Source of the DNA: an uncultured bacterium
Lineage (GTDB): Bacteria; Babelota; Babeliae; Babelales; JACPOV01
NCBI GenBank assembly: GCA_963744715.1
Contig: CAVUUR010000007.1
Location: 96,001 to 160,000 of the forward strand
DNA length: 64,000 nt
Direction of reading: 5' to 3'
Shown: piece by piece, positions 1-64,000 of the stretch
Layout of the letters: each line of letters starts with the position of its first letter
How positions within the stretch are numbered: position 1 is the first letter of the stretch
The notes under the pieces: model-generated
The model's input: the letters and a program-made list of their open reading frames with translations, nothing else
Database searches by the model: none
Told to the model about the DNA's origin: nothing
Translations under genes and position numbers: made by a program

Positions 1-69
1 TAGCTCAGTTGGTAGAGCGCATGGATGGCATTCATGAGGCCACCGGTTCGATTCCGGTCAGCTCCACCA
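1..69 (+). tRNA. tRNA-Ala(GGC), 5' end cut by the window edge
   Basis: D-arm TAGCTCAGTTGGTAGAGC; anticodon stem CATGG/TCATG with loop ATGGCAT; T-loop GGTTCGATTCC; ends AGCTCCACCA. Confidence 0.95.
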
Positions 70-181
70 GTTTTTGACTGAAATTGATCAAACACTACAT
101 TTTATTTTCGATGCATAAAAGCTGTCATGCATTTTTTATACTTTTTATCTTAGCGCTTTCAACATAACCAAGAGACACCTT

Positions 182-697
182 ATGAATAATTTTTTACGTA
201 CAACACTTTTTATAAATATATTAACCGTATTATCTTGTGCTGGCATGGATAAAGCAATTCTTCCCCTATTTCCCTCAATTAGTAAAGCTAATGATGGTGA
301 TTTTAATAGAATCTTAAATGGTATGCAAAATATAAAGCTGAACAAAGATACTCGCGCTATATTAAAAAATTTTGCTACATACCACAAGCAATCATTAATC
401 TATCAAGAACAAAACTCACCACAATCGATATTAGATGATCCTACCTCCAACTTATACATCAAAGAAATTTTAGGGTTGACTGTGTTTGGTGTTGCAACAC
501 TAGGCCTCGTCTACGCTTCAACGTATCCTGAAATATTGTCACGTAAACATATGATATTATATCCAGCAACTTTTTTATCTGGTTACGTATGCATAGAAGG
601 ATTAAAAAAAATATTCTGTCGAGATAATTTAAACAATCAAATAGCAAGCCTTGAAGTCATAGAAAAAACGTTAGATAACTATAACGTTCAAGATTGA
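182..697 (+). CDS. hypothetical exported/membrane protein
   Basis: 171-aa ORF with signal-peptide-like N-terminus and two C-terminal hydrophobic stretches. Confidence 0.75.
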   Translation: MNNFLRTTLFINILTVLSCAGMDKAILPLFPSISKANDGDFNRILNGMQNIKLNKDTRAILKNFATYHKQSLIYQEQNSPQSILDDPTSNLYIKEILGLTVFGVATLGLVYASTYPEILSRKHMILYPATFLSGYVCIEGLKKIFCRDNLNNQIASLEVIEKTLDNYNVQD

Positions 698-703
698 AAT
701 CAA

Positions 704-735
704 AAGTGAAACAGCTCAAAAAAGCTGTTTCACTT
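704..735. terminator. probable bidirectional intrinsic terminator
   Basis: 13-bp inverted repeat AAGTGAAACAGCT-caaaaa-AGCTGTTTCACTT between convergent genes. Confidence 0.75.
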
Positions 736-748
736 ACAAAAAAAATTG

Positions 749-2167
749 CTAACGTCTTTCATTAAGCCATATTTCACTAACCATTTTACTTAACTGGCTA
801 CGCTCACTGTGATGCAGGAATACGGTTCCAAAAAGTGATTGTCCTTTAAATTTGTTGCTGGCAACTACCAATCCATTGCTACTGAAATCCAAATACGGCA
901 AATCAATTTGATACGGATCACCAACAAGAATAATTTTACTGCCCTCGCCCACACGGCTAATTAATGTTTTAACTTCATGCGGCGTTAAATTCTGTGCCTC
1001 ATCAATTAAAATATATTGATACGGAATTGATCTACCACGCATGTAGGTGATAGCTTCAAGACTTATTTTGCCTTCTTTTATCAGCACATCTAATGATTCC
1101 AATTTTCTTTGTGATCGATCGTGCCGTTTTTGCTTTTTATGACGCGAGCCACCCTTATCAGCATACACCATAGCACCTTCATATGATTGCTGCTCCATAG
1201 TGCCCGTGCTCACCGCATGAACAATAAAATCCATATTATCATAAATTGGTTGCATCCAACTGTGCAGTTTTTCTTCAATAGTTCCGGGTAGATAACCGAT
1301 ATCAGCGCCAAGGGGAACCACCGGCCGCGAAACGAGCATTTTGCTAAAATCATCGAGCGTTAAGACTTGATATAATCCTGCCAATAAGGCAAGAAATGTT
1401 TTACCCGTGCCTGCTGGACCGAGCAGATTAACTAATTGGATCTGCGGATCGAACAATAAATCGAGTGCCATCACCTGTTCAATGTTGCGTGCTTCAAGCG
1501 GCCACTGCAAATACGGTGCTTCGACTTTTTTAAATTGTGAACCGCCTAAATAACGAAATAGTTTATAATTGAAGGGATTATTCTGGCTTTCCAAAACTAT
1601 AAATTCATTAACAACTAAATCATAATGCTCAGGAATTTCTTCTAACTCTCCAGGAAATTCTTTTTTTAATGAAATTGAGGGGACTGCAACATGCACCCAT
1701 CCTTTATAAAAATTTTTTGGTGATGTATGTTCTTTTAAGTAATCTTGCGTTGCAATGCCAAGAACATCTGCTTTAATACGAGCATTTAAATCTTTTGAAA
1801 TAAAGATAACTTCGCACCCCCTGCTCTGTAACTGGGCAACGGTATACAAAATCATATTATCAACGATATTTAAACTCAATTCTGCTGGTAATGAAATAGT
1901 TTTCTCCGGCACAAACAATACCCTAAAGATACCACCATTATCAAGGGGAACTCCGTCTCTGAGCGAACCCTTAGACCGTAACGAATCAAGATATCGAATA
2001 ACTTGACGTGCATTATATCCACGATCAGTATTTTCTTCTTTAAACCTATCGAGCTCCTCTAGCACCAATATAGGGATTCCTAGCGTAGCACAATTAAAAG
2101 AAAATATTGATTCTGGGTCATGGAGTAACACATTAGTATCAAGAACATATATTCGTTCTGAAATCAT
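749..2167 (-). CDS. PIN-domain/PhoH-like ATPase (PhoH2/YlaK type)
   Basis: N-terminal YVLDTNVLLHDP PIN motif; GPAGTGKT Walker A; GYLPG, YMRGRS, DEAQN and GDPYQID PhoH motifs. Confidence 0.93.
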   Translation of the reverse strand: MISERIYVLDTNVLLHDPESIFSFNCATLGIPILVLEELDRFKEENTDRGYNARQVIRYLDSLRSKGSLRDGVPLDNGGIFRVLFVPEKTISLPAELSLNIVDNMILYTVAQLQSRGCEVIFISKDLNARIKADVLGIATQDYLKEHTSPKNFYKGWVHVAVPSISLKKEFPGELEEIPEHYDLVVNEFIVLESQNNPFNYKLFRYLGGSQFKKVEAPYLQWPLEARNIEQVMALDLLFDPQIQLVNLLGPAGTGKTFLALLAGLYQVLTLDDFSKMLVSRPVVPLGADIGYLPGTIEEKLHSWMQPIYDNMDFIVHAVSTGTMEQQSYEGAMVYADKGGSRHKKQKRHDRSQRKLESLDVLIKEGKISLEAITYMRGRSIPYQYILIDEAQNLTPHEVKTLISRVGEGSKIILVGDPYQIDLPYLDFSSNGLVVASNKFKGQSLFGTVFLHHSERSQLSKMVSEIWLNERR

Positions 2168-2341
2168 ATACTCCTTCCTGACTTTTTTTAGTAAAAATCA
2201 TAGTCACTCCCTGAACCCTATCATACTGTTTCCGGAGTAGCAATCATCAACGTCAAAGATTTCTTTTTTCATGAACATTCCTATAAACATCAAAACTGAT
2301 ATACTAAGATATACTTGTTGAGCACCTTAAGGAGTTAATGT

Positions 2342-4051
2342 ATGGATAATAAAAAAAATTTACAAAATTTACGCCATTCAGCTGCACATTTAATAGCTCA
2401 TGCTGTTAAAGAATTATTTCCTCAAACACTACTTACTATTGGACCAGCTACGCAAGAAGGTTTTTTTTATGATTTCCTTCCTCAACATAATTTTAAAGAT
2501 GAAGACCTTCCGCTCATCGAAGCAAAAATGCAGGAAATAGTTGAACGAGATTTACCACTTACTCATAAAGAAATTTCAAAAGATGAAGCTCGTACATTAT
2601 TTGCAAACAATCGCTTTAAGCTCCAGTTGATTGATGAAATTCCTGGGCAAACCGTAGGTTTATCGCAACAAGGAGATTTTTTTGACCTGTGCAAAGGGGG
2701 ACATGTAGCTTCAACTAAAGAGCTCAAACATGTTAAATTATTAGGTATATCCGGTTCTTATTGGAAAGCAGATAAAAATAATCAAGCTTTACAGCGAATA
2801 ACGGGTACGGCTTTTTTCACGCAGGAAGAGCTCGCAGCCTTTTTGCATAGAAAAGAAGAAGCGTTATTATATGATCACCGTCGGCTCGGCAAATTACTCA
2901 ATCTTTTTTCATTTCATGATGAAGGTGTCGGTTTTCCTTTTTTTCATCCTAAAGGCAAACTCATTATTAATATTCTGATTGATTATCTCAGACAGCTTCA
3001 AATAAAAAATAATTATCAAGAAATATCGACTCCCATATTGTTAAATGATGAGCTATGGAAGCGATCTGGGCATTATGCACATTACAAGGATAATATGTAT
3101 TTTTGCCAGATTGATGATCAAAGTTATGCCATCAAACCCATGAACTGTCCCGGAGCATTCTTAGTCTATGGGGAACGCCCTCATTCATACCGTGAACTTC
3201 CGGTTAGATTATCTGAGTTTGGCCTTGTTCATAGACACGAACTTTCAGGAGTTTTGCATGGATTAATGCGCGTAAGGGCATTTACTCAAGATGATGCCCA
3301 TATTATTTGTACTTTCGATCAACTGGAAGAAGAAATTCAACACGTTATCAACCTAACCTATACGGTATTAAAACGATTTAATTTTAATCAGGTAAGGGTT
3401 GCTATCTCAACAAAACCTATAAATGCTATGGGCAGTGATGATTTGTGGGAAAAAGCAACTAAAGCTCTTAAAAATTCTTTAGACAAGAATAATATTGAAT
3501 ATACCATAAAAGAAGGTGAAGGGGCATTTTACGGGCCAAAAATCGAGTTTTTAATTCAGGATTCGATGGAACGTGAATGGCAATGCGGAACCATCCAAAT
3601 TGATTTTTTCCAATCACATAACTTTGACCTTACGTATATTAGTTCTCAAGGCACTAAAGAGCGCCCTGTTATTATTCATAGAGCCATCTATGGTTCATTA
3701 GAACGTTTTTTTGCTATTTTATTAGAACATTACAAGGGAAACCTTCCATTGTGGTTGGCTCCAGTTCAACTAAAAATACTAACCATCACTGATGAACAAA
3801 TCTCCTATGCCCAAACTATTATGCAATTTTTGCAACCACATGGGTACAGGGTGGAATTGGATCAATCTTCGGATCAAATTTCAAGTAAAATTAAAGCCGC
3901 ACAGCTCGAAAAAATACCGATTATGATTATTATTGGTAAAAAAGAAGCCGCCAACGGCACGGTTACGCTCCGTTATAATGATGGCAAACAAGAATTTAAT
4001 GTAGAAAAAGAAACGTTATTAGCAACTTTACATGCTTTACAACAAGCATAA
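2342..4051 (+). CDS. thrS: threonyl-tRNA synthetase (no N-terminal TGS domain)
   Basis: RHSAAH, DLCKGGH, DHRRLG, KPMNCP, RVRAFTQDDAH, EGEGAFYGPKI, HRAIYGSLERF. Confidence 0.98.
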   Translation: MDNKKNLQNLRHSAAHLIAHAVKELFPQTLLTIGPATQEGFFYDFLPQHNFKDEDLPLIEAKMQEIVERDLPLTHKEISKDEARTLFANNRFKLQLIDEIPGQTVGLSQQGDFFDLCKGGHVASTKELKHVKLLGISGSYWKADKNNQALQRITGTAFFTQEELAAFLHRKEEALLYDHRRLGKLLNLFSFHDEGVGFPFFHPKGKLIINILIDYLRQLQIKNNYQEISTPILLNDELWKRSGHYAHYKDNMYFCQIDDQSYAIKPMNCPGAFLVYGERPHSYRELPVRLSEFGLVHRHELSGVLHGLMRVRAFTQDDAHIICTFDQLEEEIQHVINLTYTVLKRFNFNQVRVAISTKPINAMGSDDLWEKATKALKNSLDKNNIEYTIKEGEGAFYGPKIEFLIQDSMEREWQCGTIQIDFFQSHNFDLTYISSQGTKERPVIIHRAIYGSLERFFAILLEHYKGNLPLWLAPVQLKILTITDEQISYAQTIMQFLQPHGYRVELDQSSDQISSKIKAAQLEKIPIMIIIGKKEAANGTVTLRYNDGKQEFNVEKETLLATLHALQQA

Positions 4052-4154
4052 TATTCCTCATATAATTTTTTCACGGGTAATAGATACAAATAAAGTATAA
4101 AATATTTTTTTTTAGTAAAAATAACAAAAAATTAAAATTAAAATATAAAAAATA

Positions 4155-4184
4155 TTGACTTTTAAAGTTTAAAGTATGTACCAT
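4155..4184 (+). promoter_or_regulatory. sigma70-like promoter of the histone-like gene
   Basis: TTGACT-18bp-TACCAT upstream of RBS AAAAGGGAG. Confidence 0.5.
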
Positions 4185-4236
4185 CAATAATGAAGATGAA
4201 ATATGTATTATTAATCCTTTACAAAAGGGAGTAGTC

Positions 4237-4407
4237 ATGGTTAAAAGAAAAGTTGCAGCTAAAAAAGCCGCTCCAAAGAGAAAAGTCGCTAAAAGAGCCG
4301 CTTCAAAAAGAAAAGTTACCAAGAGAGCTGCTACAAAAAGAAAAGCTGCTAAAAGAGCACCTGCTCGAAAAGGTCATGCTGCTGCTAAAAAAGCTGCAAG
4401 CAAATAA
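4237..4407 (+). CDS. histone H1-like Lys/Arg/Ala-rich DNA-condensing protein (56 aa; not in ORF track)
   Basis: Manual translation MVKRKVAAKKAAPKRKVAKRAASKRKVTKRAATKRKAAKRAPARKGHAAAKKAASK; strong RBS, upstream promoter and downstream terminator. Confidence 0.88.
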   Translation: MVKRKVAAKKAAPKRKVAKRAASKRKVTKRAATKRKAAKRAPARKGHAAAKKAASK

Positions 4408-4423
4408 TCTTAATTCGTTAAAC

Positions 4424-4460
4424 AAAAACGCTGTATTCCAGTAATGATTACAGCGTTTTT
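4424..4460. terminator. bidirectional intrinsic terminator
   Basis: AAAAACGCTGTA...TACAGCGTTTTT between convergent genes. Confidence 0.75.
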
Positions 4461-4466
4461 CTATTT

Positions 4467-5069
4467 TTAGCGACTTTTTGTTACATCAACTCTTTTGCAA
4501 AGATCAAAAAGAGGACATTTCGAACACCAGGGAGAGATAGGAACGCAAATATTTTGTCCCCACATTACTAAAAGTTCATTAAATTCAATCCAATGGTGCT
4601 CCGGTACAACTTTTTTAAGGGCTCGTTCCGTTTCCTCGGGAGTTTTTGTTTTAATAATACCGAGCCTATTTGAGATTCTATGCACATGAGTATCAACACA
4701 CAGTGCGGGAATGCCAAAGCCAATTCCTAGAACTAAATTAGCCGTTTTTATGCCAACACCAGAAATAGAACGTAATTGTTCTTGCGTATGGGGCACCACG
4801 CCCGCAAATGTTTCAATAATATCCTTACTCACACTATGAACTAAGAGCGATTTGCGCCGATAGAAACCTAAGGGATATAAGATACGATGAAGTTCATGTA
4901 ATGGAATGGCAAGAAGTTCTTGGGGCGTTTTTGCTTGCTTAAAAAGTTTCCTACAAACCGGCAGGCATATGATATCTTTCGTTCGTAATCCGAGTAAACA
5001 CGCGATAAGTATAAGAAAAGGGTCTCGACCAAATTCTTTAACGATATAATACATCATCGGCTTTGTCAT
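4467..5069 (-). CDS. nth: endonuclease III (true start probably further upstream, near 5120-5126)
   Basis: HhH motif SISGVGIKTAN, VDTHVHRISNRLG, C-terminal CxxxxxxCxxCxxxxxC 4Fe-4S motif; frame stays open upstream (VHIEKIIAILREH). Confidence 0.93.
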   Translation of the reverse strand: MTKPMMYYIVKEFGRDPFLILIACLLGLRTKDIICLPVCRKLFKQAKTPQELLAIPLHELHRILYPLGFYRRKSLLVHSVSKDIIETFAGVVPHTQEQLRSISGVGIKTANLVLGIGFGIPALCVDTHVHRISNRLGIIKTKTPEETERALKKVVPEHHWIEFNELLVMWGQNICVPISPWCSKCPLFDLCKRVDVTKSR

Positions 5070-5214
5070 ATTCTTGGTATGTTCACGTAAAATTGCAATA
5101 ATTTTTTCAATATGAACATCTACCAGGGATTCCGATAATCTATTAATGTTTGATCCTTTTTAACTGATATTTGTAATAAGAAGATAGCTGTGTTAGAATA
5201 ACAAGGCTAAACTG

Positions 5215-5331
5215 TTATTGACATATTTCAATAAAATCCGCATCAACTGGTGGAACGACGGTCAAGGGAGAAATTAAACTAACAAACATTATAGCAATCA
5301 CTACTAAACTATAGTTTTTTTTGCTTACCAT
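5215..5331 (-). CDS. small exported peptide precursor (38 aa; not in ORF track)
   Basis: MVSKKNYSLVVIAIMFVSLISPLTVVPPVDADFIEICQ; GAAGGGG RBS; own sigma70-like promoter; signal-peptide-like n/h regions. Confidence 0.6.
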   Translation of the reverse strand: MVSKKNYSLVVIAIMFVSLISPLTVVPPVDADFIEICQ

Positions 5332-5375
5332 AAAGGCCCCTTCAAAAAATAAATTTAAATGATAATTAAGGACTA

Positions 5376-5404
5376 AATATAAGCATTTTTACGTAAAAAA
5401 GCAA
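5376..5404 (-). promoter_or_regulatory. sigma70-like promoter with palindromic spacer, driving the small peptide gene
   Basis: Minus strand TTGCTT-17bp-TATATT; perfect palindrome TTTTTACGTAAAAA at 5386-5399. Confidence 0.5.
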
Positions 5405-5414
5405 GAAAAAGAAT

Positions 5415-8156
5415 ATGACATTTTTAATAGATCCTCTCTATCAAATAGTTAGTAATTTTTATTTTTTATTATCCGTATTATCGGTAACTTTTTTATTAAA
5501 AACGGGTTTATTAGTATTAGCTATAATTCACGCCTCACGTTCAGAAAAAATAAAAAAACCATGGTTTTTTTTGTTATTAGTATTAATTGGATCTATGTTT
5601 TCAGATGCTACTTGGATTATAACCATATCAAAAAAGTTGTTTTTTGATTATGTTGAATATAAAACCATGCTAATTTTGTTTGTGCGTTTATCATGGGCCT
5701 GGCATATTATTGAATACCAGTCGCTATGCTTATTTATTGAAACATTAACCGAAAAAAATTATATAAAAAATTATAACAAACTCTTCGTTGTAGGCAGTTT
5801 TGCATTAACCCTAATGCATACCTATTTTGCAGTATTTAAATTTTATGATGTACATGATAGACCGCCCTTTGAATATACCTTAACACAAATCAGTTCTTTA
5901 TACGTTTTTGTTATTATGATGCCAACTTTATATTTTGCATTCAAAAATATACGGTTAAAAAAATTACCAAAAATTTTAACGAAACAATTAAAAATACTTA
6001 TTCAATTTTTAATATGTCCCTCACTGATATCAGATTTTCTTCAAATGTATCCCTTTTCATTCTACCCTGGCTACAGAGCCAGTAACTATGCTGCTGTTAG
6101 TATTTCAACGATACTTTTAACCTTTGCCTTTTATTTCTGCGCAAAAAAAATGATAGGGTTGCGATTCCTTAACTTTAATAACCATGTACAATCACCGGAT
6201 AGATTTAATTTTATTAATGATTTTCAGATTGTGCTTGAGCAACTGAGCCAAGTAACAAACCTTAAGGAATTGGGGCATATAACACAGGCCTTTTTTAAAG
6301 AAGCATTTGGTATACAACCGAGTAGAACGTTGCTCTACTTACGCAACCTTGAAACTAATAAAAAACACGAAGATGAGATTGATGCATCCAATTCACTCGG
6401 TTCGGTTGTAGAACATTTCATCCGTAGAGATGATAACAGCACCGCCGATTCAGTTTCGTCATTTCTTTTTCAAACCAAAATTCTTATCGCTGATGAATTA
6501 GCATTCAGTAATTTTTATGACGAAACCTCTTTGAGCCAAGAAATTCTTTCATTCCTCAATCTTATTAATGCCGATATTTTCATACCAATTTACGAAAAAA
6601 AAATCATTATTGCTTATATCATTGTAGAACGTGAAGCTCGCAATAATGAATTTTATACCAAAATGGAACATGATGAAATGACGGTGTTTGCAAGTTATCT
6701 TGCCAACGTCATTAATTTATTAAAAAATCGCAATCTTAATTCACTCATCCAACAAGAAAAAGAAATGCGTGAAGAACTTTATATAAAACATCAAGAAATT
6801 AATCAATATAAAGAAAGCATCCGTTCATTTTTACATGATACACAACAACGCAAAATCGGTATTATCTTTTATAAAAATCGAAAATTTTCGTATGGTAATC
6901 AAGCGGCCAAAGAATTCATTGACATCAATCCTAACACGCAAGATGGCCATTCATTGACTAAAGCACTAAAAACTATTGTGCATAATGTACAAGAATATAA
7001 AACAGCGCAAACATTATTAGTAAAAGATACTCAAGGTAACAAAATAGTAATTTCGGGTATTTCTAATTTAGAGGAAAATAATATCATTATTACTATATAT
7101 TATCCGGAAATTGCCGATATCTTAAAAGAACAACTCTCGCAAGCAAAAAATCCAAGCGAATGGGATTATATTCTTTACTTAGAAACTACGCAAACGGGAA
7201 AATTAATTAATCATCTCATTCCCGGAACTGGGCAGCACTTACTGAATTTTAAAATAGAACTTCTCAAAATGTCACTCAGTAAAAAAGCTTTATTACTTGA
7301 TATTCCTGAGCAGGATTTAACGGGAACCGTTGAGATTCTACACCATATCAGTTTGCGAGAAACCTTATATATGCTTAAATTGCAAGCTTATGAAAAAAAT
7401 CATGATACTGCCATTAAGCTTTTTGGTATTAATCCCATTTTTGGTAAAAGTCATGAACAACCGCTGCTTGAAAGACTCAATAACAATGGCACCTTATTCA
7501 TTCAAAATATTAATTTTTTATCACTGGAAACGCAGGAACATTTAGTTGAGTTTATTTGTTATGGTTATTATCATATCTTCAAAAGCGATCAAAAAACTAA
7601 TAGCAACGTACGTATCATTTGTTCTGCAAATCAGAATCTGCAAACACTGGTACAAGCGGGGAAATTTTCAAAAGCATTATTTAATGAATTAAAACAAACA
7701 ACGTTATCAATGCCCTCATTAATAACCTTGCCTGAAAAAGAACTTAATGAACTAGCACAGGGGTTTACTGAACAGGCTATAAAAACACAAACATTCAAAA
7801 ATCTTCTTGAATTAACACCGCGAGAAAAAGATAAACTTGTTCATGCGCGCCCGGTAAGCTTAGAGGAATTTAGAACGAAAATACAAACCATTCTTGTGCA
7901 CAAATCAAAGAAAAATAAAATTCTGCAAGAAACACAGTTCGACCCTGCGTATAATATTACCGACCCGGAATTAATTGTTGCAGCACGTTTAGGTAAAAAA
8001 GCATTAAAAGATCCTAAAATAATGGCTCTTTTATGGAATAAATTCAATAACCAAAACAAAATAGCAGCATTTTTAGGCGTCAATCGCTCGTCAGTTAACA
8101 GACGTTGTAAAGAATATGCTCTTGATACCACGGTGCAATCCGCACCGGCGACTTAA
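5415..8156 (+). CDS. membrane-anchored one-component regulator: multi-TM sensor + GAF/PAS-like region + degenerate sigma54-activator AAA+ + Fis-type HTH
   Basis: About 7 hydrophobic segments in the first ~250 aa; NGTLFIQNI, RIICSANQNL and GKFSKALFNEL resemble bEBP AAA+ motifs; C-terminal NQNKIAAFLGVNRSSVNRRCK HTH. Confidence 0.8.
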   Translation: MTFLIDPLYQIVSNFYFLLSVLSVTFLLKTGLLVLAIIHASRSEKIKKPWFFLLLVLIGSMFSDATWIITISKKLFFDYVEYKTMLILFVRLSWAWHIIEYQSLCLFIETLTEKNYIKNYNKLFVVGSFALTLMHTYFAVFKFYDVHDRPPFEYTLTQISSLYVFVIMMPTLYFAFKNIRLKKLPKILTKQLKILIQFLICPSLISDFLQMYPFSFYPGYRASNYAAVSISTILLTFAFYFCAKKMIGLRFLNFNNHVQSPDRFNFINDFQIVLEQLSQVTNLKELGHITQAFFKEAFGIQPSRTLLYLRNLETNKKHEDEIDASNSLGSVVEHFIRRDDNSTADSVSSFLFQTKILIADELAFSNFYDETSLSQEILSFLNLINADIFIPIYEKKIIIAYIIVEREARNNEFYTKMEHDEMTVFASYLANVINLLKNRNLNSLIQQEKEMREELYIKHQEINQYKESIRSFLHDTQQRKIGIIFYKNRKFSYGNQAAKEFIDINPNTQDGHSLTKALKTIVHNVQEYKTAQTLLVKDTQGNKIVISGISNLEENNIIITIYYPEIADILKEQLSQAKNPSEWDYILYLETTQTGKLINHLIPGTGQHLLNFKIELLKMSLSKKALLLDIPEQDLTGTVEILHHISLRETLYMLKLQAYEKNHDTAIKLFGINPIFGKSHEQPLLERLNNNGTLFIQNINFLSLETQEHLVEFICYGYYHIFKSDQKTNSNVRIICSANQNLQTLVQAGKFSKALFNELKQTTLSMPSLITLPEKELNELAQGFTEQAIKTQTFKNLLELTPREKDKLVHARPVSLEEFRTKIQTILVHKSKKNKILQETQFDPAYNITDPELIVAARLGKKALKDPKIMALLWNKFNNQNKIAAFLGVNRSSVNRRCKEYALDTTVQSAPAT

Positions 8157-8316
8157 TAGTATAGCTAGCAAAAACGCATTTTTTTATTTTTAAATTTTTT
8201 TTATATTCATCACATCAATTTTTTTAATAATAATATCCAAAAACAATAAAGGTATTGCTCTTCCATCAACAATTCTTTATGTTATAAGCATATTTTTTGC
8301 CAGAAGGATAATTATT

Positions 8317-9237
8317 ATGAATTTAGAAGAATTTAAATGTAAAAAAGATGAATTTCTTATTTATTTAGATGTTGAAAAAAATCTATCAATTCATACTCAA
8401 CGAGCTTACCAACATGATCTTGAACAATTTTACCATTTTTGGCATACCTTAAATACCAAAGAAAAAAAAACACTCACTATTCGCCATGTACTGGATCGTT
8501 TTTTTATTGCTCTTTACAATAAAAATATAGAAAAAAGCTCTATTGCTCGAAAAATTTCTTGTTTACAATCATTTAGAAAATTTCTTAAAAATCATGGGAT
8601 TATACTCTCTTTACAGTTAACCCGTCCACGCATCGATAAAAAATTACCAATTTATTTAAGTATAGATGAGATTTTCTATCTTCTTGATTCGATTCAAAAT
8701 CATGCCTTGCCGACAAGAAAACCGTATCGCGATAAAGCAATTTTTGAATTATTGTACGCAACCGGTATACGATGTTCAGAATTGGTAATGATCAAATTTT
8801 CTGATCTTGACCTTGAACATAAAATTATTCGCATCATCGGTAAAGGGAAAAAAGAACGCATTGCTCTTTTCGGTCAAAAGGCCAAAGACATTTTGTTGGC
8901 ATATTTATCACATGAACGAATACCCATGAAAGATCCTCATGAGCGTCTTTTTATTAATTATCGTAACGAACCACTCACAACACGATCCATTCAACGTATC
9001 ATCGAAATGTTCAGAAAGTTTTTAAAGATAAAACGCATTATCACGCCACACAAAATAAGACATTCTTTCGCAACGCATCTATTGCACCAGGGAACTGATC
9101 TTCGTATAGTACAAGAATTGTTAGGGCATAAAACATTAGCGAGTACTGAAAAATATACTCATGTGGAAAATCAACAATTAGCAGAATTATGCGATACATT
9201 ACATCCTTTTAATACTTTTAATAAAGTAAAAAAATAA
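8317..9237 (+). CDS. XerC/XerD-family tyrosine recombinase
   Basis: LLYATGIRCSE, GKGKKER, TPHKIRHSFATHLL, QELLGH, TEKYTHV. Confidence 0.93.
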   Translation: MNLEEFKCKKDEFLIYLDVEKNLSIHTQRAYQHDLEQFYHFWHTLNTKEKKTLTIRHVLDRFFIALYNKNIEKSSIARKISCLQSFRKFLKNHGIILSLQLTRPRIDKKLPIYLSIDEIFYLLDSIQNHALPTRKPYRDKAIFELLYATGIRCSELVMIKFSDLDLEHKIIRIIGKGKKERIALFGQKAKDILLAYLSHERIPMKDPHERLFINYRNEPLTTRSIQRIIEMFRKFLKIKRIITPHKIRHSFATHLLHQGTDLRIVQELLGHKTLASTEKYTHVENQQLAELCDTLHPFNTFNKVKK

Positions 9238-9244
9238 TGTATGA

Positions 9245-10972
9245 ATGAACAATATGCTTACCGCCACTGATTATAAAATAAAAATCATATGCTCTTGCTT
9301 TCTACTAAGCCTTATCTTAATTATGGGGCGACTTTTTTATCTTCAGATTTATTTGCATAATAACCTTATTAATCGCGCACACAAAAATTTTTATCGTACC
9401 GAAAAAATTTCCTCACGCCGTGGCAATATTTTTGATTGTAAGGGAAATTTATTAGCAACTAATAGACCGGTTACCATGATTTATTGGCAAGGCATGGAAC
9501 ACGGTGCAAAGGATGATTACCTGGCAACCCTTGCGCAACTAGAACAAATTTTAAAAAAGCCGATTATTAATACGGATCTTCACAAAGCGATTAAAACTGC
9601 CCAGAAACGTGGGAAAAAAGTACTGCTTCACTGCGATACCACCTTTGAGCAGTTAAGTAAAATTAAAGAACTATTCAGCACAAACCCGCATATTATTGTT
9701 ACTACTGACTTTAAGCGATATTACCCGCACCAAACATTGGCAAGTCATATTATTGGGTATATCAACACCTTTGATGAAAAAGCACATGGGAAAATGGGAT
9801 TAGAAAAAATGTTTGAAGATACGTTAAAAGGGGAACATGGCACGTTAATAAAAACAATTAACTCAATGGGAACCAGTTTATTAGAAAAACAAACAAAACA
9901 AGCGCTTGCCGGGCAGGATATTATTACCACCTTAGATTTATCACTTCAACGCATTGCCGAAGACGCATTTCCTCATGATCAGGCGGGTTGCCTTATCATT
10001 ATGGATCCAAAAACAGGAGCATTGCGCACGTTAGTTTCTAGACCAACCTTTGATCCAGATATTTTTCTTAATCGCATTTCCTTAGATACTTGGAATAGCT
10101 TACAAGAGAAAAAACCTTTCTTAAATCGCGCATTAAGCGCGTGTTATCCCCCTGCATCAATTTTTAAATTAATTACGCTGAGCGCCGCTCTTGAACATCA
10201 TATTATTGATTCCGATATGACATTTTTTTGTTGTGGATTTGTAGAATTTAAAGGAAGAAAATATTATTGTAATCGCAAACTCGGTCATGGCAATCTCTCT
10301 ATTGCAGAAGTCATTGCACAGTCCTGTAATATTCCTTTTTTTGAAATAGCCAAAACAATATCCATTGATACCCTTGCTGATTATGCACAACGATTTGGAC
10401 TTGGCATAAAAACAAATATCAATTTTCCTGAACTACAAGGACTCGTTCCTTCAACCCTATGGAAACTACAAACATTAAGCGAAGATTGGTGGCCGGGAGA
10501 AACGCTTTCGGCCGCTATAGGGCAAAGCTACCTTCTTGCTACACCATTACAAATTGCACGCATGATAGCAAGTATTTTTACCGGCTATCTGGTCAATCCG
10601 CGCATAGTAGAAGATGAGCCAATAACACAAATTCCGTTACAGATTAAGGATGAAACAAGAAAATTTTTAAAAAAAGCGATGAAACTTGGGGTAATACACG
10701 GAACCTCTAAAGGCGTTAGCAACATTAATGATTTTAAAATTTATGCAAAAACTGGCACGGCCCAAGTAATTTCATTATCAAAGCAGCAATCCAATGAGCA
10801 CTACCGTGAACATGCTTGGTTTGTAGCCCACGTACAATATCAAGATGAAACCCCACTTACCATAGTAATGTTGGTAGAACATGTAGGATCATCAAAAGAA
10901 GCAACCAAAATTGCTAAAAAACTATTAGTTAATTACCGCACCTTTATGCGTAAAAGTAAGATTTATACCTAA
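9245..10972 (+). CDS. mrdA: penicillin-binding protein 2 (class B transpeptidase)
   Basis: N-terminal TM, RGNIFD, RYYP, PASIFK (SxxK), SCN (SxN), KTGTAQ. Confidence 0.92.
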   Translation: MNNMLTATDYKIKIICSCFLLSLILIMGRLFYLQIYLHNNLINRAHKNFYRTEKISSRRGNIFDCKGNLLATNRPVTMIYWQGMEHGAKDDYLATLAQLEQILKKPIINTDLHKAIKTAQKRGKKVLLHCDTTFEQLSKIKELFSTNPHIIVTTDFKRYYPHQTLASHIIGYINTFDEKAHGKMGLEKMFEDTLKGEHGTLIKTINSMGTSLLEKQTKQALAGQDIITTLDLSLQRIAEDAFPHDQAGCLIIMDPKTGALRTLVSRPTFDPDIFLNRISLDTWNSLQEKKPFLNRALSACYPPASIFKLITLSAALEHHIIDSDMTFFCCGFVEFKGRKYYCNRKLGHGNLSIAEVIAQSCNIPFFEIAKTISIDTLADYAQRFGLGIKTNINFPELQGLVPSTLWKLQTLSEDWWPGETLSAAIGQSYLLATPLQIARMIASIFTGYLVNPRIVEDEPITQIPLQIKDETRKFLKKAMKLGVIHGTSKGVSNINDFKIYAKTGTAQVISLSKQQSNEHYREHAWFVAHVQYQDETPLTIVMLVEHVGSSKEATKIAKKLLVNYRTFMRKSKIYT

Positions 10973-11097
10973 TTCATAATAATTGAAGATTCAACATACA
11001 CCGAACCCGATTTTTTTACCTTAAAACCACAGTAAGATATAACAATTTTTATCTTTATTTATCTATTTATAAGCTAAATATATCATATCTTTTCTAA

Positions 11098-11125
11098 TTG
11101 ACATTATTTTTAATACTGATATACT
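11098..11125 (+). promoter_or_regulatory. sigma70 promoter with extended -10
   Basis: TTGACA-16bp-TATACT, with TG one base before the -10. Confidence 0.6.
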
Positions 11126-11196
11126 CAGTATTAATCAGGTTAAAAAAAAGGTTAATATTTGTGATTTATAGATATTCACATGAAAGGTAAAAAAAT

Positions 11197-11748
11197 ATGA
11201 ATAAAAACATACTAAAATCAGTATCAGCTCTATTGTTAATGAGCCATATTGCATACGTTGGCGCAAGCCAAGAGAGCAGTACTGGTGCAGAACAAGCAAA
11301 AGCATCTTACACTGATAACGAACAATCTGAATATACGGTTGATCAAGATGAGCTTGATAATTCTCACAATCAGTTTTGGGATCAACTGCTGAATCAATCT
11401 CAGCAAAGTGAACTTGAAAGGGAACTTGTTCAATGGCAAGATGCTATTAAGAACAAAAAATTCCTAAAAAATATGAATAAAACAATGATCTTACAAGGCA
11501 TTGGTCTTTGTAGCGTAGCTTTGGCACTTGGTGCAGGAGCTGTATGGATAATCAATGATATGTATCAAACAATAACTAATGAACCTAATCTAGGATTTAA
11601 TCAACCGTCTGCTGGACATGGCATGTGCGTTGCTTACGGATGCGCTGGAGCTTTTTTATTAGGACAAGCAGGTATTGAACAAGTAGTTAACGGATGGAAT
11701 TATACTAAATATCTTACCCAAACTATTAATGATCGTAATAAGAATTAA
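11197..11748 (+). CDS. hypothetical exported protein with two C-terminal hydrophobic segments
   Basis: 183-aa ORF with RBS GAAAGG and signal peptide. Confidence 0.75.
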   Translation: MNKNILKSVSALLLMSHIAYVGASQESSTGAEQAKASYTDNEQSEYTVDQDELDNSHNQFWDQLLNQSQQSELERELVQWQDAIKNKKFLKNMNKTMILQGIGLCSVALALGAGAVWIINDMYQTITNEPNLGFNQPSAGHGMCVAYGCAGAFLLGQAGIEQVVNGWNYTKYLTQTINDRNKN

Positions 11749-11777
11749 ATCTAGAAAAAACTCCTAAGAAAACAAGC

Positions 11778-11863
11778 AGGGAAGCTTGTACAAGATAGTA
11801 GTGCTTTTTGCTGCTTCCTTTCGGACCTGACAAGTTAAACACGCTACCTTTACAAACTTCCCT
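11778..11863 (-). ncRNA. ffs: signal recognition particle (4.5S) RNA
   Basis: Minus strand has the conserved domain IV motif GTCAGGTCCGAAAGGAAGCAGC inside a long hairpin closed by AGGGAAGTTTGTA/TACAAGCTTCCCT; ends approximate. Confidence 0.92.
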
Positions 11864-11885
11864 TATTTTTATGACGTTTTTTAAG

Positions 11886-11977
11886 TGGCGGAGAGAGAGG
11901 GATTCGAACCCTCGATGCCCTTTTCAGGACATACATGATTTCCAATCATGCTCTTTCGACCACTCAGACATCTCTCC
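11886..11977 (-). tRNA. tRNA-Ser(GGA)
   Basis: GGAGAGA/TCTCTCC acceptor stem, CATGA-TTGGAAA-TCATG anticodon arm, long variable arm, GCCA end. Confidence 0.96.
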
Positions 11978-12000
11978 AAATAATCATTAATTACGTAACG

Positions 12001-12921
12001 TTATTTTGTACGGGTTGTCTTAGAGCTTTTACCTTTTTCCTGTCTCCATTCTTTTCCAGGACCAGTCTTAGCTAATTTCCCCTCTTCTTCCTCTTTTGCC
12101 TTAATTAATTCTTTTTTCTTAGGGATTTTTTTTGTATCAACTTCTTCAACCTCTTCAGAAGCAATTACTTCAGGAACGATAATCTCATGTTCCAATTCTT
12201 TTTGTGCTTGAGCAGCTTGTGCTGCTGATTCTTTCTTTTGAACTGCTTTTTGTTGTCCTTGTTTTACCGCGTCAGCTAAATAATCAAGAACAACCTTAAT
12301 TGAACTTGCTGCATCATCGTTGCAAGGAATAATATAATCTAACAATGAAGGATCACTATTAGTATCAACTAAACCAACAACAGGAATACCCATGGCCGCT
12401 GCTTCTCTCAAAGCTGTTTGTTCTTTTTTAACATCAACAACAACAACGGCGCCTACTGGCATAGAAAAGCCTTTTATGCTGCCTACGTTTTTATTTAAAC
12501 GGTCGGCCATCTTTTGGAACGTTACTAATTCTTTTTTGGTATACGAAAATTGATGCGCTTTGTTAATAATATCTTCAAAATGCAATAATTTGGTAACTGA
12601 TTTTCTTACTTGAGAATAATTGGTCAAGGTTCCGCCAATCCATCGATGAATAACATAGGGTGACCCAAGTTCTGTACCTACTTGTGCAACAAGTGCTTGA
12701 GCAACTTTTTTAGTTCCGACCCATAAAATTGTTTTGCGTTCAGCGGCAACTGATGTTAAAAATTGTGCTGCTTTTTCTAAATGTATCGCTGTTTTTGCTA
12801 CATTAATTAAATGGATCCCATCCTTGAAACCCCATATAAATGGAGCCATCTTAGGATGCCAACGGGAAGCTTTATGCCCAAAATGAACATTAGATTCAAT
12901 AAGTTTTTTAATTTCAATCAT
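12001..12921 (-). CDS. rpsB: 30S ribosomal protein S2 with long charged C-terminal tail
   Basis: VHFGH..RWHPKM, VGTKK, RWIGGTLTN, VDTNSDP, IPCNDD. Confidence 0.97.
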   Translation of the reverse strand: MIEIKKLIESNVHFGHKASRWHPKMAPFIWGFKDGIHLINVAKTAIHLEKAAQFLTSVAAERKTILWVGTKKVAQALVAQVGTELGSPYVIHRWIGGTLTNYSQVRKSVTKLLHFEDIINKAHQFSYTKKELVTFQKMADRLNKNVGSIKGFSMPVGAVVVVDVKKEQTALREAAAMGIPVVGLVDTNSDPSLLDYIIPCNDDAASSIKVVLDYLADAVKQGQQKAVQKKESAAQAAQAQKELEHEIIVPEVIASEEVEEVDTKKIPKKKELIKAKEEEEGKLAKTGPGKEWRQEKGKSSKTTRTK

Positions 12922-12934
12922 GAAAAATGCCTTT

Positions 12935-13000
12935 CTGGGTTATAACAACTACTTCTTGGTTGATCTTGATAAGACCATACCACCCACAATAAGAAGTAGG
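12935..13000 (-). promoter_or_regulatory. putative rpsB leader RNA (S2 autoregulatory, t44-like)
   Basis: Stem CTACTTCTT...AAGAAGTAG followed by TTATAACCC just upstream of the rpsB RBS. Confidence 0.45.
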
Positions 13001-13098
13001 AATTCCTATTATTTGTAAAAAATTACGTTTGAATAAAAGTTTAACAAAAAACCAATAAAAAACAATACGTACGTTCTCTTGGTTTTTTTATATTCCCC

Positions 13099-14505
13099 TT
13101 ATCCTATTACTTCATTATTAGCAATTGCTTTACTATACCTTTTGCCTAATAAAATTGCAGTTACCGTCCAAATAGCTACAACAACGGCAAAAAACACTGC
13201 GTGTAAAGACATGAAGAACGCGGAACCTAATAATTCAGCGAAAATATTAAACCCAGATGCTGTGGCGCGTGCCAATTTTGCACCAAAAGCATCAATCCAT
13301 GATTTTGACTTAAATTTCATTTCTTTAACCGTAGGAATATATAAACTTTCACGTACTGGTTGAGCAAATGCATAATTAATAGATTTAAATAAAGTATATA
13401 CTACTGACAATGAAAACCAATCATACGCCAACATACAATAGAGCAATAAAAGACCGGTTGAAAGGGGAACTAGTAATAAACACTTTTCTTCACCCAATTT
13501 TTTTAATAATGCTCGCGTACCTATGAGCGAAATCAAAAACCCAGATAAATGTAAAAAGAAGGATTGTTGAAACAGAAAACAACTTAAATCAGAAATGTTA
13601 TTAGAAGATGAGTGCGCAACACCCAATCTTTGATAACTTAACACTTTATTGACCATCTCATAGAAAAACAACATGCCAAAAATGCCTAAAATATAGGGCC
13701 ATTTTATCATCATAGAAAGTCCTGAAAAAACTCCCATAGGCTGCTGGGATTCGGTACTTTCTTCACTGCGTTGTTTTTCAAATTGATATACGGCTTCATA
13801 ACCATGCAAATTTTTTCCTGGTACCTTTTTAATAAGCATGTAAATCATAAAAGGTACAAAAAACGCTAATAACGAGAAGAAAATGAGCAAAATCTGGTGA
13901 TTCGTGACATCAGAAAAAAAACGTGCCCCGCCAAATTTAGGCGTTAATAAAATCCATGCCAATCCAGCACTTAACATACCACCTATTTTGGACATAGCTA
14001 CCATAAGACCATAATTATTTTTAGCAGCTTCTGGACTATTTATAGAGTTAGCAAAAGCCCAAAAAACGCTGACAACAAAAGGGGTAAAGCCTTCAACAAA
14101 AAAATAAAAAAACCACCCAAATAAACGAACAGGGCTTGTCTGCGTATTATGTAAACCGATTACCGGGTCACCGAGCAAATAGGCACAGGCAAAACCAACA
14201 ATACTATAAAAAAAGCTGTAAATATACAGCAACTGATAGCGCCTAACTTTATCAACAAGAAATGAATAAAAAAGCACCGCGGGTATTAAAACAACAAATT
14301 CTAATAAATTAGCCCAAGGAATATATTCTCTACCAACAATGGCGATAAAAAAGGAATCTCTAAGGTCTCTAATTATCGTGTATGCACCAATAACCAAAAA
14401 AAAGGTAGCCGATAATAATATTAATTTTAAATGTTCACCTTTGTCAGCCACTTTAAAGGCAGTAAGTTTTCGTGCAAAATTAAAACTCATATAGCTTCCT
14501 ATCAA
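13099..14505 (-). CDS. ADP/ATP translocase / nucleotide transporter (TLC/NTT family)
   Basis: Multi-TM protein; RDLRDS, FWAFAN, KSINYA, LYIPT, FKSKSWIDAFGAK. Confidence 0.9.
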   Translation of the reverse strand: MIGSYMSFNFARKLTAFKVADKGEHLKLILLSATFFLVIGAYTIIRDLRDSFFIAIVGREYIPWANLLEFVVLIPAVLFYSFLVDKVRRYQLLYIYSFFYSIVGFACAYLLGDPVIGLHNTQTSPVRLFGWFFYFFVEGFTPFVVSVFWAFANSINSPEAAKNNYGLMVAMSKIGGMLSAGLAWILLTPKFGGARFFSDVTNHQILLIFFSLLAFFVPFMIYMLIKKVPGKNLHGYEAVYQFEKQRSEESTESQQPMGVFSGLSMMIKWPYILGIFGMLFFYEMVNKVLSYQRLGVAHSSSNNISDLSCFLFQQSFFLHLSGFLISLIGTRALLKKLGEEKCLLLVPLSTGLLLLYCMLAYDWFSLSVVYTLFKSINYAFAQPVRESLYIPTVKEMKFKSKSWIDAFGAKLARATASGFNIFAELLGSAFFMSLHAVFFAVVVAIWTVTAILLGKRYSKAIANNEVIG

Positions 14506-14550
14506 TTCTTATGCAATATGCCTAGCAAATATTAATTTTGGTGTATCTAC

Positions 14551-14594
14551 AAAAAAAGCCTTCTAAACTCCTAGAATTTAGAAGGCTTTTTTTT
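14551..14594. terminator. intrinsic terminator between the two translocase genes
   Basis: AAAAAAAGCCTTCTAAA...TTTAGAAGGCTTTTTTTT. Confidence 0.85.
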
Positions 14595-14623
14595 CATATA
14601 TTCAGCTCGTTTTCATATAACGA

Positions 14624-16036
14624 TTAAACTACGATACGATTTTCGTCAACCGCTTTATTAAATTTCTTTCCTAGAAACAAGGTTATGGGGAACCAAACGC
14701 CAATGATTATTAATGAAGCAACCGTACAGGTAGTAATAAATTTATTCAATCCTGCTACAGCGCCATAATTAGCCATATAGGTTTTACGCCACAAATTCAC
14801 GGTTGATCCTAACGCTTTTGAACCACGTGAACCGTACGTTTCAATAAACGCTTGCGATTTATATTTAGCTTCTTTACTGGTTGGAATATACAGTTGCTTC
14901 ATGGTTGGCTGATTTAAACCATAATTGATAGCCTTTGAAAGCACCATAATCCAGAATAAAACACTGATGAAAGGATATGCTTTAAAGGTCAATACAACAC
15001 ATGCTACTAGTATTGGTAAGGATGCTAATGCAGCACCAAGCCCTAAGTATTTTTGAATATTATTAATTTTCAACGAAATACTTAAAAGAGAAATAAGCCC
15101 TACCCATATACCGTAGTAACCTAGGTACACGGTTGCATCATGCGGATTAGGGTATACATCGTTAACAAAGGTCTTAAAATTGAAGTCGAGCACCGTAATA
15201 ATTACCTCATACGAAGTAATTATGGCAAAAATACCAAGCAAATATGAAGAAGAAAGAATTAACCACAAGCCTTCAAAAAAGCCTGGTTCTTCATGATTTT
15301 TTTTATCATTTTTACCGTGATATCCTACTAACTGCTCCTTAGGGACTACTGAAACAAAATAACGAATTAACGCAATGATAACAAACATCATAGCAGCAAC
15401 AAAAACAACTGATCCTGCTAATACTGATGCGCTCGTTCTAGCAGCTTCTGCCGATAATTCTCCTTCAGGGCCAACCTCTATATGAAATAATTTTGTCATA
15501 ATCAAGATTAATGACAATGGGCCAAAAATGTTTCCTAATTGTCCGCCAAAAGCTACAACTGGATAACCACGCTCAGCTGATTCTGGTAACGTTGTATCAC
15601 CAACAAATGCCCAAAATAATGCAACGATGAGTGAACCAAAACTTTCAACGTACACATACCATGCCCATCCCCACCATCTATAAAAATTTGCAGGCCCAGA
15701 ACTTAATCCAAGTGATGGACTCCAGATAAGAAAGGCGAATAGCAATGCTATTGATCCGTAGATGGTACATAATGCATAAAACATTTTTTCACGAGGAAAA
15801 ATGTCTACCAACTTAGAATAAATTAAAATAAGAGGGAAAACGACAATCATCGAAAGAAATTTTGCTTGAGGAATATAGTTAGCCCCCACAACGTTCATAA
15901 ATACTGAATCTTTAAGTGGACGCAAAAACCAGTACGATCCAATTACTAATCCAAATATAAATGATAAAAGTCCAAACTTTTTAAGTTCTCCTTCTTTAAA
16001 ATCTCCCCACCACAAGCGAGTAATTTTGGCAAACAT
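14624..16036 (-). CDS. ADP/ATP translocase / nucleotide transporter (TLC/NTT family)
   Basis: YWFLRPLKDS, ESFGSLIVALFWAF, KAINYGLNQPTMKQLYIPT, YKSQAFIE..GSRGSK. Confidence 0.92.
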   Translation of the reverse strand: MFAKITRLWWGDFKEGELKKFGLLSFIFGLVIGSYWFLRPLKDSVFMNVVGANYIPQAKFLSMIVVFPLILIYSKLVDIFPREKMFYALCTIYGSIALLFAFLIWSPSLGLSSGPANFYRWWGWAWYVYVESFGSLIVALFWAFVGDTTLPESAERGYPVVAFGGQLGNIFGPLSLILIMTKLFHIEVGPEGELSAEAARTSASVLAGSVVFVAAMMFVIIALIRYFVSVVPKEQLVGYHGKNDKKNHEEPGFFEGLWLILSSSYLLGIFAIITSYEVIITVLDFNFKTFVNDVYPNPHDATVYLGYYGIWVGLISLLSISLKINNIQKYLGLGAALASLPILVACVVLTFKAYPFISVLFWIMVLSKAINYGLNQPTMKQLYIPTSKEAKYKSQAFIETYGSRGSKALGSTVNLWRKTYMANYGAVAGLNKFITTCTVASLIIIGVWFPITLFLGKKFNKAVDENRIVV

Positions 16037-16469
16037 ATAATCCTCTCTGTTATACCATTATTTTAATATATTTTTACTTAAGTTATATTTTCACGAATTA
16101 CTATATTAAAGATTAATCATTTGTAAAAATTCTGCAAGCATAGTCTACAAAAACCCTTTTTTCATACCATTTTTTTAATTTCAATTATATACCATTCTAG
16201 CTTTTATACTATCAAAAATAGCTAATTTAAGGAATAATACCATAATTTTATTAATACTACCCATTATGACATTTACTAACCATCTATTCTTTGATACAAT
16301 TAAACTATCTTAAAAAAAATTATTAAGCAGCTTTCCTGAATGAAATAGGCAATAAAAAAGCTGTAGCTTTAATAATTACCGTAAAAAAATTAATTTAGAA
16401 AAATATATCGTTTTTCTATTATTTTTATTATCAAATAGAAATTGTTGTATCTTGAAATTAAGGCGACTT

Positions 16470-18921
16470 ATGACAGCAGATGAAATAAAACATCAACAAG
16501 AGGATTCACTTTCTGAAAAAAATAGCCTTTTGTTGCCACTTCTTCCGTTAAAAAATATTATTATTTTGCCAAAGAGCATACATCCCATTATTGTTGGAAG
16601 AGCTATTTCAATCAAAGCAGTTGAATATGCCTTAAATCATGATAAATCTATTTTTATTTCAACGCAAAAAGATCAAAAAGTAGAAAATCCAACCGAACAA
16701 GATGTTTTTGAATACGGCACCCGCGCTACTATTTTACAGATGATGCGCATGCCAAATGGATCATTAAAAATTTTAGTTGAAGGCATTTGCCGAGCAAAAA
16801 TAATCAAGGCTGAACAAATCAATGGTTTTTTGGCAGTGCATTGTCATGATTTACCAACTATAAATTTAGAAAAAACCATAGAAATAGAAGCATTATGGCG
16901 TCATCTAAAAAAGCTATATGAAGCTTACACAAAACTTAATGAAAAAGTGCCATTAGATCTTATGACCATGGCAAAAAATGTTGAAGACATGGATGCTATA
17001 GCCGATACCTTGGCAGTGCATTTAAATCTTTCTTTTGACGAACGCCAAGACATTTTAGAAACCAATGATTTACAAGAACGGCTTATTAAACTTAATAAAT
17101 TTTTGTCTAAAGAAATCGAAATTCTTGAAACGGAACAGCGCATCAAGGGAAGAATTCAAACGCAAGTTGAAAAAAGCCAACGCGAATATTATTTGACTGA
17201 ACAAATTAAAGCTATTCAAAAAGAATTAGGCCGCGAAGATCAACAAAGCAGAAATTCTACAAATACGCGCTAAATTAAAAACATTAGGTCTTTCACCAGA
17301 AGCTGCTGAAAAAGTTGATAAAGAGCTTCGCCGCTTGAACAAATGCCCCCGCTTTCATCAGAAGCGGTTGTTTCTCGCCATTATATTGATTGGATTATTT
17401 CATTGCCATGGAAAAAACAAAGTAAAGACACCATCAGTCTTCCGCAAGCAGAAAAAATTCTTAATAAAAAACATGCGGGGCTTATAAAAGCCTAAAGAAC
17501 GTATTATCGAGTTTTTAGCAGCAAAAAAATTTTCTAAAACAATTGAACGATCTCCTATTATTTGCCTTGTTGGCCCTCCTGGTGTTGGGAAAACATCACT
17601 CGCACATTCTATTGCAGAAAGTTTAGGTCGAGAATTTGTACGAATTTCATTGGTGGTATTCGTGATGAAGCTGAAGTACGAGGACATCGAAGAACATATA
17701 TCGGCGCACTTCCTGGCAAAATTATTCAAGCAATGAGAAAAGCAAAAACGCTCAATCCGGTCATTTTCCTTGATGAAATAGATAAGATCTCGCGTGATGT
17801 ACATGGCGATCCGGCAGCAGCATTACTTGAAGTACTTGATCCGGAACAAAATAAAGCATTCGTTGATCATTTTTTAGAAATTGAATACAATCTCTCAAAA
17901 GTAATGTTTATAGCTACGGCAAATATGATTGAAGGGATTCCTTTTCCACTTTTTGATCGAATGGAAATTATCACGCTGCCTGGTTATACGGAAGCATGAA
18001 AAGGTAGACATTGGCCACCAATTTCTTATTGCCTAAAAATTTACAAGAATATGGCCTAACTTCAAGACAATTCAAAATTTCAAATGACATTATTGCAGAT
18101 AATTGTTTCACACTACACCAAAGAAGCTGGCGTCCGCCAACTTGAACGTATCATTGCGAAATTAATGCGTAAAACTATTCAAGTTTTATTAAATGATAAA
18201 GAAGTAAAAAGTGTTACTATCACTCATGACCTATTAAAAGAATGGCTTGGTCAACCTAAATTTAAAAAAACAGTCCTTGATCAAACCAAAGAGCGCATTG
18301 GATTAGCAACAGGACTTGCTTGGACAGAATTTGGTGGCGATGTACTTGAAATTGAAGCAACGGTGATTATCAGGCAAAGGCGCGCTTAACCTTAACTGGT
18401 CAACTTGGTGAAGTCATGCAAGAATCTGCTCACGCAGCTTTAAGTTATATACGTTCACGCGCAACAGAGCTTAGGACTTTCCAATGGCGTTTTATGCTTC
18501 AAAAGATATTCATATTCACATTCCTGAAGGAGCTACACCAAAAGATGGTCCTTCTGCAGGCATAACCATGTGCGTTGCTCTCGTTTCAGCACTTACAAAA
18601 AATCCAACGTTACCTGATGTTGCTATGACTGGAGAACTTACCTTGCGGGGAAGAGTTCTTTCTATCGGGGGACTCAAAGAAAAACTTCTTGCCGCCCAAC
18701 AACATGATATTAAAACAGTGTTGGTACCAAAAGAAAACGCCGATGACGTCGATGAAATCTTAAAAGAAATTAAGATCAATCTTAATATTGTTTTTGTTGA
18801 TAATATGGATGAGGTATTAAAACAGGCATTGTCACACGATCCATTCAAAAAAAATAATAGTAAAATAGCGCATGAAAAAAAACGCAAAGAACTGAGTAAT
18901 AAGAAAAAATCACGTAAATAA
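16470..18921 (+). pseudogene. lon: Lon protease broken by many frameshifts (probably sequence error)
   Basis: Fragments in different frames: LON_N domain, [49 protein letters not shown]. Confidence 0.9.
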
Positions 18922-18952
18922 TCACCAAATAAAATATAATATTCGCATATTC

Positions 18953-21481
18953 TCATCTGCTATTCTGTGCTTCATTATTGCGATATTTGTAATAGAGGCA
19001 TTTAATGGTTTCCGATGTAACAAAATAGCAAACAACTAAGAAAAAAATAAAATAGAGATGTGCAAGAGGCATAGGAGTAAAGGTAAAAATTCTTTGCGCC
19101 CACTCGATATAAGGCAATATAACAGCCAATAAAGCCATACCCAATGAAAGCATTATCATTACATACGATGGCCTTGGAGCTTTAAAAAAAAGACCTTTTG
19201 TGCGTATCGAAAAAATAAAAGCTAACCCACACAAAACACTAAACGTAAACCAGCCCGTTTGCACCATATTAGGAATATTTTTTTTAAAAAATCCAAAGTA
19301 GATACTATCAAACACCGTACAAACAGTTCCTAATATTGTCGCAATGATAATAATATCACGTACATTCATTACGGTTCGATGTTTGACTTCTCGTGTACTA
19401 ACGGTATCGAGTGAAATAGAAATCATCGGCAAATCAGTTAATATATTTGCTAACAATAAATGAATCGGCAACATCGGCAAATAATCAATTATTAATGAGA
19501 TCAGTGCAACTGAATAAAAATTACCAAACGTTGTTGAGATCGTAGTTCTTAAATATTTGAAGGTGTTAATAAGAATAATACGGCCCTCTTCAATACCATT
19601 CACGATAACGAGCAAACTTTTTTTGAGTAAAATAATATCAGCAGTTTCACGTGCAATATCAACAGCATCCTGCACGGCTAAGGAAACATCCGCTATTTTT
19701 AAAGCAGGAGCATCATTAATACCATCACCCATATAACCAACTTCATGATTATGCTGTAACAATTGAATAATTTCGTATTTTTGCTCTGGCAACACGCGTG
19801 CAAAAACGCTGTACTGCTCAACTAATTTTCTTTTTTCATGCATGCTTTTTTTAGAAAATTCAAATCCAGTTATTACCTCATTGCTATCTTCAATTAACCC
19901 AATATTATAGGCAACGGTGCCGCACACTTCTTTACTATCGCCACTTAATACTTTAATAATAATCCCTAGTTTTTTGGCCTTTTGCACCGCTTCAATCGCC
20001 GTAGGCTTTAACGGATCAACAAATGAAATAAAACCTAAAAACGTTAAATTCTTTTCTTCATCAAGTATAGAACTATTTCCAGGAATAGTTCTATGTGCAA
20101 TGGCAAGAACACGGTTACCTTTTTGCCCTTCTTGATTAAGATAACGCTCAACCATATGATGATTTGAAATAGTACATAAAGAAATTACTTCTTCAGGCAT
20201 TCCCCGCACAACCAGTTCATAACTATGATTTTTTTTCACAACGACAGAATTTTTTTTGCGTAATGGATCAAAAGGAAGTTCTGTAACTCGTGTATATGAT
20301 ACTATTTTTTTTTGTTGTTCTTCGGTTAAATAATTCCATAAAACATGATCAAATCCTTTGGTTTGTTGTGGCAAAAAATCCCATGATGATTCTGCTCCTA
20401 ATGTCGCATAAAAAACGGTTTTTTCAGGATTTTCACTTTCAACGTTTGCTATGGTTAACACATTCTCAGTTAAGGTACCCGTTTTATCGGTACATAATAT
20501 TTCAACGCTGCCTAAACTTTCTATTGCAGATAACCGTTTAACAATAACTTTTTTCTTGGCTAACCGAGAGACTCCTTGTGATAAACAAAAAGTAACTACA
20601 ACAGGGAGTGCTTCCGGAATAACCGTAATGGCTAACGCAGTAGAAAAAATAAATAAGCTAATAACATCAATTTTTCCTTGCTTAATCCATACATTACCAA
20701 TGAAGACAACTACCAAGGTTATGAGGATTAATTTAATAATAAACTTGCCCAGTTTACCTACATCTTTAGCAAAACTACTTTCACGCATCGTTGCTACGGT
20801 TAATGATGCAATTTCCCCCATAGCGGTATCTTTGCCGGTGGCAATGATGAGAGCTTGTGCCTTACCAGTAACAACGGTTGTACCAGCAAAACCTATATTG
20901 GAAGCTTCATACACGGTTAAATTTTTTTTTGACAATATAGTACTTATTTTTTTTACGGGTGCAGATTCACCCGTTAATATCGATTCATCTACCAATACAT
21001 TTTCTGTTTGGACAAACCTAACGTCGGCTGGAATTACCGTACCAGGTGTCAGCATAACAATATCACCAGGAACCAAATCATCATGCGAGATTTCTATCTC
21101 TTTACCATCACGAATCACACGTTCGACATGAATTAAATATTTTTTTAATAAATATAGCGATCGTTCTGCCCTATATTCTTGAAAAAATCCAAGACTTACA
21201 TTAACCAATAAACATAGAAAAATAACATAACCATTATAGTGCTCACCCGCTAACAATGAGACAATGGCGATTCCTAAAAAAATAAAAAAAAAGGGAGATT
21301 TTAACTGACGCCACAATACTACTAAGGCTGATGTTTTTTGCTCGCCAAGTTTATTTAATCCATATATTTTTTGACGATGTGCGACTTCTTTTGATGATAA
21401 CCCATCATATGATGAATCCAATTTTTTTAGCGCTTCATCAACGGAATTATTACTATATAAAAGAAATGTATTGTTACTCAT
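18953..21481 (-). CDS. P-type cation-transporting ATPase, MgtA-like
   Basis: LTGES, IPEALP, DKTGTLT, GDGINDAPALK; ~10 TM; Mg2+ specificity inferred. Confidence 0.88.
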   Translation of the reverse strand: MSNNTFLLYSNNSVDEALKKLDSSYDGLSSKEVAHRQKIYGLNKLGEQKTSALVVLWRQLKSPFFFIFLGIAIVSLLAGEHYNGYVIFLCLLVNVSLGFFQEYRAERSLYLLKKYLIHVERVIRDGKEIEISHDDLVPGDIVMLTPGTVIPADVRFVQTENVLVDESILTGESAPVKKISTILSKKNLTVYEASNIGFAGTTVVTGKAQALIIATGKDTAMGEIASLTVATMRESSFAKDVGKLGKFIIKLILITLVVVFIGNVWIKQGKIDVISLFIFSTALAITVIPEALPVVVTFCLSQGVSRLAKKKVIVKRLSAIESLGSVEILCTDKTGTLTENVLTIANVESENPEKTVFYATLGAESSWDFLPQQTKGFDHVLWNYLTEEQQKKIVSYTRVTELPFDPLRKKNSVVVKKNHSYELVVRGMPEEVISLCTISNHHMVERYLNQEGQKGNRVLAIAHRTIPGNSSILDEEKNLTFLGFISFVDPLKPTAIEAVQKAKKLGIIIKVLSGDSKEVCGTVAYNIGLIEDSNEVITGFEFSKKSMHEKRKLVEQYSVFARVLPEQKYEIIQLLQHNHEVGYMGDGINDAPALKIADVSLAVQDAVDIARETADIILLKKSLLVIVNGIEEGRIILINTFKYLRTTISTTFGNFYSVALISLIIDYLPMLPIHLLLANILTDLPMISISLDTVSTREVKHRTVMNVRDIIIIATILGTVCTVFDSIYFGFFKKNIPNMVQTGWFTFSVLCGLAFIFSIRTKGLFFKAPRPSYVMIMLSLGMALLAVILPYIEWAQRIFTFTPMPLAHLYFIFFLVVCYFVTSETIKCLYYKYRNNEAQNSR

Positions 21482-21608
21482 GCATCACCCTAAAATAAGG
21501 TAGAATTCAAAGTAACTATATCGGTTTATACTTCCATAAAGCAATAATAACCCAAATATATAGGAATTATTACATCAACGAAAAACCCGAGACCTATGAA
21601 ATTACAAA

Positions 21609-22166
21609 CTATGGTTTGCTATTCTGTGCCGCTTTCATCATTTTAACGAACTCTGAATAGGCCTTGAATTTCATCGCACAGCGGTAATTACCAACATCAT
21701 TAGTGCTCACTTGGGCATATGTTTGACAGGTTGTATGATCATCTGGATGTGAAAATCTTACACGTTCACGAGAATCTGGTAACTGACCAAACACTTTAAC
21801 AGAAACTTTAATTTCTGCAGAATCATCATTTTTGGAAATGCCTGGCGATTCGACAATACTAAAATCAGCAGCTATTGGGCCCTCTACAAGAGAAAAATTT
21901 TTCTTGTCATCGTTGTACCACGTAATATTGGTAGGCGATTTAAGGTTTTCATAGTACCTTATCCTAGCTTTTTTAGCAGCAGATGTATTGGGGAAAAGAA
22001 AAAAATATAACTGTTTCAGCTTTGAAACCTCATAAAATTTACCAGATGCGCATGCTGCATCCATTTTTTGCAATAAAAAATTAGTCAGCTCATCATTTGA
22101 TCTGACTATACAAAAATTAGACAGGATCAGTAGCGATGCTATTAGTATTATGTGTTGTTTTTTCAT
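21609..22166 (-). CDS. hypothetical exported protein
   Basis: 185-aa ORF with AGGA RBS and signal peptide. Confidence 0.7.
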   Translation of the reverse strand: MKKQHIILIASLLILSNFCIVRSNDELTNFLLQKMDAACASGKFYEVSKLKQLYFFLFPNTSAAKKARIRYYENLKSPTNITWYNDDKKNFSLVEGPIAADFSIVESPGISKNDDSAEIKVSVKVFGQLPDSRERVRFSHPDDHTTCQTYAQVSTNDVGNYRCAMKFKAYSEFVKMMKAAQNSKP

Positions 22167-22393
22167 ACATGGTTCCTATAATTAAAAAAATAAACCTAAA
22201 GTACTATATCAATAGTACCTTATAAATCACAAAATTTCAATCAGGATATTAAAATAAACGTTAACAAACGCCCTATTGTGAATAAATATAAATCCTTTCT
22301 ACGTATACCAAAATACCCTTTTGCACTATAATTTTTTACCTATATAATAGTAATAGTAATGTTTTTATATTGATCATCTTAATGGAGATTATT

Positions 22394-22771
22394 ATGAATC
22401 GTTTCTTAATCACAACATCAGCCCTTGCTCTGCTCACCTTACCAATCTATGGTACTCGCACAAACTCAATCGATCTGGATGTGCGTGAATTGATTTATAA
22501 TGCGCATAAAGCTAAAGCAGAGACTAACCGTTTGATTGAAACGTTGTATGTCTACAGCGAAAATAGAATAGTAAAACTAACAAAAACTAGACTCGTACTT
22601 TTTGGTGACAACGCAATGTCCTATGCATGCGCAATTACGTTTATTAAAAATCTTGAAATAGATGATGACCCGACTGCTCATACGTATGTGAAGTACAATG
22701 CATCACGAAAAGAACTTGAAGAATTATTTTACCTCGCTAGAAAATTTTACACAACGACCATTTCTATTTAA
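22394..22771 (+). CDS. hypothetical exported protein
   Basis: GGAG RBS before ATG 22394; signal peptide. Confidence 0.7.
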   Translation: MNRFLITTSALALLTLPIYGTRTNSIDLDVRELIYNAHKAKAETNRLIETLYVYSENRIVKLTKTRLVLFGDNAMSYACAITFIKNLEIDDDPTAHTYVKYNASRKELEELFYLARKFYTTTISI

Positions 22772-22795
22772 ATAATACTAAGATAAAGGAATTTT

Positions 22796-23221
22796 ATGGA
22801 TTTCACTTTTTTATCACAGATCAATTACCTAGCCGTAGCAGTATCATCAGTTATATTCTTTGTGCTTGGTTCTTTATGGTTTTCTGCATTATTTGGCTCT
22901 ATCTGGGCAGAAGAATTAGAACGCCATAATGTTGTTATAAAGCAGCCTACAAAAAACTCATTATTTATGAAGATGTTGTTAACCTTCGCTACCAATTGTA
23001 TAGCTTCTTTTGCAATGGCATGTTTAGTTGCTATGACCGGTTCAACAACCGTAATTTCCGGAATCATTCTTGGCATTATCGCAACGGTTGGTTTTGCTGC
23101 AACTACCCTTGCATCAGTTTTTAATTGGGAAAGCAGATCATTAAAACTCTTTTTAATTGATATTGGCTATCCTGCACTTGGTATTATTACAGCAGCCATT
23201 ATCCTTTCGGTATGGCACTAA
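22796..23221 (+). CDS. DUF1761-like four-TM membrane protein
   Basis: INYLAV..LGSLWFS.LFG..W and LFLIDIGY pattern. Confidence 0.8.
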   Translation: MDFTFLSQINYLAVAVSSVIFFVLGSLWFSALFGSIWAEELERHNVVIKQPTKNSLFMKMLLTFATNCIASFAMACLVAMTGSTTVISGIILGIIATVGFAATTLASVFNWESRSLKLFLIDIGYPALGIITAAIILSVWH

Positions 23222-23234
23222 TCACGCAAATCTG

Positions 23235-23270
23235 ATCAAGGAAAACATCTGTTATGATGTTTTCCTTGAT
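23235..23270 (+). terminator. hairpin/terminator
   Basis: 15-bp perfect inverted repeat ATCAAGGAAAACATC-tgttat-GATGTTTTCCTTGAT. Confidence 0.65.
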
Positions 23271-23386
23271 TGCATAACGCTCTCACTATCAAATACCCTC
23301 GTTTCAGCATAATACTTGATTTCATTAAACCACTTATCTATATACTGTAATTCATGTTTATTAACCGTATAACAAAGGGTAGGGTA

Positions 23387-23998
23387 ATGAATTATAAAAG
23401 GCTCTCGGCAGATTCTGCTGCAGTATTATTTATCGATCATCAAACAGGCTTAACGTCTTTAGTACAAGATTTTCAACCGTATGCATTTCATAATAGTGTT
23501 CTTGCTCTTGCTAATATAGCGAAATATTTTAAGCTTCCTGCAATTTTGACCACGAGCTTTGAAAACGGACCAAATGGCCCCATTATGCCTGAACTAAAAA
23601 CACTATTTCCTGACGCCCCCTTTATTCCTCGCCCTGGCCAAATTAATGCTTGGGATAATGATGATTTTGTACACGCGGTCAAAAAAACTAATAAGAAACA
23701 ACTCATTATTGCCGGCATCGTTACTGACGTTTGTGTTGCTTTTCCAAGCCTATCTGCAATAGAGGCCGGTTATGAAGTTTTTGTTGCCGTTGATGCTTCC
23801 GGAACACTCAATGAAGTAAATCGCTACAGCGCTTGGAATCGTATGGCGAATGCTGGAGCACAATTGATGAGTTGGTTTAGCATTGCGAGTGAATTACAAC
23901 GTGACTGGCGTAATGATCCTCAAGGTTTTGGCAATCTTATCAATCAACATCTTCCTCCCTATAAAAATTTGACTGATAGTTATAAAGCTAAAAAATGA
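23387..23998 (+). CDS. ycaC: isochorismatase-family cysteine hydrolase
   Basis: IDHQTGL, TTSFENGPNGP, RPGQINAWDN, VTDVCVAFP, ELQRDWR. Confidence 0.9.
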   Translation: MNYKRLSADSAAVLFIDHQTGLTSLVQDFQPYAFHNSVLALANIAKYFKLPAILTTSFENGPNGPIMPELKTLFPDAPFIPRPGQINAWDNDDFVHAVKKTNKKQLIIAGIVTDVCVAFPSLSAIEAGYEVFVAVDASGTLNEVNRYSAWNRMANAGAQLMSWFSIASELQRDWRNDPQGFGNLINQHLPPYKNLTDSYKAKK

Positions 23999-24089
23999 TC
24001 ATATTCTATTGAGAAAAGGTCAGTATTTTTATTACACTATTTGTAGTATAAAATTTTGGTAGAAAACAATAGCACCAGTAAAGGTTGTC

Positions 24090-24524
24090 GTGAAGAATGA
24101 TGTGCCTCTTAAAAATGGTATTGTTATTCCTGGTTATGAGTTTGAAATAACAACCAGCAGATCTGGCGGCGCCGGCGGTCAGCATGTTAATAAAACAAGC
24201 ACACGCATCACCATTCGTTGGAACGTTAATAAAACAACGGCATTAGATGAAGAAAGTAAAAAACGTATACTTGAAAAACTTCAAACAAAGTTGACCAGTG
24301 AAGGCGATCTAATTGTTCACAACAGCGCATCACGCAGCCAACAACAAAATAAGAAAATGGCATTTATGCAGCTTGCCAGAGAACTAAATAAAGCTCTTTA
24401 TATTCCTCAAGAACGAGTGGCAACCAAGGTAACAAAGGCTGCAAAAGAATCCCGTTTACAGAAAAAAACGCATCGAAGCGCTATAAAAAAAATGCGCATT
24501 AAAAAACATTACGCGGATGATTAA
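24090..24524 (+). CDS. arfB: alternative ribosome-rescue peptidyl-tRNA hydrolase
   Basis: RSGGAGGQHVNK, RSQQQN, basic C-terminal tail. Confidence 0.93.
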   Translation: MKNDVPLKNGIVIPGYEFEITTSRSGGAGGQHVNKTSTRITIRWNVNKTTALDEESKKRILEKLQTKLTSEGDLIVHNSASRSQQQNKKMAFMQLARELNKALYIPQERVATKVTKAAKESRLQKKTHRSAIKKMRIKKHYADD

Positions 24525-24527
24525 TTA

Positions 24528-24836
24528 TTATTTTGTAAGCCATTTTACAAAATCTTTACTAGAAACAATAGTTTTCACACCTCCTGCTACAAAACAGAAT
24601 GAGACGCAACTGCTTAAAAGATTCCCCGCACGCCCCGGACCTACTGCGAATCCCCTTAAACCTTTTTGGCAAAAATAAATACCCGTTGCTGCAGTGACAA
24701 ATCCTAATCCTGTAACCGCTAACACGCGTGGATCATTGTTGCTTGGTCCTAGCAAGGAGTCCGTGAAACTCCCCGCATGGATTATGCTGCTTGCGTATAA
24801 ACTCGATATTATCATTATTTTTTTTACGATATTCAT
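24528..24836 (-). CDS. hypothetical exported/membrane protein
   Basis: Signal peptide plus two hydrophobic stretches; translationally coupled to tsaC. Confidence 0.65.
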   Translation of the reverse strand: MNIVKKIMIISSLYASSIIHAGSFTDSLLGPSNNDPRVLAVTGLGFVTAATGIYFCQKGLRGFAVGPGRAGNLLSSCVSFCFVAGGVKTIVSSKDFVKWLTK

Positions 24837-25486
24837 ATATTTTTCTCACTATTAATTAATAACGTACCAGTTATTTTTTCTAATTTCTCAATAGAATAGG
24901 AACCTTTGCGAATAAGTTTAACCTTATTGCCTGAACAATCCAAAATTGTTGAAGCTTGCAATGATTGCTGTGCATCTTCACCATTGATGCAATATTCTAC
25001 CTGTTGCAAAATTTCTGGATTAACTTGTTCAAAGCCTAATGGAATAGGTTCTCCCGATTGGTTAGCACTTGTGGAAAATAGAGGTCCAACACGTTGCATA
25101 AGTTTTTGTAAGCCGCTATGATCGGGAACGCGTACGGCAATGGTATCATTAGACCCTTTCATATATACCGGAATATGCTTATTTGTTTTAAGAATGAGCG
25201 TCACCGGCCCAGGCCAACATTGGCGCATAATGTTTCTTATGTTTTCAGGTAGAAAATTTTTATCAATAAATTCAAAAATAAAGCTTTCTGACTGAAATAA
25301 TGCAATATAGGGCTTATCAACTCTTTTTTTTATGACATTTAGACGATTTAATCCTTCCTGGCAAATAATTGAAAATAATCCAAAAACAGTATCAGAACTG
25401 CCTATTGCAACGTTTCCACCCCTTAAATATTCTGCCAATGTATCAAGATCTTGATCGCAATTCCACCGTAGCCTTTTGTTATTCAT
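24833..25486 (-). CDS. tsaC: threonylcarbamoyl-AMP synthase (YrdC/Sua5 family)
   Basis: DTVFGL, IKKR..KP, WPGPVT, AVRVP, STSANQSG, STILD. Confidence 0.9.
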   Translation of the reverse strand: MNNKRLRWNCDQDLDTLAEYLRGGNVAIGSSDTVFGLFSIICQEGLNRLNVIKKRVDKPYIALFQSESFIFEFIDKNFLPENIRNIMRQCWPGPVTLILKTNKHIPVYMKGSNDTIAVRVPDHSGLQKLMQRVGPLFSTSANQSGEPIPLGFEQVNPEILQQVEYCINGEDAQQSLQASTILDCSGNKVKLIRKGSYSIEKLEKITGTLLINSEKNI

Positions 25487-25682
25487 TTTTAATCTTTTGT
25501 AAATAAACCTTTGGTTTTTAAACTATAATTCATTGTTTGACATTTTTAAAATATATAGTATCCTTTAAAATAAAGTGTGTAAATATAAACACAAAAGATT
25601 GTTGTGAAAAACAATGAGTCTCATTTATACAGTACTATCCCTGAAGGCTCAATAAGAAATAAACGAATTACATGGAGAACAT

Positions 25683-27113
25683 ATGATTAATCAAAACAAA
25701 CAAACCCAGCCACAACAAAAAACCGTTGTTCCGGGAAATCAAAGAAACTACAATGAAGTAGTTGAGTTTCTTGACGCACGTTGGCAGTTAAAACTTAATG
25801 ACAAGGAATTGCATAATATTAAAGCTTTGGATAAGGCCCTTGGCAACATTTCTAAGCAAATACCAACTATTTTAGTTGGTGGAACCAATGGAAAAGGTTT
25901 AACTATTAATTTTGCCGCTACTCTTCTCAAAGAAGAAGGCTTAAAAGTTGGTGCTTTATATTCTCCGCATATTCTTACGTACAACGAACGCTTAACCATC
26001 AATAATGAAACAATTTCTAATAAAGCGTTTACTGAAGTTGCTAATGAAGTAATTAATGTTGCCGAATCTAATAACATTAAAGCACATTCTCTTGAATTAT
26101 TAATTATGATGGGATTGCTCTATTTCAAACAAAGCGGTGCTGATCTTGCTATATTAGAAATAACTGATGGTACCGTATATGAACCTTTAGCTATTTTTAG
26201 CCCTAATATTATCGCGATAACTCGTGTTGTTGATAATAATACCGTAGTGCCAAACCCGGCTGTTATGGAAAAAACCATTAAAGAAATCCTTACTATAGCC
26301 AAAAAGAATACCTACGTTGTTTCTGCTGATCAAAGCAAGGCAAACTTGCAAATTATGCTTGAAGAAACAAAGAAACATGATGGTGTTTGGTCTATGCCAA
26401 TTCGTAAATTAGCACAATTAAGCTATCCTTTTGAGCAATTACACGGACGTTGTGCTGCACTTGCTGAACGAATTTGCCAAATTTATATCAATCATGTTGC
26501 TAATAAAAATGCGGTTGTAGTAGAACATAGTTTATTAGCAAAACAACCGGGAAAACGTGGTCGTCCAACGCTCAAACAAAAACAACAAGACGCCATGAAC
26601 CCTAAGAAAACCGTTGATCAATTTTGGAAAGAAATTACAACATCGTTGCCAGCGCATTTCCAAGTTCTTGATAAAGAAAAACCAACCATATTATTGGATA
26701 ATGCAAGCAATATCGATGCATTAGAAAATCTTCTTTTAGGGATTAGATTATTACATTATCGACGTCCATTAAAAGGATTGACCTTCATTTTTGGTTGCGA
26801 TAAAAATACTATAAATACTGAAGAATTTTTACGACTCCTTCGTTATTTTTCAAAGAAGAACTCAGGAAATATTATTTTCTGTCCTATTAACAATAATATT
26901 ACTGGCATCAAAACTGAATCATGGGATGTTGAACAAATTACCAATGATGTAAAAAGCTTGAAAATTAAAGCAAAATCAGCCAAAAACTTTGAAGATGCAT
27001 TTGACCAAGCTAAAAAATCAAATGTTGATGAACGTTATGGTTTGATTGTTATTTCAGGTTCAAAGTCAATTATTTCTGAATACTGGCATCTTAAAGGGAT
27101 AAAAAAACTATAA
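25683..27113 (+). CDS. divergent FolC/Mur-ligase-family protein
   Basis: GTNGKG P-loop and YSPHILTYNER retained; other FolC motifs degenerate. Confidence 0.75.
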   Translation: MINQNKQTQPQQKTVVPGNQRNYNEVVEFLDARWQLKLNDKELHNIKALDKALGNISKQIPTILVGGTNGKGLTINFAATLLKEEGLKVGALYSPHILTYNERLTINNETISNKAFTEVANEVINVAESNNIKAHSLELLIMMGLLYFKQSGADLAILEITDGTVYEPLAIFSPNIIAITRVVDNNTVVPNPAVMEKTIKEILTIAKKNTYVVSADQSKANLQIMLEETKKHDGVWSMPIRKLAQLSYPFEQLHGRCAALAERICQIYINHVANKNAVVVEHSLLAKQPGKRGRPTLKQKQQDAMNPKKTVDQFWKEITTSLPAHFQVLDKEKPTILLDNASNIDALENLLLGIRLLHYRRPLKGLTFIFGCDKNTINTEEFLRLLRYFSKKNSGNIIFCPINNNITGIKTESWDVEQITNDVKSLKIKAKSAKNFEDAFDQAKKSNVDERYGLIVISGSKSIISEYWHLKGIKKL

Positions 27114-27389
27114 TTGATTATGATTAGTTTTTTCTCTTTTGTTTTATCAGTATTAGTTGGTATTACAAGTGGTAGTATTTATGGGCTTTTGTTTTTGCGA
27201 ACAAAAGCCCTTCTCTTTTTAACGCAGAAATCATCAATATTTTTATCATACCTGATTCCGATAGTACGGTTTATAGTAATAAGTTGTTTTTTTCTCTATA
27301 TATTGCGAATCTCTTCTATTCATTCTATACTCGTACTAATAATCTTTTTAAGTACATTTTGGTTTATACTAATAAAAAAGGTCCTCTAA
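27114..27389 (+). CDS. small membrane protein, AtpI/AtpR-like
   Basis: Hydrophobic 91 aa, directly upstream of atpB. Confidence 0.55.
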   Translation: MIMISFFSFVLSVLVGITSGSIYGLLFLRTKALLFLTQKSSIFLSYLIPIVRFIVISCFFLYILRISSIHSILVLIIFLSTFWFILIKKVL

Positions 27390-27390
27390 C

Positions 27391-28131
27391 ATGAAATCTT
27401 TTGAGGGATTAGAACAAACTACCTGGAATCCCTTAAGTATTTTTGGACTGCATTATGAATTAGCAGAAATTAATATATCAACCATCATTAATACATGGGT
27501 AGTTCTAGGTATATTAATTACCTTATTAGTCCTGTGTCGAATCCTGATGCGCAACAGACGGGGGATTATCCACTATCTGGTAACGTCAAGTATCGTATCA
27601 TTTATGGATTTAGTAACACAGACCTTAGGATCTTTTATATATCCCTATTTCGCCTTAGTTCTTTCATTATTTATTTTTATTTTATTATGTAATTGGGCCA
27701 GCATCATTCCTTGGATGTCAGAACCAACTAAAGATCTTAATACAACCTTGGCGCTCGGACTAATCTCATTTTTTTATAAAGAAGTCGAAGGCATACGAGT
27801 ACGTGGATTTAAAAATTATTTAAAAGAATTTTTACAACCTTTTTTCATAATGTTTCCCGTTAACATTATTGGTCATTTCTCTAAAATAATTTCCATATCA
27901 TTTCGTTTATTTGGTAATATTTTTGGCGGATCAGTAATTATGGAACTGTATCAACATGCAATGGCCAGCTCTATACTGGCACAACTAGTAGGACTTTTTT
28001 CAGGAATTAATTTTCTTATTATTCTTTTTTTTGGTGTTTTTGAAGGCCTTATTCAAGCATTTGTTTTTGCTATGCTTACCTTAACCTATTTAACTATAGC
28101 TGTTTATGATGAACATGCAGGAGAACTATAG
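27391..28131 (+). CDS. atpB: ATP synthase F0 subunit a
   Basis: PTKDLNTTLAL, SISFRLFGNIFGG (essential Arg), IQAFVFAMLTLTY. Confidence 0.95.
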   Translation: MKSFEGLEQTTWNPLSIFGLHYELAEINISTIINTWVVLGILITLLVLCRILMRNRRGIIHYLVTSSIVSFMDLVTQTLGSFIYPYFALVLSLFIFILLCNWASIIPWMSEPTKDLNTTLALGLISFFYKEVEGIRVRGFKNYLKEFLQPFFIMFPVNIIGHFSKIISISFRLFGNIFGGSVIMELYQHAMASSILAQLVGLFSGINFLIILFFGVFEGLIQAFVFAMLTLTYLTIAVYDEHAGEL

Positions 28132-28133
28132 CA

Positions 28134-29090
28134 ATGACTGAATATATACATCTTTTTAATTATATCAGTATTGCCGGCATCGTAGGATGTACCACACTGG
28201 GCGTTGGCATAGGCAGTGGAAAATCAAGTTTTGCTGCATTACAAGCAATGAATATACAACCAAGTGCAAAACAAGAAATAACAAAAGCTACCATTATTGG
28301 ATTAGCATTAATTGAAACCGCAGCAATATTAGCATTGATCATTATTTTTTTAATATTTCCTTGGCAAGTTTCTTCTAATGAATATCAAGCACTTGCTAAA
28401 GTTGGCATAGCCTGTGCAATAGGCATAACAGGATTCATGTCGGGATTAGTTTCGGCGTATCCTCTTTCACAAGCATGTTACGCATTAGCACGCCAACCAT
28501 TTTTTAGTCAAAAAATTATAAATTTAATGCTCATAACGCAATCAATTATACAAACACCCCTCATCTTTGGATTTCTTGTTTCTCTGGCCATTATAGGGCA
28601 ATTAGAATCTATCAACACACTTACACAAAGCCTTATGGTTATTGCCAGCGGCCTTGCCATAGGAGTTGGTTCAATAGGCCCGATTATTGGGTTAGCAAAA
28701 TTTGCCCAAACCGCATGCCAAAGTATTAGTATTAATAAAAAAGCATATAATCAACTTATACCATTTACCTTTATGAGCCAGGCAATCATAGAAACACCTA
28801 TTATTTTTGCCTTACTTATTTCTCTCATTATAATAGGAAGTTTACATCGCACTAATATAACATTATTAACGGCTGTTCAGGCATTAGCAGCATCGCTATG
28901 CATAGGAATTGGCACTATTTCTCCGGGATTAAGCTCAAGCAAGACCGCCTCAAATGCTTGCAAACAAATCGCCCTTAATCCGCAACACTACAGAAAAATT
29001 TCTCAGATAAGTCTCTTTGGACAAGGCCTTATTGATGCTGCCGCTGTGTATGCTTTACTCATTTCACTTTTTATAGTATTGCTTAAATAA
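28134..29090 (+). CDS. atpE: ATP synthase F0 subunit c, four fused hairpin repeats
   Basis: Four Gly-rich helix/loop/helix units; ion-site positions IETAAI, IQTPLI, IETPII, IDAAAV; follows atpB. Confidence 0.85.
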   Translation: MTEYIHLFNYISIAGIVGCTTLGVGIGSGKSSFAALQAMNIQPSAKQEITKATIIGLALIETAAILALIIIFLIFPWQVSSNEYQALAKVGIACAIGITGFMSGLVSAYPLSQACYALARQPFFSQKIINLMLITQSIIQTPLIFGFLVSLAIIGQLESINTLTQSLMVIASGLAIGVGSIGPIIGLAKFAQTACQSISINKKAYNQLIPFTFMSQAIIETPIIFALLISLIIIGSLHRTNITLLTAVQALAASLCIGIGTISPGLSSSKTASNACKQIALNPQHYRKISQISLFGQGLIDAAAVYALLISLFIVLLK

Positions 29091-29117
29091 AATACTGATT
29101 CCCTAAAAGAGTGGTAT

Positions 29118-30257
29118 ATGAAAAAGGAGATACAAGTTGTATACATTATCACTAAGTTAGAGCTTGGTGGTGCACAAAAAGTATGTCTTTCTTTACTTGA
29201 AGAACTTCAAAAAGCTGGGCAAATAACCATACTTATATCAGGCAATGAAGGAGTTCTTGTAAACGATATAAAGCACAACAAAAACATTTACCTTTTTGAT
29301 CATTTTAAACGCGAAATCTCATTAGCAACTCTCTACAGCGAATTAAAAATTTTTTTTACTCTTATAACAACTCTTAAACAATTAAAAAAACAATATGCGC
29401 ATCTTATCGTACATACTCATAGCACCAAAGCCGGATTAATTGGACGATGGGCAGCATTTTTTGCTGGAATAAAAAATAGAATTCATACCGTGCATGGTTT
29501 TGGTTTTCATCCGTATCAAAATAAAATTGGCTGGATCATTAACTATATATTAGAATTATTAACCAATGTAATAACTACCCATTATGTATGTGTTTCTTCA
29601 TATGATGTAAAAACAGGCATTGCATTATTACCCTCTTTTGCTCACAAACATTCTATCATTCGAGCTGCCGTTACCTTTGAATATCTACCCGCGTACCAAT
29701 TGACGTCATTTCCTCCCGATGATGAACCATTTATATTTGGTACCGTTGCATGTTTTAAAAAACAAAAAAATATTGTAGATTTATTAAAAGCATTTACAAA
29801 GGCTCACCAACACAATCCCCATATACAACTGCAAATAATAGGCGACGGTCATTTACGCCCCCTTATCGAATCTTATATCGATGAACATGCGTTAACGGAT
29901 GTCGTTACACTTCTTGGATGGCAAAAAAATGTTGTTCCTTTAATGAGTACATGGCATGCCTTTGTTCTGAGCTCATTGTGGGAAGGACTCCCATGCGCTA
30001 TTGTTGAAGCGCGTCTTCTAAAACTTCCTATTATTTCTTACAAAACCGGCGGTATTGCCGATGTAATATCAGATGGTGAAAACGGTTGGCTGTGTCACCC
30101 AGGCAATTGGCAACGTTTAGCACAATTAATGTTGGATATAAGCAAAAATAAACCGGTTTATGAACGTTTTAAATATTGTAATGAAGATTTAAGTAGTTTC
30201 CACACTACCACGATGATTAAAGATCACATTCAACTTTATCGCTCTTTATTAAAATAA
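29118..30257 (+). CDS. glycosyltransferase family 4
   Basis: GGAQK, HTHSTKAG, SLWEGLPCAIVEA (EX7E). Confidence 0.9.
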   Translation: MKKEIQVVYIITKLELGGAQKVCLSLLEELQKAGQITILISGNEGVLVNDIKHNKNIYLFDHFKREISLATLYSELKIFFTLITTLKQLKKQYAHLIVHTHSTKAGLIGRWAAFFAGIKNRIHTVHGFGFHPYQNKIGWIINYILELLTNVITTHYVCVSSYDVKTGIALLPSFAHKHSIIRAAVTFEYLPAYQLTSFPPDDEPFIFGTVACFKKQKNIVDLLKAFTKAHQHNPHIQLQIIGDGHLRPLIESYIDEHALTDVVTLLGWQKNVVPLMSTWHAFVLSSLWEGLPCAIVEARLLKLPIISYKTGGIADVISDGENGWLCHPGNWQRLAQLMLDISKNKPVYERFKYCNEDLSSFHTTTMIKDHIQLYRSLLK

Positions 30258-30338
30258 TTTTTCAGTGACATCTGAGCTATTTTCCGTTATTTTCTATATA
30301 CTTTTTAGACGTAGATTTCAATTAAAAAGGATCAACCT

Positions 30339-31250
30339 ATGACCTATAAAACGTTACTAGAAACAATAGGTAACACCCCATTGATTAAAGTTAATTTCGG
30401 AACACCTTCATTGGTTTTAGCCAAGCTTGATTATCTCAATCCTGGCGGCAGCCTCAAAGATCGATCAGCATTATATATGATAGAAGAAGCTGAAAAATCC
30501 GGATTGTTAAAACCCGGAGGGACTATTATTGATGCATCATCAGGCAACCAGGGCATTGCAAGCGCCATGATTGGTGCAATAAAAGGGTACAAGGTTATTA
30601 TTACCGTTTCAGAAAAAATTAGCCAAGAAAAAATGCAAACCCTTAAAGCTTATGGCGCGCATATTATTATTTGCCCATCTACTCAACATCTTGAAGATCC
30701 ACAAAGCTATCATAGCCAAGCTGTTGCACTTCATAAAAAAACTCCTAACTCGTTCATGCCAAACCAATATTTTAATTGTTCAAATAGGGATGCCCACTAT
30801 CATTCCCTGGGCCCTGAAATTTGGCAGCAAACAAACGGTTCCGTTACCCATCTTTTTGCGGCCGCCGGAACTGGTGGACACGTTAGCGGTCTTGGCCGTT
30901 ATTTAAAAGAGAAAAATCCTGCCATCAAAGTAATTGCTCTTGATGCCTTAACCTCATGGCGATCAACGGGTGGCAACCCCAAACCGTACAAAATCGAAGG
31001 AATAGGCGTTGATTTTAAATCACCAGTACTGGATGAAAAGATAATTGATGAGTTTATTGGCGTTAGTGATGAACAAGGATTAGGAATTCTTAAAGAACTC
31101 GCACATAACCATGGTCTGTTAGTTGGTCCAAGTAGTGGAGCTGTTGCCTATGCAGCGCGAGAGTATGCTAAAAATCTTTCTAACGATGCTGTTGTTGTTA
31201 TGATTTTGGGTGATTCAGGTCGCGCATATCTTACGAAAAATTTTTACTAA
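30339..31250 (+). CDS. PLP-dependent cysteine synthase/cystathionine beta-synthase family
   Basis: IGNTPL, NPGGSLKDR, SSGNQG, GTGG, IEGIG, GPSSGA. Confidence 0.92.
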   Translation: MTYKTLLETIGNTPLIKVNFGTPSLVLAKLDYLNPGGSLKDRSALYMIEEAEKSGLLKPGGTIIDASSGNQGIASAMIGAIKGYKVIITVSEKISQEKMQTLKAYGAHIIICPSTQHLEDPQSYHSQAVALHKKTPNSFMPNQYFNCSNRDAHYHSLGPEIWQQTNGSVTHLFAAAGTGGHVSGLGRYLKEKNPAIKVIALDALTSWRSTGGNPKPYKIEGIGVDFKSPVLDEKIIDEFIGVSDEQGLGILKELAHNHGLLVGPSSGAVAYAAREYAKNLSNDAVVVMILGDSGRAYLTKNFY

Positions 31251-31447
31251 AAAAATGGCCTACACTACCTTGATTAAGCAAAAAAATAACTCTCTGTAAA
31301 AATAGAAACCCCCATCCAGACAAAAAGTCTTGGACAGGGGAAATGGAGGTTATCTAGTTATTTTTTAAGTTATTAATTAGTAGGAGAATACAGTAACCCT
31401 TCATAAAAATCAAATTTTTTATACCACAGACCTGTTATTTTAAAAAT

Positions 31448-32548
31448 TCATTTAGAAATATATTCATAGAGTTTAACGTATTCATTAATCATTCGTTTAC
31501 TATTAAATGACGTTATAACGCTCGCGTATGCTTCCTTCCCCAGTTGTTCAGCTAATGCGCTATCTTCAATCAGCATTGTTAACGCTTGAACTAACGCATT
31601 AACATTTTCACAGGGCACTAACAATCCATTTTTTTTATTAACAATAACATCATGAAATAATTCTTGATTAGTAACAACGCACGGCAGTGAACAACTCATA
31701 GCTTCCAATAACGCCAGTGAAATTCCTTCTTTAAATGATGACAGTGCAAAACAATCAAGTAACGGATAATAACTACATGCATCTTGACCTATAATAAAAC
31801 TAACTTCCTCTTCTATGCCTAATTTTTTTGCTTGCATACGCAAGGCATGTTCCTCGGGCCCTGATCCCATAAGCATCAAGCGAGCATGAGAATGTTGTTC
31901 ATGTACTTGTTTAAATGCATTAATTAATAAAGGATAATTTTTAATTGGTACAAATCTACCAGCTGAACCAATAATAACATGTTCATCAGAACAATGAACA
32001 TCTGCACGCATACGTTTGGTATGTTTTGCTTTTTGCACTACGTATTCATGATTAATACCATTCTTAATAACCTGTATACTTTTTTTATTAATTGATGGAT
32101 GTCGTTGAACTAATGAGTTTGCAACACCATCAGAAACCGGCACTATCCTTGTTGCAAGCCGATAAGAATAGATATCGAGCGTATTGCGAATAAAACCATC
32201 ATGGTCAATATGTAGGCTAGAAATCTGAGGAATTCTAAGTACATAAGCAATAATGCTGCTTGCAAAATTTGCAGCCCATAACCAACCATGAATGCAATCC
32301 GGGTTGATGCTTTTTATTAATCGATACAACCGTATAAAAAAAATTGGATCATATAAACAAACAAGACCTTTAACCTGATACAGTTTTATACCATGTTGTT
32401 GCAATGCTTGTATATGCAACCCTGCATGAAAATAAATAACATAATGCTGATTCTTTGTTGTATTTAACGTAGTTACTAGATCAACCAACAATGATTCTGC
32501 ACCACCCATTTTCAAGCTAGAAATAACGTGTAGAATGCGCATGCGCAA
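31448..32548 (-). CDS. glycosyltransferase family 4
   Basis: GGAES, GRFVPIKN, EGISLALLEAM. Confidence 0.9.
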   Translation of the reverse strand: MRMRILHVISSLKMGGAESLLVDLVTTLNTTKNQHYVIYFHAGLHIQALQQHGIKLYQVKGLVCLYDPIFFIRLYRLIKSINPDCIHGWLWAANFASSIIAYVLRIPQISSLHIDHDGFIRNTLDIYSYRLATRIVPVSDGVANSLVQRHPSINKKSIQVIKNGINHEYVVQKAKHTKRMRADVHCSDEHVIIGSAGRFVPIKNYPLLINAFKQVHEQHSHARLMLMGSGPEEHALRMQAKKLGIEEEVSFIIGQDACSYYPLLDCFALSSFKEGISLALLEAMSCSLPCVVTNQELFHDVIVNKKNGLLVPCENVNALVQALTMLIEDSALAEQLGKEAYASVITSFNSKRMINEYVKLYEYISK

Positions 32549-32552
32549 GCCC

Positions 32553-32879
32553 TCATTGAGTAGAAAGAATATGCGTCAGTAATAAGACACTGCTAGAGCA
32601 AACTGCTAATAAACTTGAAACTGCACATGCCCTTGTTGTTGCCAAAGAGCCTTTTTGTCGCTTAACTTCTCCAGTTAGCATACCGATTGAATCTGTATTG
32701 ATTCTCAAAACCTTAAAAATTTCTGCATCATAATGCTGCGCATCATATTGAGTAGGCCTAACTTCTTTTAAGGTATTTTCAACGTCGGCTTCGTTTGTAA
32801 TTATTTTTACTTCAATGGTCTCCTTATCCATTCCTTGAAGTGCACTACACATTATAAAAATTAATATCAAACTTTTCAC
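32553..32879 (-). CDS. hypothetical exported protein, paralog of 33001..33360
   Basis: AAGGAG RBS, GTG start, signal peptide, C-terminal hydrophobic helix. Confidence 0.7.
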   Translation of the reverse strand: MKSLILIFIMCSALQGMDKETIEVKIITNEADVENTLKEVRPTQYDAQHYDAEIFKVLRINTDSIGMLTGEVKRQKGSLATTRACAVSSLLAVCSSSVLLLTHILSTQ

Positions 32880-32946
32880 ACATTCTCCTTATTTTTTTAC
32901 TTGCGAAAATTCATTCTCTGGCTACAAAAAAAATAACGTTACTATC

Positions 32947-32971
32947 ATCAGGGACGCAATGCGTCCCTGAT
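32947..32971. repeat. GC-rich perfect palindrome (REP-like or terminator)
   Basis: ATCAGGGACGCA-A-TGCGTCCCTGAT. Confidence 0.6.
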
Positions 32972-33000
32972 CGCAGAATTCCTATGTACAATATTCTTAA

Positions 33001-33360
33001 CTACTTAGGCAAAAGTGTAGTATGCAGTACCAAAAGCGTAAAAGTACAAACCCCCACTAGAAAAGCTGCATGCCCATCTCTTCTTAATAAATTCAATGAT
33101 TCTTGTTGCTTATTAATCGATTGCGTATTTATATGGTGCATTGTTTTCAACATTACCGTAGTATCCCTGGCAACCTCAGCTGTTTTTAGTCGTTCTTCCC
33201 AATGCGTAACGCTATCACAACCCTGTAATGATTGTGGGTAACCCCATGCTAAACTTTCATTATTAATTGCATCGCTTGGAACTACCTTGATCTCAATAAG
33301 TTCCGTATCCATCGCATGCAGTGCACCACATACTATAAAAATCAGTAATAAACTCTTCAT
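33001..33360 (-). CDS. hypothetical exported protein, paralog of 32553..32879
   Basis: AAGGAG RBS; N-terminus MKSLLLIFIVCGALHAMD closely resembles its neighbour. Confidence 0.7.
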   Translation of the reverse strand: MKSLLLIFIVCGALHAMDTELIEIKVVPSDAINNESLAWGYPQSLQGCDSVTHWEERLKTAEVARDTTVMLKTMHHINTQSINKQQESLNLLRRDGHAAFLVGVCTFTLLVLHTTLLPK

Positions 33361-33380
33361 ACTTCTCCTTTTTATATTGA

Positions 33381-34958
33381 TTATGAAAAATATTCTTTAC
33401 GCAGTCTTTTTTTATCAACTTTACCAAGTGCGGTTAACGGCATTTTTTCTAAAATAATAAATTGCCGCGGTATTTTATACGTAGCTAAATGTTGCGCACA
33501 TAATGCTTTTAATACTTTTTCTGCATGCGCAAGCGGTTCTCTCAATACAATAAAAGCAACAGGAACTTCCCCTACCGCTTCATCTGGTTTTCCTACCACG
33601 CCAACTTGCAAAACAGCAGCATGAATAAGCAGAATATTTTCTATTTCTTGGGGATAAATCATAAACCCTTTGTTTTTGATAATATCTTTTTCTCGACCAG
33701 AAATAACAATTCTTCCTTGAGTATCAATATATGCACAATCACCGGTATTAAGCCACCCATCTTTTAATATTGCCCGAGTACTGGTTGCATCATTGTAGTA
33801 GCCAAGCATTACGTTATCACCTTTTACCCATAAAATTCCCGTTTGGCCATGGGCAAGTTCGTTACCATCTTCATCACGGATTGAGCAGGTAATACCAATT
33901 GCTGGCTGACCGACCGTATTAGTTTCTAAAAGTTGATCATCAAAATTAGCCGCAATTAACGGAGAAGTTTCGGTCATACCGTAGCCATTGCATAATCTAC
34001 GCCGATAAATCAATTCAACCGCTGAACGAATTTTATCCGGCAATGCATCACCACCCGAAATAAAATATCGTACGTTATCAAGAGGAGCACGTAATAAACA
34101 AAAAAGACCAAATAATGCCGGAACACCAATAATAATCGTTGGTTTATGTGTAAGCCCCTCAAGAATATAACGGCGTTCTATTTTCGGCACTACAATAACG
34201 GTTGCCCCTAAAAAAAAGCTGCCCCAAACACAAATAAATTGAGCAAAACTATGAAATAAGGGCAATACACCAAAAATTTTATCGGCTGGCGTTACCGGAA
34301 TTAATACTAATCCCTGTACAATATTGGTTAAAATATTACGCGAGCTGAGCATGACACCTTTGGGCACACCAGTAGTACCCGATGTATATAATAATGCGGC
34401 CATTTCATCAGGGTACAATTGAAAAATTTCAAACTCATCTGCTTGCTGAGCAGATGCGATAAGCGCCGTTAATTCTGCTTGATCGATAACAGAAGGTAAA
34501 ATATCAGTTGCTATATCACGTATTTTATCGCGCAAAGTATCTGAGATTAGTAATGCAACTGGCTGTGCATCTTTGATGATGTGCAGTAATTCTTTTTCAT
34601 GTAAATAGGTGTTTAAAGGAACAACAACGGCACCGGTTTGCCAAATACCAAAATACGCATAATAAAATTCGATAGAATTTTCATATAACAAACATACGCG
34701 ATCTCGTGGTTTTACACCAAGATCCTGTAACCGTTTGCTCACACCAACGGCATGATGGTACAATTCCTGAAACGTTACGGAAACTCCCTGGCATATTAAA
34801 GCTACGTTGGTTGGAAACAATTTTGATGCCCGTTGTAATAGGCAACCGGCAAAAAATATTGCATCATTGTGTAGTATAGATTGATAATACGTATCGAATA
34901 ACCTTTGTTCTGCATCCGATACTTTTTTGCAATGGTAAACCATAGGATCCTTATTCAT
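33381..34958 (-). CDS. long-chain fatty acid--CoA/ACP ligase (AMP-binding family)
   Basis: YTSGTTGVPKG, GYGMTE, TGD, GREKD, GKVDK. Confidence 0.9.
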   Translation of the reverse strand: MNKDPMVYHCKKVSDAEQRLFDTYYQSILHNDAIFFAGCLLQRASKLFPTNVALICQGVSVTFQELYHHAVGVSKRLQDLGVKPRDRVCLLYENSIEFYYAYFGIWQTGAVVVPLNTYLHEKELLHIIKDAQPVALLISDTLRDKIRDIATDILPSVIDQAELTALIASAQQADEFEIFQLYPDEMAALLYTSGTTGVPKGVMLSSRNILTNIVQGLVLIPVTPADKIFGVLPLFHSFAQFICVWGSFFLGATVIVVPKIERRYILEGLTHKPTIIIGVPALFGLFCLLRAPLDNVRYFISGGDALPDKIRSAVELIYRRRLCNGYGMTETSPLIAANFDDQLLETNTVGQPAIGITCSIRDEDGNELAHGQTGILWVKGDNVMLGYYNDATSTRAILKDGWLNTGDCAYIDTQGRIVISGREKDIIKNKGFMIYPQEIENILLIHAAVLQVGVVGKPDEAVGEVPVAFIVLREPLAHAEKVLKALCAQHLATYKIPRQFIILEKMPLTALGKVDKKRLRKEYFS

Positions 34959-35136
34959 TATACTTAATAACAGAAACCGGACATGCTAATGCTGCTTCTT
35001 TAATCGCTTGTACATGCGCTTGAACATCTGCAGCCGGTTTAACATGGCAAATATCAGTTACCTCAAATATTTCTGGCGCTATAAATTCACAGGCACCACA
35101 GGTTATACAACCGGGTTCTATAATAACTTTTTTCAT
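34951..35136 (-). CDS. ferredoxin (single cluster)
   Basis: CITCGAC...CP motif. Confidence 0.88.
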   Translation of the reverse strand: MKKVIIEPGCITCGACEFIAPEIFEVTDICHVKPAADVQAHVQAIKEAALACPVSVIKYNE

Positions 35137-35261
35137 AGATAACTTTCAATTAATGCGATACGGTAGCATTTGTTTAAAGACAGTTATAATTTCTTAATCT
35201 ATACTCTTATCATAAATAGTTTTCCCTCTTTTATCAAAAATTAAGAATTCGAGGTTTACTT

Positions 35262-35909
35262 ATGCAATCATTAAAACGTGGTATACTCATCGCAATTGAA
35301 GGAATTGATGGCTCAGGGAAAACGAGTCTGAGTAATTCCTTATATCAGAAATTCACTAATAACGGATTTTCTGTGCTTATTACTAAAGAGCCGGGAGGAT
35401 CGCTGTTGGGAAAAAAATTAAGAACAATTTTGCAAGAAGGATCAATACCGCGATGCCCAAAAGCAGAATATCTTTTATTTGCTGCCGATAGAGCTCAACA
35501 TTTTCAAGAAGTGATTATACCTGCTTTGCAACAAAAAAAAATTGTCATTTCAGATCGATTATCCGATTCATCATTAGTATATCAAGGTTATGGCAGAAAC
35601 GTTGATCTTGCTATGATCAATGATATTAATCAGTGGACTATGGAGTATATTCAACCAGATTTAGTATGTTTCATTTCTCTAGATCCCACAACAGCGCGTG
35701 AACGACTTCATTCCAGACAGGAAGCGTTAAGCACCTTTGATCAGGAAACGTATGAATTTGTACAAAAACTTATTGTAGGGTTTGAAACTGTTTTTAAAAA
35801 CAATAAACTGGTAATTCGTCTTGATGGAGAACAATCACAACAACAGATAGCGCATTCCGCATTCGAGAGCATTCTACAATGGATAACAAAAAACAATATA
35901 ATTGGCTAA
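35262..35909 (+). CDS. tmk: thymidylate kinase
   Basis: EGIDGSGKT, KEPGG, LFAADRAQH, SDR, YQGYGR. Confidence 0.96.
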   Translation: MQSLKRGILIAIEGIDGSGKTSLSNSLYQKFTNNGFSVLITKEPGGSLLGKKLRTILQEGSIPRCPKAEYLLFAADRAQHFQEVIIPALQQKKIVISDRLSDSSLVYQGYGRNVDLAMINDINQWTMEYIQPDLVCFISLDPTTARERLHSRQEALSTFDQETYEFVQKLIVGFETVFKNNKLVIRLDGEQSQQQIAHSAFESILQWITKNNIIG

Positions 35910-36655
35910 CTATTGCTCAACAAATACGCGCACATCCTGCTCATATATGGATTGGTGAATATGAAGCGGTTGCCAATTTCGTTCATGAACTGTTATCTGC
36001 ACTCTTATGCTCTCAAAAAGCATGTAAACAGTGTGGAACCTGCTTGAATATACGCGAAAAACAACATCATCTGGTTATGTGGTTAACGCCGGAAAAGCAA
36101 TATACGCTTGATGTGCTTGAACCACTCATAGAAACAATAGCTTTTAAATTAGAACCCCATGAAGATTATTTTTTTATTCTACAAAAAGCAGAAACCTTAA
36201 CGCATGCGTGTGCAAATCGATTATTAAAAATTCTTGAAGAACCACCGCATGGTTATCATTTTATTTTAACGGCTAATACTACCGAGGCAATCTTACCAAC
36301 GATCAAATCACGATGTTTAATTAACTATTGGCATGACCAAGAGAAAACAACAAGTACATCTTCTTTGTTTAATTATTTTTGTACTCTTAATTTTCCATCG
36401 CCAACAACTTTTTTAACGCTGATTGAACAAGAAGATCTTCATGAGCGTGCCGCCTTTGAACTTATTGATAACGTATTACGCCATTGGATGAATCTATATA
36501 CTACAGCCATCGGCAACAAAACATTATCTGAGCAATCACATGCGCATGCTATCATCACGCTCCTAAAAAATGCACTCAGCACCCCCCCAATGTCAGGAAG
36601 CAGTAAACTTTTTTTAAAAAATCTTTATTTACAACTCATGCATAAGAAGCAATAA
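35879..36655 (+). CDS. holB: DNA polymerase III delta' subunit
   Basis: CxxCxxC zinc motif, ANRLLKILEEPP, LPTIKSRC; follows tmk. Confidence 0.88.
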   Translation: MDNKKQYNWLTIAQQIRAHPAHIWIGEYEAVANFVHELLSALLCSQKACKQCGTCLNIREKQHHLVMWLTPEKQYTLDVLEPLIETIAFKLEPHEDYFFILQKAETLTHACANRLLKILEEPPHGYHFILTANTTEAILPTIKSRCLINYWHDQEKTTSTSSLFNYFCTLNFPSPTTFLTLIEQEDLHERAAFELIDNVLRHWMNLYTTAIGNKTLSEQSHAHAIITLLKNALSTPPMSGSSKLFLKNLYLQLMHKKQ

Positions 36656-36764
36656 TCTTTGTTGTCGAAGAGAAATTTGTTCATTGACTATAGTTTCAAG
36701 AATTTTACCCAACTCCGTAAGTTGAGATTTCTATCTATATTGAAAAAAAATAGTACTATTAACA

Positions 36765-37322
36765 CTAAGATGGAACAGTTAAAAGTTGAAAAGTCTCAAG
36801 AGTTGAATACACAGGACCTTCTGCAGATGCCGTTGATGCTTGCAAATAAAAACGATCTATAGGAAAACAGACATCAGAAATTGATATTTGATCAATAATA
36901 TTTTGTAACGCTACGATATCATGCACTTTTTTTATACGCACTAAGGTTATATGGCTCGCAAATGGGCGACTTTCCGGCTTAGCCCACGGCAACAAAGCTT
37001 CTTCTATGTTCATTGCCAATTTTTTGAGCGGTGCACTATCAATATCAATCCATATCAAGTGCGCATTGCGTGAAGGTGGCTCGAGTGTTACTCGTTGCAT
37101 ACAAACATCAAATGGTTGTTGTTGCACGCTATGCAACGCTTGTTTAATATCGGCAAGAACATCTTCGGGCACATCACCTATAAATTTTAAGGTTAGATGC
37201 AGATGCTCAAGGCTGACAAAGCGCCCCTCAAATAATGCATCTTGTTTTTGCAATAGATTCTGAATAGTGTTAACCGTTTTGATAACATACCCAGGTAAAA
37301 CAACACTAACGAATAAGCGCAT
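36765..37322 (-). CDS. thpR: RNA 2',3'-cyclic phosphodiesterase (2H family, LigT)
   Basis: MRLFV, HLTLKFIG and HITL motifs, GPVY. Confidence 0.92.
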   Translation of the reverse strand: MRLFVSVVLPGYVIKTVNTIQNLLQKQDALFEGRFVSLEHLHLTLKFIGDVPEDVLADIKQALHSVQQQPFDVCMQRVTLEPPSRNAHLIWIDIDSAPLKKLAMNIEEALLPWAKPESRPFASHITLVRIKKVHDIVALQNIIDQISISDVCFPIDRFYLQASTASAEGPVYSTLETFQLLTVPS

Positions 37323-37571
37323 TCAATTCCATTGCATTTTCATTACCGATACCCGTCCTTTTTTGTTCCCCTTTTGCGATTTATTCATTTTTATTTCTTT
37401 GTTGCGTTTCTCAAGCCCTTCATTTCGCAAAGCAATCAAATTTTGTACCGCTTCTTCTTTTTTTTCATTATATAGATCCCATACTGATTTTTTTTCGATC
37501 TGAATATTTTCGCCTGCGCGCATTTGACAAAATGATATGCCAATGACAAATAAATAAACTATTTTTTTCAT
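37323..37571 (-). CDS. hypothetical small exported protein
   Basis: GAGGA RBS, signal peptide, basic tail; abuts thpR. Confidence 0.6.
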   Translation of the reverse strand: MKKIVYLFVIGISFCQMRAGENIQIEKKSVWDLYNEKKEEAVQNLIALRNEGLEKRNKEIKMNKSQKGNKKGRVSVMKMQWN

Positions 37572-37613
37572 GGTATTCCTCGCTATTACAACGAAAGATG
37601 TTCAATGATTTTT

Positions 37614-38609
37614 TTAGTAAAAATAATGCATGTAGCAAGTATATATAGGTTCATGGATTTTACAACGCATTTCTGAGCATTTAAAAGGCGTATCGTCACG
37701 AACTGGTAATGATAATATTTTAGTACCACCAATTTTAAATAGGCCACCATGTATACCACCATTGCGCACTACCGATTGCATAACATCGAGAATTGTTTTT
37801 TTTCGTACCAACACTGGTTTTGTTTTATCAGCAGCTACATATCCGAATATCATACCAACTACATCTTTTGGCAAAACTTTTTTATCAACGATACACGTTG
37901 AGTCACATAACTTATGTATATATTTTGTATAGATATTCGTAGTTTCATGCCCAAGCTCAATCAATTCTTTTTTCAGACGCTCACACGGCTCATTATAGCG
38001 CGGTAATGTAATTGCCTTTTCTGACAACGCGATAAGTTGCTCGATAAAAGTGCCACGGACTAACGCTTTCTGTGATTTTATAATTTTTCTATACCGGTTT
38101 TTTAATAGTTGTTGTACAGAAGTATAATCTTCGACCACCCTATCTATGGGCAACATTTTTGTATCACCTTCGTAGCCTTCTATGGTTGGATCTGCATTAT
38201 GCTGTAATAATAACTCTACAATATCATAAAGATTCTTTTCATGCGGAATTTTTATCCCGCACAAACCAAATAATACCGTGCCTTTTTCCTCAATTGAATC
38301 ATTGGTTGCATTATCATAAATAACATTTGATATCATGATATTGGGGTTAACACGATTTTCAAGCAATTCTTTACTGAATTCAAAATTTCCCAGGAAAAAA
38401 TTTTTCCTCAATAACTGTGCTGATTCAACGCCATAATTATCTTGTTCATGTTCACTCACTACAGCCAGTAGATCATTGGCATAAACAACAAATGACTTTT
38501 TTTTATCAGGTGTAATTAATTCTTTATCTTTCATACCATGGATAGAATTATTATTAATCAACAGCAATAATAGTATCGTTAGGTATTCTCTAATAATCAT
38601 GTTTTTCAT
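37614..38609 (-). CDS. exported ankyrin-like protein with F-box-like motif
   Basis: ELLENRVNPN, IVELLLQHNADPT, LPKDVVGMIFGYV; paralog of the next gene. Confidence 0.65.
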   Translation of the reverse strand: MKNMIIREYLTILLLLLINNNSIHGMKDKELITPDKKKSFVVYANDLLAVVSEHEQDNYGVESAQLLRKNFFLGNFEFSKELLENRVNPNIMISNVIYDNATNDSIEEKGTVLFGLCGIKIPHEKNLYDIVELLLQHNADPTIEGYEGDTKMLPIDRVVEDYTSVQQLLKNRYRKIIKSQKALVRGTFIEQLIALSEKAITLPRYNEPCERLKKELIELGHETTNIYTKYIHKLCDSTCIVDKKVLPKDVVGMIFGYVAADKTKPVLVRKKTILDVMQSVVRNGGIHGGLFKIGGTKILSLPVRDDTPFKCSEMRCKIHEPIYTCYMHYFY

Positions 38610-38615
38610 CTATCA

Positions 38616-39539
38616 TCACCTAGAAAAATAGCCGCAATAACAATCATATATCCCTTTGTATATTTTCATTTTTTTGTCACCCAATATTAAATGAGGGCTA
38701 TCGCCATCTTCTAAAAAAACACCACAATGTTCAGTTATCAATCTTATAAGATCAAGAATCGTTATTTTTTTTACTAATACTCTTTTTTCATTAGACGTTA
38801 CATATTCATATATTGTTCTAATTACATCGTTGGGCAAACCCGATCTGTGTTCTGTTTTGTTAGCTAAGGTATCAAACACCGTTTTTTCGTATATTTTCTT
38901 AGCTTCCTCTAGTTCTGCTTTTAAACGATCGTATGGCTCATTATAATACTTTCGTCCGCTGATTGCTTCTTGTGAGAAAGCAACGAGTGTATCAAGGTCA
39001 TCCCGCCACATCCATACCCTGTGCTTTTTTATATTTTTTCTATATTGTTTTTTTAATAACTTTCCTACAGCATTATATCCATGTGAGACCACATGCATAG
39101 GAAAAAATTTTCCATTTTTTAGATGTTCTGCTATATTTAAATACCCTGCCATAGTTGGATCTGCACCATGATCTAATAATAATTTTACACCACGATAAAT
39201 TTTCTCTTCGGGTATATCTTCATCACGCGCAATTACTAATACATTAAATAATACGGTACCTTTTGCCTCACATAAGACCCTACCGAATGCGTCACATACT
39301 ACACTCTGGAGCTTTGTATTAGGATTAGCACCTTGGCCAAGTAACTCTTGAGCTTTCGTAAAGTTAAACTCTGCGCAACTATTTTGCAATAATGTTGCTA
39401 ATGTGATTTGTTCAGATCGCTTTTGTTTAGCTGAAACGATTGCAGAATTCTGAACTAATGATTTTTCTCCTGTAGCTTCCATGCCATACATATAATAAGT
39501 GCCAGCCATTGATATCAACATCATACATACTATTTTCAT
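38616..39539 (-). CDS. exported ankyrin-like protein with F-box-like motif
   Basis: ELLGQGANPN, VKLLLDHGADPT, LPNDVIRTIYEYV. Confidence 0.65.
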   Translation of the reverse strand: MKIVCMMLISMAGTYYMYGMEATGEKSLVQNSAIVSAKQKRSEQITLATLLQNSCAEFNFTKAQELLGQGANPNTKLQSVVCDAFGRVLCEAKGTVLFNVLVIARDEDIPEEKIYRGVKLLLDHGADPTMAGYLNIAEHLKNGKFFPMHVVSHGYNAVGKLLKKQYRKNIKKHRVWMWRDDLDTLVAFSQEAISGRKYYNEPYDRLKAELEEAKKIYEKTVFDTLANKTEHRSGLPNDVIRTIYEYVTSNEKRVLVKKITILDLIRLITEHCGVFLEDGDSPHLILGDKKMKIYKGIYDCYCGYFSR

Positions 39540-39559
39540 AGCAATAACCTTTCTTATTT

Positions 39560-41023
39560 TTAGCCACCTTTAATAACCGCAATTGGTTCTAAACGCGCTA
39601 CTTTATGTGCAATGTGCGTAGCATGTACCACGTCAACGACATCTTGTACATTTTTATATGCCGCCGGCGCCTCTTCTGCTAATCCTGCATCAGAATCGCA
39701 ACGCACTACAATACCCCGCGCTTCAAGTTCTTGCCGCAAGGTTGATCCGCGTATTGTTTTTTTTGCTTTAATGCGAGACATTCTTCTTCCTGCACCGTGG
39801 CAACAACTACCTAATGATTTTTCCATACTTTCATTAGTTCCGACAAGTACATAGGATGCGGTCCCCATCGTTCCAGGAATCAAAACCGGTTGACCAACCG
39901 TGTGATATTTTGCTGGTAATTCAGGTCTACCTGGCCCAAAAGAACGTGTCGCCCCTTTTCTATGCATTAAAAGTTCTATCAAACTACCATTGATAGTATG
40001 TTTTTCTCGTTTGCCAATATTGTGTGAAACATCATACACTAAAGAAAGTTTTTCTTCTTGTCCAATAACCTTGTGCCATGCCTGGCGCACGCAATGCCCG
40101 ATAAGATGTCTATTTGCCCATGCAAAATTTGATGCTGCCTGCATTGCTGCAAAATATTCTTGTCCTTCGGGGCAATTAAACGGTGCGCATACCAATTCTT
40201 TATCAGGAAGAACGATCCCCCATGAATCTAATTTCGGCATCATCATGCGTACATAATCAGTACAGGTTTGATGGCCAAGCCCACGAGAACCACAATGAAT
40301 CATAATAGTGACCATATCTTCTTTAATGCCAAAAGCTTGCGCGGCTGTTTGGTCAAAAATTTCTGCAACCCGCTGCACTTCTAAAAAATGATTACCAGAA
40401 CCAAGAGTTCCGAGTTGATCACGACCTCGTTCTTTAGCTTTTGCGCTAATTAAATCGGCATTAGCACCCGCCATCATTCCTTTTTCTTCACAATATTCAA
40501 TGTCAGTACCAATGCCGTATTCAAGTTCTAGCATGTATTGCGCGCCCTGTTGCAAAACTTTATTCAGCTCCGGTATTTTTAATTTCAGCTTACCGCCTTG
40601 CCCAACACCGGAAGGAACCGCATGAAATAATGCCGTCGCCAATGATGCAAGATATGGTTGTATATCAGCAGTACTCATCGTAGAAGCCAATAAACGAACC
40701 CCACAATTAATATCATATCCTATGCCGCCCGGAGAAATAACACCATTATGTGCAATTGCAGTACCGGCAACACCACCAATAGGAAAACCGTACCCTTCAT
40801 GAATATCAGGCATAGCATACGCATGTTGCACGATGCCGGGCAACGTTGCTACATTTACTAATTGCTCAAGTGAGCGATCATCAAAAACCTCTTCAAGAAT
40901 TTTTTCATCGGCAAAAAGACGCGCAGGAACTCGCATATCAGAACGATACGATTGTGGAATTTCATAGATGTTTTCATCAACTTTTATAAGATCTTCTTTA
41001 CGTACTTTTATTTTTTCTTCCAT
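39560..41023 (-). CDS. rtcB: RNA ligase RtcB
   Basis: MPDIHEGYGFPIG, GYDINCG, GSGNHF, HCGSRG, HRKGA, PGTMG, HGAGR. Confidence 0.97.
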   Translation of the reverse strand: MEEKIKVRKEDLIKVDENIYEIPQSYRSDMRVPARLFADEKILEEVFDDRSLEQLVNVATLPGIVQHAYAMPDIHEGYGFPIGGVAGTAIAHNGVISPGGIGYDINCGVRLLASTMSTADIQPYLASLATALFHAVPSGVGQGGKLKLKIPELNKVLQQGAQYMLELEYGIGTDIEYCEEKGMMAGANADLISAKAKERGRDQLGTLGSGNHFLEVQRVAEIFDQTAAQAFGIKEDMVTIMIHCGSRGLGHQTCTDYVRMMMPKLDSWGIVLPDKELVCAPFNCPEGQEYFAAMQAASNFAWANRHLIGHCVRQAWHKVIGQEEKLSLVYDVSHNIGKREKHTINGSLIELLMHRKGATRSFGPGRPELPAKYHTVGQPVLIPGTMGTASYVLVGTNESMEKSLGSCCHGAGRRMSRIKAKKTIRGSTLRQELEARGIVVRCDSDAGLAEEAPAAYKNVQDVVDVVHATHIAHKVARLEPIAVIKGG

Positions 41024-41038
41024 TACTCTTCTCCTGCA

Positions 41039-41479
41039 TCAAATATCAAAGACAATATCAGTTTGCCAAACGTTATTTATTTTTTTTATATCAAGATCAT
41101 GATAGGTGACCGCTTTTATTTCAAGCTCAAAACGATCAATATGAATACCACAAACTACGGCATCTACGGTAGTTGATGTTACTGTTTTTATGTGCGCATC
41201 CAAGTATGCTTCATTATAAACATCCGAAAAATAGAGAGCTTCTGATAAAAAATCAACCAGTAACGACGACAAATCCGCCGCTTCAAGTTGTATTGTATGT
41301 TGAATTTCTAATTTTTTACAGACCAGGCGTTCATTAATAAGTTCACACTTATTTGTTTGCGGCCCAATACTTTGAAACATACCGATAAGTGCATTTTTAA
41401 ATAATTCTCCGAGCGTTGATCCGTACACACGAATTTTCAGATCAGCAGTATGGGGAAGTGATTCAAAATCAATAGCCAT
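41039..41479 (-). CDS. archease
   Basis: HTAD at N-terminus, IKAVTYH, C-terminal FDI; directly upstream of rtcB. Confidence 0.93.
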   Translation of the reverse strand: MAIDFESLPHTADLKIRVYGSTLGELFKNALIGMFQSIGPQTNKCELINERLVCKKLEIQHTIQLEAADLSSLLVDFLSEALYFSDVYNEAYLDAHIKTVTSTTVDAVVCGIHIDRFELEIKAVTYHDLDIKKINNVWQTDIVFDI

Positions 41480-41580
41480 AATCTTTTAACTCTCGTAATG
41501 CATACAAATATACGCATACTATATCGATTATGGCTATAATGTAAATAACAAAAGATTCTACGTATAAATTTCAATATCTA

Positions 41581-41877
41581 TCATGGATACCAAACATCAT
41601 CTAGAGCACTATATTGATTAGTATCCTGCGTGTTATATGCCGGTATATACGTAACGCCGCCCCGACAAGGGGTGTCATAGTACATGACCGTTTGTGGTTC
41701 TTGTTTTTTTCCAGCAGTCTTATACTTTTCTTCAGCTGTTAACGTTGTTGCTACATGTGCCATTACGGCAACTTTATTAGTATTATCTTGTTGCTGAGTA
41801 TTAGCATTCTCAACAGAATATACCGGTAATGGTACAAATCCCATTACTATAAGCATTAACGTTTTATGTATAGTCAT
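41581..41877 (-). CDS. hypothetical exported protein
   Basis: GGGGA RBS, signal peptide, 98 aa. Confidence 0.6.
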   Translation of the reverse strand: MTIHKTLMLIVMGFVPLPVYSVENANTQQQDNTNKVAVMAHVATTLTAEEKYKTAGKKQEPQTVMYYDTPCRGGVTYIPAYNTQDTNQYSALDDVWYP

Positions 41878-42094
41878 AAAATCCCCAAAAAAACTTGTGT
41901 AATTAAAAAAATATATAAATAAAAAATAATTGAAATTTATAATCGTTTTTCAGTAATTTGTCAACGAGAATCACTAGTTACATTAATGTTATAATGTTCT
42001 GTACATAAAAAATAAAAATAGATTGATCATACATCATTAACTTTTTACACTAACATTATTCACCTACTTAGTATAAAAAAAAATAAGAACATAT

Positions 42095-42532
42095 ATGGCT
42101 CTCCTTATTAAAGAAATTTTACCGTCACTTCTGCCATCTGAACGTCAATGGCAAATACAGTTACTACAAAAATGGGAAATCATTTTGGGTAATTTAAAAA
42201 CACGTGTCGTTCTTGAAAAGATTCAGCATGATACCTTAGTTCTTGGGGTATATGATGCAAGTTGGATGCAGGAACTTTATCTACTTTCTCCACTTATTTT
42301 AGAAACTATTAACAAAAATCTAGATCAATCACCCATAAAACAATTACGTTTTAAACAAGCACACCGCAAAAAAGTAGTGCATAAAAAAAATATAGTAAAA
42401 CATAAAAAAGAATATACAACAGAACCTATTATGAACTCGAAACAGCACGATGCCTTAAAACAAATTATGGATCCAGAATTAAAATCAGCATTATATAATT
42501 TTTTAATACGATGCTGTAAGGAGAATGTATGA
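42095..42532 (+). CDS. DciA/DUF721 helicase-loader-like protein
   Basis: W..ILG, LVLGV..ASWMQEL, IN......IKQLRF pattern. Confidence 0.75.
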   Translation: MALLIKEILPSLLPSERQWQIQLLQKWEIILGNLKTRVVLEKIQHDTLVLGVYDASWMQELYLLSPLILETINKNLDQSPIKQLRFKQAHRKKVVHKKNIVKHKKEYTTEPIMNSKQHDALKQIMDPELKSALYNFLIRCCKENV

Positions 42533-44172
42533 AATATGGTATTAACATCTTGCATCTCATGGTTCTCATATCATGTATAAGTACTATTATTGCTGATAAT
42601 TATGATCAGCATTATCATCTTTATTTATGGGGTTATTATAACCAATTGCAAACAAACTTTAGCGTAGCTGAAGAATGCTATAATAAAATTTTTAATTCTT
42701 CTGGCTCCATATATGCTTATACTGGTTATTTAGATCTTTTGTTTGCGACCAAGCGTTATAACAGTATTGCTCAATTAATGCCGCGCCTGGAACATCATAT
42801 TAATACTATACCAACACAACTCATTTTTATTAAAACATTAGAAAATATTGGCAACCAAGAAGAAGCTGATAAAAAAATGATTGCACTAAGCGCACAAGGA
42901 AAACAAAATACAGAGATTATCTATAATACGGCACTTGCACAAGTTAGAATGAATGATCCGTTAAAAGCAATTGCTACTATTGATGAATATTTACAAAACG
43001 TACCCGAAAAAATGGAAACCTTTATTTTCTATTTTCTTAAAGCACAAATTTACATGCGTATCTATAGACAAAATGATGCAGCCGTTATGGTCAAAAAATG
43101 CCTAGAGCTTAATCCATTGTTTCAAGAAGGTTGGCTTTTTTCCGGCATAATTCATGAATTGCAAGGAAATATTGATCAAGCAATTCGCGGTTATCAAAAA
43201 TTTTTAACCTTTGTTCAGCATGATCAGGCTGTCGAGCAACAATTAATGCTACTGCTCATGAAACAACAGCAACAAAGTATTCACGCAACTGAAACCAATG
43301 CTTTCGAACACGCAATTAATCTCTATAAAGAAAAAAAATATGCCGACGCTTTAACTACAATTGATACTTATTTAAAAAAAAATCCGATCGATGTGCAAGC
43401 ACGTCTTTTTAAAATTGAACTACTCTGTACGCTTTCGCAATCAAGTAATGCACTCAATTTATTGAAACAGTGGATTAATAATGATCAAAAAAATGAGGTT
43501 TGGTTTCGAACCCTTCATCTGCTTTATTTAGCAGGAGTTAATCAAGATAAAATAATAGAACTATTACAAGAAATAGAAAAAAATAAATCCGATTCTATAA
43601 TGCCATTATTATATTTGGCAGATATTTATCTAAAAAAACATGACACACAAAAATCACAAGAATATTTAATTAAAGGATTATCGCTGACGGATAATGGAAT
43701 GCTGAAAGCAAAAATAGCGTATCAGTTAATGATAATTTATCTTGAACAAAAAAATAGTGACGCATTAAAAGAAGTTATAGCCAAGCATGAGCATTATGCG
43801 AAAGATTTTCCTCCTCTCTTAAACTTACTTGCTTACTATTATGCAACAAAGGGGCACAATGTCCCAAAGGCTCAAAAATATATACAACAGGCATTAGTTG
43901 ATAATGCAGAAAATGTACATTTTTTAGATACACAGGCATTAATTTTGTATAAAGAAAATAACTATCAAAAAGCAAAAACATTACTAACAACGTTATTAGA
44001 TCAAGCTCCCGATGATTTTTTTATTATATATCACCTGAGCAAAACGCATTACAAAATGGGTGATACAGCACAAGCAATAGATCTCATGGCAAAAGCATAT
44101 AGCAAGGCACCTTCATATAAAAAAAATACTTGTGAAGCATTACTTAAACAATGGAAGCAACGTTCATCATGA
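42529..44172 (+). CDS. tetratricopeptide-repeat protein
   Basis: Repeated TPR helices; LNLLAYYY, FLDTQA, YHLSK motifs; signal peptide. Confidence 0.85.
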   Translation: MKYGINILHLMVLISCISTIIADNYDQHYHLYLWGYYNQLQTNFSVAEECYNKIFNSSGSIYAYTGYLDLLFATKRYNSIAQLMPRLEHHINTIPTQLIFIKTLENIGNQEEADKKMIALSAQGKQNTEIIYNTALAQVRMNDPLKAIATIDEYLQNVPEKMETFIFYFLKAQIYMRIYRQNDAAVMVKKCLELNPLFQEGWLFSGIIHELQGNIDQAIRGYQKFLTFVQHDQAVEQQLMLLLMKQQQQSIHATETNAFEHAINLYKEKKYADALTTIDTYLKKNPIDVQARLFKIELLCTLSQSSNALNLLKQWINNDQKNEVWFRTLHLLYLAGVNQDKIIELLQEIEKNKSDSIMPLLYLADIYLKKHDTQKSQEYLIKGLSLTDNGMLKAKIAYQLMIIYLEQKNSDALKEVIAKHEHYAKDFPPLLNLLAYYYATKGHNVPKAQKYIQQALVDNAENVHFLDTQALILYKENNYQKAKTLLTTLLDQAPDDFFIIYHLSKTHYKMGDTAQAIDLMAKAYSKAPSYKKNTCEALLKQWKQRSS

Positions 44173-45191
44173 ATAACAAAAAAACACTGTGCCTAGTAGC
44201 CGGTAGATCTGGCGGACATATTATTCCCTGTTTAACACTTGCTGAAAAATATTTACAGCAAAAACAATATACTGCTTTTATTTTTTTTACATCAAAAAAA
44301 AATCTTGATCACCGTATCATTGCTAACTACTCTTGTATTGATCAAATTATCTCATTATCTCTTGAAAATATTCCTTATAAGCAACCATGGAAGTATCCTT
44401 TATATATAATTTCTTTTTTATGGTCATGTTTTGTTAGTATTTATAGATTGTGGGAAATAAAACCTGAAAAAATTATTAGCACGGGTGGCTATATAGCACT
44501 TCCTGTTTGTATTGCAGGAAGGTTATTAAAAATACCTATTGAGCTTTGGGAATTAAATGCTATCCCCGGAAAATCCGCACTGTTATTAGCGCGTTTTTCA
44601 ACAACTATTAACACCTGTTTTAAAGAAGCGCAACATTATTTTCCATTTGCTACCTGCACCATGAATGAATATCCCATACGATTTGAAAAGCATAGTTCTC
44701 TTTCTAACAAAACCTTCACTAAGCCTATAATTATATTAATATTAGGTGGATCGCAAGGATCTCAATTTCTCAATACACTTATGCAAAAATGGCTTATTAC
44801 TGCACATGATCTTTTTTCGCATATTCATATCATTCATCAAACGGGTAATAATTTTTTGGATGCAGTAAAAAAATTCTATCGTGATAACGATATTTCAGCA
44901 GATGTTTTTGACTTTGACGATCAACTCTATCAGTACTATCAGCAAGCTACCATCGTTATTTGCCGAGCCGGAGCGGGAACGTTATTTGAAACAGTTTTTT
45001 TTAAGAAACCTTGTATTACGATTCCTCTTGAGACCAAACAAACCAATCATCAATATGCCAATGCCTGTTCGTTGGCTGAGCAATACCCTAATATTATTAC
45101 TGTTTTTCGCCAACACGATATCGATGTTAATTCTGCATCATTTTTTTCAACGTTACGAAATTACATCACGAAAGCCATTGAGACGGCTTAG
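44169..45191 (+). CDS. murG: UDP-GlcNAc:lipid I transferase
   Basis: GRSGGHIIP, TGGY, ELNAIPG, GGSQGS, HQTG, CRAGAGT, HQYANA. Confidence 0.93.
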   Translation: MNNKKTLCLVAGRSGGHIIPCLTLAEKYLQQKQYTAFIFFTSKKNLDHRIIANYSCIDQIISLSLENIPYKQPWKYPLYIISFLWSCFVSIYRLWEIKPEKIISTGGYIALPVCIAGRLLKIPIELWELNAIPGKSALLLARFSTTINTCFKEAQHYFPFATCTMNEYPIRFEKHSSLSNKTFTKPIIILILGGSQGSQFLNTLMQKWLITAHDLFSHIHIIHQTGNNFLDAVKKFYRDNDISADVFDFDDQLYQYYQQATIVICRAGAGTLFETVFFKKPCITIPLETKQTNHQYANACSLAEQYPNIITVFRQHDIDVNSASFFSTLRNYITKAIETA

Positions 45192-47085
45192 CGCCAAGCC
45201 CATAAATATAATAATTAATACCTGCTTTGCGTATAATAGGATAATTTTCGATACTAATCGGCCCAGAAATAAACATATCGAAAATATGTTGTCCTTGACT
45301 TGAAAAAGTTCTTCCAGATGGCTGAGCAGTCGGATTAACAAATAATCCTTTATTGCCTTTTTGTTGCATATATTCTTTGATAGTAGCGGTAACGGCATTT
45401 TTATTAGTTGGATATGAGCTAATCCATTGGGGGATTTTTTCTGCTATTTCTTTCTGAACCGCATCTTGCAAGGTAATCTGGCCCGCAGAATTTTTTATGT
45501 AATAACTATCATCAAAATAAAATGCATTAATTAATTGATCAATTCTCAATTCAGCTGGCTCCACATAATAATAAAACGTATCTTCCGTGATACCATGCGG
45601 TGTAAAATAATCGGCTAATAGCAGATACCCAATAACACCAGAATTATCTTTTCCCTTCGTATCATCAATAATATTATTTTTTTTTGTCTCCATTAATCCA
45701 TGTTTTAGCGATTGCGTAATAGCGGTAGAAATTGATTCCGGTGCTATTTTACCACTACTTAATCTATCAAGAAATTGTTGAGCTTTTTTATCATCTTGCG
45801 TATTTAATAGCACACCGTATAACCATGCTTCTTTTTCTGCAATTTGTGGGCGAATAAGTTCAAAATCGAGCACAGATCCCCGAGCAACTTTTTTTACTAC
45901 CGTAAAATCATGTGTTTTATAGGTAACCCACAACGTTTCTGGCGTATCAAAAGGAATAGCAGAATAATCTTCTTTTGCTTGATTTTCTGACATTTTTTTA
46001 TCAATTGCTTCTGCTTGCGCTGCCGATTGATACCAAATATGGCACTCAACTGGATTAATATCGCGAACACGTTCAGTCGGCTGCTTAAAATTACCAACAG
46101 AAAGTCCCTGCATACCAATAGATAATGCGCCTTTATTATCGTATACCTCATAGGTATACATCATAGAACCGGCAGGATCATATTTTTTTGTTTTTTCATC
46201 AAATGAAACATTGGCTATTCCCTCGGAAGCAATCGGTAAATAACCAATAACGTTGTCTTTATGTGCAAACACAAATGCACGCTTTTCATCTTTTGCTGGC
46301 CTAATAGAAGTTGGCTTACCCGTCGTTGACTGTAATAAACTGAAGGATTCCGGCTCTAATGAGACCGTATACGATTTTTCATCTTTTGAAAATGTTAAAG
46401 TAACATCATTGGCTGTGGAGCTATTATAAAAAGTGCCAATGAATTCTTGCGTTGTTGCTTTTATACCTAAGTACTCACCTTTAACCTGTCCTGCATCAGT
46501 ATAGGTTCGATAATAATAAATATTATCATCATGAGCTGGCCATGGATAAATATCTTGGCGCAATAAACTATATTTTTTCAATTTTTCTGTTGTAACGATC
46601 CCTCCAAAAAGTCCTTTAATTATTGCCTCGCCTCCACCACCAATATTCAAATTTTCAGTTCCTTTTGGGCTGGTAGAATATTGTTGAATATCAGCTCGTC
46701 CAGCATCAGCACAAAGCCACACGCTAATGTATAATTGTTGTTTATAAAAAGTTGTTCCGCTGGTATCATTCGGCATAACAACCGCACTGTTTGCAAGATT
46801 TCCTGAAAAATCTGCCCCCAATACCGGTGTGACATGTTGAATAGCAACGAAAATAGGTGCCGGCGCATCATTCCATGCTAGTAAGCTATAATGATAGTCG
46901 GCAGTAACAAAACCAAAACTTTGTCCCATTCCTTTAATAAAACCTGATGCACCATCCCATGTATTTTGCGCCGTCGTAACTACCTGATTTTTTATGTCAT
47001 TCCATTTTTGATCCACATCACGAGAATAAATGGAAACACTGTGTATTAATAAAAAGAAATATAACATTGTTAATATTTGTTTCAT
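45166..47085 (-). CDS. large hypothetical exported protein
   Basis: AAGGAG RBS before ATG 47085; signal peptide; ~640-aa ORF with no recognised domain. Confidence 0.75.
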   Translation of the reverse strand: MKQILTMLYFFLLIHSVSIYSRDVDQKWNDIKNQVVTTAQNTWDGASGFIKGMGQSFGFVTADYHYSLLAWNDAPAPIFVAIQHVTPVLGADFSGNLANSAVVMPNDTSGTTFYKQQLYISVWLCADAGRADIQQYSTSPKGTENLNIGGGGEAIIKGLFGGIVTTEKLKKYSLLRQDIYPWPAHDDNIYYYRTYTDAGQVKGEYLGIKATTQEFIGTFYNSSTANDVTLTFSKDEKSYTVSLEPESFSLLQSTTGKPTSIRPAKDEKRAFVFAHKDNVIGYLPIASEGIANVSFDEKTKKYDPAGSMMYTYEVYDNKGALSIGMQGLSVGNFKQPTERVRDINPVECHIWYQSAAQAEAIDKKMSENQAKEDYSAIPFDTPETLWVTYKTHDFTVVKKVARGSVLDFELIRPQIAEKEAWLYGVLLNTQDDKKAQQFLDRLSSGKIAPESISTAITQSLKHGLMETKKNNIIDDTKGKDNSGVIGYLLLADYFTPHGITEDTFYYYVEPAELRIDQLINAFYFDDSYYIKNSAGQITLQDAVQKEIAEKIPQWISSYPTNKNAVTATIKEYMQQKGNKGLFVNPTAQPSGRTFSSQGQHIFDMFISGPISIENYPIIRKAGINYYIYGLGAKPSQWLS

Positions 47086-47325
47086 AATAACTCCTTTTTG
47101 GGAAAACATCAGTTAGTGTATCAAACTATATCAGGCAATTGTTATGATATTCGATAGTTCAATAATACTTTTTATATTATCTTCTAATACTTTAATTATT
47201 GTAAAAAAATTCTATCTAAAAAAATCTCTTTAAAAAAAATAATTTCTCTTGATTTGCTCAATCGTTGTGCTAGGTTCTAAAAAATAAAATGAAGCACAAT
47301 GTTTAGTAAAAAAAGAGAGTGAGTA

Positions 47326-49359
47326 GTGATGAAGAGATTCTTTTTTGTATGCATGATACTTTTTACACCATTCAGATTTTTTGCGCATTCCAGTACCGAT
47401 TATATACCCAAGTATGGTAATAACAATTATCCACAAATAACTGGGCACACTTCTACATCTTATCAAAAAAATAATGGAAATGTTCTTTTACAAGCTCTTA
47501 AAAAAATAGCAGAGCCCGCAGCTGTTCTAGCTTTTTTAGTATGCTGTGCATACGAATGGTGGAAGGGAGAAAAAGAATTAAAAGATCCGTATAAAAAAGA
47601 TCGGAATTATGATAAAGAACTGCGCAATCGGTTAGAGCAAGAATATCCTAAGCTGCTTGCACTTGCTCATACATCTAACTATGATAGCGTACCCCCTCAT
47701 GTAATCAAGCAGCGATTGAATAGTTTAATAGTGCATACTAATAATCATGCTACGTATGAAATCAGTACAAAAACATTCTTGTTATCTGCATCAGCACAAC
47801 AACTATTAGGCGAACATAATCTTCCAATCAATACATACCAAACATTGCGAGGATCGACCTTGCAGCATACTATCCATACGGAATGCTTGCAGGTTATTGA
47901 TAGTATTGCAGGTACGAGCGTAACGCAAACCAATAATTTTCTAATGTCATTCGTTGAACTGAGCAGACAACATAATTATGCCGGCATGGTTACCGATGCA
48001 CTTAACCTCCTTGATGTGTGTTGGTCTTTTATGCGATCGACTGCGCTCGCCATCGGCGAAGGTATTTTGGAAGAAATCAATGCTACTAAAACTGCAATAA
48101 GCAACGCAATTACTAATCCACAAGGTGCTGTGATTGAATTAGTAACCAGTGCAAAAAATACTGCCTATGGTTTAATGCACGCTATTAAAAAATATCCAGC
48201 ATTATTTTCTGTTGTAGTACTACCAGGCCATGAACCATTACTTGCTGCAGGTGAATTAGTTAACTTGGGAAATTCTTTTCGACACTATTCTATTAATAAT
48301 TCTGAAGAATTATTAGGAATAATAGCATCGACACAACATACCCTTAATAATTACAAAAGTCCTCCTCTGGCATTTGCACAAAGCATAGAAAATACCGCGC
48401 ATTGTTTAGTTCGTTTCATTAAACAACATCAATCACTTATTTCGATTTTACAAGAGAATTATAAGAAACAAGCATTAACCCTCACTCAAGAAGTGAGCCG
48501 AACCGCACATGCATTACAATTGTATTGCGTCAATAATCCGTATGATGCACTCAAACAGAGTTCACGTTTGGTTACACAAACTGTTCTGTTGCCTGCAACA
48601 GCCCATTGTTTGAATAAAATTTTTACGGCTGCGTATCATAAGATTCCTGCCTATGTTGAAAAAATAAAACAAGGCAGCAGCGCACTCACCGCACAAGAAG
48701 TACCGGTTGCTGTTGCATTGCAAACAACTGAAATTATTACACCAGCTGCATTACAAGAAGAATTTGTGGTGTTAGCAAATACGGTTCAAGAAGAAACCGC
48801 TGCTGGATCACTCGTCAGTAGTATTCCATTAGTTCAAGACCTTGTAACAAATTTAACGGTGCTTTTAGAACCAGTGAGACAAAAATTGCCGCAGTTCAAA
48901 CAAATGTTTGATAATACACGAAAAGGATTTGGTGAGTTTGCTACTAAATATATTAAAATTCCTTATAATCATATTTTAGGTATTGATTGGACTATCGATG
49001 CAAAGGGCATAGCAAAGTGGTTCGGGTTTCATCATGACCTTATGGGCGCTATTGAAAAAAGTAAGCTTGTGCAATTCGTGAATAAAGTTGTACACAGTAA
49101 CGGATTCTACACTGCAGATGTTATTATTAATGGTATTCAACAGCCTAAAACTTTTTTCCCGCAACATTGGTCGCACGAAAAGGTAATTAGTAAAGTTCTG
49201 GAGGCATATGACAATTTCATCAAGAATGGCGCTAAAAATTACAAATTAAATAAAGATGGCAAATATATTTTAACCGGATTCATTGAGGAAGGCATAGAAA
49301 TCAAAATGTATATCACTAAAAAAGGTCAAATAACAACCGCTTACCCAATATTGACCTGA
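47326..49359 (+). CDS. polymorphic toxin with C-terminal bacterial EndoU nuclease domain
   Basis: HILG...GFHH...KTFFPQHWS..KV...AY...ITTAYP; N-terminal signal peptide and long helical region; followed by small immunity-like genes. Confidence 0.85.
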   Translation: MMKRFFFVCMILFTPFRFFAHSSTDYIPKYGNNNYPQITGHTSTSYQKNNGNVLLQALKKIAEPAAVLAFLVCCAYEWWKGEKELKDPYKKDRNYDKELRNRLEQEYPKLLALAHTSNYDSVPPHVIKQRLNSLIVHTNNHATYEISTKTFLLSASAQQLLGEHNLPINTYQTLRGSTLQHTIHTECLQVIDSIAGTSVTQTNNFLMSFVELSRQHNYAGMVTDALNLLDVCWSFMRSTALAIGEGILEEINATKTAISNAITNPQGAVIELVTSAKNTAYGLMHAIKKYPALFSVVVLPGHEPLLAAGELVNLGNSFRHYSINNSEELLGIIASTQHTLNNYKSPPLAFAQSIENTAHCLVRFIKQHQSLISILQENYKKQALTLTQEVSRTAHALQLYCVNNPYDALKQSSRLVTQTVLLPATAHCLNKIFTAAYHKIPAYVEKIKQGSSALTAQEVPVAVALQTTEIITPAALQEEFVVLANTVQEETAAGSLVSSIPLVQDLVTNLTVLLEPVRQKLPQFKQMFDNTRKGFGEFATKYIKIPYNHILGIDWTIDAKGIAKWFGFHHDLMGAIEKSKLVQFVNKVVHSNGFYTADVIINGIQQPKTFFPQHWSHEKVISKVLEAYDNFIKNGAKNYKLNKDGKYILTGFIEEGIEIKMYITKKGQITTAYPILT

Positions 49360-49373
49360 AAATAAGGAAATCA

Positions 49374-49754
49374 ATGAATAATTTTTTTAAACTAATGCTG
49401 ACAGAAAACTATTATTGTTATGATGATGCCGATACCGTAGAGATGTGTATTTTAAGCCGCTTTTTAACATCTGATGTTTACTGCTTTGGCTCACGGTATA
49501 AAGAATGGGCACTTTTTGATACTCAATATACTAAGTATGGAGGTAACATAACTTTTCTTGAAAAAAAAGATGGATACATTATTATCAGTGATCAATATTC
49601 TGAAGAACCGGATGGGGGACCTTATTTTCCTATCGAACAACCGGAGTTTGTAAAACTTCTTGATGAATGGGAAAATATTTGCAAACAAAACCCTAAACCA
49701 CAAGAAATTCTCATTACGTATGATGGCAAGCATTTCACGTTTGCTTGTAAATAA
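49374..49754 (+). CDS. putative cognate immunity protein
   Basis: 126-aa ORF with AAGGA RBS directly after the toxin; two paralogs downstream. Confidence 0.75.
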   Translation: MNNFFKLMLTENYYCYDDADTVEMCILSRFLTSDVYCFGSRYKEWALFDTQYTKYGGNITFLEKKDGYIIISDQYSEEPDGGPYFPIEQPEFVKLLDEWENICKQNPKPQEILITYDGKHFTFACK

Positions 49755-49755
49755 T

Positions 49756-49971
49756 CCTAAAACTTTTTTCCCTCAACATTGGCCACGAGAAAAAGTGATC
49801 AGTAAGATTCTTGAAGCCTAGGACCATTTCATTAAAACTGGCGCAAAAAATTACAAATTACAACCTAATGGTAAATATTTGGTGACAGGATTCACTGATG
49901 AAGGTATAAAAATAGAAATGTATATTACTAAAAAAGGGCAGATAACAACCGCTTACCCGGTACTAGAATGA
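49756..49971 (+). pseudogene. orphan EndoU toxin C-terminal fragment
   Basis: PKTFFPQHWPREKVISKILEA*DHFIKTGAKNYKLQPNGKYLVTGFTDEGIKIEMYITKKGQITTAYPVLE; no start codon; TAG at 49819-49821. Confidence 0.85.
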
Positions 49972-49981
49972 GGATAATTTA

Positions 49982-50365
49982 ATGAAAAAAAATTATTTAA
50001 AAATTGTTACCCATGGTCTTTCTAGTTACGAACATACAGATACTAGGGAAATGTGTATACTTGGATGTTTTTTAACATCAGATGTTTATTGTTTTGGTCC
50101 ATCAACGTATAAAGAATGGGCACTTTTCGATACTGAATATGCTAAGTATGGAGGCAATATAACTTCTCTTGAAAAAAAAGATGGATACATTATTGTCAGT
50201 GATCAATATTCTGAAGAACCTGATTGGGGACCTTATTTTCCCATCGAACAATCAGAGTTTGTAAAACTTCTTGATGAATCGGAAAAGATTTGCAAACAAA
50301 ATCCTAAGCCACAAGAAATTCTTGTTACGTACGACGGAAAACATTTCACGTTTGCTTGCAAATAA
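49982..50365 (+). CDS. putative immunity protein (paralog 2)
   Basis: Very similar to 49374..49754 (FLTSDVYCFG, KEWALFDT, KYGGN, TYDGKHFTFACK) except at the N-terminus. Confidence 0.78.
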   Translation: MKKNYLKIVTHGLSSYEHTDTREMCILGCFLTSDVYCFGPSTYKEWALFDTEYAKYGGNITSLEKKDGYIIVSDQYSEEPDWGPYFPIEQSEFVKLLDESEKICKQNPKPQEILVTYDGKHFTFACK

Positions 50366-50396
50366 TTATAAACCTACTTAACTATTAGGATTACCA

Positions 50397-50768
50397 ATGG
50401 GTAACGATATTTCTAGATGGTCAGGATTTTATCATGATTTTATGGGAACCGTTGAAAATAGTGGACTGGTTCAATTTGCTGAAAAAGTAGTAGATGAGCA
50501 TGGATTTTACACGGCAAAAGTTACCATGGATGGTATAAAAAAAATGCGAACCTTTTTTCCTCAGCATTGGACACCCGAAAAAGTAATTAGTAAAATTCTG
50601 GAAGCTTACGACCACTTTACTAATAATGGTTCAAAAAATTATGAGCAGCTTCCTAATGGCACTTATCTAGTTACTGGATTAATTGAAGAAGGTATAGAAC
50701 TCGAAATACATATAACTAAAGAAGGACAAATGACATTCATATATCCATTATTGTATAAGGGTAGTTAA
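50397..50768 (+). CDS. orphan EndoU toxin tip (standalone, diverged)
   Basis: GFYHD, RTFFPQHWTPEKVISKILEAY, GIELEIHIT..GQMTFIYP; AGGA RBS. Confidence 0.75.
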   Translation: MGNDISRWSGFYHDFMGTVENSGLVQFAEKVVDEHGFYTAKVTMDGIKKMRTFFPQHWTPEKVISKILEAYDHFTNNGSKNYEQLPNGTYLVTGLIEEGIELEIHITKEGQMTFIYPLLYKGS

Positions 50769-51292
50769 TGAAAAAAAATTATTTAAAAATAGCTCTTAAA
50801 GGAAATCGCTATAGTTATAAAGAAGCAAGTATTCAAGAAATGGCAATGCTTGGATGTTTTTTAACTTCTGAAGTCTTATGTTTTGGATCAACCTTTAAAG
50901 AATGGGCTCTCGATAATAATGACTTAGGTAGTTATGGAGGAAATATAATCGAACTTGAAAAAGAGGATAAATATATCGTTCTCAGTGAACAAATGTTTCA
51001 AAAAGTTAAAAAAGGGCCTTATTTTGCTATACAACAGTCGGAATTCGTTAAGCTTCTTGAAATATGGGAAAATATTTGCAATCAAAACCCTAAACCAGAA
51101 CAAGTTTTTATTATCTATGATGGCCAACAATTAACGATTTCTCATAATGCAGAAATAATATGGACAAACAATACACCTTCCAGGCAAAGGAGATTAACCG
51201 TAGGCCGTTTGTTAAATTGGCTACTCGTTGCTATGTTTTTTATGTATGAAGGAAAGCATATAATCCAACGTTTGTTCTTCAGTCATGGCTGA
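50768..51292 (+). CDS. putative immunity protein (paralog 3, C-terminally extended)
   Basis: FLTSEVLCFG, KEWAL, YGGN, GPYF, QNPKP; tail overlaps the convergent cmk end. Confidence 0.72.
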   Translation: MKKNYLKIALKGNRYSYKEASIQEMAMLGCFLTSEVLCFGSTFKEWALDNNDLGSYGGNIIELEKEDKYIVLSEQMFQKVKKGPYFAIQQSEFVKLLEIWENICNQNPKPEQVFIIYDGQQLTISHNAEIIWTNNTPSRQRRLTVGRLLNWLLVAMFFMYEGKHIIQRLFFSHG

Positions 51293-51911
51293 ATTATCAA
51301 CAACAATAGCATTGGTTGGAATAACCAATGGATCAATGGCACGATTACTATCGCGCTCATCACGCTCCTTAACTGCAGCGCAAGCTTCGTTGATGGATAC
51401 AACAAAACCTCTGAGTTTTTGATCATGTTGCCATCTTAACGCACGCACTTGCAATGATGCTGTTAAAAAAAATTTTATCTGAGCATTGGGGAATACTACC
51501 GATCCCATATCACGACCTTCTACCACAATATCGTGACTATCGGCTATAGTTCTCTGTAATGCATATAAAGATTTTCTAACCAACACATTAGTAGCAATGA
51601 GTGATGATTGTCTATCAATTGATGCCGATTTTAAAAAAGGAGTAATTTCTGAATTATCAAAAAAAATCTTGCCGCCATGTGCACTATCGGGTAGATAAAC
51701 AAAATGATCCGCTTGCAATACTTTTTCAATATCATCTGCAGTTACCTGCGTTAACCGTTCTTCTGTGTACTGATAATACGTTGTAAAAACATACGGCCAA
51801 AGCTCGAAAAAGTAAACCACTGCTTAAATAATGTATATGCAGCACTCCCGCTAATCTACGAGCTATTGTCGATTTACCACTTGCGGTTGGGCCGTCGATA
51901 GTAATAATCAT
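51221..51911 (-). CDS. cmk: cytidylate kinase with one frameshift near 51795
   Basis: [24 protein letters not shown] in one frame; [22 protein letters not shown] in another; span is 3n+1. Confidence 0.88.
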
Positions 51912-53653
51912 TGCAATTCCTTGTGATTCTCAAGACCTGCAACATCTATGCCTAACAATTCTATATTTGATTTCCCATTCCAATGATTTTCCGTAATATG
52001 CACTGCCAGATCAAACGGTTCTTCTCCCTGGGCTTTAAACTGCTCAAATAATTCAGGCGCATTAAAAAAAACCACGGGCTTTATAACGCCCTCAGAAAAC
52101 ACCATACATTTAACATGAAGATCTTTCATAAGAATTGGCGATTGCACTAACGTCACCTTTGGTATATAAAAAATAGGTTGTGGATTTTCATTACCGAACG
52201 GTTCTAAATATTCCATATCGGTTATCACTTTTTTAGTAACATCGAAAAGACTAACATTGGCATCGATGGTTAATTTTTGTTGTAATTCTTCAGGCGTTAT
52301 TTTAGCAGCAAGTATCGCTTCTAACTTATCTTTTAACGGCTCAAGGTTTTCACGCAATAACGATAATCCTGCAGCTACCGAATGTCCTCCGAACGTTAAC
52401 AATAAATCATGACATTCTGATAATGCGTCAAACATATTAAACGCAGCAATGGAACGACACGAACCTTTTGCAATACCGTCCTTAGTTATGTGCAGTAATA
52501 CTACGGGCTTGCCATACGCACTCACTAAACGAGAAGCAACTAATCCTATAACTCCGGATGGCCACGCTGAACTTGCAGCAAAAATAATATTTTCTTGATC
52601 TAAATCAATCTTTTTTGTTGCTATTGCAGAAGAAATTTCTGAAAAAATAGCTTTTTCAATTTCTTTACGTGCTTGATTTAATTCCGCCAGTATCCTACCA
52701 ACGTGTTCAACTTCCTGTTTATCATCACCAATTAAAAATTTCACTCCCTGGCGCGGATCTTGCAATCTTCCTAATGCATTAATTTGTGGGGTAAGTCCAT
52801 ACCCAATATCAGAAGCTGATAATTTGTCTTTCACAACCTTACCATTTTGTTTTAGCACTTTAAAGGCATGGCTTTCTATCTGATTAATATACTGTAATCC
52901 ATAGCGAACCCAGAAACGATTTTCACCGGTTAAAGGAACTACATCGGCAATGGTTCCTAAGAGCAATAATTCGAATGCTTTTGATGGCATTTGAACTGCT
53001 AAATCTTCATACAGTAATGAAAGTACTTTAAACGTTACGCCAACACCTGCAAATTTTTTATATGGATATTTGCAATCAGTTTGATGCGGATTGACCACCG
53101 CATATGCCACAGGAATTTCTTCATGCGGACGATGGTGATCAGTAATAATAAGATCAATTCCTAGTTCTTGCGCCTTTTTAGCTGGTTGAAAAGCTGTAAT
53201 GCCATTATCAACGGTAATAATTAATGAATAACCGTTATGCGCAGCTCGCTCAACAACTTCAACAGAAAGTCCATAGCCATCTTTCATTCGATTTGGCAAG
53301 AAAAAATTGATCTGGGCACCCACTGGTTTTAGACACAACATCATTAACGCACTCGATGTAATACCATCAACGTCATAATCACCAAATATTAGAATTTTTT
53401 CTTGATTATTAATTGCCCGTATAATCCGAGCAACTGCCTTCTGTGCATCTTTAAGCAGTGCTGGATGTGCAACATCTTTTTCTAATGAGGTAAAAAGATA
53501 ATTTTCTACATCTTCTATAGTAGTAAATCCACGTGACACCAAGGTTTGAGCAACTGCTATAGAAAGATTAAATTTAGTTGCAATAGCTAGAATCCGTTGA
53601 TGATCAATATCGGGTATATTCCAGAGATACTTTTGACCGCGTATGATACGCAT
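51908..53653 (-). CDS. recJ: ssDNA exonuclease RecJ
   Basis: [38 protein letters not shown]. Confidence 0.96.
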
Positions 53654-53735
53654 TAATGCCCTATGCCATAAATATACTTAATTAATAACTGTTCTATTGT
53701 ACAAAAAGTTAAGGAAAATTAACAGTACTAGCTTC

Positions 53736-55580
53736 TTAGCTTCCAAACTCGAATTTGTCTTGCTCTATACGTTCTTCAATGAGTTCCAAAAACAAATCAT
53801 TATGCATCATTACATTAAGTTGTCCCACTAATGATAGCTGCTCAAATTGGTTCAAAGAATAGTTAAAATTAAAGGTACTGCAGTATCCCTCATCAAGACA
53901 TTCTTGTACATTAAATTCCGAGAGATTTAATTTTTCAATTTGTGCAGCAAGTTTTGGATCCTCTTGGGCACGCGTAATAAGATCATCATCTTTAAGGAAA
54001 TTAATATATATAATAATTGGAGCATTATTACTAGATGATCGATATACCTGCACGGTTTTATCACTCTTTTCTTCATCTTTTGCATAGGTAATCTTGTACA
54101 CACGTTCAAGGTCCGCGAATGCTTTTTTTAATTCATCAGCACTTTCTACATTGCTTGATCCATCACCAACAAAAATAATATCTAATTGTCTATCGGGCCT
54201 AAATAAAGGTCTCAGTGGAATATTATAGGCTATTCCTGCATCGATAAAGGTTAAGAGATCACGATCATGCAACCAGCTTCCAACTCCTTCATAGCCTTTA
54301 AACGGATTATTAATCGACGCTGGCGCTGCACGTTTTTTTCCTATTCTTGTATCACCTAAACTGATAAGAACGCGTTCTACCAATGCATTCTTCATCCTCT
54401 GAAAAATTGAAGGATTTTCGGACAGGGCAACGACTTTTTCTTCATCCCCCTCTTGCTCATCCTGTACAACCTCAAGTAATAGCTCTGCACCTTTCTTATC
54501 GAGGCCATCTCCTAACATTATTCTTTTAAGATCGTTAAGATTAACCGCAAATGCAGATCCAAAAATACCCATTAAAAATCCAAAACTTTGTTCGGGAGCA
54601 AAATCTTGCGATTTTCCCGCATTAAAAGATCTACCAAATGCAAAAGCAGGTAATGCTATATCCAATTCCAGATTCCTGATTTCTTCAGGATTAAATTCGT
54701 ACCAATTATACATATATACATGTTCCGCCAAACTATGCATTGAAACTGCTGTATAAATAGGCCAAGGCGCCGCACCTGATTTAATATGAAAATATTGATC
54801 AGAAAGATGTTTTCTCTGTTGATAAGCCCCAAAATCCGATAGTAAAGCATGCGCGAGTAGTGCGCCGTAAAAATCCACAGAACTTATCGGTTGTCCAAAA
54901 ACAACTTTAGGAAAAATAATATCATTGGCTACACGATCTTTACTAAAAGATAAAATATTATTTTTACTAACCGGGTTAAAAATATCGACTTCTATTTTTT
55001 GTTTGAGTTTATTATTAAATGCCTCAACAGATAATGACCGTTCAGCCGACTGCATAAATACATAAGGGCCAATCCACCAGGAAGAACCTGAAAGGCCAAC
55101 CATATATTGTGCTGCATCAAAAATACCTAGCTCCTCAAACCCTTTTAGATAAGCGCTGGTTAATATCATTGCTCTATAGCCACCACCACTAAATACAAAA
55201 CCTATTCTTGGTATTGCATTATGGGGTATTTGCAATCCCGTATATTTTTGCAAAGCTATTCTCGTTTTTTCAAGGCGATTACTAAGGAATTCTCCTTCCA
55301 ATGAATATCCTGGATCAAGTCTTTTTGTATTTGCATACAATGCAGCGGGCCTATTACGATTTGGGTCTTTTGCCATGAGCTGTTGTATGACATTTTCCTT
55401 GAATTTATATACTAATTGCAGTACGTGCTCAATGTCTTCTAAACGTATTTTACTAAGGCGTTCTAAACTATTTTCAATTAATGTATCGCTAAGATCTTTT
55501 GAAATACTTTGTTGAATATAGGTCCAACGTACAAGAACAAAAAACGCAACACCGCTTAAAAAAATTATTCTCTTTTTCAT
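53736..55580 (-). CDS. cPLA2/lysophospholipase-like (PLA2_B-type) phospholipase
   Basis: FSGGGYRAM oxyanion loop, GLSGSSW nucleophile, PWPIYTAV, WYEFNP, MGIFGSAF, IDAG. Confidence 0.85.
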   Translation of the reverse strand: MKKRIIFLSGVAFFVLVRWTYIQQSISKDLSDTLIENSLERLSKIRLEDIEHVLQLVYKFKENVIQQLMAKDPNRNRPAALYANTKRLDPGYSLEGEFLSNRLEKTRIALQKYTGLQIPHNAIPRIGFVFSGGGYRAMILTSAYLKGFEELGIFDAAQYMVGLSGSSWWIGPYVFMQSAERSLSVEAFNNKLKQKIEVDIFNPVSKNNILSFSKDRVANDIIFPKVVFGQPISSVDFYGALLAHALLSDFGAYQQRKHLSDQYFHIKSGAAPWPIYTAVSMHSLAEHVYMYNWYEFNPEEIRNLELDIALPAFAFGRSFNAGKSQDFAPEQSFGFLMGIFGSAFAVNLNDLKRIMLGDGLDKKGAELLLEVVQDEQEGDEEKVVALSENPSIFQRMKNALVERVLISLGDTRIGKKRAAPASINNPFKGYEGVGSWLHDRDLLTFIDAGIAYNIPLRPLFRPDRQLDIIFVGDGSSNVESADELKKAFADLERVYKITYAKDEEKSDKTVQVYRSSSNNAPIIIYINFLKDDDLITRAQEDPKLAAQIEKLNLSEFNVQECLDEGYCSTFNFNYSLNQFEQLSLVGQLNVMMHNDLFLELIEERIEQDKFEFGS

Positions 55581-55823
55581 TACAGTCCCTTATATCACCA
55601 TAAATAGGCGAACTTGCTTTCTGTATTTACTGTAGAAAACTATAGCCCGCATGGTCAATAAATTGCAAATATGCATAGAAAAGACAAGTTGGCATCGGCA
55701 ATGCCACGGGTAAAACATACTTTAATGGTTCAAAACAAGAAGTAATTGATCATAAGATTTATTATTGATACTATAAACCTGTTTTTATGATTAATTGTTT
55801 ATTATTAATAAAAGGAAGTTGAC

Positions 55824-56600
55824 ATGAATCATGGTTACAAAAAAAGCTTATTACTAACGATAGTTAATTATTTTATGGTATCTCTTCATTGCTATGCAAT
55901 ACCGGAACATGCCGAATCAAAAGATTTTGTTTATCTTGACCAGATAGATCCAACAATTCTTGTTTCTCTACGGTATAATACCGATGAAAATTTTGTGGGA
56001 ACAGCTGTTGATGGTTATAAAAAATCAGTTGTAATTCTAACGAAAAAAGCAGCTGAGGCCTTAAAAAATGTACAGGAAGAAGTTCGTAAGGATGGCTACT
56101 GTTTAGTTATTTATGATGCATATCGCCCACAAAAAGCGGTTGATCATTTTGTACGATGGAGCGCGAACGCTACGGAACAATGCAAAAAAGATAGTTATTA
56201 CCCTTATGTAAATAAAGCTAAAACCTTTGAACTTGGATACATAGGGGAACGTTCAGGGCATAGTAGAGGAAGCACGGTGGACCTAACGCTTATTAAATAC
56301 GGTGAAGTTCCTCATGCACTTCAAGAATCAAAACGTACCCTATTAGATGGCCGTTTAATTACATTCTTGGATGATGGCACGGTCGATATGGGATCTTCAT
56401 TTGATTTATTTGATGAAGCTTCACATAGTGAAAACAATCTTATTGAAGAATCATACAAGGAACATAGAGTCTATTTAAAAACGGTTATGGAAAAGCATGG
56501 GTTTAAAGCTTACTCCAAAGAGTGGTGGCATTTTACCTTACAAGATGAGCCCTTTTGTGCCAATCAAGATGCTAGTTACTTTAATTTTGACATAGAGTAA
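55824..56600 (+). CDS. ddpX: D-Ala-D-Ala dipeptidase (M15D, VanX/DdpX family)
   Basis: YDAYRP, SGHSRGSTVD, DMGSSFD, EWWHF. Confidence 0.92.
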   Translation: MNHGYKKSLLLTIVNYFMVSLHCYAIPEHAESKDFVYLDQIDPTILVSLRYNTDENFVGTAVDGYKKSVVILTKKAAEALKNVQEEVRKDGYCLVIYDAYRPQKAVDHFVRWSANATEQCKKDSYYPYVNKAKTFELGYIGERSGHSRGSTVDLTLIKYGEVPHALQESKRTLLDGRLITFLDDGTVDMGSSFDLFDEASHSENNLIEESYKEHRVYLKTVMEKHGFKAYSKEWWHFTLQDEPFCANQDASYFNFDIE

Positions 56601-57045
56601 AGAATAAAAAAGTCACACCCTTTGTCAGAGACAATGTTACTTAAATTGAGATACATTCATGTATCTTACACTTTGATTATCCGCATATGCGTAATTGAAA
56701 GTTAAGATACCTTTTTTGTTAAATAGTAAGATGTACCATAAAGGGTATGACGATAGTTTTTATAAAGATAAGATATAAATTAAATAAAAAATCTTTCATA
56801 ATTACAGTATGCCAAATTTTTTTAAAAAAGTCAATCACAGAGAAATTGTTCCTAAAATAACACATTTTTACCTTAAAAATTCTGGTGAACGTTCCCTGTA
56901 AGCAGATACATTCCAATCACCTCAATATATATACTTTTAAACTGAAAAATAGTTTGTATGCCAATGCTAATATGTGCTATTATTACATTAGTTACTCGTA
57001 ACTCTTTTTTACCGTTGATCAACTATATAAGGAGCCTATAATAGC

Positions 57046-58078
57046 ATGGAAAGGCTTTGCTAGCGATAATTGCAGGTATTCATCCGGATATTTTAAAAGC
57101 CATTAGTGATGCAAACCAAGGACATAGCAAGGCATATGGCGCTGACAGCTATACCCAAGAGGCAATCGCCCTATTTAAACAACATTTTGGTGATAATATT
57201 GACGTTTACTTTGTATGCAATGGAACTGCTGCAAACGTACTCAGTTTAAATACCTTAATTAAATCCTATCAAGGAGTAATATGCGCCGATTCAGCACATA
57301 TTAACGTTGATGAATGTGGCGCGCCAGAAAATTATACCGGCTGCAAGCTACTCACAGTACCTACAAAGGATGGTAAGCTTACTATTAAAGATATTAAGCA
57401 CCATTTGATTAACCTTGGTGATCAACATAAAGTTCAGCCAAAAATTATATCGATTACACAAAGCACTGAATTGGGGGGACCCTTTATACTCTTGAAGAAA
57501 TCAAAACAATAACTGACTTTGCTCATGAAAACAATCTTTTCGTACATATGGATGGAGCACGTTTAAGTAACGCTGTTGTCGGTTTAAACACAAGCCTAGC
57601 GGCTATCACAAAAGACGTTGGCATTGATGTGCTTTGTTTTGGTGGAACAAAGGATGGTATGATGCTTGGTGAAGCTGTAATATTTTTCAATAAAGAACTC
57701 TCTAAAGATTTTCAATATATTCGCAAACAAAGCATGCAGCTGATTTCCAAAATGCGGTTTATTTCAGCACAATTTATTGCACTCTTAAGTAATAATTTAT
57801 GGTTTAAAAACGCTCAGCATGCCAATGCCATGGCACAACTCTTAGCTAGCGAAATAAAAAAAATTCCCCAAATCAAAATGAGCAAAAATGTTGAAGCTAA
57901 TGCAGTGTTTGCCTACATTGATAAAACATTGATTCCCTTATTGCAAAAAAAATATTATTTTTATGTTTGGGATGAAACAACGTCCGAAGTTCGTTGGATG
58001 ACCTCATGGGATACCACCAAAGAAGATATTTTAAATTTTGTTGCACATATAAAGGAAATTCTAGCAGCAAAGAACTAA
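57046..58078 (+). pseudogene. ltaE: low-specificity L-threonine aldolase with frameshifts
   Basis: FASDN, NGTAAN, HINVDECGAPE, TQSTELG, HMDGARL, FGGTK, SKMRF spread over several frames; indels near 57049, 57071 and the G6 run at 57473. Confidence 0.85.
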
Positions 58079-58122
58079 TCGGCAACCATACAGCTTGACA
58101 CAAATGTTTTTACATTAGGCAA

Positions 58123-58710
58123 TTAAGCATGTTTTCCATTCATTGCATCATACCAATTATTTTCTAGCTCTTCCGTTAGCTTGCCTTCTTTTTTTAAATC
58201 ATCCCAGATATCTTCAAAACGATCACTAATCAATTCTTCTTTATAGATTAGATAAAGAAGGGCTGCTTGAAGATTTTCGGTTCTAGCTTTTTGCCAAGCT
58301 TCTTCGGCAGAAAGTTTTTCATCTACACTTAGTATGGGGGGTAGATAATAGTCTTTAAAATTTATCTCTTCTTTAGGTTTGTTTAAATCCGGGGTTAGTG
58401 GTCCTTGCAAGATAAACTTTTTTTGAATAGCAATAGCGCGTTTTTGCGCCTCTTCAATAACTGTTTCATTTTTTTTCAGTTTCTTAAGGCCCCGAGCCTT
58501 TATTATACCTAATATTTCCTTCTCCTGAGAATTTATATGTTTCCCCTTCAGAAGAAAATCTACTTGTTTGGCAAAAGACTCAGATTCTTGCGCTTCTTTT
58601 TCTTTCTTAGTGGAATCAATCTTATTAGTTGGTTCAAACCACATGCTAGGAAAACTGGCATTAACTATAAAAAATGCTAAACCAAGAAATAATCTCATAA
58701 AAATATTCAT
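58123..58710 (-). CDS. hypothetical exported protein
   Basis: AGGAG RBS before ATG 58710; signal peptide; charged helical body. Confidence 0.7.
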   Translation of the reverse strand: MNIFMRLFLGLAFFIVNASFPSMWFEPTNKIDSTKKEKEAQESESFAKQVDFLLKGKHINSQEKEILGIIKARGLKKLKKNETVIEEAQKRAIAIQKKFILQGPLTPDLNKPKEEINFKDYYLPPILSVDEKLSAEEAWQKARTENLQAALLYLIYKEELISDRFEDIWDDLKKEGKLTEELENNWYDAMNGKHA

Positions 58711-59226
58711 AACAAAAATCTCCTTACAAAGTCTCCAACCATATATTGAGTTGATTAGGTGATTGATCAACCCATTTCAAATTATTTTTTGCAAATAAAC
58801 ATTAGATTATCATTAAGATTTATTAAAAAATCAATAACTTTTCTTACACTATTTTTACAAAAAAATTGAATTTCCATTCAGTAATTATTATATCTTATTT
58901 GAAATAAAAAATAAAAAGACTACTGATATAAATTTAAAAAAATTGATAATAAAAAGCTATTCACTAATAATCCTTATTAAATGCATACAGAAAAATATGT
59001 ACCTATATTAGGACAAATATAATTTATTAATTCTCTATTAAGTAATAAAAACAACAAAAAATCATATAAATGATTGCAAATAATTAGAATTAGAATATAA
59101 TAAAATGAAGTCGTTGTTTTTTTCTGCATAAAGAATAATATATAACTGGCTTTAAAATATTGCTTATTAATGGTAACTACGCTATATAATACATAACACT
59201 GAGATCTTAGATAAGGTATTCTAATC

Positions 59227-60660
59227 ATGACAAGCCATAAAAAACTGTTTAATCGTTGTAGCATTACTCTATTGCTCAGTTTTTTTATTAGTTCAACTAT
59301 TGATAGCGATTTTGATACTAAGGAATCATCGTTATATATATCACAATCAATCAATGAACCTGTGCATAACGCTCAGAATATTGCTGAGGACGCTCTATCA
59401 ACCACGGCGTCATCTAACAATGATACATCGCCGCAAACAGAATCCTGTCAAGAACCGGTGTGCATAACCATTTTTGTTCATGGCATTATTAGCGTTAAAC
59501 CTCATTTATCGTTTGGTAATGTTATACGGTTAATGCGTGATAAAATTGCAAATTCAAGCTACGCAAGAACAGTAGAAATTATTCGAAAAAATCCATTTTT
59601 TTACCAACATCATCCAATGCAGGGACTTGGGTTAAAAGAAATAGACATGAATTGTATAGAAAAAGGTACTGCTTCCACTGCATTTGCACGGTCATTTGAT
59701 AGTATTTCTAATTATATAAAACCTTCTCCTATAAAAAATTTTTATTATACCTTTGGTTGGTCAGGATTATTAAGCCCACGCATGCGTTATTTGGAGGCAA
59801 AAATATTCTACCAATCCATTGTAAAACTTATCGAAGAATTTCGTGCACGTGGTATGACGCCAAAAATTCGAGTCGTTGGTTATAGCCATGGTGGTAATGT
59901 CGCTTTAAGACTCGCTTCTGTACATGATAATAAAAAACATAATAATCCATTAATGAGCATTGATGAACTTATTTTGATTGGTGTTCCTATTCTTCCCGAT
60001 ACTCATTTTTTAGTAAGTAATTCTACTTTTAAACGGATTTATCATTTTTATTCTTTTGGCGATCGCATTCAAAATTTAGATTGCTTTGCACTTAATCGTT
60101 TTTTTTCTGATCGAGTTTTTTATGGAAAATCCGATCGAAAACTACCCGATAAATTAATACAAATTCAACTAAAAATAAAAAGGCCTATGGCTTATTCTTA
60201 TAAAAAATATACAGAATCAAAAAACTTAAGAAATTCTAGGTTACGCAATGCTGATCCAGGTCATTCTGAGTTTTGGTCATTTGGCTGGACACATGCCAAC
60301 TATCGAGAAAATTTTCCTTTTTATCCATTACCTATGACCATTTTTACCCCGTTTATTATCCAAACGTTGGATAGTATAAACATAACTTCCGGTAGCGTTG
60401 TTGTGGAAATTCATCCACATCAAGAAAACTTTTTTATCGTCGATACATCAAATACCATCACCATGCCCTTTATTACCAGTTCGTATCTCAATGATCTAAA
60501 AAAATACGCTGAACAATTTAGGCCCGATAATTATTCAGCAAAAGAATATAATGCGCGAATACAGGAAGCAATAGTTGCAGGAAAAAAAGAATCTAGAAAA
60601 GAAAGAACTGAACAAAAGTCACCACGAAAAAGACGTCTCAAAAAACAATCATTAAAATGA
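59227..60660 (+). CDS. exported alpha/beta-hydrolase-like protein
   Basis: IFVHG, FGWSG, GYSHGGN nucleophile elbow, GDRIQ, PGH. Confidence 0.7.
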   Translation: MTSHKKLFNRCSITLLLSFFISSTIDSDFDTKESSLYISQSINEPVHNAQNIAEDALSTTASSNNDTSPQTESCQEPVCITIFVHGIISVKPHLSFGNVIRLMRDKIANSSYARTVEIIRKNPFFYQHHPMQGLGLKEIDMNCIEKGTASTAFARSFDSISNYIKPSPIKNFYYTFGWSGLLSPRMRYLEAKIFYQSIVKLIEEFRARGMTPKIRVVGYSHGGNVALRLASVHDNKKHNNPLMSIDELILIGVPILPDTHFLVSNSTFKRIYHFYSFGDRIQNLDCFALNRFFSDRVFYGKSDRKLPDKLIQIQLKIKRPMAYSYKKYTESKNLRNSRLRNADPGHSEFWSFGWTHANYRENFPFYPLPMTIFTPFIIQTLDSINITSGSVVVEIHPHQENFFIVDTSNTITMPFITSSYLNDLKKYAEQFRPDNYSAKEYNARIQEAIVAGKKESRKERTEQKSPRKRRLKKQSLK

Positions 60661-61447
60661 TGCGCGAATTAAACTCCAAACCCGCAAAAAATCATCCATG
60701 TTCATTTGTTGCCCACGTAATGCCAATGTGGCTTCGGGAATAGTAGAAATATCAACTTTTGTTTGAACCAAATTATTTTTTAGCGTGCGCCTCGGTTGAC
60801 GAAAAACAGAGTTTAATAAATTCCCAAAATTTTTCTTCATCGGGAATTAATACAGGATTTTCTTTTGGTTTAAAATATAATAAACGCGAATATACTTTAG
60901 GTGGCGGATAAAAATCTCCTGGCATTACTTTATTTAATTTCTTCCAAGTAAATATATGCTGAAAAAATAATGAGGAAAATCCATACCCTTTGCCACCTGT
61001 TTTTACTATTTTTTCTGCCACTTCTTCCTGTACCATAATAACTCCCTCACGCAATAAATAACGGTTACGAGCTAACCAATGCAAAATAGGAAATGTTATT
61101 TGATACGGAAGATTTGAAAGCAATGTCCATGGCTTATAAGGTTCTAATAATTGTGGGTCAACGTCTAAAAAATTTTGTTCAAACATCGTAATACGTTTAT
61201 CTGATATTGAATTTTTAATAAATGTTGCCCATTGATGATCAATCTCAAAAATCCACAAACGCTCTTGCGCAGCTTTTAAAATTGTTTTAGTTAAAAAACC
61301 ATCACCACAGCCTATTTCAAAAACCGAGGATGAATTATTAAGAGTAACTGCTTGAACAATGGCATCAGCAACTGCTTGTGAGCGTAAAAAATGCTGGCCA
61401 AATTGTTTTTTTAACGGAATTCCTTCTGAGAAAACTGGCTTTGTCAT
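60652..61447 (-). CDS. rsmA: 16S rRNA dimethyltransferase with one frameshift near 60804
   Basis: KKQFGQHFL, EIGCGDG, SNLPYQI, MVQEEVA, FYPPPKV; C-terminal FRQPRRTLKNNL in another frame after a 5-nt homopolymer. Confidence 0.92.
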
Positions 61448-61451
61448 ATAG

Positions 61452-62498
61452 TTATTTAAATAACGCTTTCTTGTAAAAATCTAACTGCTCAAGTACCTTA
61501 CCAGCTCCCATTACCACACACAATAATGGATTATCTGCAACACGCACCTTCAAGCCGGTCGCTTTAGAAACTAATTTATCTAGTCCTTTTAACAAGGATC
61601 CTCCTCCAGCCATGGTAATGCCTCCTTTTTCTTGATCAAGAAGGTCTGAAGAAACTTCTGGTGGTGTATTCTCCAAGGCAACGTGAATAACATCAAGAAT
61701 CGTTGTTATAGTTTCAAGAAGCGATTCGTGCACTTCTAAGCTCGTTAATATAATTGTTTTAGGAACTCCGGTTATTAAGTCTCTGCCCCTCACTTCCATG
61801 CTTTCTGCATTGGCTTCAGGCATTACCGAACCAATTCTCATTTTAATTTGTTCCGCAGTTCGTTCGCCAATTAACAAATTATATTTTCGTTTTACGTATT
61901 GAACAATGGCTCGATCCATTTCGTCACCACCAACGCGTATTGACCGACAAAAAACAACATCTTTTAAGGTAATAATCGCAACTTCAGTGGTTCCTCCTCC
62001 AATATCAACAATCATACTTCCGCAAGGGTCTTGTACCGGTAAGCCTGCCCCTATTGCGGCCGCCATCGGTTCCATAATAGTATACACTTCGCGCGCGCCT
62101 GCCTGTTTTGCTGAATCTTCAATGGCACGCCGCTCAACTTGCGTAATACCGGAAGGAACTCCGATAATCATACGCGGACTTACCAACATACGGCGATTCC
62201 CATTAACTTTTCGAATAAAATAACGCAACATACTTTCAGTTAATTCAAAATTTGCTATAACGCCATCACGCATGGGGCGGCAAGCAATAATACTTTCTGG
62301 CGTTTTACCGAACATATCCTTTGCTTCTTGGCCAGCAGCAAGAACTTGATTTGTTTTAGCATCAACCGCAACTACCGTAGGCTCATTTAAAACTATACCT
62401 TCATTGCGCAAGTATATTAACGTATTAGCTGTGCCTAAATCTATAGCAAAATCATTTGAAAAAAAACTAAACAATTTTTCAGCGGGAAAAAACTTCAT
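61452..62498 (-). CDS. mreB: rod shape-determining protein
   Basis: IDLGTANT, RPMRDGVIA, EPMAAAIGAGLP, DIGGGTT. Confidence 0.97.
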   Translation of the reverse strand: MKFFPAEKLFSFFSNDFAIDLGTANTLIYLRNEGIVLNEPTVVAVDAKTNQVLAAGQEAKDMFGKTPESIIACRPMRDGVIANFELTESMLRYFIRKVNGNRRMLVSPRMIIGVPSGITQVERRAIEDSAKQAGAREVYTIMEPMAAAIGAGLPVQDPCGSMIVDIGGGTTEVAIITLKDVVFCRSIRVGGDEMDRAIVQYVKRKYNLLIGERTAEQIKMRIGSVMPEANAESMEVRGRDLITGVPKTIILTSLEVHESLLETITTILDVIHVALENTPPEVSSDLLDQEKGGITMAGGGSLLKGLDKLVSKATGLKVRVADNPLLCVVMGAGKVLEQLDFYKKALFK

Positions 62499-62517
62499 AA
62501 TATTTACCCTTGCTTCA

Positions 62518-63774
62518 TTAAAAGTTTAAAACCATACCAAAGGATATTCTATTCGTTCTACTCACTCTTTTTGCTATTGCAAATTTTACCGGAACATCCC
62601 ACATAAACCAGAAACTAGGCGCATAACAATTATCTCCTCTTACTTTAGCAAAATCATAAAAAACGTTAAGCGTTACATATTCCGAATTCCATGAATTTTG
62701 CCTATTAATTCTTTCTAAGGTTGCCATAGGTGATTTAATTTTTCGAGCATCTTCCCATAAATCATCAAAATGACTTATCACGGTATAATTTACTTGCACT
62801 CCCAAGCCATCTCTAATGTCTTCCATCGAAAAATAGCCGGAGGCCGCAAACGTTGGGCCTTGATGTACATCAATCTTACCAACCGTAACGCCAAATAATG
62901 ATTGTTCACCATTTAATGGTATGCGTTGTTTTTGTCTTTTGCCGAATCGTTGGCTAAACCGAGCATATCCACCAACTTTCCAATCTTCTTTTATTTCAAA
63001 TTCAAGATCGCCCTGAAAATAAATCCCGAAAAGACCATTTCCACCGTAAGGCAATGATGCTGGATTATCAATTTCGCGCGTAACTCCTGAGTTAATTAAT
63101 AATCCACATCGCAAACCAGCATCGATATGTCGGAATTTTAAAAAATAATCCCACAGTCCACCCCAACGGAGGTAGAAATCGATATCAGATATCCCCGCTT
63201 GTGTTGCTTTTGGAGCTTCAATACCCGTTTCTTCATTCATAAATCGACGTATTTGATCCAGTTTAATAATATCATCGGCGCTTAGCTCTAGGGTTGCAAT
63301 TGTTTCCTGTGATAACCTAAAACCTATGTGAGAAAACGTATGCATAAAAAACCATGAAAATCCCATTGAAAGGTTAGCGTGATTTTTCTTTGATGCCCAT
63401 AATGATTGATAATACGCAAAAGAAATACCTTCTCCCCGAATTCTACCATGCATATGCCAAGGAATAGGTCCTTGTAGATTAGGAAAATCAGTCGCTAAGG
63501 GATTTGGTTTACCCAATAATACAATAGCTTGCGCCACCTGATTTTGATTATATATACCGAAAATTTCTGGTATTCCACCCGAATCGTCGCTATTAATATA
63601 TGCTTCGTGAGCTGTTACAGCAAAAATATCTACGTAAGCATTTGACATCTTGTTCGCCGTTCTTGAAACGGTATGTGGCAATAATGGAAAAAATCGATTA
63701 TCAACCACCATTGCAGTTATAACATTAACTGAACAAAACAACCCTACACATAAAACATATTGCAATCTAGGCAT
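62518..63774 (-). CDS. hypothetical exported protein, possibly outer-membrane beta-barrel
   Basis: Signal peptide, amphipathic beta-strand patterns, terminal Phe. Confidence 0.65.
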   Translation of the reverse strand: MPRLQYVLCVGLFCSVNVITAMVVDNRFFPLLPHTVSRTANKMSNAYVDIFAVTAHEAYINSDDSGGIPEIFGIYNQNQVAQAIVLLGKPNPLATDFPNLQGPIPWHMHGRIRGEGISFAYYQSLWASKKNHANLSMGFSWFFMHTFSHIGFRLSQETIATLELSADDIIKLDQIRRFMNEETGIEAPKATQAGISDIDFYLRWGGLWDYFLKFRHIDAGLRCGLLINSGVTREIDNPASLPYGGNGLFGIYFQGDLEFEIKEDWKVGGYARFSQRFGKRQKQRIPLNGEQSLFGVTVGKIDVHQGPTFAASGYFSMEDIRDGLGVQVNYTVISHFDDLWEDARKIKSPMATLERINRQNSWNSEYVTLNVFYDFAKVRGDNCYAPSFWFMWDVPVKFAIAKRVSRTNRISFGMVLNF

Positions 63775-63819
63775 AAGAAAGATCCTAAAAAATAACTTTG
63801 ATCAGTATATTTGATTGAT

Positions 63820-63912
63820 TGGTGGAGAGAGGGGATTCGAACCCCCGATCCCACGTTAAATGGGATAACCGCTTTCGAGGTAGCCCGCTCTAAACTTCTC
63901 GGCCATCTGGCC
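63820..63912 (-). tRNA. degenerate/pseudo tRNA-Ser(CGA)
   Basis: Intact CTCGAAA loop, variable arm, GGTTCGAATCC and CCA; mismatched acceptor stem (GGCCAGA/TCTCTCC) and anticodon stem. Confidence 0.7.
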
Positions 63913-64000
63913 AGCATCCCATTCCTTTTTCTTCTAAGGCTTATATCAGCATACCGAATTCTCTTTTTTTTTAAAGACTTTTTGCTCGTAATAAAAAAAG

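Follow-up and report, generated by a model that had tools for sequence, protein, structure and literature searches.

In the RRNPP systems a propeptide of 10–100 amino acids is encoded next to the gene of its receptor, a cytoplasmic TPR protein of 250–500 amino acids, and is exported by Sec or PptAB, and among the enhancer-binding proteins (bEBPs), NtrX, TyrR, DhaR and VpsR are atypical in being independent of sigma-54. Among the criteria given for RRNPP systems, in the part of the source used here, are a small precursor beside the regulator and a basic, then hydrophobic N-terminus (PMC10075063). For agrBDC, the cited section describes a variable block that is inherited jointly, with the output part following the genome (PMC8768832), and for scbA/scbR and prgQ/prgX the signal and receptor genes are described as being transcribed toward each other into RNAs that overlap, an arrangement modelled as a bistable switch (PMC3134472; also PMC3181467).

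The locus reported here is located in a 64,000-nt window, the whole stretch of DNA that was analysed, from a genome of the Babeliales (Dependentiae) which is 86% complete and is designated G000. As described in the initial annotation, a 38-amino-acid ORF on the minus strand and a 913-amino-acid ORF on the plus strand are divergent, with 83 bp between them. The features of the region are as follows.

4467–5147, minus strand: nth (endonuclease III), downstream of the peptide gene on the same strand; start probably ATT at 5147
5171–5199, plus strand: extended -10 promoter, candidate for the regulator, just past the peptide stop and reading across the peptide gene in antisense, in the direction of the regulator
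5215–5331, minus strand: peptide precursor gene, 38 amino acids, ATG start; basic N-region, hydrophobic region, Pro-Pro core and 10-residue tail
5248–5253, minus strand: Pro-Pro core, codons 27–28 of the peptide gene
5337–5343, minus strand: SD-like GAAGGGG of the peptide gene, 5 nt upstream of the ATG, read from the sequence
5376–5404, minus strand: sigma-70-type peptide promoter, TTGCTT-17-TATATT, a de novo motif in homologous loci
5415–8156, plus strand: membrane one-component regulator, 913 amino acids
5457–6173, plus strand: seven-helix membrane domain (7TM), aa 15–253, presumably N-out/C-in, with GPCR-like fold; least conserved part
6210–7100, plus strand: GAF-like region (aa 266–438), coiled coil (aa 441–476) and PAS-like region (aa 482–562), by secondary-structure pattern
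7233–7913, plus strand: bEBP-type AAA+ domain with degenerate motifs
7965–8114, plus strand: Fis-type helix-turn-helix (HTH) with near-invariant recognition helix
8317–10972, plus strand: genes of an XerC-like recombinase and of PBP2, following the regulator

The peptide gene and its surrounding region returned zero matches in Pfam, NCBIfam and Rfam. The ribosome-binding site claimed for it corresponds to the SD-like site, and such sites precede most homologous peptide genes. Its proposed promoter, with the -35 box 10 nt from the regulator start codon, was absent from the list of a plain consensus promoter scan, and sits in the register of a motif that de novo discovery recovered at 98 of the 125 homologous loci. 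Of 104 peptide promoters, 87 have a conserved TT directly behind the -35 hexamer, as do 18 of 100 promoter-like sites taken from across the G000 genome. Readthrough past the TAA at 5215–5217, which had been considered a possible error inside a longer gene, adds only 23 codons before two stops, and the ORF is therefore not a broken longer gene.

Under a fixed rule, i.e. a divergent hydrophobic ORF containing Pro-Pro, a peptide gene was matched at 37 of 54 held-out regulators, in line with the conserved small ORF that the initial annotation had proposed to look for beside homologous regulators, and the pairing of a small exported-type peptide with a membrane regulator is thereby conserved. A chance or vestigial frame in an AT-rich intergenic gap was weighed at this point, as divergent hydrophobic ORFs are frequent, being present beside 173 of the 715 long ORFs of G000; requiring Pro-Pro, however, cuts this background to 5 of 715, the locus under study among the five, and to 0 of 94 neighbouring control genes. 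Moreover, the peptide gene has its own promoter and SD site, and with a pooled dN/dS of 0.46 (37 pairs) the small ORF is, on codon comparison, under purifying selection at the protein level. The pairing counts and dN/dS already largely refute a chance frame, which we regard as extremely improbable. The 38-codon ORF belongs to a conserved, mostly unannotated gene family of the Babeliales, paired with a 7TM-GAF-PAS-dead AAA+-HTH regulator. The homologous peptides have a median length of 33 amino acids and a gap to the regulator of mostly 60–140 bp, and 11 of 148 regulators, several of them second copies of tandem pairs, were without a peptide gene even with a relaxed rule. The receptor domain was detected in 151 of 201 genomes of the phylum, and the regulator is carried by 40 of 61 genomes, with a receiver domain of any kind in only three of these 40.

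Judged by simple residue counts, the precursors have a signal-peptide-like anatomy with an uncharged run of median 15 residues (10th–90th percentile 12–23), and the conserved segment behind this leader is x-Pro-Pro-x-x. The position two before the core is D or E in 54 of 123 cases, the position three before it is a small residue (G, S, A) in 63 of 123, and variants with a single Pro occur. As Pro-Pro is encoded by 10 different codon pairs (37 peptides), conservation acts on the protein and not on the nucleotides, which rules out that an antisense GGAGG gives rise to Pro-Pro incidentally. The polar tail had been proposed to be the processed pheromone; the tail after Pro-Pro is, however, at most four residues long in 105 of 120 homologues, and the 10-residue tail is peculiar to the copy at 5215–5331, unlike all 11 listed tails of 5–14 residues. 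This copy, which also has no acidic residue ahead of the core, is thus atypical, and the conserved part of the peptide, probably also the active one, is the Pro-Pro core, which the initial annotation had not singled out. G000 encodes one signal peptidase I and two M50 proteases.

The alternative of an uncleaved single-pass membrane partner, which as a tethered ligand or co-component would dock on the seven-helix bundle of the same cell while the true signal would be, e.g., a host lipid or the envelope state, is consistent with the uncharged-run length and very short tail, most precursors stopping 1–4 residues past Pro-Pro, right behind the hydrophobic stretch. A released unit is better suited by the long polar spacers of 15–34 residues ahead of the core in 11 of 120 precursors, soluble in some, by the cores repeated in 8 of 120 (maximum five copies), and by the amplification of peptide genes on their own at three loci (L212, L214, L053). 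Altogether, the tethered partner appears unlikely, if not negligibly so. Paralogous or duplicated cassettes (L161, which belongs to the complete genome AP025250.1, L176, L211/L216) bear different peptides.

The predicted structure of the regulator contains seven long helices, alpha/beta modules at the GAF and PAS positions, an AAA+ core and the HTH, i.e. all regions initially assigned to it. The names GAF and PAS are likely for the alpha/beta modules, which are without firm match; there are Atlas look-alikes with GAF, and Pfam matches to these modules were weak and in single members only. HTH_8 (Pfam) was matched in 15 of 48 members. The AAA+-like region stands as a fold, but not as an enzyme: Walker A, GAFTGA, Walker B and arginine-finger positions are all degenerate in the 12 of 48 members viewed and in the consensus of the 48, and the region is, judged by these motifs, catalytically dead. 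Sigma-54 was above cut-off in none of 61 genomes, with one weak match (control 4 of 14). Among Pfam matches of the 48 full-length members there was no kinase domain, as expected for the kinase-free regulator first proposed, and no TPR family, and G000, at its 86% completeness, contained no receiver domain. A check of 25 longer proteins, which is a weak test, showed this 7TM joined to no other output domain.

The best fold matches of the 7TM model were GPCRs (Z 16.4, rmsd 4.0 Å over 233 residues). Ranks 1–41 were GPCRs or GPCR-like designs, followed by microbial rhodopsin (Z 14.3). With identities of 5–13%, a best Foldseek E-value of 0.0024 (zero matches at E 0.001) and direct fusion to an effector, which differs from GPCRs, the likeness is of the helical-bundle fold, without bearing on function. 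Co-folding of the 7TM with the peptide, run without controls, scored 0.29 versus a mark of 0.32.

In common with atypical bEBPs, the regulator has a bEBP-type AAA+ domain and a Fis-type HTH, and Brucella NtrX was the top structural match; NCBIfam bEBP matches were partial and far below cut-off, and the Babeliales protein differs in having lost all four catalytic or sigma-54 contact motifs, in its fusion to a seven-helix receptor and in its pairing with a peptide gene. Language-model look-alikes of aa 1–440, which are leads only, include HisKA_7TM and GAF clusters from many phyla, and one 7TM + HTH_8 cluster at 0.86. The HisKA_7TM HMM (PF16927) matched 0 of 48 members at E 1, and in contrast to HisKA_7TM-GAF sensors the output of the Babeliales protein is a regulator, not a kinase.

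As in agr, with AgrD and AgrC, the peptide gene adjoins that of a polytopic membrane receptor, and peptide and sensor domain form a variable block. The Babeliales regulator differs in being without histidine kinase or receiver, no gene of an AgrB-like protease was noticed in the flanks of the pair (judged from the neighbourhood alone), and whereas the agr ring is closed through a conserved Cys or Ser, Cys is not conserved here, being within the last three residues of only 20 of 137 peptides. With RRNPP systems (SHP/Rgg, PapR/PlcR, PrgQ/PrgX) the pair shares the adjacent small precursor, with a length in the RRNPP range, the basic-hydrophobic N-terminus, a short C-terminal core and paralogue-specific peptides. 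Differently from these, the receptor is a 913-amino-acid membrane protein without TPR, for which a peptide re-import step would be unnecessary, and the pair is outside Firmicutes.

Peptide and sensor domain vary together, as the initial annotation had suggested to examine. Divergence of the outer 7TM half tracks that of the core with cytoplasmic distance removed (rho 0.52, 56 non-overlapping pairs), versus -0.10 for GAF in the same 56-pair test. The leader and the inner 7TM half correlate about as well (0.47–0.57), and the equal co-variation of leader and core with the 7TM is again consistent with the tethered partner. As the coding DNA of peptide and 7TM adjoin, linkage alone could give the same co-variation. 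In the pair L101/L106 the flanks are 83–97% identical and peptide + 7TM 56–74%, and L004/L006 have the reverse pattern; by such comparisons, peptide and 7TM are one hypervariable block between conserved flanks.

De novo motif fitting recovered a promoter of the type at 5171–5199 in 77 of the 98 loci with nth adjacent, and no comparable antisense motif in the remaining 27 loci. Counts obtained with general sigma-70 frequencies were 32 of 43 for the peptide promoter, 17 of 43 for the antisense one and 3 of 43 for the control, and are superseded by the de novo fits. That the ORF is small and hydrophobic and has a conserved antisense promoter at the 3′-end would also suit a type I toxin-antitoxin-like unit, in which a membrane toxin is silenced by a short, terminated antisense RNA from the promoter past its stop. 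From this promoter to the regulator, however, the plus strand has no terminator-like site, the region has no Rfam match, and soluble and multi-core precursors and co-variation with the receptor head argue further against such a unit, which we consider very improbable.

The nth gene is within 1.3 kb of the peptide-regulator pair in 105 of 139 loci; it is the usual flank and may, as a candidate, have a part in the system. The pair could instead be a gauge inside the cell, of translation, secretion or proteolysis, with the amount of core at the receptor depending on Sec, on signal peptidase, on M50 protease or on Pro-Pro translation aided by EF-P; alternatively, the peptide could be a leader controlling nth. 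Pro-Pro near a stop codon is a known stalling context, nth is next to the pair in most loci, and a terminator-like hairpin follows the peptide in only 4 of 102 nth-adjacent loci. Where nth is not next, however, the peptide stays with the regulator and the hairpin is commoner (9 of 35), single-Pro variants exist, and the allele-specific diversification is left unexplained, and a gauge or leader is accordingly quite improbable.

The xerC gene flanks the pair in 60 of 142 loci and pbp in 45 of 142, and the XerC-like recombinase and PBP2 are possible regulator targets. Palindromic operator motif fits in homologous loci mostly recovered the promoter boxes again, and a 20-bp palindrome at 5383–5402 was rejected as operator, without enrichment in homologues (3 of 125 versus 3.4). 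Across 31 genomes, 18 sites fitted a strict promoter pattern, of which seven were peptide promoters and 11 shared no downstream gene; these motif and pattern searches thus returned no operator or regulon. A two-component form was also rejected at the loci of an NtrX-like receiver protein (in 9 of 21 genomes without the regulator; 35% over 81 amino acids, a weak similarity to the regulator), where neither a kinase with seven helices nor a divergent gene for a Pro-Pro peptide was seen within ca. 6 kb, some loci ending at a contig edge.

The reading we prefer, and consider rather probable, is that an exported, processed peptide would be the ligand of the kinase-free membrane regulator, most likely as a strain-specific cell-to-cell signal. 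In this two-gene peptide signalling cassette, the basic-hydrophobic leader would direct the precursor into the Sec pathway, and a membrane protease would release a core of about 5–8 residues built on x-Pro-Pro-x-x, which would dock on its cognate seven-helix domain at the outer side of the membrane. The signal could be relayed via GAF, coiled coil and PAS to the dead AAA+ scaffold, which would set the oligomeric state of the Fis-type HTH and thereby switch sigma-70 promoters; neither a kinase nor ATP hydrolysis nor sigma-54 would be needed. The peptide would diversify as one block with the receptor head, into specificity groups. With the two promoters facing each other across the peptide gene, the response could become more switch-like; differently from scbA/scbR and prgQ/prgX, these promoters are predicted, with putative transcription starts near 5206 (plus strand) and 5369 (minus strand), and the overlap would cover the whole peptide gene, ca. 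160 nt.

Dependentiae are widespread obligate protist parasites with very few regulators, and no signalling of this kind has been described in the group; a search of a literature library found no paper on this peptide-regulator pair. The isolate Chromulinavorax destructans is described as having no quorum-sensing mechanisms and as postponing fission within large replication bodies (PMC6561590). A wider proposal, which is tentative and may well prove wrong, is that most Dependentiae communicate by a Pro-Pro peptide whose receptor, of GPCR fold, is itself joined to a transcription factor, with exchangeable peptide-receptor alleles serving to count kin inside or between host cells and the promoter switch timing the passage of the undivided replication body to fission and exit. 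With receiver domains in so few carriers and the receptor domain in so many genomes, the pair may be a main sensor of the Dependentiae. The new part would be a peptide signalling architecture with a seven-helix receptor fused to a DNA-binding regulator, which, if true, would be the third after those with membrane kinases and with cytoplasmic TPR receptors. It would belong to a Gram-negative-like lineage and would offer more than 100 natural peptide-receptor pairs of seven-helix fold, open to short synthetic peptides.

The 38-aa small ORF (5215-5331, minus strand) and the 913-aa regulator ORF (5415-8156, plus strand) were found as described in the initial annotation, separated by 83 bp, and both a Shine-Dalgarno (SD)-like site 5 nt before the small-ORF ATG and the proposed promoter, at 5376-5404, were present. 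Past the stop of the small ORF, where a broken longer gene had been considered, only 23 further codons precede two stops. The adjoining nth gene (endonuclease III; 4467-5147, minus strand) probably starts at an ATT codon, which is preceded by an SD-like site and gives 226 aa, matching relatives, versus 200 aa; convergent with it lies a Lys/Ala/Arg-rich histone-like ORF (4237-4407, plus strand), with like ORFs at the same spot in several relatives. The window also carries two tandem genes (13099-16036, minus strand) for ATP/ADP translocases, which are typical of energy parasites. Relatives bearing names were mostly labelled Dependentiae, Babeliales or TM6, and the remaining ones just 'bacterium' or 'uncultured Pseudomonadota'; one Acidobacteriaceae bin of identical gene order was assumed to be mislabelled.

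The search rule for the peptide was fixed after the first 30 loci. A candidate had to be a divergent ORF of 15-120 aa whose ATG lies 40-250 bp away from the start of the regulator and which encodes a hydrophobic stretch and, after it, Pro-Pro. In the discovery set, 36 of the 49 regulators had such an ORF; in the genome of the window (G000) the rule matched 5 of 715 long ORFs, one being the window's own locus. Among held-out metagenome loci (54 distinct full-length regulators with at least 350 nt upstream, out of 78 loci fetched) the rule matched 37 regulators versus 0 of 94 other long ORFs, and scanning the flanks of regulator homologues identified the peptide as a gene family. A hydrophobic ORF with a single Pro accompanied a further 10 of the 54. 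A relaxed rule, set after the fact, matched 137/148 pooled regulators versus 100/715 background ORFs, a few of the 137 being possible wrong picks. Pro-Pro was encoded by 10 different codon pairs among 37 peptides, and pooled dN/dS was 0.46 (37 non-overlapping peptide pairs); many of these pairs were almost saturated at synonymous sites. That the small ORF arose by chance is scarcely credible. A collection of 15 billion proteins contained two of eight peptides queried, the two longest, as hypothetical proteins.

Two more short ORFs that combine an SD site, a hydrophobic leader and Pro-Pro, but have no adjoining regulator, occur on G000 contig C12 near 209365 (minus strand) and 225141 (plus strand), possibly as orphan peptides or by chance. 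In one genome (G083) with five very divergent regulator copies, no divergent peptide passed the filter in four (L215, L220, L223, L226), and a 43-aa secreted-type peptide passed in the fifth (L227). Opposite some distant regulators lie longer secreted-type proteins, 61-116 aa in length and lacking Pro-Pro:

L047:4316-4594, secreted-type protein facing the regulator
L050:4376-4723, secreted-type protein facing the regulator
L044:4228-4515, secreted-type protein facing the regulator
L045:2742-2984, secreted-type protein facing the regulator
L027:3104-3286, secreted-type protein facing the regulator, with repeated Pro-Asp units

Forty of the 61 related genomes encode the regulator. Across the phylum, 151 of 201 genomes have its membrane domain, which is missing from entire families. 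A structure model built with 48 sequences (pLDDT 83) bore out the multi-domain architecture, with seven long helices (7TM), a GAF-like domain, coiled coil, PAS-like domain, AAA+ core and HTH; the names GAF and PAS are likely, Pfam support being weak and in single members and ESM Atlas look-alikes serving as leads. The claim of a kinase-free regulator held, no kinase domain being found in 48 members and no receiver domain in the G000 assembly (86% complete). The AAA+ core resembles sigma-54 activators (top structural match NtrX), but the regulator is not a working one: Walker A, GAFTGA, Walker B and arginine finger are all degenerate, and sigma-54 was not found in the 61 genomes searched. Mean pairwise identity was 65% in the HTH and 26% in the membrane domain, which has no family in Pfam or NCBIfam and gave no Foldseek match at E 0.001. 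Its best fold matches were GPCRs (Z 16.4, rmsd 4.0 Å, 233 residues); for helical bundles, the arrangement of the helices by itself can yield Z 13-14.

ESM Atlas clusters resembling 7TM-GAF occur in other phyla; one has 1069 members and is found most often in Saccharimonadota, and another includes HTH_8. Six loci (L034, L040, L055, L176, L212, L218) carry paralogous regulator copies broken by stops or frameshifts beside an intact copy or peptide, which may reflect spare-allele decay or assembly errors. Of the 21 genomes that lack the 7TM regulator, nine have an NtrX-like receiver-AAA+-HTH protein (L228-L236). Its locus is conserved, no kinase was seen close by, and by eye the neighbours are ABC transporter, MoxR-like and secretin-like genes; the two proteins are distributed in a near-complementary manner.

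The typical precursor has about 33 aa, with a start of net charge +1 to +3, about 15 uncharged residues in a row, in many cases a small residue and after it Asp or Glu, and finally x-Pro-Pro and the last 1-4 residues. The 10-residue tail of the window copy, first proposed as the pheromone, is not the conserved signal, because the tail after Pro-Pro is at most four residues long in 105/120 precursors. By eye, a signal-peptidase-like site is readable directly before the last seven residues of the window peptide. Candidate processing enzymes in G000 are a single signal peptidase I and two M50 proteases. In 11/120 precursors 15-34 mostly polar residues separate leader and core (x-Pro-Pro-x-x), and in 8/120 the core is repeated, in two of these solely as PPTPP; spacers and repeats point to a putative excised unit rather than a helix cap. 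That the peptide is an uncleaved membrane partner working within the same cell appears unlikely, though it is the most serious of the alternatives.

Duplicated cassettes (peptide gene plus divergent regulator) carry differing peptides in L161, L176, and L211 with L216. The peptide gene is amplified alone in L214:2445-2828 (three identical copies, 144 bp apart), L212:1108-1408 (two near-identical) and L053:4350-4910 (three diverged), and some second copies in tandem regulator pairs (L041, L069, L132, L144) are without peptide. The suggested peptide/receptor co-variation was observed over 56 non-overlapping pairs with cytoplasmic distance removed and 7TM halves taken from assigned topology: core divergence correlated with the outer (rho 0.52) and inner half (0.50) but not with GAF (-0.10), and leader divergence correlated with the halves too (0.47, 0.57). 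Over the 26 least diverged pairs, pN had medians of 0.18 for 7TM, 0.08 for GAF and 0.05 for the part after GAF; the corresponding pS values were 0.67, 0.63 and 0.60. Between L101 and L106 both flanks are 83-97% identical versus 56-74% for peptide and 7TM, and in L004/L006 the 7TM is far closer than the remainder (pS 0.14 versus about 0.5). Such a pattern is that of a specificity block that has been exchanged, and the like is reported for agrBDC (PMC8768832); since peptide and 7TM are adjacent, it shows joint inheritance, not contact.

De novo fitting recovered a predicted peptide promoter in 98/125 loci, with a TTG(A/C)-type -35 and TATA(C/A)T -10 spaced 17 nt apart (log-likelihood 1062 vs 132 shuffled). 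TT follows the -35 hexamer in 87/104 peptide promoters versus 18/100 promoter-like sites of G000, and may be an operator half-site or an other-strand constraint from the regulator's start region. A near-perfect 20-bp palindrome at 5383-5402 occupies the promoter spacer in the window, without enrichment in homologues. The peptide is followed by nth in 105/139 loci, and the regulator by xerC in 60/142 and PBP2 in 45/142. Just past the peptide stop, 77 of 98 nth-adjacent loci have a predicted extended -10 promoter on the regulator strand (de novo fit, 974 vs 122); no comparable antisense-promoter motif was fitted in the other 27 loci. In the window it is:

5171-5199, plus strand (regulator strand), predicted extended -10 promoter

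Since no terminator-like site lies between it and 5415, the simplest reading is that transcription from this promoter would cross the peptide gene into the regulator, head-on against the peptide promoter. It is very improbable that the locus is a type I toxin-antitoxin unit. Face-to-face layouts have been modelled as bistable switches in scbA/scbR (PMC3134472). Four more G000 genes with the same extended -35 motif, each starting with a signal-peptide-like stretch, are possible targets; a pattern search for such promoters in relatives gave no shared gene set:

C2:92482-93150, extended -35 gene
C2:20859-21245, extended -35 gene
C6:186416-187429, extended -35 gene
C12:80207-81502, extended -35 gene

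We regard as the most likely reading, with moderate confidence, that the precursor is exported and then cut, and that its Pro-Pro core would bind the cognate 7TM on its outer side, the signal passing through GAF, coiled coil, PAS and a dead AAA+ scaffold to the HTH, which would act on sigma-70 promoters in a kinase-free manner. Prolines may shield the core from exopeptidases. That the cassette gauges secretion or translation within the cell is improbable. As proposed, the cassette resembles agr and SHP/Rgg in working mode; however, the regulator lacks the kinase and receiver domain of the former and the TPR of the latter (criteria in PMC10075063), and the receptor is a 913-aa membrane protein, which places the cassette outside both. 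No description was found in the mostly open-access literature searched at the level of titles and abstracts. PMC6561590 states that quorum-sensing mechanisms are absent in C. destructans and describes delayed fission of these parasites, to which a link of the cassette is a guess. The peptide-receptor cassette is real and widespread, and apparently undescribed; if the ligand reading is true, it would be a new form of peptide signalling.

Follow-up and report, generated by a model that had tools for sequence, protein, structure and literature searches.

The window, a stretch of 64,000 nucleotides on contig C7 of a 1.26-Mb, 86% complete genome, carries three consecutive Fo genes of an F-type ATPase (Table 1). 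These encode an AtpI/AtpR-like small membrane protein, subunit a (AtpB), and a c subunit of four fused hairpins, hereafter c4, whose open frame starts 2 nt past the atpB stop and runs for 318 codons with no internal stop. The small membrane protein has no Pfam match of its own. Its position upstream of atpB recurs across loci, and 6 of 13 positional homologues have weak, below-cut-off matches to ATP-synt_I or AtpR. Subunit a conserves Arg172 and Gln222 in 69 of 69 sequences and Glu218 in 67 of 69. The last of these residues, four positions before Gln222, is replaced by Val, Thr, or Ile in the four best solved a subunits and in eight outgroup sequences. A FolC/Mur-ligase-like ORF (25683-27113; weak PF02875 match, below cut-off) stops 1 nt ahead of the AtpI-like gene, and downstream of c4 there is a glycosyltransferase gene, so the Fo genes are embedded in a mixed gene run. 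A promoter/terminator scan gave counts at chance level (32 vs. 28.0 +/- 5.3; 7 vs. 4.3 +/- 1.8).

Table 1. Features of the c4 locus and of its context, in window coordinates.
Feature	Position	Strand	Details	Evidence
ATP/ADP translocase family protein	13099..14505	-	Context	PF03219, 56 bits (cut-off 21)
ATP/ADP translocase family protein	14624..16036	-	Context	PF03219, 123 bits
AtpI/AtpR-like small membrane protein	27114..27389	+	91 aa; likely c-ring assembly factor	ORF, position
atpB, F-type subunit a	27391..28131	+	246 aa; Arg172, Gln222, lineage-typical Glu218	PF00119, E 5.5e-38
c4, four-hairpin F-type c subunit	28134..29090	+	318 aa	ORF, PF00137, genome search, AlphaFold2 model
c4 hairpin 1	28137..28367	+	Residues 2-78; loop NIQP (40); site Glu61 (codon 28314-28316)	Alignment, model
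c4 hairpin 2	28380..28610	+	Residues 83-159; loop ARQP (119); site Gln140 (codon 28551-28553)	Alignment
c4 hairpin 3	28620..28838	+	Residues 163-235; loop SINK (199); site Glu220 (codon 28791-28793) in E-T-P motif	Alignment
c4 hairpin 4	28863..29081	+	Residues 244-316; loop ALNP (280); site Asp301 (codon 29034-29036); Tyr306	Alignment

The first-pass annotation read this gene as a 318-aa c subunit fused as four hairpins, with the loops NIQP, ARQP, SINK, and ALNP and the ion-site residues E, Q, E, and D, and the same loops and residues (E61, Q140, E220, and D301) were found here. The ATP-synt_C profile (PF00137), for which four matches had been expected, aligns with four stretches of c4 (E 8e-28, 96.9 bits against a cut-off of 24), and a genome search with this profile returns four separate over-cut-off matches inside one 325-codon open frame at the locus. 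The AlphaFold2 model, built from an alignment of 137 rows, likewise consists of four helix-loop-helix hairpins with breaks at the four loops (pLDDT 97.2, pTM 0.94). Because the hairpins share 17-23 of 69 residues and 43-49% of their DNA, the repeat is, judged by its divergence, ancient and no duplication made in assembly. An assembly artefact is ruled out by these old, diverged repeats together with hundreds of independent homologues; contigs of sequencing run X1 span 26900-28334 only and those of X2 are short pieces, so that the hairpin junctions are not spanned. The hairpin tree (77 rows, 65 columns) was weak and did not resolve the order of the duplications.

The assignment of c4 to the F-type is based on its ATP-synt_C hairpins and on the F-type partners a, b, delta, alpha, gamma, beta, and epsilon in the genome. 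The V/A-type proteolipids, including Enterococcus hirae K, eukaryotic Vo c, and the 13-hairpin K of Methanopyrus kandleri, also have fused hairpins and lost sites, and their fold is similar to that of c4 (Z 12.8-14.0 over about 150 residues). A V/A-type K subunit is nevertheless ruled out by the F-type partners, by the lack of a V-type a match (PF01496) over cut-off in any of 61 genomes, and by the better scores of the F-type c models, which head the list for c4 with E-values of 4e-30 to 2e-11 compared to 2e-8 or worse for the subunit K models. Two other long proteolipids deserve mention. P0241 (1139 aa), a 15-hairpin protein named from Promethearchaeota with Hodarchaeota and Thorarchaeota in its cluster, exceeds the 13-hairpin subunit of Methanopyrus in length. 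A 13-hairpin c, P0187 (968 aa, cluster of 12), has F-type-like E-S-x-x-x-Y motifs and a strong enrichment of Trp at expected Gly positions, as if it came from a lineage reading TGA as Gly, as Gracilibacteria do, and it possibly forms an F-type ring from one gene.

The rest of the enzyme is distributed over the genome. A canonical single-hairpin atpE, whose occurrence elsewhere in the genome the first-pass annotation had counted as contrary to its reading, is present on contig C6 as the fifth PF00137 match (G000:C6:25366-25635). It heads the gene order atpE-b'-b-delta-alpha, in which delta matches PF00213 (E 4e-19) and b' and b, without a Pfam b match, are assigned by position, length, and leading hydrophobic stretch. 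Contig C2 carries beta and an epsilon of 79 aa, and C9 carries gamma. The F-type set of a, b', b, delta, alpha, gamma, beta, and epsilon thus occupies four clusters, which in the Dependentiae are I-a-c4, c-b'-b-delta-alpha, gamma, and beta-epsilon. Genomes assembled as a single contig (e.g., G053, G027, and G025) likewise have a wide distance between the two c genes. A second, diverged copy of the atpD end and atpC, with a different tail, lies 5 kb from the intact pair (G000:C2:9898-10230). In this genome, a, alpha, beta, and gamma are each encoded once, and the PF00006 matches comprise alpha, beta, and a Rho-like frame only. Among the relatives, one a gene is found in 60 of 61 genomes and one gamma in 40 of 41, with two in none. 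Since there are two c genes but one a, alpha, beta, and gamma, both c genes appear to feed one enzyme, although absences have limited weight in a genome that is 86% complete. A stand-alone Fo was rejected.

N-ATPases resemble this set in three ways: an AtpR/AtpI-like gene precedes atpB, the beta-epsilon pair is separate from alpha and gamma, and the c is of the Na+ type. According to the available text of a recent preprint, they are without delta and occur as extra copies beside a main enzyme (bioRxiv 10.64898/2026.10.01.756066). An N-ATPase is ruled out here by the separate delta and by the detection of no other rotary ATPase in the genome.

The single c of this genome has a Na+ motif (Q, E-T-S-x-x-Y), with ligands of the Q32/E65/T66/S67/Y70 type. 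This motif is well conserved among 57 single c sequences (E 57/57, Q 55/57, Y 56/57); 39 of them satisfy the full Na+ rule and 14 more miss only the +2 ligand. By the ligand rule, therefore, the singles are of a predicted Na+ type. After the single c gene, 56 of 57 loci have a b'-like gene. Predicted ribosome-binding strengths of the single c and c4 do not differ (median -5.8 vs. -5.9, p = 0.71) and offer no indication of an excess of the single c.

Both c genes are widespread in the phylum. The c4 query (P0001) matches 201 of 201 phylum genomes, 200 of them at E<=1e-31, with exactly two matching places in 195, and the survey of relatives proposed in the first-pass annotation accordingly returned a fusion that is near-universal (200/201). 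The c4 homologues that carry names are from Candidatus Dependentiae and Babeliales. In total, 522 proteins match c4 at E<=0.001 with lengths of 174-557 aa, and the best 120 of the 522 have 309-331 aa. The gene adjoins atpB in 74 of 75 loci, six of which are the window's own. The single c was found in 198 of the 201 genomes at E<=1.8e-16, where the best 150 of the 198 matches lie in frames of 82-136 codons and the other 48 rest on a gap in E-values. Assembly gaps account for the three genomes without a match: G188 and G192 have no alpha, and the contig of G203 begins inside b. In addition, a Pfam search of 61 genomes found a short-frame c match in all 61.

The ion sites of c4 were compared in 70 distinct genome-derived proteins, a non-random set composed of the 30 best-scoring loci and 40 chosen to cover families, with P0001 duplicates collapsed and one subunit-a row (a weak E-value match) left out. 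The site pattern is EQED in 38, EEEE in 13, EQEE in 8, and others in 11. The carboxylate of hairpin 1 is kept in 70/70, the Glu of hairpin 3 in 66/70 along with a Pro at +2 in 68/70, and the carboxylate of hairpin 4 in 67/70 (D 43, E 24). Tyr at +5 is confined to hairpin 4 (69/70) and is absent from hairpins 1-3. At the hairpin 2 site there are 50 Q, 17 E, and 3 other residues. The loss of the carboxylate in repeat 2 that the first-pass annotation described therefore holds for this genome but not as a general rule, as E is also found in 26 of 128 full-length representatives, compared to 94 with Q (the full-length sequences among 150 listed cluster representatives, with three clearly outside the phylum excluded). 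The c4 tree, a quick version, and the subunit a tree (FastTree; 47 of 69 a sequences and 6 outgroup rows) both consist of two sister clades, one with Q and the other mostly with E at hairpin 2, so the ancestral residue is not fixed by the phylum alone. Because hairpin 2 has E in the sister clade, the four-hairpin fusion is, as read from these alignments, independent of the lost carboxylate, and the reading that the E-to-Q loss was the purpose of the fusion appears weakened.

The loops differ as well, with RQP in c4 hairpin 2 and G-K-x-P in the singles. RQP-type c loops bind the F1 stalk, and the ARQP loop of hairpin 2 is near-invariant (R 67/70, Q 67/70, P 70/70). Speculatively, this loop could be a docking position for the stalk.

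The Na+ site of a c ring consists of Gln/Glu32 and Glu65 of one hairpin and Ser66 and Val63 of the adjacent one, with Tyr70 bonded to Glu65, in the available portions of PMC3692424. When the preceding hairpin is taken as the donor of the second ligand set, c4 sites 2, 3, and 4 have the full set in 0 of 70 proteins. The Gln32-equivalent of hairpin 1 is Q or E in 52 of 70 relatives, and site 1 combines its own Q/E with E in 50 of 70; in this genome the residue is Ser and the combination is absent. We infer this order of donation in part from the E. hirae K structure, in which we take the donor hairpin to precede the site hairpin. The double-hairpin rule, as given in the accessible text of the preprint, points the same way (bioRxiv 10.64898/2026.10.01.756066). 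The inner c4 positions would thus be unable to bind Na+ in the known way. The strong conservation of Glu220 and Asp/Glu301 argues, in turn, that these sites are probably not dead, which would blunt any lowering of the ion/ATP ratio.

The usual view of a bacterial F-type rotor is a ring of identical single hairpins, to which the two-hairpin c1 of Acetobacterium woodii is the solved exception. This protein is the best solved relative of c4 both by sequence (4bem_J, E 5e-10) and by fold (Z 14.3, rmsd 1.7 over 155 residues). Designed helical repeats occupy the top three VIA-align rows and are taken to be alike in shape only (Z 14.6-20.5, rmsd 3.9-6.9, 6-13% identity). The hybrid rotors of A. woodii and Clostridium aceticum (c1 with c2/c3; PDB 4BEM) share with the Dependentiae a multi-hairpin c after atpB and a single c with a Na+ motif. 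Like c4, c1 has one hairpin with Gln in place of the carboxylate, Phe at +5 in the first hairpin, and Tyr in the last (alignments; available text of PMC7911925). The A. woodii ring is described as nine singles and one double subunit in the accessible preprint text (bioRxiv 10.64898/2026.10.01.756066), with 10 Na+ sites and 3.3 Na+ per ATP in the corresponding part of PMC7793690. In contrast to c1, c4 has four hairpins rather than two and three carboxylates, one of them Asp, rather than one ion site. It also has Pro at +2 in inner hairpins and an RQP loop on the fused subunit, the singles having K-x-P. Moreover, the c genes are in separate operons in the Dependentiae and in one atp operon in A. 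woodii, and the host of c4 belongs to an apparently respiration-less, likely parasitic lineage whereas A. woodii is an ATP-making acetogen. By analogy, c4 would work like the A. woodii hybrid rotor, yet it lacks two of its features (two hairpins, one operon) and is not filed here as a c1.

Parallels in gene order come from outside the phylum. A profile search (3052 matches at E<=0.001) and a search with P0233, a four-hairpin protein from outside the Dependentiae, revealed many F-type c proteins with four to six hairpins. Named carriers are Desulfobacterales, Desulfarculus, Deltaproteobacteria, Thermodesulfobacteriota, and one Pseudomonadota. Among 123 of these related proteins, 59 have the pattern EQQQQ, 25 EQQQQQ, and 20 EQQQE, and only 7 of 382 inner hairpins have E or D. 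Tyr at +5 is present in the last hairpin in 121/121 and in the first in 2/121, and Pro at +2 in 342/382 inner hairpins. The five- and six-hairpin group and c4 therefore have, at the level of aligned residues, the same design rules, with Tyr(+5) in the last hairpin only and Pro(+2) in inner hairpins of the Q-T-P kind. The order a, five-hairpin c, single c is found in 8 of 8 Thermodesulfobacteriota-type loci, three of which run on through b', b, delta, alpha, and gamma. These operons (L161-L168; about 4995-6500 in L161) encode an E-Q-Q-Q-Q c followed by a single c, and such rings pose the question of ATP synthesis past four neutral positions. The Dependentiae clusters look like this order broken between the two c genes, and the atp genes as a whole look like a split hybrid-rotor operon of the A. 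woodii kind.

P0240, a protein of this group, and c4 are 29% identical over 311 columns, and the two types of subunit a are 39% identical (145 bits). The group differs from c4 in being mostly E-Q-Q-Q-Q or E-Q-Q-Q-Q-Q, in having an intact operon, and in a subunit a without Glu218 (Val or Ile in 8/8). In profile comparisons, c4 hairpin 1 scores 84 with the first five-hairpin position against 70-75 with the others, hairpin 2 scores 88-94 with the inner positions against 56-57, and hairpin 4 scores 115 with the last position against 88-95. Hairpins 1, 3, and 4, however, score higher with the phylum's own single c (89, 101, and 123). As hairpins 3 and 4 are nearer to the own single c than to the five-hairpin family, common descent of c4 with that family is only suggested.

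In view of these comparisons, c4 likely stands beside several single c subunits in a mixed rotor of the only F-type ATPase, likely an ATP-driven pump, and we assign this reading a probability of about 0.7. The two proteins would co-assemble in one ring, with c4 probably present once and with the Tyr of its last hairpin completing the ion site of the subunit that follows. The singles would carry Na+, and since the inner c4 positions would bind no Na+ in the known way, the coupling ions per turn would be fewer than the hairpins. For an assumed ring of 11 hairpins (one c4 and seven singles), the 10 carboxylates would give 3.3 ions per ATP instead of 3.7, and 7-8 full Na+ sites would give 2.3-2.7. 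With fewer ions per ATP, the pump would hold a higher gradient. The location of the two c genes in different operons, unlike in A. woodii, counts against a mixed ring, as does the equal predicted ribosome binding of the two genes. Three prediction runs for a complex of c4 and four single c chains scored 0.48, 0.01, and 0.26, on both sides of the mark of 0.32 (median 0.26).

A bolder form, which we regard as rather unlikely, is a rotor for two ions. Here the singles would carry Na+ and the c4 arc, with carboxylates conserved but Na+ ligands lost, would carry H+ past a subunit a with an extra Glu, the whole being a parasite branch of a large, unrecognised family of four- to six-hairpin F-type subunits. 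If so, each turn driven by ATP would pump Na+ and H+ together, in a proportion set by the make-up of the ring.

A further alternative casts c4 chiefly as a template for ring assembly: together with AtpI and subunit a it would start or close the ring, its ion sites would be minor, and it might not set the gearing. The constant linkage to the atpI-like and atpB genes would agree with this, as would a variable site pattern at constant four-hairpin length (EQED 38, EEEE 13, EQEE 8, and others 11 of 70) and a divergence, down to 26% identity, that is faster than expected of a driving subunit. The carboxylates of hairpins 1, 3, and 4, kept in 70, 66, and 67 of 70, and Glu218 of subunit a (67/69, missing in 8/8 five-hairpin relatives) nevertheless both point to ion handling. 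We therefore judge a mainly templating role unlikely, and it would be compatible with the mixed ring if c4 stayed in it.

The first-pass annotation had envisaged a ring of tetramers only. Three copies of c4, for example, would provide 12 hairpins, 9 carboxylates, and 3.0 ions per ATP, with the single c otherwise used or idle. Such a ring would suit the place of c4 directly after atpB (74/75 loci, six the window's own) and the carboxylate in three of four hairpins, and the last hairpin could supply the Tyr that hairpin 1 of the following copy lacks; this Tyr fits both kinds of ring equally and does not discriminate between them. The proposal fares poorly against an intact, conserved single c kept in 198 of 201 genomes, with one stator and one F1 to serve and no second set of either. 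Furthermore, the related EQQQQ (59/123) and EQQQQQ (25/123) proteins would by themselves leave a ring short of sites, and their genes are followed by one for a single c. A c4-only ring is thus quite improbable. Two alternative homo-rings, c4-only and single-only, swapped on one stator and F1 by life stage or ion conditions, are very unlikely: separate operons would permit separate regulation, and the loops and ion ligands of the two proteins are sharply different, but a is tied to c4 and b', b, delta, and alpha to the single c, all are needed, so both clusters must be on together, and one operon still holds both c genes in the intact relatives.

The proposed mixed-ring enzyme likely runs as an ATP-driven ion pump on host ATP, and the bacterium is likely parasitic. 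Pumping on host ATP is supported independently by the two translocases in the window, by the lack of a detected respiratory chain, and by the short epsilon. The translocases had been pointed out in the first-pass annotation; both exceed the PF03219 cut-off, and the genome has three such genes in total. Searches of this 86%-complete genome for COX1, cytochrome bd, the complex I 49-kDa subunit, and Rnf/NQR gave no match. Epsilon frames have 79-112 codons in 38 of 41 genomes (the 38 with a match), a length that appears to leave no room for the C-terminal helices by which hydrolysis is restrained in other enzymes. ATP hydrolysis or reverse running has already been proposed for the phylum, with the c subunit unmentioned in the accessible portions of these papers (PMC4776705, PMC6561590), and members of the phylum are described in the latter as growing in protist hosts (PMC6561590). 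The first-pass annotation had also argued that fewer sites lower the ion/ATP ratio and favour pumping. Its direction of pumping is supported by the three lines above, but site loss alone does not establish it, since an enzyme with half the c sites can still make ATP, as stated in the available part of PMC9171764, and a reduced-site c is therefore compatible with synthesis.

Overall, c4 is real and phylum-wide. It is related to the known fused subunits of hybrid rotors, and no description of a four-hairpin F-type c was found in the literature searched, which did not extend to subscription papers; the supplements of the preprint may show such operons. In its available text, the preprint treats multi-hairpin subunits as mainly archaeal, and the terms 'Babel' and 'TM6' are absent from that text (bioRxiv 10.64898/2026.10.01.756066). 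PMC7911925 and PMC13343851, in their accessible portions, go no further than a c1 of two hairpins or several atpE copies. F-type c subunits of five and six hairpins were found in no paper as such, though Brandt and Muller (2015) may list longer subunits. A whole phylum that keeps a four-hairpin c beside a single c would extend hybrid rotors beyond A. woodii. The sulfate-reducer relatives, with five or six hairpins and almost all inner sites neutral, raise the question of how a ring turns past several successive ion-blind positions, and in these lineages the ion/ATP ratio would not be readable from atpE alone. The E-Q-E-D and E-E-E-E sister clades form a natural pair for relating site number to gearing and direction.

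Two further features of the genome were noted. A membrane pyrophosphatase (PF03030; G000:C6:174505-176649) has Ala at the K+-dependence marker position, which we take to denote the K+-dependent enzymes, a group that presumably includes Na+ pumps. A Lon protease-like gene, named by eye, extends across several frames at 16452-18921 of the window (ORFs 16452-17273, 17562-17999, 18084-18389, and 18484-18921). Further split genes, also named by eye, are Rho-like and SecF-like genes on C3 and an ABC ATPase on C2, and the occurrence of several such genes in the assembly makes indel errors or decay the likely cause.

Follow-up and report, generated by a model that had tools for sequence, protein, structure and literature searches.

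Babelota are widespread, genome-reduced parasites of protists, and their secreted proteins are mostly unexplained. At positions 47,326 to 51,292 of the window (the whole stretch of 64,000 nucleotides that was analysed), a putative toxin gene is followed by immunity-like genes alternating with pieces of toxin tip. What does such a locus do in a genome of this kind, and at whom would its product be aimed? We consider it probable that it encodes an RNase that is secreted against other bacteria, together with the cognate antidote and spare ones, as one member of a polymorphic toxin family found across the Babelota.

The gene order given in a preliminary description, toxin-imm1-[tip fragment]-imm2-[tip]-imm3, was present, with all parts on the + strand and close together. 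The intergenic distances from toxin to imm3 are 14, 1, 10 and 31 nt, followed by a 1-nt overlap, and the gene upstream of the toxin is divergently oriented. The features are as follows.

47245..47325, + strand: shared upstream segment, where similarity between copies begins in the three-copy alignment (C7, C9, C11)
47326..49359, + strand: full-length toxin gene, 677 aa (ORF and PF14436 match)
47326..47388, + strand: predicted Sec signal peptide, residues ~1-21, without lipobox (hydrophobicity heuristic)
47632..48177, + strand: family-defining helical domain, residues ~103-284 (conservation across the family)
48178..48837, + strand: variable helical linker, residues ~285-504, of low to medium model confidence (AlphaFold2 model)
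48838..49356, + strand: putative EndoU ribonuclease tip, residues ~505-677 (PF14436, fold matches)
49374..49754, + strand: imm1, 126 aa, predicted cognate immunity protein (linkage to EndoU tips, predicted complex, fold)
49756..49971, + strand: half-tip remnant, equivalent to toxin residues 607-677 (sequence comparison with the toxin tip)
49982..50365, + strand: imm2, 127 aa, intact orphan immunity gene (homology to imm1)
50397..50768, + strand: tip3, 123-aa orphan EndoU tip (PF14436, E 3.6e-11)
50768..51292, + strand: imm3, orphan immunity gene (first ~126 aa homologous to imm1)

The shared upstream segment possibly holds the promoter and ribosome-binding site of the toxin gene. A consensus promoter scan called no site there, and the promoter/terminator scan stayed at shuffle level (21 versus 20.1).

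The EndoU domain that had been proposed for the toxin was recovered as a PF14436 match at residues 567-675 (E 4.6e-13). The putative catalytic triad is His549-His569-Lys608, followed by Thr609; among 54 aligned rows, H549 and H569 were each kept in 52 and K608 in 41. The tip model matched the folds of Nsp15 (5yvd, Z 9.0, rmsd 3.5, 123 aligned), EndoU (9ftw, Z 8.0) and the CdiA-CT of STECO31 (5hkq_A, Z 7.6). With profile, modelled fold and His-His-Lys triad all found in the main tip, it is likely an EndoU-fold RNase.

Upstream of the tip the AlphaFold2 model is nearly all helix, as had been suggested, and the signal peptide was again predicted, solely by a hydrophobicity heuristic. This heuristic found an N-terminal hydrophobic stretch in 27 of 28 family members, against 22 of 362 windows from inside the proteins and 15 of 51 immunity proteins; a lipobox pattern was seen in 3 of the 28. 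The block of residues 91-250 was modelled with a pLDDT of 76-97. Within the conserved domain the near-invariant positions are R130, G176, Q180, H184, E186, N217, D230, G246 and P265 (R130 in 81, N217 in 77 and H184 in 76 of 83 domains), and its C-terminal end is a Gly-rich helix (242-265). Comparison of the paralogs showed the N-terminal ~500 aa to be under purifying selection (dN 0.05-0.08 versus dS 0.22-0.32).

The N-terminus had been described as free of recognisable Rhs, CdiA, LXG, PAAR and MafB features, and it matched no known N-terminal delivery family in our searches either. The conserved domain (~103-284) had no Pfam, NCBIfam, PHROG or PDB family match: 35 domains gave a single stray match each in NCBIfam and PHROGs, and the domain profile found nothing among PDB sequences under E 0.1. 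Weak PDB sequence matches (a nucleoside transporter, CENP-K, a farnesyltransferase) were rejected as chance. When the whole 677-aa model was used, the best fold-search rows for the constant domain were generic helical bundles (Z up to 6.9) and Foldseek returned nothing for it at E 0.001; a search made only inside the whole model neither shows nor excludes a new fold. By sequence, the domain is an unrecognised and apparently undescribed family.

The three immunity genes are homologs, imm2 being 77% and imm3 50% identical to imm1; imm3 ends in ~48 aa that are absent from its homologs and overlap an opposite-strand cmk-like frame. An imm1-family gene was the first gene behind 17 of 23 EndoU tips (6 of the 23 lacked one) and behind 2 of 58 other tips, and both of the latter proteins fall with the EndoU tips in the tip clustering. 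At independent loci, outside those used for profile building, such a gene followed 7 of 10 EndoU tips and none of 36 other tips. The predicted tip-imm1 complex scored 0.62, versus 0.00 for the best of 3 controls; it thereby passes a mark that 116 of 157 solved pairs and 2 of 215 mismatched pairs attain. Runs shared at least 91% of contacts, with a partner pLDDT of at least 87; because a like complex (5HKQ) has already been solved, the score may reflect likeness. Residue 58 of imm1 contacts tip H569 and K608 in this model, so that imm1 is predicted to plug the EndoU active site. The predicted interface residues vary more among the three paralogs (15/26) than the rest of the tip (29/102; Fisher p 0.01).

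The proposal that imm1 founds a new immunity family held for its sequence and is weakened by its predicted fold. A sequence search matched neither the STECO31 CdiI nor NMB0503, and DUF5376 (PF17346) was found in 0 of 40 imm1-family members at E up to 0.1, though imm1 adjoins DUF5376 clusters in the ESM Atlas at 0.91-0.94. In the fold search two solved EndoU-toxin immunity proteins, 5HKQ_I and 4Q7O (NMB0503), ranked 3 and 4 of 48,161 chains at Z 5.6, below the reliable range; the top two rows were T7SS chaperones (Z 7.0 and 5.9), and Foldseek returned nothing for the imm1 model at E 0.001. It is probably not a new kind of immunity protein, as its modelled fold appears to resemble that of known EndoU immunity proteins.

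Read from the sequence, the local array is mostly decayed tips and intact immunity genes. DNA contigs cover the locus in patches only. The half-tip starts at the PKTFFP motif without a start codon; neither histidine is present, and a TAG interrupts its frame at 49819-49821. Tip3 does have an ATG, with AGGA upstream, and is 59% identical to the toxin tip; it lacks His549, while Tyr replaces His569 and Arg replaces Lys608. With all three catalytic positions missing or changed, tip3 is likely inactive. As all tips in the array belong to one EndoU family, the local polymorphism is allelic, and other tip kinds sit at other loci.

The same genome holds three mosaic toxin copies (C7, C9 and C11), the paralogs G000:C9 and C11 being 85-87% identical to the toxin, together with two further full-length paralogs that carry the domain with non-EndoU tips. 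A unit of ~3.1 kb, which begins shortly before the start codon and runs through imm2, occupies three unrelated chromosomal sites with different neighbours, and the C9 and C11 copies have the same half-tip junction after imm1. Mosaicism was evident: the 360 informative sites fall into 134 runs, where 10,000 shuffles gave a mean of 231 and a minimum of 198. An empty-site comparison found that gene order was not kept in the relatives compared. The half-tips (6 of 7 units were compared, as the pattern did not pick up the C11 cassette) group by neither locus nor position, with 70-82% identity throughout, so no particular swap is traceable. The half-tips might be a maintained reservoir of swappable pieces, but decaying remnants are the likelier reading, since each of the three is altered in or beside the conserved motif.

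A word-indexed search with residues 25-545 matched only two paralogs of the same genome, and the family emerged with HMMER searches. Of 14 candidate stretches from a genome scan with a single protein, none was confirmed; the genome pattern scan worked with the tighter alignment A7, while the broad ones, A4 and A6, varied too much for it. The domain was present in 120 of 261 genomes of the phylum (Ca. Babelota/Dependentiae), with up to 13 matches per genome; in the 141 genomes that gave no match the toxin system is either dispensable or was missed. All protein-match sources bearing a lineage name were Dependentiae/Babeliales, and 17 genome loci were titled Dependentiae/Babeliales (8), 'bacterium' (8) or 'uncultured Pseudomonadota' (1), in searches that reach close relatives only.

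Homologs varied in their C-terminus, as expected of the polymorphic toxin system that had been claimed: 81 sampled proteins carried 29 tip clusters on one domain, in loci hand-picked from the strongest matches and genomes not independent of one another. The same N-terminus also occurs with other toxin tips, the Pfam tips differing among relatives; recognised kinds include EndoU, Ntox17, Ntox35, Ntox21, colicin D and colicin E3-type. In a second set of 46 proteins these were EndoU (8, of which 6 over cut-off), Ntox17 (4), Ntox35 (3), Ntox21 (2), Colicin_D (1), Cytotoxic (1) and DUF4258 (1, under cut-off), and 26 had none. A co-oriented gene lay within 50 nt downstream in 75 of the 81 proteins (6 had no close downstream gene), and two members were followed by PF24172 CdiI genes. 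Apart from a small AAA-ATPase group, the nearest upstream genes of 69 of the 81 did not fall into a shared family. Orphan EndoU cassettes occurred also at L036, L039, L043, L045, L052 and other loci. Constant domain, varied tips and tip-linked downstream genes agree with that claim, and the N-terminus matched no known delivery family in these searches.

How would the toxin act? The Sec signal peptide is predicted to take it into the periplasm, and it may leave the cell through a secretin/GspE-type machine or in outer-membrane vesicles; the genome holds two secretins and, scoring over the cut-off, two GspE/PilB-type ATPases. The constant domain (103-284) with its Gly-rich helix may be an export tag, an anchor or a target-entry module. 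Judging from fold and triad, the tip, perhaps freed by proteolysis, would cut the RNA of a rival, tRNA being the probable substrate; the most plausible rival is a related Babelota strain that shares the protist or vacuole. In the producer, imm1 is predicted to bind across His569/Lys608. The sequences show that tips are exchanged on one constant domain, phylum-wide and within the genome, where the three EndoU copies trade tracts; displaced tips decay but leave intact immunity genes behind, and these would protect the cell against sibling variants. Possible, though we doubt it, is a separate delivery route centred on the conserved helical domain, through which a whole phylum of obligate intracellular bacteria would send nuclease toxins to bacteria co-infecting a eukaryotic cell, and possibly also to the bacterial-type mitochondrion of the host, without CdiB, T6SS or Rhs and with a secreted AAA+ ATPase as accessory for the long members.

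Of the two targets suggested earlier, our analysis favours kin competition over attack on host RNA. Host-directed effectors like APD1/APD2 of Amoebophilus would be exported into the protist, where the tips would cut cytosolic or mitochondrial RNA and the downstream genes would protect the producer only. Mitochondrial translation is of the bacterial type, and tRNases and rRNases could act in the mitochondrion; the several full-length toxins per genome would be usable in parallel. The literature describes Babelota as strictly intracellular (PMC12172432) and Chromulinavorax as shedding vesicles, being wrapped by the host mitochondrion and having signal peptides on 44% of CDS (PMC6561590). We nevertheless hold host targeting to be unlikely. 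The host-directed endosymbiont effectors in the relevant passages of PMC3482391 have no immunity genes, whereas 75 of 81 proteins here have a coupled downstream gene. Self-protection alone does not need the intact orphan immunity genes that lie beside decaying tips at the EndoU locus and in the immunity-gene runs at L012, L036, L043 and L045, and the predicted interface diversifies among paralogs. Recognised tips are the standard interbacterial set, and a Pfam scan of 74 relatives found no ubiquitin-system domains.

Delivery would be superfluous if the units were selfish addiction modules, carried to new sites by ectopic recombination and hitting only cells that lose the immunity gene. The three unrelated sites of the ~3.1-kb unit with their differing neighbours, the patchy presence among genomes and the tract exchange between copies would suit such modules, which we judge highly improbable: the signal-like N-terminus that 27 of 28 members have would take the toxin out of the cytoplasm, and addiction does not need purifying selection on a 500-aa N-terminal part. 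Neither plasmids and phages (tblastn with one domain) nor viral contigs (0 of 41 stretches confirmed) yielded a match in these single-protein or single-pattern searches of limited reach. It is also very unlikely that the constant domain is a distant offshoot of a named one (MafB-N, PT-TG, LXG/WXG, Microscilla-N, APD1/2 or a colicin/CdiA entry domain), which would make the system a known type in a new host. Its Gly-rich helix and long amphipathic helices presumably resemble pre-toxin regions in general, one family member has PT-HINT, and its ESM Atlas neighbours are generic pre-toxin regions (EndoU toxins 0.80, MafB 0.79, CdiA 0.78, PT-TG 0.78, all below the lead threshold of 0.9). Yet no such Pfam family was found on the toxin or 74 relatives and no NCBIfam family on 57 full-length members, in line with the stray NCBIfam and PHROG matches and the empty PDB sequence search.

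If the family does serve competition between bacteria, a large multi-copy Babelota gene family gains a concrete predicted job, and Babelota would attack other bacteria, either within a host cell or between host cells. Such conflict matters for superinfection exclusion and for the set of symbionts and pathogens that one protist can harbour. A point against this explanation is that bacteria with a strictly intracellular life may rarely come across rivals, and the literature passages on the group hold no report of Babelota co-infection (PMC12172432). The domain profile also retrieves many uncharacterised toxin tips with partner genes (the 26 of 46 above). A further question raised, and a second point against the explanation, is by what route a Sec-exported toxin of 600-1500 aa would pass the two membranes of a target bacterium into its cytoplasm when it has no known machine to inject it.

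Several known systems come close. The tip shares with CdiA-CT/CdiI of STEC_O31 (5HKQ) the EndoU fold and a triad, H187, H204 and K261 with T262 there, and H549, H569, K608 and T609 here; according to the same source passages STECO31 CdiA-CT prefers tRNA-Glu (PMC9086364). The predicted imm1 fold appears similar to that of the 5HKQ CdiI and of 4Q7O, the NMB0503 CdiI of N. meningitidis MC58 (rmsd 3.7 over 92 and 2.9 over 76 residues, Z 5.6), with a sequence identity of only 8-16%. Unlike CdiA, the 677-aa toxin has no TPS or haemagglutinin Pfam domains, its model is helical and it has no cdiB neighbour; a genome-wide ShlB search was blank, in a search without a positive-control match. Pfam gave no Rhs, PAAR, VgrG, LXG or WXG100 domain in the toxin or 74 relatives, and VipB/TssC had no match in the 86% complete genome (the control matched in E. 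coli).

A phylum-restricted N-terminal domain, as the Babelota domain may be, defines the TANFOR toxins of Bacteroidetes (PMC7073777), which come from another phylum and with which no Pfam match was seen, and cryptic CdiA-CT-like toxin/antidote modules are proposed interbacterial weapons of the obligate intracellular Rickettsia (PMC9111745). The Rickettsia modules are mostly small remnants of larger toxins, whereas the Babelota toxins are full-length, intact and multi-copy across the phylum. Microscilla-N and APD1/APD2, the latter from the amoeba endosymbiont Amoebophilus, likewise have a constant domain behind a signal peptide and highly variable C-termini (PMC3482391, section 37). APD1/APD2 differ, as described there, in their lipobox and host-directed tips (ubiquitin, GTPase), against a lipobox in 3 of 28 Babelota members, interbacterial nuclease tips and coupled downstream genes; the Babelota domain usually lies 100-1000 residues in, that of APD1/APD2 and Microscilla-N directly after the signal.

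MafB/MafI of Neisseria, in the passages of PMC4287609 on them, share a signal peptide, a constant N-domain that appears restricted to one lineage, variable tips including an EndoU RNase, an immunity gene directly behind, several loci per genome, tip cassettes further downstream, some of them lacking a start codon, and an unclear outer-membrane step. The MafB N-domain (PF06255/DUF1020) had no match in the toxin (hmmscan, E up to 1) or 74 relatives. Babelota toxins also lack a conserved upstream mafA-like lipoprotein gene, their family spans an order or phylum where MafB, as described, keeps to one genus, and the cassettes at the EndoU locus are decayed parts of the same tip family. Three hallmarks of polymorphic toxins (Zhang et al. 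2012) were found here: a constant N-region with variable C-tips, a tip-specific downstream gene, and orphan tip cassettes with immunity arrays. Of the new delivery class suggested in the preliminary description, the family is new, but the class, signal peptide plus lineage-specific N-terminal domain, is already described in section 37 of PMC3482391, whose authors foresaw more families. Our verdict is that the toxins form a new family within the known class of Sec-exported polymorphic toxins with lineage-specific N-domains, built on a MafB-like logic.

The toxin belongs to an apparently new family of polymorphic toxins, of a known class, that is carried by nearly half of the sampled genomes of the phylum. 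The ORF positions at the locus were as given in the preliminary description:

47326-49359, + strand: 677-aa toxin gene
next, + strand: 126-aa ORF (imm1)
next, + strand: 127-aa ORF (imm2)
next, + strand: 123-aa ORF (tip3)
next, + strand: 174-aa ORF (imm3)

With Pfam, the bacterial form of the EndoU domain was recognised both in the 677-aa protein (residues 567-675) and in the 123-aa ORF, and the 126-aa, 127-aa and 174-aa ORFs were homologous to one another. Between the first two immunity ORFs lies a half-tip, which repeats the final 71 tip codons, has no start and is interrupted by a TAG. The DNA of the locus consists of tip plus immunity gene, repeated three times in tandem with 68-80% identity, which is far above chance.

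In the AlphaFold2 model, made from a 57-row alignment, the tip is confident (block pLDDT 87-98 over residues 511-677), and the four best fold matches of the model were Nsp15 (Z 9.0), EndoU (8.0), CdiA-CT STECO31 (7.6) and XendoU (7.1). His549 and His569 were each conserved in 52, and Lys608 in 41, of the 54 rows covering these columns (3 of the 57 rows were left out for gaps). Both histidines are absent from the half-tip; in tip3 the first is missing, the second is replaced by Tyr and the lysine by Arg. Judged by these residues, the main tip alone appears to be catalytically active within the array.

The N-terminal region, described earlier as unrecognised, indeed matched no family in Pfam, NCBIfam or PDB. 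A word-indexed search with this region returned two paralogs in the source genome and nothing else; HMMER retrieved 566 proteins from 1.84 billion representatives, and an iterated profile of residues ~103-284, the constant domain, matched 63 in a set of 151 proteins and the query. Named protein homologues, within the close relatives that the searches reach, were from Ca. Dependentiae or Babeliales. All 260 further genomes of the phylum fall into one order with the source genome, which together with these names points to Ca. Babelota. With a 35-sequence alignment of the domain, matches (E 1e-5) were found in 120 of 261 phylum genomes, 13 of which supplied alignment sequences and hence match by construction. 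The domain was present in 87 of 189 high-quality genomes, in 79 of the 145 genera and in 16 of the 21 families, with up to 13 matches per genome. The source genome (1.26 Mb, 12 contigs, 86% complete) carries it in two further full-length genes, with tips unrelated to EndoU. Eight residues (R130, G176, Q180, H184, E186, N217, D230 and G246) were 87-98% conserved across 83 domains. In the model the domain forms a helical bundle of high confidence, with a Gly-rich helix after it, and it drew generic bundles alone in the fold search of the toxin model. The family extends well beyond the window, across an intracellular phylum.

For the analysis of the tips, 60 stretches were picked by hand among the listed matches, with a preference for high-scoring ones and for a spread of families; the EndoU toxin itself had been the query for the first 20. 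Once earlier loci were added, the set comprised 81 proteins of at least 400 aa that carry the domain and have room downstream. The search suggested earlier, for the same N-terminus on other tips, was successful: the last 130 residues of these 81 proteins fell into 29 clusters, of which the largest (25) was EndoU and some singletons may be truncated genes. Tips named by Pfam were EndoU, Ntox17, Ntox35, Ntox21, Colicin_D and Cytotoxic, and 26 of the 46 second-set proteins had no Pfam tip match. Of these families, colicin D cleaves tRNA, and Cytotoxic and Ntox21 cleave 16S rRNA.

Several loci showed further arrangements. At L035, L060, L061, L062, L032 and L048, single genomes have tandem islands of 2-4 full-length toxins, the tips of which differ or have diverged. 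The constant domain occurs twice in long members at L039 (6856-11019), L041 (1533-5453) and L057 (866-3781), and double-length immunity genes follow the two-domain members of L039 and L041. At L059 (1025-3592) a pretoxin HINT domain (residues 97-174) precedes the constant domain, and the tip is Ntox21. Paralogs with the constant domain in the source genome include L004 2041-4950 and L005 6-4225 (contig C7, 81-84 kb and 38-42 kb), both with unassigned tips; each has its own genes behind it, DUF2247 and an orphan imm1-family gene or fragment, and the tips of L005 and L029 share a cluster.

A co-oriented gene followed within 50 nt in 75 of the 81 members. This gene was of the imm1 family after 17 of 23 EndoU tips versus 2 of 58 other tips; among loci outside the construction of the imm1 profile the counts were 7 of 10 versus 0 of 36. 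Scanning of 69 downstream genes gave PF24172 CdiI family (2), DUF2247 (1), DUF6980 (1), transposase (1) and weak TPR matches (3), and no match for 61. The structural neighbours of the predicted imm1 fold (pLDDT 94.7) were two T7SS chaperones (Z 7.0 and 5.9), followed by CdiI STECO31 and NMB0503 (Z 5.6 each). The NMB0503 structure entry, 4Q7O, is, going by its title, MC58 CdiI. A review describes CdiI STECO31 and MC58 CdiI as sharing a common fold and guarding similar EndoU tRNases without cross-protection (PMC9086364). Of the proposal of a new immunity family, novelty in sequence stands; the fold is probably old, since the weak CdiI matches nonetheless fit the genomic context.

The predicted complex of tip and imm1 scored 0.62 (best control 0.00), passing a mark attained by 116 of 157 solved pairs and 2 of 215 mismatched pairs; contact agreement between runs was at least 91% and partner pLDDT at least 87. 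In the predicted complex imm1 sits over His569 and Lys608. The pass may reflect likeness, because a similar complex has already been solved.

The toxin unit, from ~80 nt upstream of the start through the end of imm2, is present three times in the source genome (contigs C7, C9 and C11), with neighbours unrelated to each other; inspection by eye of the ORF lists of the three copies revealed no flanking transposase. The C11 copy ends 10 codons early. The copies are mosaic (134 runs in 360 informative sites, shuffle mean 231), a pattern that points to gene conversion. Synonymous divergence among them was 0.22-0.32 for residues 1-500 and 0.77-1.25 for the tip, as expected if tips were replaced or held apart and the constant part homogenised. 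Predicted interface residues were more variable (15 of 26) than the remainder of the tip (29 of 102; p 0.01). Of 32 such interface residues, 18 fall in the stretch repeated by the half-tip.

The scattered copies would also agree with toxin units being selfish addiction modules, a reading that is at odds with the predicted signal peptide and that we regard as highly improbable. Action on the protist host rather than on bacteria is unlikely: it agrees with the intracellular lifestyle (Ca. Babelota are strict intracellular protist parasites according to PMC12172432) but is at odds with immunity genes that are coupled and hoarded. Interbacterial toxins have been proposed for intracellular Rickettsia and Protochlamydia. 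It is very unlikely that the constant domain is a remote relative of an already named pre-toxin domain, to which no remote match was found in the searches made. The class of signal-peptide toxins with lineage-specific N-domains has already been described (PMC3482391 section 37). No publication on polymorphic toxins of Dependentiae/TM6 was found in the open literature, and none on these toxins appeared among the listed results of broader searches; the word "toxin" occurs 0 times in the full text of the Babelota papers PMC6561590 and PMC12172432. An earlier description of the family elsewhere is conceivable.

Other genes of the window, listed below, were also inspected:

45166-47109, - strand: 647-aa signal-peptide-like protein that matched no family; its gene diverges from that of the toxin, and of 8 genomes of the same family that were searched, 7 have it
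51221-51911, - strand: frameshift-split gene, cytidylate kinase-like by its sequence
53736-55580, - strand: 614-aa protein; its N-terminus is hydrophobic, and it has a lysophospholipase catalytic domain of the eukaryotic type (PF01735, E 1.6e-27)
57057-58078, + strand: split threonine aldolase-like gene

The 614-aa protein looks like a host-directed effector. The break in the cytidylate kinase-like gene is probably an assembly error, because a single base, at 51794, is missing from the contig of a near-identical strain (depth 2). Split genes were also seen at L004 6072-7140 (-; mnmA-like by eye) and L003 3-1186 (+; toxin paralog across three frames), and suggest indel errors in the source assembly; since several housekeeping genes are split, some breaks may be errors. 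Contigs C1 and C8 (GC 61% and 46% versus ~35% elsewhere) are possibly contaminant or rRNA contigs.

A signal-like hydrophobic N-terminal stretch was found in 27 of 28 members tested, and Sec export of the family is predicted; the constant domain would act as export tag, anchor or entry module. The source genome encodes two secretins in one locus, two GspE/PilB-type ATPases and two Omp85 proteins, and this 86% complete genome gave no match to a T6SS sheath. The two secretin genes, both large, are on contig C3 (1886-10272, - strand), in a cluster of uniform orientation that includes membrane-anchored neighbours; the cluster is a candidate for a type II secretion locus. Ten of the 81 members, mostly long ones (>850 aa), have an AAA+ ATPase-like gene in the same orientation no more than 200 nt upstream, and the window locus does not:

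L029, L050, L056, L064, L070, L072, L074, L076, L078, L079: upstream AAA+ ATPase-like gene, co-oriented with the toxin gene

The corresponding profile was built from 8 of these 10 genes. Their products are signal-peptide-like where the start is visible, frequently have a hydrophobic stretch at the C-terminus and a Gln-rich coil, and are possible accessory factors. In the source genome, another paralog is preceded, two genes upstream, by an AAA ATPase whose start is signal-like (contig C7, 35612-37240).

According to PMC6561590, a cultured relative is bounded by two membranes, possesses a Sec system and releases vesicles. In its EndoU tip the toxin resembles CdiA-CT STECO31, with His549, His569 and Lys608-Thr609 paralleling the residues H187/H204/K261/T262 of STECO31 that are named in the review (PMC9086364). 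In its predicted signal-peptide exit the family resembles MafB, the export of which is described as signal peptide-based and not dependent on the secretin PilQ (PMC4287609).
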